This document shows, piece by piece, positions 1-10,583 of a DNA stretch of 10,583 bases. Made by a program: the position numbers and the translations under genes. Origin of the DNA: Planctomycetota bacterium (GTDB taxonomy: Bacteria > Planctomycetota > B15-G4 > JADJEK01); contig JBGAIQ010000095.1 of assembly GCA_044225365.1 (NCBI GenBank), positions 1-10,583 of the forward strand, given 5' to 3'. Under the pieces are notes generated by a model. The model was given only the letters and a program-made list of their open reading frames with translations, made no database searches and was not told the DNA's origin. Numbering within the stretch: the stretch's first letter is position 1; every line of letters begins with the position of its first letter.

Positions 1-1185
1 CGTGATACGGATCGCGTCGGCCCGCTCATGCTGCGCGCTGGACTCACGATGTATGGATTGCTCTCCCTCCCGCACCCAATCGAGTGGCCGCGGATGGCGT
101 CGCGTCGCGAGATCGCCGCGGTGTTCGGGGACGCGCGGGGCGCCCTGCCGCGGGGTCTCACCGGCGGTGGTTTCTACAGCGATGGCGCCACGCACGATGC
201 TCGCCTCACTCTCGCGCTCGCCGACGAGGCGCGCGCGGCCGGGGCGCTCGCGCTCACTCGAGTCGAAGCGCTCGACGTCGATTCCGCGGGAGACGAAGTC
301 CGTGTACACGCGATCGATCACGCCACCGGCGCGTCGCTCACGATCCGCTCGCGCAGCGTCGTTCTGGCCGCGGGTCCGTTCACGGACGATCTGAGGCGCC
401 GATTCCATTTCGATTCCCACCTCCTCGCCACGACTCGCGGCGCGCACATCGTGCTGCGCGGCGAGCGGCTCCGCCTTCGGCGGTCCGTGATCTTCACGTC
501 GGGGGTCGACGGCCGCGTCGTCTTCTTGCTGCGTTGGGGAACCTACACCGCCGTGGGCACGACGGATGTCGACGCCGACCCAAATGCGTCCGTCTCCGCA
601 ACGCCGGAAGAAGTCCGTTATCTCGTCGATTCGGCGAATTCGTTGCTACCGGACCTCGACCTCCGCGAACACGACGTGCTGTGCGCCGTCGCCGGATTGC
701 GTCCCTTGCTCCACGCAGGCGATCGAACGGCGTCGCAGCGCTCACGCGAGGAGACGATCCTCGAGGATGGGCCCCTGTTCACGATCGCGGGAGGAAAACT
801 CACGGGATATCGCGCGATCGCGGAAAAGGTCGGAGCGAGAGTCGCGCTGCATCTTCGCAAGGGCGACCCGAGCCCGTCCTCACCCACTCGCACGCACCGG
901 ATCCGCCCCACCTCGCCAGAGGCGGGCGAATTCGAAGAGCGCTTTCGAGCGCGCGATCTCGATTCGGCGAAGCTCGCTCTCGATCGCCTATTCGCGCGCG
1001 AATCCCTCCTCACTCCCGCCGACGTCGTCCTGCGACGCACCGATCTCGGACTCGACGCGCTGGACGTCGCTCAACGGGCGATCGAGTGGATCGAGCGGCA
1101 CTCGTCCCGCAAATTCGATGAGCGGGTCCTTCGCGAGTCCCGCGACGAGCTCGCGATTCGCCACTCATTTCGAAATCGATTGTGA
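1..1185 (+). CDS. glpD: FAD-dependent glycerol-3-phosphate dehydrogenase/oxidase (GlpD/GlpA family), 5'-partial
   Basis: Frame is open from base 1 (RDTDRVGPLMLRAGLTMYGLL), so the real start and the N-terminal FAD-binding motif lie upstream of the window. GlpD-family motifs: GGFYSDGATHDARL, VVLAAGPFTD, RGAHIV, DGRVVF, VGTTD, AGLRPL, SREE, TIAGGKLTGYRAIAE, DVVLRRT. Stop TGA at 1183-1185. Confidence 0.88.
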   Translation, partial: RDTDRVGPLMLRAGLTMYGLLSLPHPIEWPRMASRREIAAVFGDARGALPRGLTGGGFYSDGATHDARLTLALADEARAAGALALTRVEALDVDSAGDEVRVHAIDHATGASLTIRSRSVVLAAGPFTDDLRRRFHFDSHLLATTRGAHIVLRGERLRLRRSVIFTSGVDGRVVFLLRWGTYTAVGTTDVDADPNASVSATPEEVRYLVDSANSLLPDLDLREHDVLCAVAGLRPLLHAGDRTASQRSREETILEDGPLFTIAGGKLTGYRAIAEKVGARVALHLRKGDPSPSSPTRTHRIRPTSPEAGEFEERFRARDLDSAKLALDRLFARESLLTPADVVLRRTDLGLDALDVAQRAIEWIERHSSRKFDERVLRESRDELAIRHSFRNRL

Positions 1186-1313
1186 GCCGATTTCGCCGGT
1201 GGGTTCGAGGGTGAGCCCGAGACTACGGCGCACGACGACCTGCGGCGAGGTCTCGCGAATTCGCTGAAACCGATCGTGCGCTTCGAATCGCTAACGGTCC
1301 GTTCCGCGAGTCA

Positions 1314-1331
1314 CTCGTCCATGTGGACGAG
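1314..1331. promoter_or_regulatory. 18-bp palindrome (possible operator or 5'-UTR hairpin) upstream of the secreted Cys-rich gene
   Basis: CTCGTCCA-TG-TGGACGAG has perfect 8-bp arms and ends 39 nt before the ATG at 1371. Function is inferred only. Confidence 0.35.
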
Positions 1332-1370
1332 AAGGACCGGACGAATCACCCAAGATCGGGAGACCGTGTC

Positions 1371-2306
1371 ATGAAGAGCTCCATGCTCCGTCGCACTTTC
1401 GTGTCCGTCGCAGGACTCGTGCTCGCTTCGTCTTCGTTCGCCGCCACCGAGACGTTCCCGGCGGTCGAGGGCTCCGCGTTTCCCATGCAGGTCGCGGTCT
1501 CGAAGCTCGCGAACGAGTTGTATCCGAACTTCACGTACGTCGACGAATCCGGCGCGACGCTCACCACGCTCAGCCAGGATGTCGTCGTGCTGCAGATCTC
1601 TGCCAGCGGAAACGTCGATGCGCCGGCGAGCGCGCCGACGCTCCACGTGCGCCGTCACATCTTCGTGCGCGAGCCTTCGGTTTGGGCCCGAGTCGCGGAT
1701 GAGGACATCGACGTGCGCGATATCGCGAACTCGTCGTACCTGGATCTACGACTCTCGTTCCGCGCGGGCGGGATCGCCGCGGCTGTGAAGCACCCCGAAC
1801 TCGCGAACATCGGCGGCTGGCACTGCGACACCAGCATCAACATCACGCTCGACCAGGACATCAAGACGCTGGCGAAGTCGATCACCAATCCGACGAACGC
1901 GGCCGCGGCCGTTTCCGCCGCGATGAGTCACGTGAAGTCGCACAACGAGATCTCGTCCGTCACGGACGCCAATGGGAACACGATGCTGCTGAACGCGAAT
2001 CAAACCTGGGGTGATGGAATCCGCGCGCTCGCGGCCGCGGATGGCAAGGACATCGGTCTCTCCGATGCGGCGGCCGCTGCGTCCGGCAGCTTCTGGGACT
2101 GCGTCGACAAGTGCTTCTCCCAGATCGGACACGTCATCACGTGGACCGAGCTCCTTTGCGTGACGATCGGACTCGCGGCCTGCGGTCTCGCGGGCCCAGG
2201 TTTCCCGGCCTGCGCTGCACTCGTCATCGAGGGTTGTGGAATCGTTGGCCTCATCGGCCACCTCGACGCGCTGATCGCCTGCCTCATCAAGTGCGCGGTC
2301 GAGTAG
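1371..2306 (+). CDS. Secreted orphan protein (311 aa) with C-terminal hydrophobic 8-Cys module; putative halocin C8-like bacteriocin/toxin precursor
   Basis: GGGAGA RBS at 1358-1363 precedes ATG 1371. The N-terminus MKSSMLRRTFVSVAGLVLASSSFAA is a signal peptide with RRxF. The C-terminus is FWDCVDKC...ACLIKCAVE with 8 Cys. Codon usage is GC3-rich like neighbouring genes, and a strong hairpin follows. The CDS is well supported; the function is inference. Confidence 0.8.
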   Translation: MKSSMLRRTFVSVAGLVLASSSFAATETFPAVEGSAFPMQVAVSKLANELYPNFTYVDESGATLTTLSQDVVVLQISASGNVDAPASAPTLHVRRHIFVREPSVWARVADEDIDVRDIANSSYLDLRLSFRAGGIAAAVKHPELANIGGWHCDTSINITLDQDIKTLAKSITNPTNAAAAVSAAMSHVKSHNEISSVTDANGNTMLLNANQTWGDGIRALAAADGKDIGLSDAAAAASGSFWDCVDKCFSQIGHVITWTELLCVTIGLAACGLAGPGFPACAALVIEGCGIVGLIGHLDALIACLIKCAVE

Positions 2307-2333
2307 TCCGACCCACCGCATCGAGGTCGCCAT

Positions 2334-2388
2334 ACGAACGAACACCCTCTCGACGCACCACGCGCGTCGAGAGGGTGTTCGGCTTCGT
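2334..2388. terminator. Long hairpin between convergent genes, probable bidirectional terminator
   Basis: Perfect 18-bp inverted repeat CGAACACCCTCTCGACGC (2339-2356) / GCGTCGAGAGGGTGTTCG (2364-2381) with a 7-nt loop. It extends by ACGAA (2334-2338)/TTCGT (2384-2388) across a 2-nt bulge and lies between the stops at 2306 (+) and 2410 (-). No long U-tract. Confidence 0.7.
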
Positions 2389-2409
2389 TCCCCTTGCGTG
2401 GTGGACCGG

Positions 2410-6149
<3,740 letters not shown>

Positions 6150-6153
<4 letters not shown>

Positions 6154-7160
6154 CGGGGGAGCGGTCCATTGCGAGATGGACGAGAGTGGCCGTTCGTCGA
6201 CGCGTCCATTCCATTGCGTTTATGGGCGTGGACGGTGATGACTCCGTGGTGCGGCTTCTGCCGCTCCCGCGAAGTCACCTTGCATAGTTCGACGACGAAG
6301 CCGGCGTTTCTGAGGAGTTCTTCGAGTTCGCTGGGGTCGAACCCGAGCCGGACGTGGTTGAAGCGCTGGAGCGCGTCCTTGTGCGCGTGACGTTCGAGGG
6401 TCGCGGCGACCAGGGCTCCGCCGGGCTTCAGGACGCGGAAGAGTTCGCGAAAAGCCTGTTTCGGATCCTCGGAATACGTCAACGCGTGAAGGAGGAGGGC
6501 CTGGTCGAACGCGCCGTTATGGAACGGCAGCGAATGCATGTCGCCCCGGACGTAGCGGACGTTCTTCAGATGACGCAGGCGCGCCTTCCCTGCGACGCTC
6601 ACGCGCGCCGAGCGATCGAGACATGTCACGTGTCGCGATCGGAACGACAGCAATTCCGCGGTCACACCGTCGCCGGAGGCGACATCGAGGACGGCGCCGA
6701 GGCGCGCGAGCCCGAGAGCGCCCCACGCCGTCGCCTCCCAAGTGCGCCCGGGCGAGTAATGCCGATCCATTTGTCCCGCGACGGAATCGGCCCAGGTCCC
6801 GCCCTTGCCGCTGCGCCGTGCGAGTGCCTCCTCGAGGGCTTTCTTGTCCTTCGCGAGCAATGGGTCGTTCGCCTTCGCGATCTGGCCGCGCACGAACGCC
6901 AAGAGTCCCGCGGCGGGTTCCGGGATCGCCCCGTCGTTGAGGCGGTAGAAGGTCGATACGCCTTGCTTGCGATCGACGACGAGCGCCGCTTCCCGCAGGC
7001 GCATCAGATGCGTGGAGACTCGCGACTGTGCGAGCCGCGTGATCCGTGTGATCTCGGCGACGGTGAGCTCCTCCCGCTCGACGAGATGCAAGAGCCGAAC
7101 CCGCGTCGGGTCGGCCAGTAATCGAAAGAGGTCGGTCGTCGTCTCGAGACTTGGTGCCAT
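6150..7160 (-). CDS. ArsR-family HTH fused to a class I SAM-binding (methyltransferase-like) domain; SahR/SamR-type methionine/SAM-cycle regulator
   Basis: N-terminal ArsR wHTH ([10 protein letters not shown]...ELTVAEI...[19 protein letters not shown]). Linker [23 protein letters not shown]-binding motifs [26 protein letters not shown]. Its TGA overlaps the metH ATG (ATGA, 6153-6150). Confidence 0.9.
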
Positions 7161-7166
7161 GCGGCA

Positions 7167-7193
7167 TTCATCCGTTCATCGGGATGAAAGGAT
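7167..7193. promoter_or_regulatory. Putative autoregulatory operator of the ArsR/SAM regulator (overlapping palindromes)
   Basis: ATCC-G-TTCATC-GG-GATGAA-A-GGAT (7170-7193; 10 of 12 symmetric pairs) overlaps TTCATCC-N8-GGATGAA (7167-7188). Both lie between the promoter and the ATG at 7160. Confidence 0.65.
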
Positions 7194-7216
7194 CGCACAG
7201 ATTCTGCAATTGTCAA
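7189..7216 (-). promoter_or_regulatory. Sigma70-type promoter of the regulator-metH operon
   Basis: The minus strand reads TTGACA (7216-7211, consensus -35), a 16-nt spacer, then GATCCT (7194-7189) preceded by TGc (extended -10-like). The -10 is degenerate. Confidence 0.6.
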
Positions 7217-7244
7217 GACGGCGGACCCTCGCCCGTTCAAAGGG

Positions 7245-7691
7245 TCAGTGCGCGAAGACGCGCGCGGGGTCCTTGAACGACTTGAATTCCAGTGCGTTGC
7301 CCGAGGGATCGATCACGAACAACGTCGCTTGTTCCCCGATCTGCCCCTGGAACCGGATGCGAGGTCCGATGACGAACTCGATTCCCTTCGAGGCGAGTCG
7401 GTCCTTCAGGGCATGCCAGTCGTCCCAGGGGAGGACCATTCCGAAATGGCGAACGGGAACCGGATCGCCATCGACCGTGTTCGGGGCCGCGCGCCGCGCT
7501 TCCGCGGCATTCACGTGCGCGGAGATCTGGTGTCCGAAGAAGTCGAAGTCCACCCACGTCGTGGCGGAGCGGCCCTCCCGACAACCGAGAACATCGCCAT
7601 AGAAACGACGCGTCGCTTCGAGGTCCAGGACCGGAAAGGCGAGGTGGAAGGGATGGAGGTTCGGATGCTCGAACGATTGGGTCGCGCTCAT
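7245..7691 (-). CDS. VOC (glyoxalase/bleomycin resistance/extradiol dioxygenase) family protein, 148 aa
   Basis: [70 protein letters not shown]: the His/His/Glu metal-ligand pattern of VOC proteins. Start taken at ATG 7691, because the longer ORF to 7820 overlaps the divergent gene. Confidence 0.9.
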
Positions 7692-7737
7692 GGGGCGATA
7701 GGATACCGCGACCCGTACTCCCTTCGAAAGCCGCACG

Positions 7738-9468
7738 ATGAACCGGACCCTTCGTCTCGCCGCGATCGCGCTCCTCCTCGTTGCTGACTCACCTTCGGCG
7801 CGCTCGCAGGATGTGGGCACGGTCGCCGACCTGCACGAACTCGTAGAGCTCTATCGCGCGGAGCGAGACGACTTGAATCGCTTCTACTCGGTCGACTCGT
7901 CGGCGACGAAGCAGGCGCGTTTCGAGCGACTCGCTGCCGACTGGAAATCGCGCCTCGCCGCCCTCGATTGGAGTTCGCTCTCGCAGGACGCACGCATCGA
8001 TTCGTATCTCCTCTCGGACCTCGTCGAGGCCGACCTCCGGGAGCGCACCCTTCGAGGGAATCAAACGACGGAAGACAAGGCGTTCCTTCCGTTCCTCGAA
8101 CGGATCGCGGCCATGGAGGAAGGCCGCTGGAAGCTCGCGCCGGTCGATGGACCCAAGGTGAGCGCGGAGATCTCTCAACTCACCCGCGAGGTGAAGGACG
8201 TCGAGGGACGCTTGGTGAAGCAAGGCGACCCGGTGAAGGACCTCCCGCCGCTCACTCGACCTCGTGCGTTGCGGATCGCGGCTCGGGTCGACGACGCCCG
8301 CGACGCGCTCGATCGCTTCTCGTATCACTACCTCCGCTACGACCCGGACGCGACTTGGTGGCTCGATGCGCCCATCAAGTCGCTTGCGGTCGCGCTCGAC
8401 TCGTATCGCGACAAACTGCGCCGCGAGATCGCGGGCAAGAGAGGCGGCGACGACGAACCCATGGTCGGCGAACCGATCGGTCACGACCGGCTCGTCGCCG
8501 CTCTGCAACGCGAACGCGTCGCCTACTCGCCCGAGGAGATCGTGAAGATCGGCGAGGACCAGCTCGCATTTTGCGACGCGGCGATGCTGAAGGCGGCGCA
8601 CGAGCTGAAGTGCGACACGATCGAGCAAGCCCTGGAGATCGTGAAGAGCCACCAGGCGAAGCCCGGTGCGCAGGACGACACGATCGAGCAGCTTGCGAAC
8701 GAGTCGATTGCGTTCCTCGACTCACACGATCTCGTCACGATCCCCGACCTGTGCCGCGAGACGTGGCGCGTCGACATGATGCCGCTGCCGGATCAACGCT
8801 TCCTCCCGTTCGCCGCCTACGGTGGGCAGTGCATGATCGTCAACTACGCGGCCGACGATCAGTCGCTGGAGGATCGCACGGCCCGCATGCGCGACAACAA
8901 CGTGCACTTCACCCGCAACGTGACACCGCACGAACTCATCCCGGGCCACCATCTCCAGGGGTTCATGGGCGCTCGCTATCGCCCTTATCGACGCGTCTTC
9001 AGCACGCCCTTCCTCGGGGAAGGTTGGTGTCTCTACTTCGAGTATCGCTACCTCGATCTCGGATGGGCGAAGTCACCGGAGGACAAACTCGGAATCCTCT
9101 TCTGGCGGCGCCATCGCGCGGCGCGGATCATCGTCTCGTTGAAGTACCACCTCGGAACGATGCAGCCCGATGAGATGGTGAAGTTCCTCGAGGATCGGGT
9201 CGGTTGGGGAGAGGGCGCAGCCAAGGGCGAGGTACGGCGCTTCCTCGAGGGTGGTTACGGTCCGCTGTATCAATGCGCCTACATGATCGGAGGACTTCAG
9301 CTCTACGCGTTGCATGACGAGATCGTGAAGTCCGGCAAGATGACCGAGAGAGCCTTCCACGACGCCGTCCTCCACGAGAACGCGATCCCGATCGAGCTGA
9401 TCCGCGCGCGTCTCTTGGATCTCCCGCTCGAACGAAACGCCAAGGCTTCGTGGCACTTCATGCCGTAG
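7738..9468 (+). CDS. Secreted DUF885 family protein (putative zinc metallopeptidase)
   Basis: Signal peptide [26 protein letters not shown]885 motifs [44 protein letters not shown]. Confidence 0.88.
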
Positions 9469-9811
9469 GAGCGGACGGCTTGTGCGTCCGGTTCGGTCTG
9501 CACAGCAATCCACGTCCTTGAAGGTCGCGCTGCCCTTCCGGGACTTCGTGCCGCGTCACTTCGTGTAGCACTCGGCGGGGTGTGCGCTCGGGGAACTCGG
9601 TTCGACTCCGCGCGCGGCGGACCGCGCATGCTTTGCGAACGGACTCCCGCTCGCGCTTCCTGTCCCCAGGGTTTGGGAAAGCACGATTCGCCGAATCGGT
9701 CTTGAAACGCCATCGACTCGCATCGGCTCCCGTGGCGCGGACGCCCCGGTCGCCAATGCTCTCCTTCTACCTCGATTCCGGCCGTGAGAGTCCGGCGCGG
9801 ATTCGCTGCGC

Positions 9812-9841
9812 AAAAACGGGTCGACAGCCGTCGACCCCTAC
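9812..9841 (-). repeat. GTAG-type REP-like hairpin 1, also the likely intrinsic terminator of the TPR gene
   Basis: Minus strand reads GTAG-GGGTCGAC-GGCT-GTCGACCC-G-TTTTT: an 8-bp stem followed by a U5 tract, about 70 nt downstream of the TAA at 9910-9908. Confidence 0.65.
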
Positions 9842-9849
9842 GAATACCC

Positions 9850-9873
9850 GTAGGGGCGCACGGCAGTGCGCCC
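9850..9873 (+). repeat. GTAG-type REP-like hairpin 2 (inverted relative to hairpin 1)
   Basis: GTAG-GGGCGCAC-GGCA-GTGCGCCC has the same architecture as hairpin 1, with an 8-nt spacer between them. A degenerate third copy GTGCGCAC-GGCG-GTGCTCCC lies at 9887-9906. Confidence 0.65.
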
Positions 9874-9907
9874 GGACCCACGAATAGTGCGCACGGCGGT
9901 GCTCCCC

Positions 9908-10583
9908 TTAGCGGTTGATGCGCTCGAGGCGCTTCTGGGCGCTGGCCATCTGCGTGAGCGCGTCGAGGTCGGGAAACAGCCCCGGCTGGATCGCGCGGAC
10001 GGCTCCGAGATGCCACAGCGCATCCTTGAAGTCCGCGGACGGCTCCGAGATGCCACAGCGCATCCTTGAAGTCACCCTCGAAGAGTGCGATGCGAGCGAG
10101 GCCGTAATGCGCTTCGACCGAGACTGGATCCCGCACGAGACTGCGCCGGAGTCGATCCTTTGCCTCTTCGACCCTGGCCTGGAAGAGCGCGAGGATGCCG
10201 ACCTGCGCCAGAGATCTCGGATCCTCCGGATGCGAAGCCTCGAGCTCCTTTGCCGCCTCGTACGCCTCACCGATCTTGCCGCTCTTGCGTAGCGCATGGA
10301 TCCGGACCGAGCGCGCGAGGAACGCACTCGGCGCGAGAGGCGCAGCAGCCTCGAGGAGCTTCAACGCGGTCCCAGGATCCGACTCTGCCAGCGCGTCCGC
10401 ACGAGCGACACGACCGTCGACCTGCAGGCGCTCGAAGCCGAGGCTGCGCAAGAAGACCGTGATCGCGCGAGCGCGCGCAATGGCTGGTTCACTGATCGGC
10501 GCGATCTCCGCCCCACTCTCGCTTCGCGTGAACAACGCGTCGTGGAAGACATCGGGCAGGACGACGTTGCCGGCGATCTCACG
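9908..10583 (-). CDS. Tetratricopeptide-repeat (TPR) protein, 5'-partial, frameshifted by a 40-bp duplication
   Basis: Frame is open to the window edge. TPR-like helices: ALKLLEAAAPLAP, GKIGEAYEAAKELEASHPEDPRSLAQVGILALFQARVEEAKDRLRRSLVRDPVSVEAHYGLARIALFEGDFKDALWHL. Removing one 40-bp copy joins it in frame to GAVRAIQPGLFPDLDALTQMASAQKRLERINR*, stop at 9910-9908. Confidence 0.75.
9994..10073. repeat. Exact 40-bp tandem duplication
   Basis: CGCGGACGGCTCCGAGATGCCACAGCGCATCCTTGAAGTC occurs at 9994-10033 and 10034-10073, identical and directly adjacent. Confidence 0.97.

Follow-up and report, generated by a model that had tools for sequence, protein, structure and literature searches.

What kind of protein ends in a strongly hydrophobic segment whose eight cysteines are spaced as if reflected in a mirror? 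This question arose from a planctomycetal locus that we analyzed in a window of 10,583 nucleotides. The window is one entire 10.6-kb contig within a 6.5-Mb genome, and its base composition is typical of that genome. One of its genes encodes P0001, a protein of 311 residues. The cysteines of its C-terminal module of 71 residues (residues 244, 248, 263, 271, 281, 289, 304 and 308, with codons at 2100, 2112, 2157, 2181, 2211, 2235, 2280 and 2292) are separated by gaps of 3-14-7-9-7-14-3, centered on the loop GLAGPGFPA. An earlier sequence-only reading of the locus had reported these positions and gaps, and both were found to be exact. It had also described the module as rich in glycine, alanine, isoleucine, leucine and valine, and the 240 residues before it as holding one cysteine. 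Our counts agreed, as the five residue types occupy 41 of the 71 positions and residues 1–240 contain C152 (codon 1824) as their single cysteine.

A gene for a putatively exported two-part protein

The gene at 1371–2306 is real. The GC content at its first, second and third codon positions is 0.60, 0.49 and 0.84, compared with 0.64, 0.40 and 0.87 in the adjoining gene for MetH, and this profile is seen in both the N-terminal part and the module. Because the profile matches that of MetH, we regard the frame as a true gene and not as a chance frame of a GC-rich genome. It is present in one copy in the host genome. This gene and metH converge, and the stem-loop that lies between their stop codons is strong (-47.2 kcal/mol, z -5.8, with 0 of 200 shuffles equally good) and, as folded, is likely to serve as a two-way terminator. 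A simple consensus terminator scan did not list it, because it has no T-run.

As judged from its signal peptide, the product appears to be exported. The hydrophobic core of this signal is weak; few family members have a lower N-terminal hydropathy maximum (KD19 1.29), and AlphaFold2 (AF2) gave a pLDDT below 50 over residues 1–23. No Tat-signal model of NCBIfam matched P0001, and the signals of most relatives are of the ordinary Sec type without RR. The N-terminal domain that follows comprises about 200 residues and was modeled as a long meander beta-sheet with helices, its strands spanning residues 56–68, 71–82, 88–100, 104–118, 121–130, 151–160 and 188–198. The linker behind it is a candidate processing region; a conserved cleavage motif was not seen in the family. 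The features of the locus are listed in Table 1.

Table 1. Coordinates of the P0001 gene, the parts of its product and the adjoining stem-loop in the window.
Feature	Positions	Strand	Residues	Basis or remark
Gene for secreted P0001, 311 aa	1371..2306	+		ATG 1371, stop 2304-2306, GC3 0.84
Putative signal peptide	1371..1442	+	1-24	LRRTFV twin-arginine motif; cleavage site between SFA and A, read by eye
N-terminal alpha/beta domain	1443..2048	+	25-226	AF2 pLDDT mostly >90
Linker, Gly/Ser/Ala/Pro-rich	2049..2090	+	227-240	pLDDT <50 at 231-237; variable, gapped in alignments
Hydrophobic eight-Cys module, 71 aa	2091..2303	+	241-311	Cys spacing, hydropathy, AF2, alignments
C244-x3-C248, outer rungs of arm 1	2100..2114	+	244-248	Invariant in both family alignments
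C263-x7-C271, inner rungs of arm 1	2157..2183	+	263-271	Cys alignment; G267 in 12/13
Loop GLAGPGFPA	2184..2210	+	272-280	Sole length-variable segment: 8-11 in family
C281-x7-C289, inner rungs of arm 2	2211..2237	+	281-289	Family alignments
C304-x3-C308, outer rungs of arm 2	2280..2294	+	304-308	Family alignments
Strong stem-loop between convergent stops of P0001 gene and metH	2334..2388	no strand		RNA fold

The mirror spacing is conserved in a small planctomycetal family

Eight cysteines placed randomly in 71 positions give palindromic gaps with p = 1.4e-4 by exact enumeration. This figure is post hoc; therefore, conservation is the real test of the mirror spacing. An exhaustive HMMER search of 1.84 billion protein cluster representatives returned 15 proteins at E ≤ 0.001, including the query, of which 11 were kept as relatives and 3 were left out. 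The relatives are P0002–P0011 (277–327 aa, E 1e-32 to 8e-9), mostly aligned over most of their length (P0009–P0011 over the C-terminal part only), and P0015 (122 aa). A genome search added a twelfth, the third paralog in the genome G062. The proteins left out, P0012–P0014, are long repeat proteins, and P0012, which carries HYR domains, matches only via a short repeat of about the form VT..D.NGNT.

The sequence-only reading had proposed a test beforehand, namely whether homologs keep the symmetry even when the spacers change in length. Cysteine spacing was counted in 18 family sequences, representing 13 distinct clusters, and the palindromic eight-cysteine pattern was present in 17 of the sequences and 12 of the clusters. 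Eleven clusters share the spacing 3-14-7-(8..11)-7-14-3, in which the arm gaps are constant on both sides and the loop alone varies. The P0004 cluster reads 3-22-3-9-3-22-3; it has lost both C3 and C6 and gained two new cysteines at mirrored places beside the loop, with 17 residues between the cysteines aligned to the loop-flanking ones. This joint replacement, taken as one event, fits a nested pairing of the cysteines, as such a pairing predicts. The non-palindromic exception is P0006, whose final gap is 4 instead of 3. P0010 and P0019 carry one additional cysteine upstream of the module.

The composition of the module is conserved as well. The last 72 residues of P0001 have a GRAVY of 1.24 and a net charge of -4, and the modules of the family range from 0.95 to 1.59 in GRAVY, from 1.9 to 2.4 in their KD19 maxima and from -1 to -7 in net charge. 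The module is thus as hydrophobic as a membrane segment, yet net acidic. The 13 family loops together contain no lysine or arginine and eight aspartates or glutamates.

All named family records are annotated as "hypothetical protein" and come from metagenome-assembled genomes (MAGs) of Planctomycetota. Two of the relatives, P0003 and P0005, share one MAG, and G062, also a planctomycetal MAG, has three paralogs. In two samples of the phylum, of 401 and 400 genomes, a single genome carried the family each time, namely the center genome, and 60 related genomes gave chance-level matches only (the best at E 0.013, with internal stops). Judging from these searches, the distribution appears patchy, as in accessory or conflict genes. 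Searches for the cysteine-codon pattern in DNA, with the loop set at nine residues, found at least 119 stretches in genome contigs, where only L094 (identical to P0003) fits the family profile among the matches listed, the others of these being chance matches. A stricter pattern found two stretches in metagenome contigs, of which L166 is real (identical to P0008) and L167 is a chance match. Among the matches listed, word-index protein searches returned only the query and P0011. Free-standing forms of 46–149 aa were not found in the word-index search, which missed P0015 (122 aa) as well. P0015 and P0020 (122 and 139 aa, from contigs no longer than 2.8 kb) have the module with a short N-terminal part only and may be truncated gene calls.

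Pfam and NCBIfam returned nothing above noise for P0001 or for 12 members, and a sequence search of the PDB gave no hits at E ≤ 10. By these comparisons, the family is small and would be new, in agreement with the sequence-only reading. The literature searched contained no planctomycetal family with a mirror pattern of eight cysteines; the supplementary list of bacterial C8 homologs in the preprint on halocin C8 (bioRxiv 10.64898/2026.07.27.741052) lay outside its scope. That list could bear on whether some planctomycetal protein was counted already. In the ESM Atlas, the best matches scored 0.83–0.84, below a meaningful level, and the N-domain alone had no hit. One sub-threshold row of that search belongs to a cluster automatically named "immunity protein/bacteriocin domain", in which PF27906 is found on 17% of the members; we note it as a lead only. 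We also considered a C-terminal sorting signal and rejected it, as the relatives do not conserve the PGF of the loop and the sorting-domain models of NCBIfam gave no match.

The module is predicted to form a helical hairpin packed on the N-domain sheet

The alignments available for structure prediction were shallow, with 12 rows for full-length P0001 and 13 rows for the module alone. The full-length model (pLDDT 81, pTM 0.80) consists of the N-domain, the low-confidence linker and a helical tail. For the module alone, AF2 predicted two helices (4–46 and 49–84 in the numbering of that model) with a pLDDT of 82, which is in line with the antiparallel helical hairpin that had been proposed. The two models disagree in detail, with four helices in the full-length protein versus two long helices in the module alone; in the former, each arm is broken once, at 253–257 and at 289–290. 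It had further been argued that offsets of i+4, i+8 and i+15 place the cysteines of an arm on one helical face. This is correct for each offset alone, but with 100 degrees per residue the four cysteines of one arm together rotate through roughly half a turn. Therefore, a kink or supercoil is needed, and the arms do break in the full-length model. A helical hairpin with four matched cysteine levels is well supported.

Complex prediction with the N-domain and the tail entered as two chains gave a score of 0.77, compared with 0.02 for the best of three controls. Among solved complexes, 58 of 80 score this high, as do 2 of 110 mismatched pairs, these counts being approximate with custom alignments. 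The runs share at least 86% of their contacts, the partner pLDDT is at least 73, and the predicted interface is very large (183–204 contacts). Its residues alternate along the strands (56, 58 and 60; 71–79; 89–99; 109–117; 122–128; 154–160), and therefore one face of the sheet covers the hairpin. The hairpin is thus predicted to pack on one face of the N-domain sheet within one chain. As the two partners were halves of one chain, the prediction speaks for packing and not for binding after any cleavage. This corrects the sequence-only reading in one point: the module is not free-standing and is predicted to be buried on the beta-sheet.

An interface of this size and specificity, together with the pTM of the full-length model, would also be expected of a permanent two-domain periplasmic or secreted protein. 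In such a protein the hairpin would never be freed and would act as a core element or lid, for example in hydrophobic-ligand binding, while the disulfides would merely stabilize it. The N-domain and the module are always found together in the members of 277–327 aa, no processing or export genes lie nearby and no free-standing short forms were found in the word-index search, all of which is consistent with this alternative. However, the disordered linker varies in length and composition, the KD19 maxima are membrane-like and unusual in a soluble domain, and Foldseek recognized no ligand-binding fold. The module with a short N-part in P0015 and P0020 is a further point against it, though these may be the truncated calls mentioned above. 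As modeled, the very large interface fits a permanent globule as well as a releasable cargo. We consider the permanent arrangement the strongest competitor, though a somewhat unlikely one.

Structure comparison did not point to a known fold. Foldseek gave no hits in the PDB at E ≤ 0.001 for either the full-length or the module model; the non-significant rows at E 3–6 included saposin B, the heads of alpha-pore-forming toxins, ATP synthase c-subunits and a copper storage protein.

Pairing of the cysteines and the genes nearby

In the hairpin, the mirrored cysteines likely form nested disulfides, C244-C308, C248-C304, C263-C289 and C271-C281. This pairing is indirectly supported by the fixed arm lengths and by P0004, in which C3 and C6 were replaced together. 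The module would lie outside the cytoplasm, with Sec used by most members, and mirrored cysteines on packed antiparallel helices would oxidize readily. In the host genome, which is 94% complete, no match to DSBA, Thioredoxin_4, DsbB or VKOR was detected, and four related genomes gave no match to DSBA or VKOR; G062, the genome with three paralogs, encodes two VKOR homologs. Therefore, oxidation in the host may need an unrecognized oxidoreductase or may occur outside the cell.

Alternatively, the module thiols may bind a metal. Copper storage proteins bind copper with cysteine-lined helices, and Tat often exports cofactor-loaded proteins. If the matched cysteine levels of P0001 held Cu(I) or another thiophilic metal and no disulfides formed, the eight conserved cysteines at matched heights on two antiparallel helices, the twin-arginine-type signal and the lack of DsbA, DsbB and VKOR matches in the host would all be accounted for; the copper storage protein Csp3 is also among the weak Foldseek rows (E 5.4, not significant). 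We regard such a site as improbable. The Sec-type signals without RR suggest that most relatives are exported unfolded, and the N-domain has no conserved histidine, methionine or extra cysteine. The extreme hydrophobicity of the module is unlike that of a soluble metal store, and no metal-handling genes lie nearby at five loci.

The genes around P0001 in the window encode an FAD oxidoreductase, MetH, an ArsR-methyltransferase, a VOC protein, a DUF885 protein and a TPR protein. Radical SAM, lanthionine synthetase and YcaO genes were not found in the window, as the sequence-only reading had stated. The neighbors of L094 are proteins without a Pfam match, and those of L166 are an Ig-domain protein and a hybrid histidine kinase. 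Two G062 paralogs have as neighbors a CBM96-like protein, a 979-aa protein with a thioredoxin-like domain, a MauG-type peroxidase and a DUF4062-SIR2 protein. No neighbor gene is common to the five loci examined, and a conserved transporter, protease or separate immunity gene was not found beside the family gene at any of them.

A third alternative is that the module is a C-terminal membrane anchor: a hairpin whose two arms would cross the membrane of the producer and hold the N-domain at the cell surface. We give this little credence. The KD19 maxima exceed the usual transmembrane threshold of 1.6, and the weak, non-significant Foldseek rows include the hairpins of ATP synthase c-subunits, but a cytoplasmic loop should follow the positive-inside rule, to which the acidic loops and module are contrary. 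Charged residues are present in both arms, packing of the module on the N-domain sheet is predicted with confidence, and conserved cysteine pairs at mid-membrane or cytoplasmic levels would have no obvious role.

Comparison with the halocin C8 precursor

The halocin C8 precursor (ProC8) is exported by Tat and cut into the immunity protein HalI and a 76-aa halocin, according to the preprint by Strock and Warnecke (bioRxiv 10.64898/2026.07.27.741052). In that source, bacterial C8 homologs are described as having no conserved neighbors, as often being encoded by stand-alone genes, and as having N-parts that miss the Pfam model and look structurally alike (bioRxiv 10.64898/2026.07.27.741052). P0001 resembles ProC8 in its build. 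Both have an export signal (of twin-arginine type in P0001), an N-domain of about 200 aa and a hydrophobic, cysteine-rich tail of about 70 aa, and total length is similar in most. Our own comparison covered 30 halocin C8-type loci, from which 29 domains were extracted, with the domain present in 22 of 151 genomes searched; 23 of these haloarchaeal precursors combine a signal peptide, an N-part mostly of about 180–250 aa and a cysteine-rich tail of about 70 aa.

Kinship to halocin C8, which the sequence-only reading had suggested checking, found no support. For P0001 or the module alone, TIGR04449 (24-bit cut-off) gave no match at E ≤ 10, and none of the 12 members matched it. PF22862 (Hac8_like_N, HalI) did not match P0001 at E ≤ 10 or the 12 members at E ≤ 1. 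In the host genome, neither TIGR04449 nor PF22862 had a match at E ≤ 10, and the Haloferax volcanii control was positive for both. When the planctomycetal family was compared with the halocin C8 type by hhalign, the probability was 0.35% between the C-modules, 0.09% between the N-parts and 0.9% over the full length, while in split controls the two halves of either family matched at 99.8%. Because the models miss and hhalign reaches at most 0.9%, the family is not detectable as a member of the halocin C8 family.

The cysteine patterns differ as well. Most haloarchaeal domains have ten cysteines in the order C-x2-C-x7-C-x3-C-x7-C-x(11-14)-C-x7-C-x8-C-x8-C-x5-C, the central spacer being mostly x13, and this pattern is not fitted by the P0001 family, with eight cysteines spaced 3-14-7-(8..11)-7-14-3. 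One haloarchaeal subgroup, however, has a mirror-spaced inner pattern of eight cysteines. The family also belongs to Planctomycetota, whereas ProC8 is found in haloarchaea or Bacillota. By these comparisons, P0001 appears to share the precursor layout of halocin C8 with no detectable kinship to it.

Comparison with other cysteine-tied helical proteins

Glycocins consist of two alpha-helices and a loop, with nested disulfides between mirrored cysteines (PMC12457901). The P0001 module, too, is predicted by AF2 to form two antiparallel helices, and its mirrored cysteines are kept in 12 of 13 clusters. Within the same literature, glycocins such as sublancin, glycocin F and thermoglycocin are the nearest bacterial case of two helices tied by nested disulfides. 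Their nested bridges number two, and some have a third bridge at another place (PMC12457901), whereas the P0001 module would have four rungs. Moreover, they are described there as RiPPs of about 40–50 aa with a leader, a glycosyltransferase, a glycosylated loop residue and a peptidase-transporter (PMC12457901), whereas the P0001 hairpin is the C-terminus of a 311-aa protein. No glycosyltransferase, leader peptide or peptidase-domain ABC transporter of the glycocin kind was found among the window genes.

Alpha-hairpinins and twin CX3C or CX9C proteins are helical hairpins as well, with cysteine motifs in mirror order on both helices; these eukaryotic families are hydrophilic or amphipathic and contain two bridges. 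The outer C-x3-C pairs of P0001 are of the same type, but its module is bacterial, strongly hydrophobic and has four cysteine levels. Saposin-like proteins pair their cysteines in the nested order C1-C6, C2-C5 and C3-C4. Like the module as we read it, they are helical, lipid-active and tied by nested disulfides, with a domain size of about 80 aa; the module has eight cysteines versus their six. SapB gave no match in Pfam, and the Foldseek row to saposin B (E 4.5, TM 0.30) was not significant. Hydrophobins, which have eight cysteines and four disulfides, were rejected as a model, as their CC doublets and beta fold are unlike the module.

Discussion

Overall, the reading that we prefer is that of a self-chaperoned, releasable hairpin held by a ladder of four disulfides. 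The protein would resemble the halocin C8 precursor in build, and the hairpin is possibly released as a membrane-active peptide. We put the probability of this reading at about 45%. In this mechanism, P0001 would be exported as a two-part protein whose 71 C-terminal residues form an antiparallel, very hydrophobic and net-acidic helical hairpin. The cysteines of the two arms, standing at four matched levels, would pair as nested disulfides. In the precursor, the hairpin would lie on one face of the N-domain sheet and so be kept soluble, with the flexible linker joining the two parts. By analogy with ProC8, which yields HalI and the halocin, the linker may be cut outside the cell, and the stapled hairpin may then be freed as a membrane-active, bacteriocin-like peptide. 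By the same analogy, the N-domain would be the chaperone of the hairpin and might possibly confer immunity. We propose release and membrane activity because of the ProC8 analogy, the linker and the hydrophobicity of the module.

A more far-reaching version of this proposal is that the family represents a new planctomycetal class of protein antibiotics, in which the precursor would chaperone itself: a new alpha/beta cradle domain would carry a four-rung hairpin membrane toxin and free it upon cleavage, with immunity in cis. Its origin would be independent of halocin C8, the shared precursor logic being due to convergence. We consider this version doubtful.

If the nested ladder is true, the module would be the longest helical hairpin stapled by disulfides that has been described in a bacterial protein, with four rungs compared with the two nested bridges given for glycocin F and sublancin (PMC12457901), and it sits on a fold without a solved relative. 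The antimicrobial peptides of Planctomycetota have been little explored, and a self-chaperoned hydrophobic peptide, if true, would be a new scaffold. It would also be a second, independent case of the halocin C8 precursor logic, and it could help to explain how very hydrophobic bacteriocins stay soluble and harmless before their release.

Genomic surroundings of the hairpin gene and its paralogs

The region between the hairpin gene, which encodes the 311-aa secreted protein P0001, and the methionine synthase gene metH carries a strong stem-loop. A consensus terminator scan of the window did not pick up this structure because it lacks a T-run. On the far side of metH, the stop of a gene encoding an ArsR-methyltransferase fusion shares four bases (6150-6153) with the metH start, an overlap suggesting that the two genes are co-transcribed. 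Elsewhere in the window, a tandem duplication interrupts the frame of a TPR gene because its 40-bp unit is not a multiple of three, and the ORF is Arg/Pro-rich downstream of the repeat; either the gene is frameshifted or the repeat was introduced by the assembly.

G062, a Planctomycetota MAG, has three paralogs, two of which belong to one locus (L162, G062:C25:47000-66900), where they are 6.6 kb apart and oppositely oriented. The interval holds a di-haem peroxidase/MauG-like gene and a gene whose 979-aa product has a thioredoxin-like domain, and a DUF4062-SIR2 gene adjoins the second paralog.

Features of the window and of locus L162
Feature	Sequence	Position	Strand	Remarks
Strong stem-loop	window	2334-2388		lies where the hairpin gene and metH converge, between their stops; -47.2 kcal/mol, z -5.8
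ArsR-type HTH fused to SAM methyltransferase domain	window	6150-7160	-	
Tandem duplication, 40 bp	window	9994-10073		two copies, 100% identical; inside minus-strand TPR gene
First paralog	L162	6841-7776	+	
Second paralog	L162	13432-14454	-	

Disulfide-forming enzymes

A search of the whole host genome (94% complete) returned no match to DSBA (PF01323), Thioredoxin_4 (PF13462), DsbB (PF02600) or VKOR (PF07884). DSBA and VKOR were also absent from the three same-family genomes and the one same-phylum genome searched.

Short family forms and halocin C8-type domains

Two relatives of P0001, P0015 (122 aa) and P0020 (139 aa), have no signal peptide and carry the entire eight-Cys module after only 45-60 residues. 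Their contigs do not exceed 2.8 kb, and these proteins may be truncated gene calls or may represent a real short architecture.

Mirror spacing was also found in one subgroup of true TIGR04449 (halocin C8) domains, from the haloarchaeal loci L134, L135, L136 and L138. The Cys gaps in this subgroup are 2-7-11-3-12-3-11-7-5, of which those of the inner eight Cys, 7-11-3-12-3-11-7, form an exact mirror. Judged from this spacing, halocin C8-type peptides may likewise form hairpins in which the Cys levels match.
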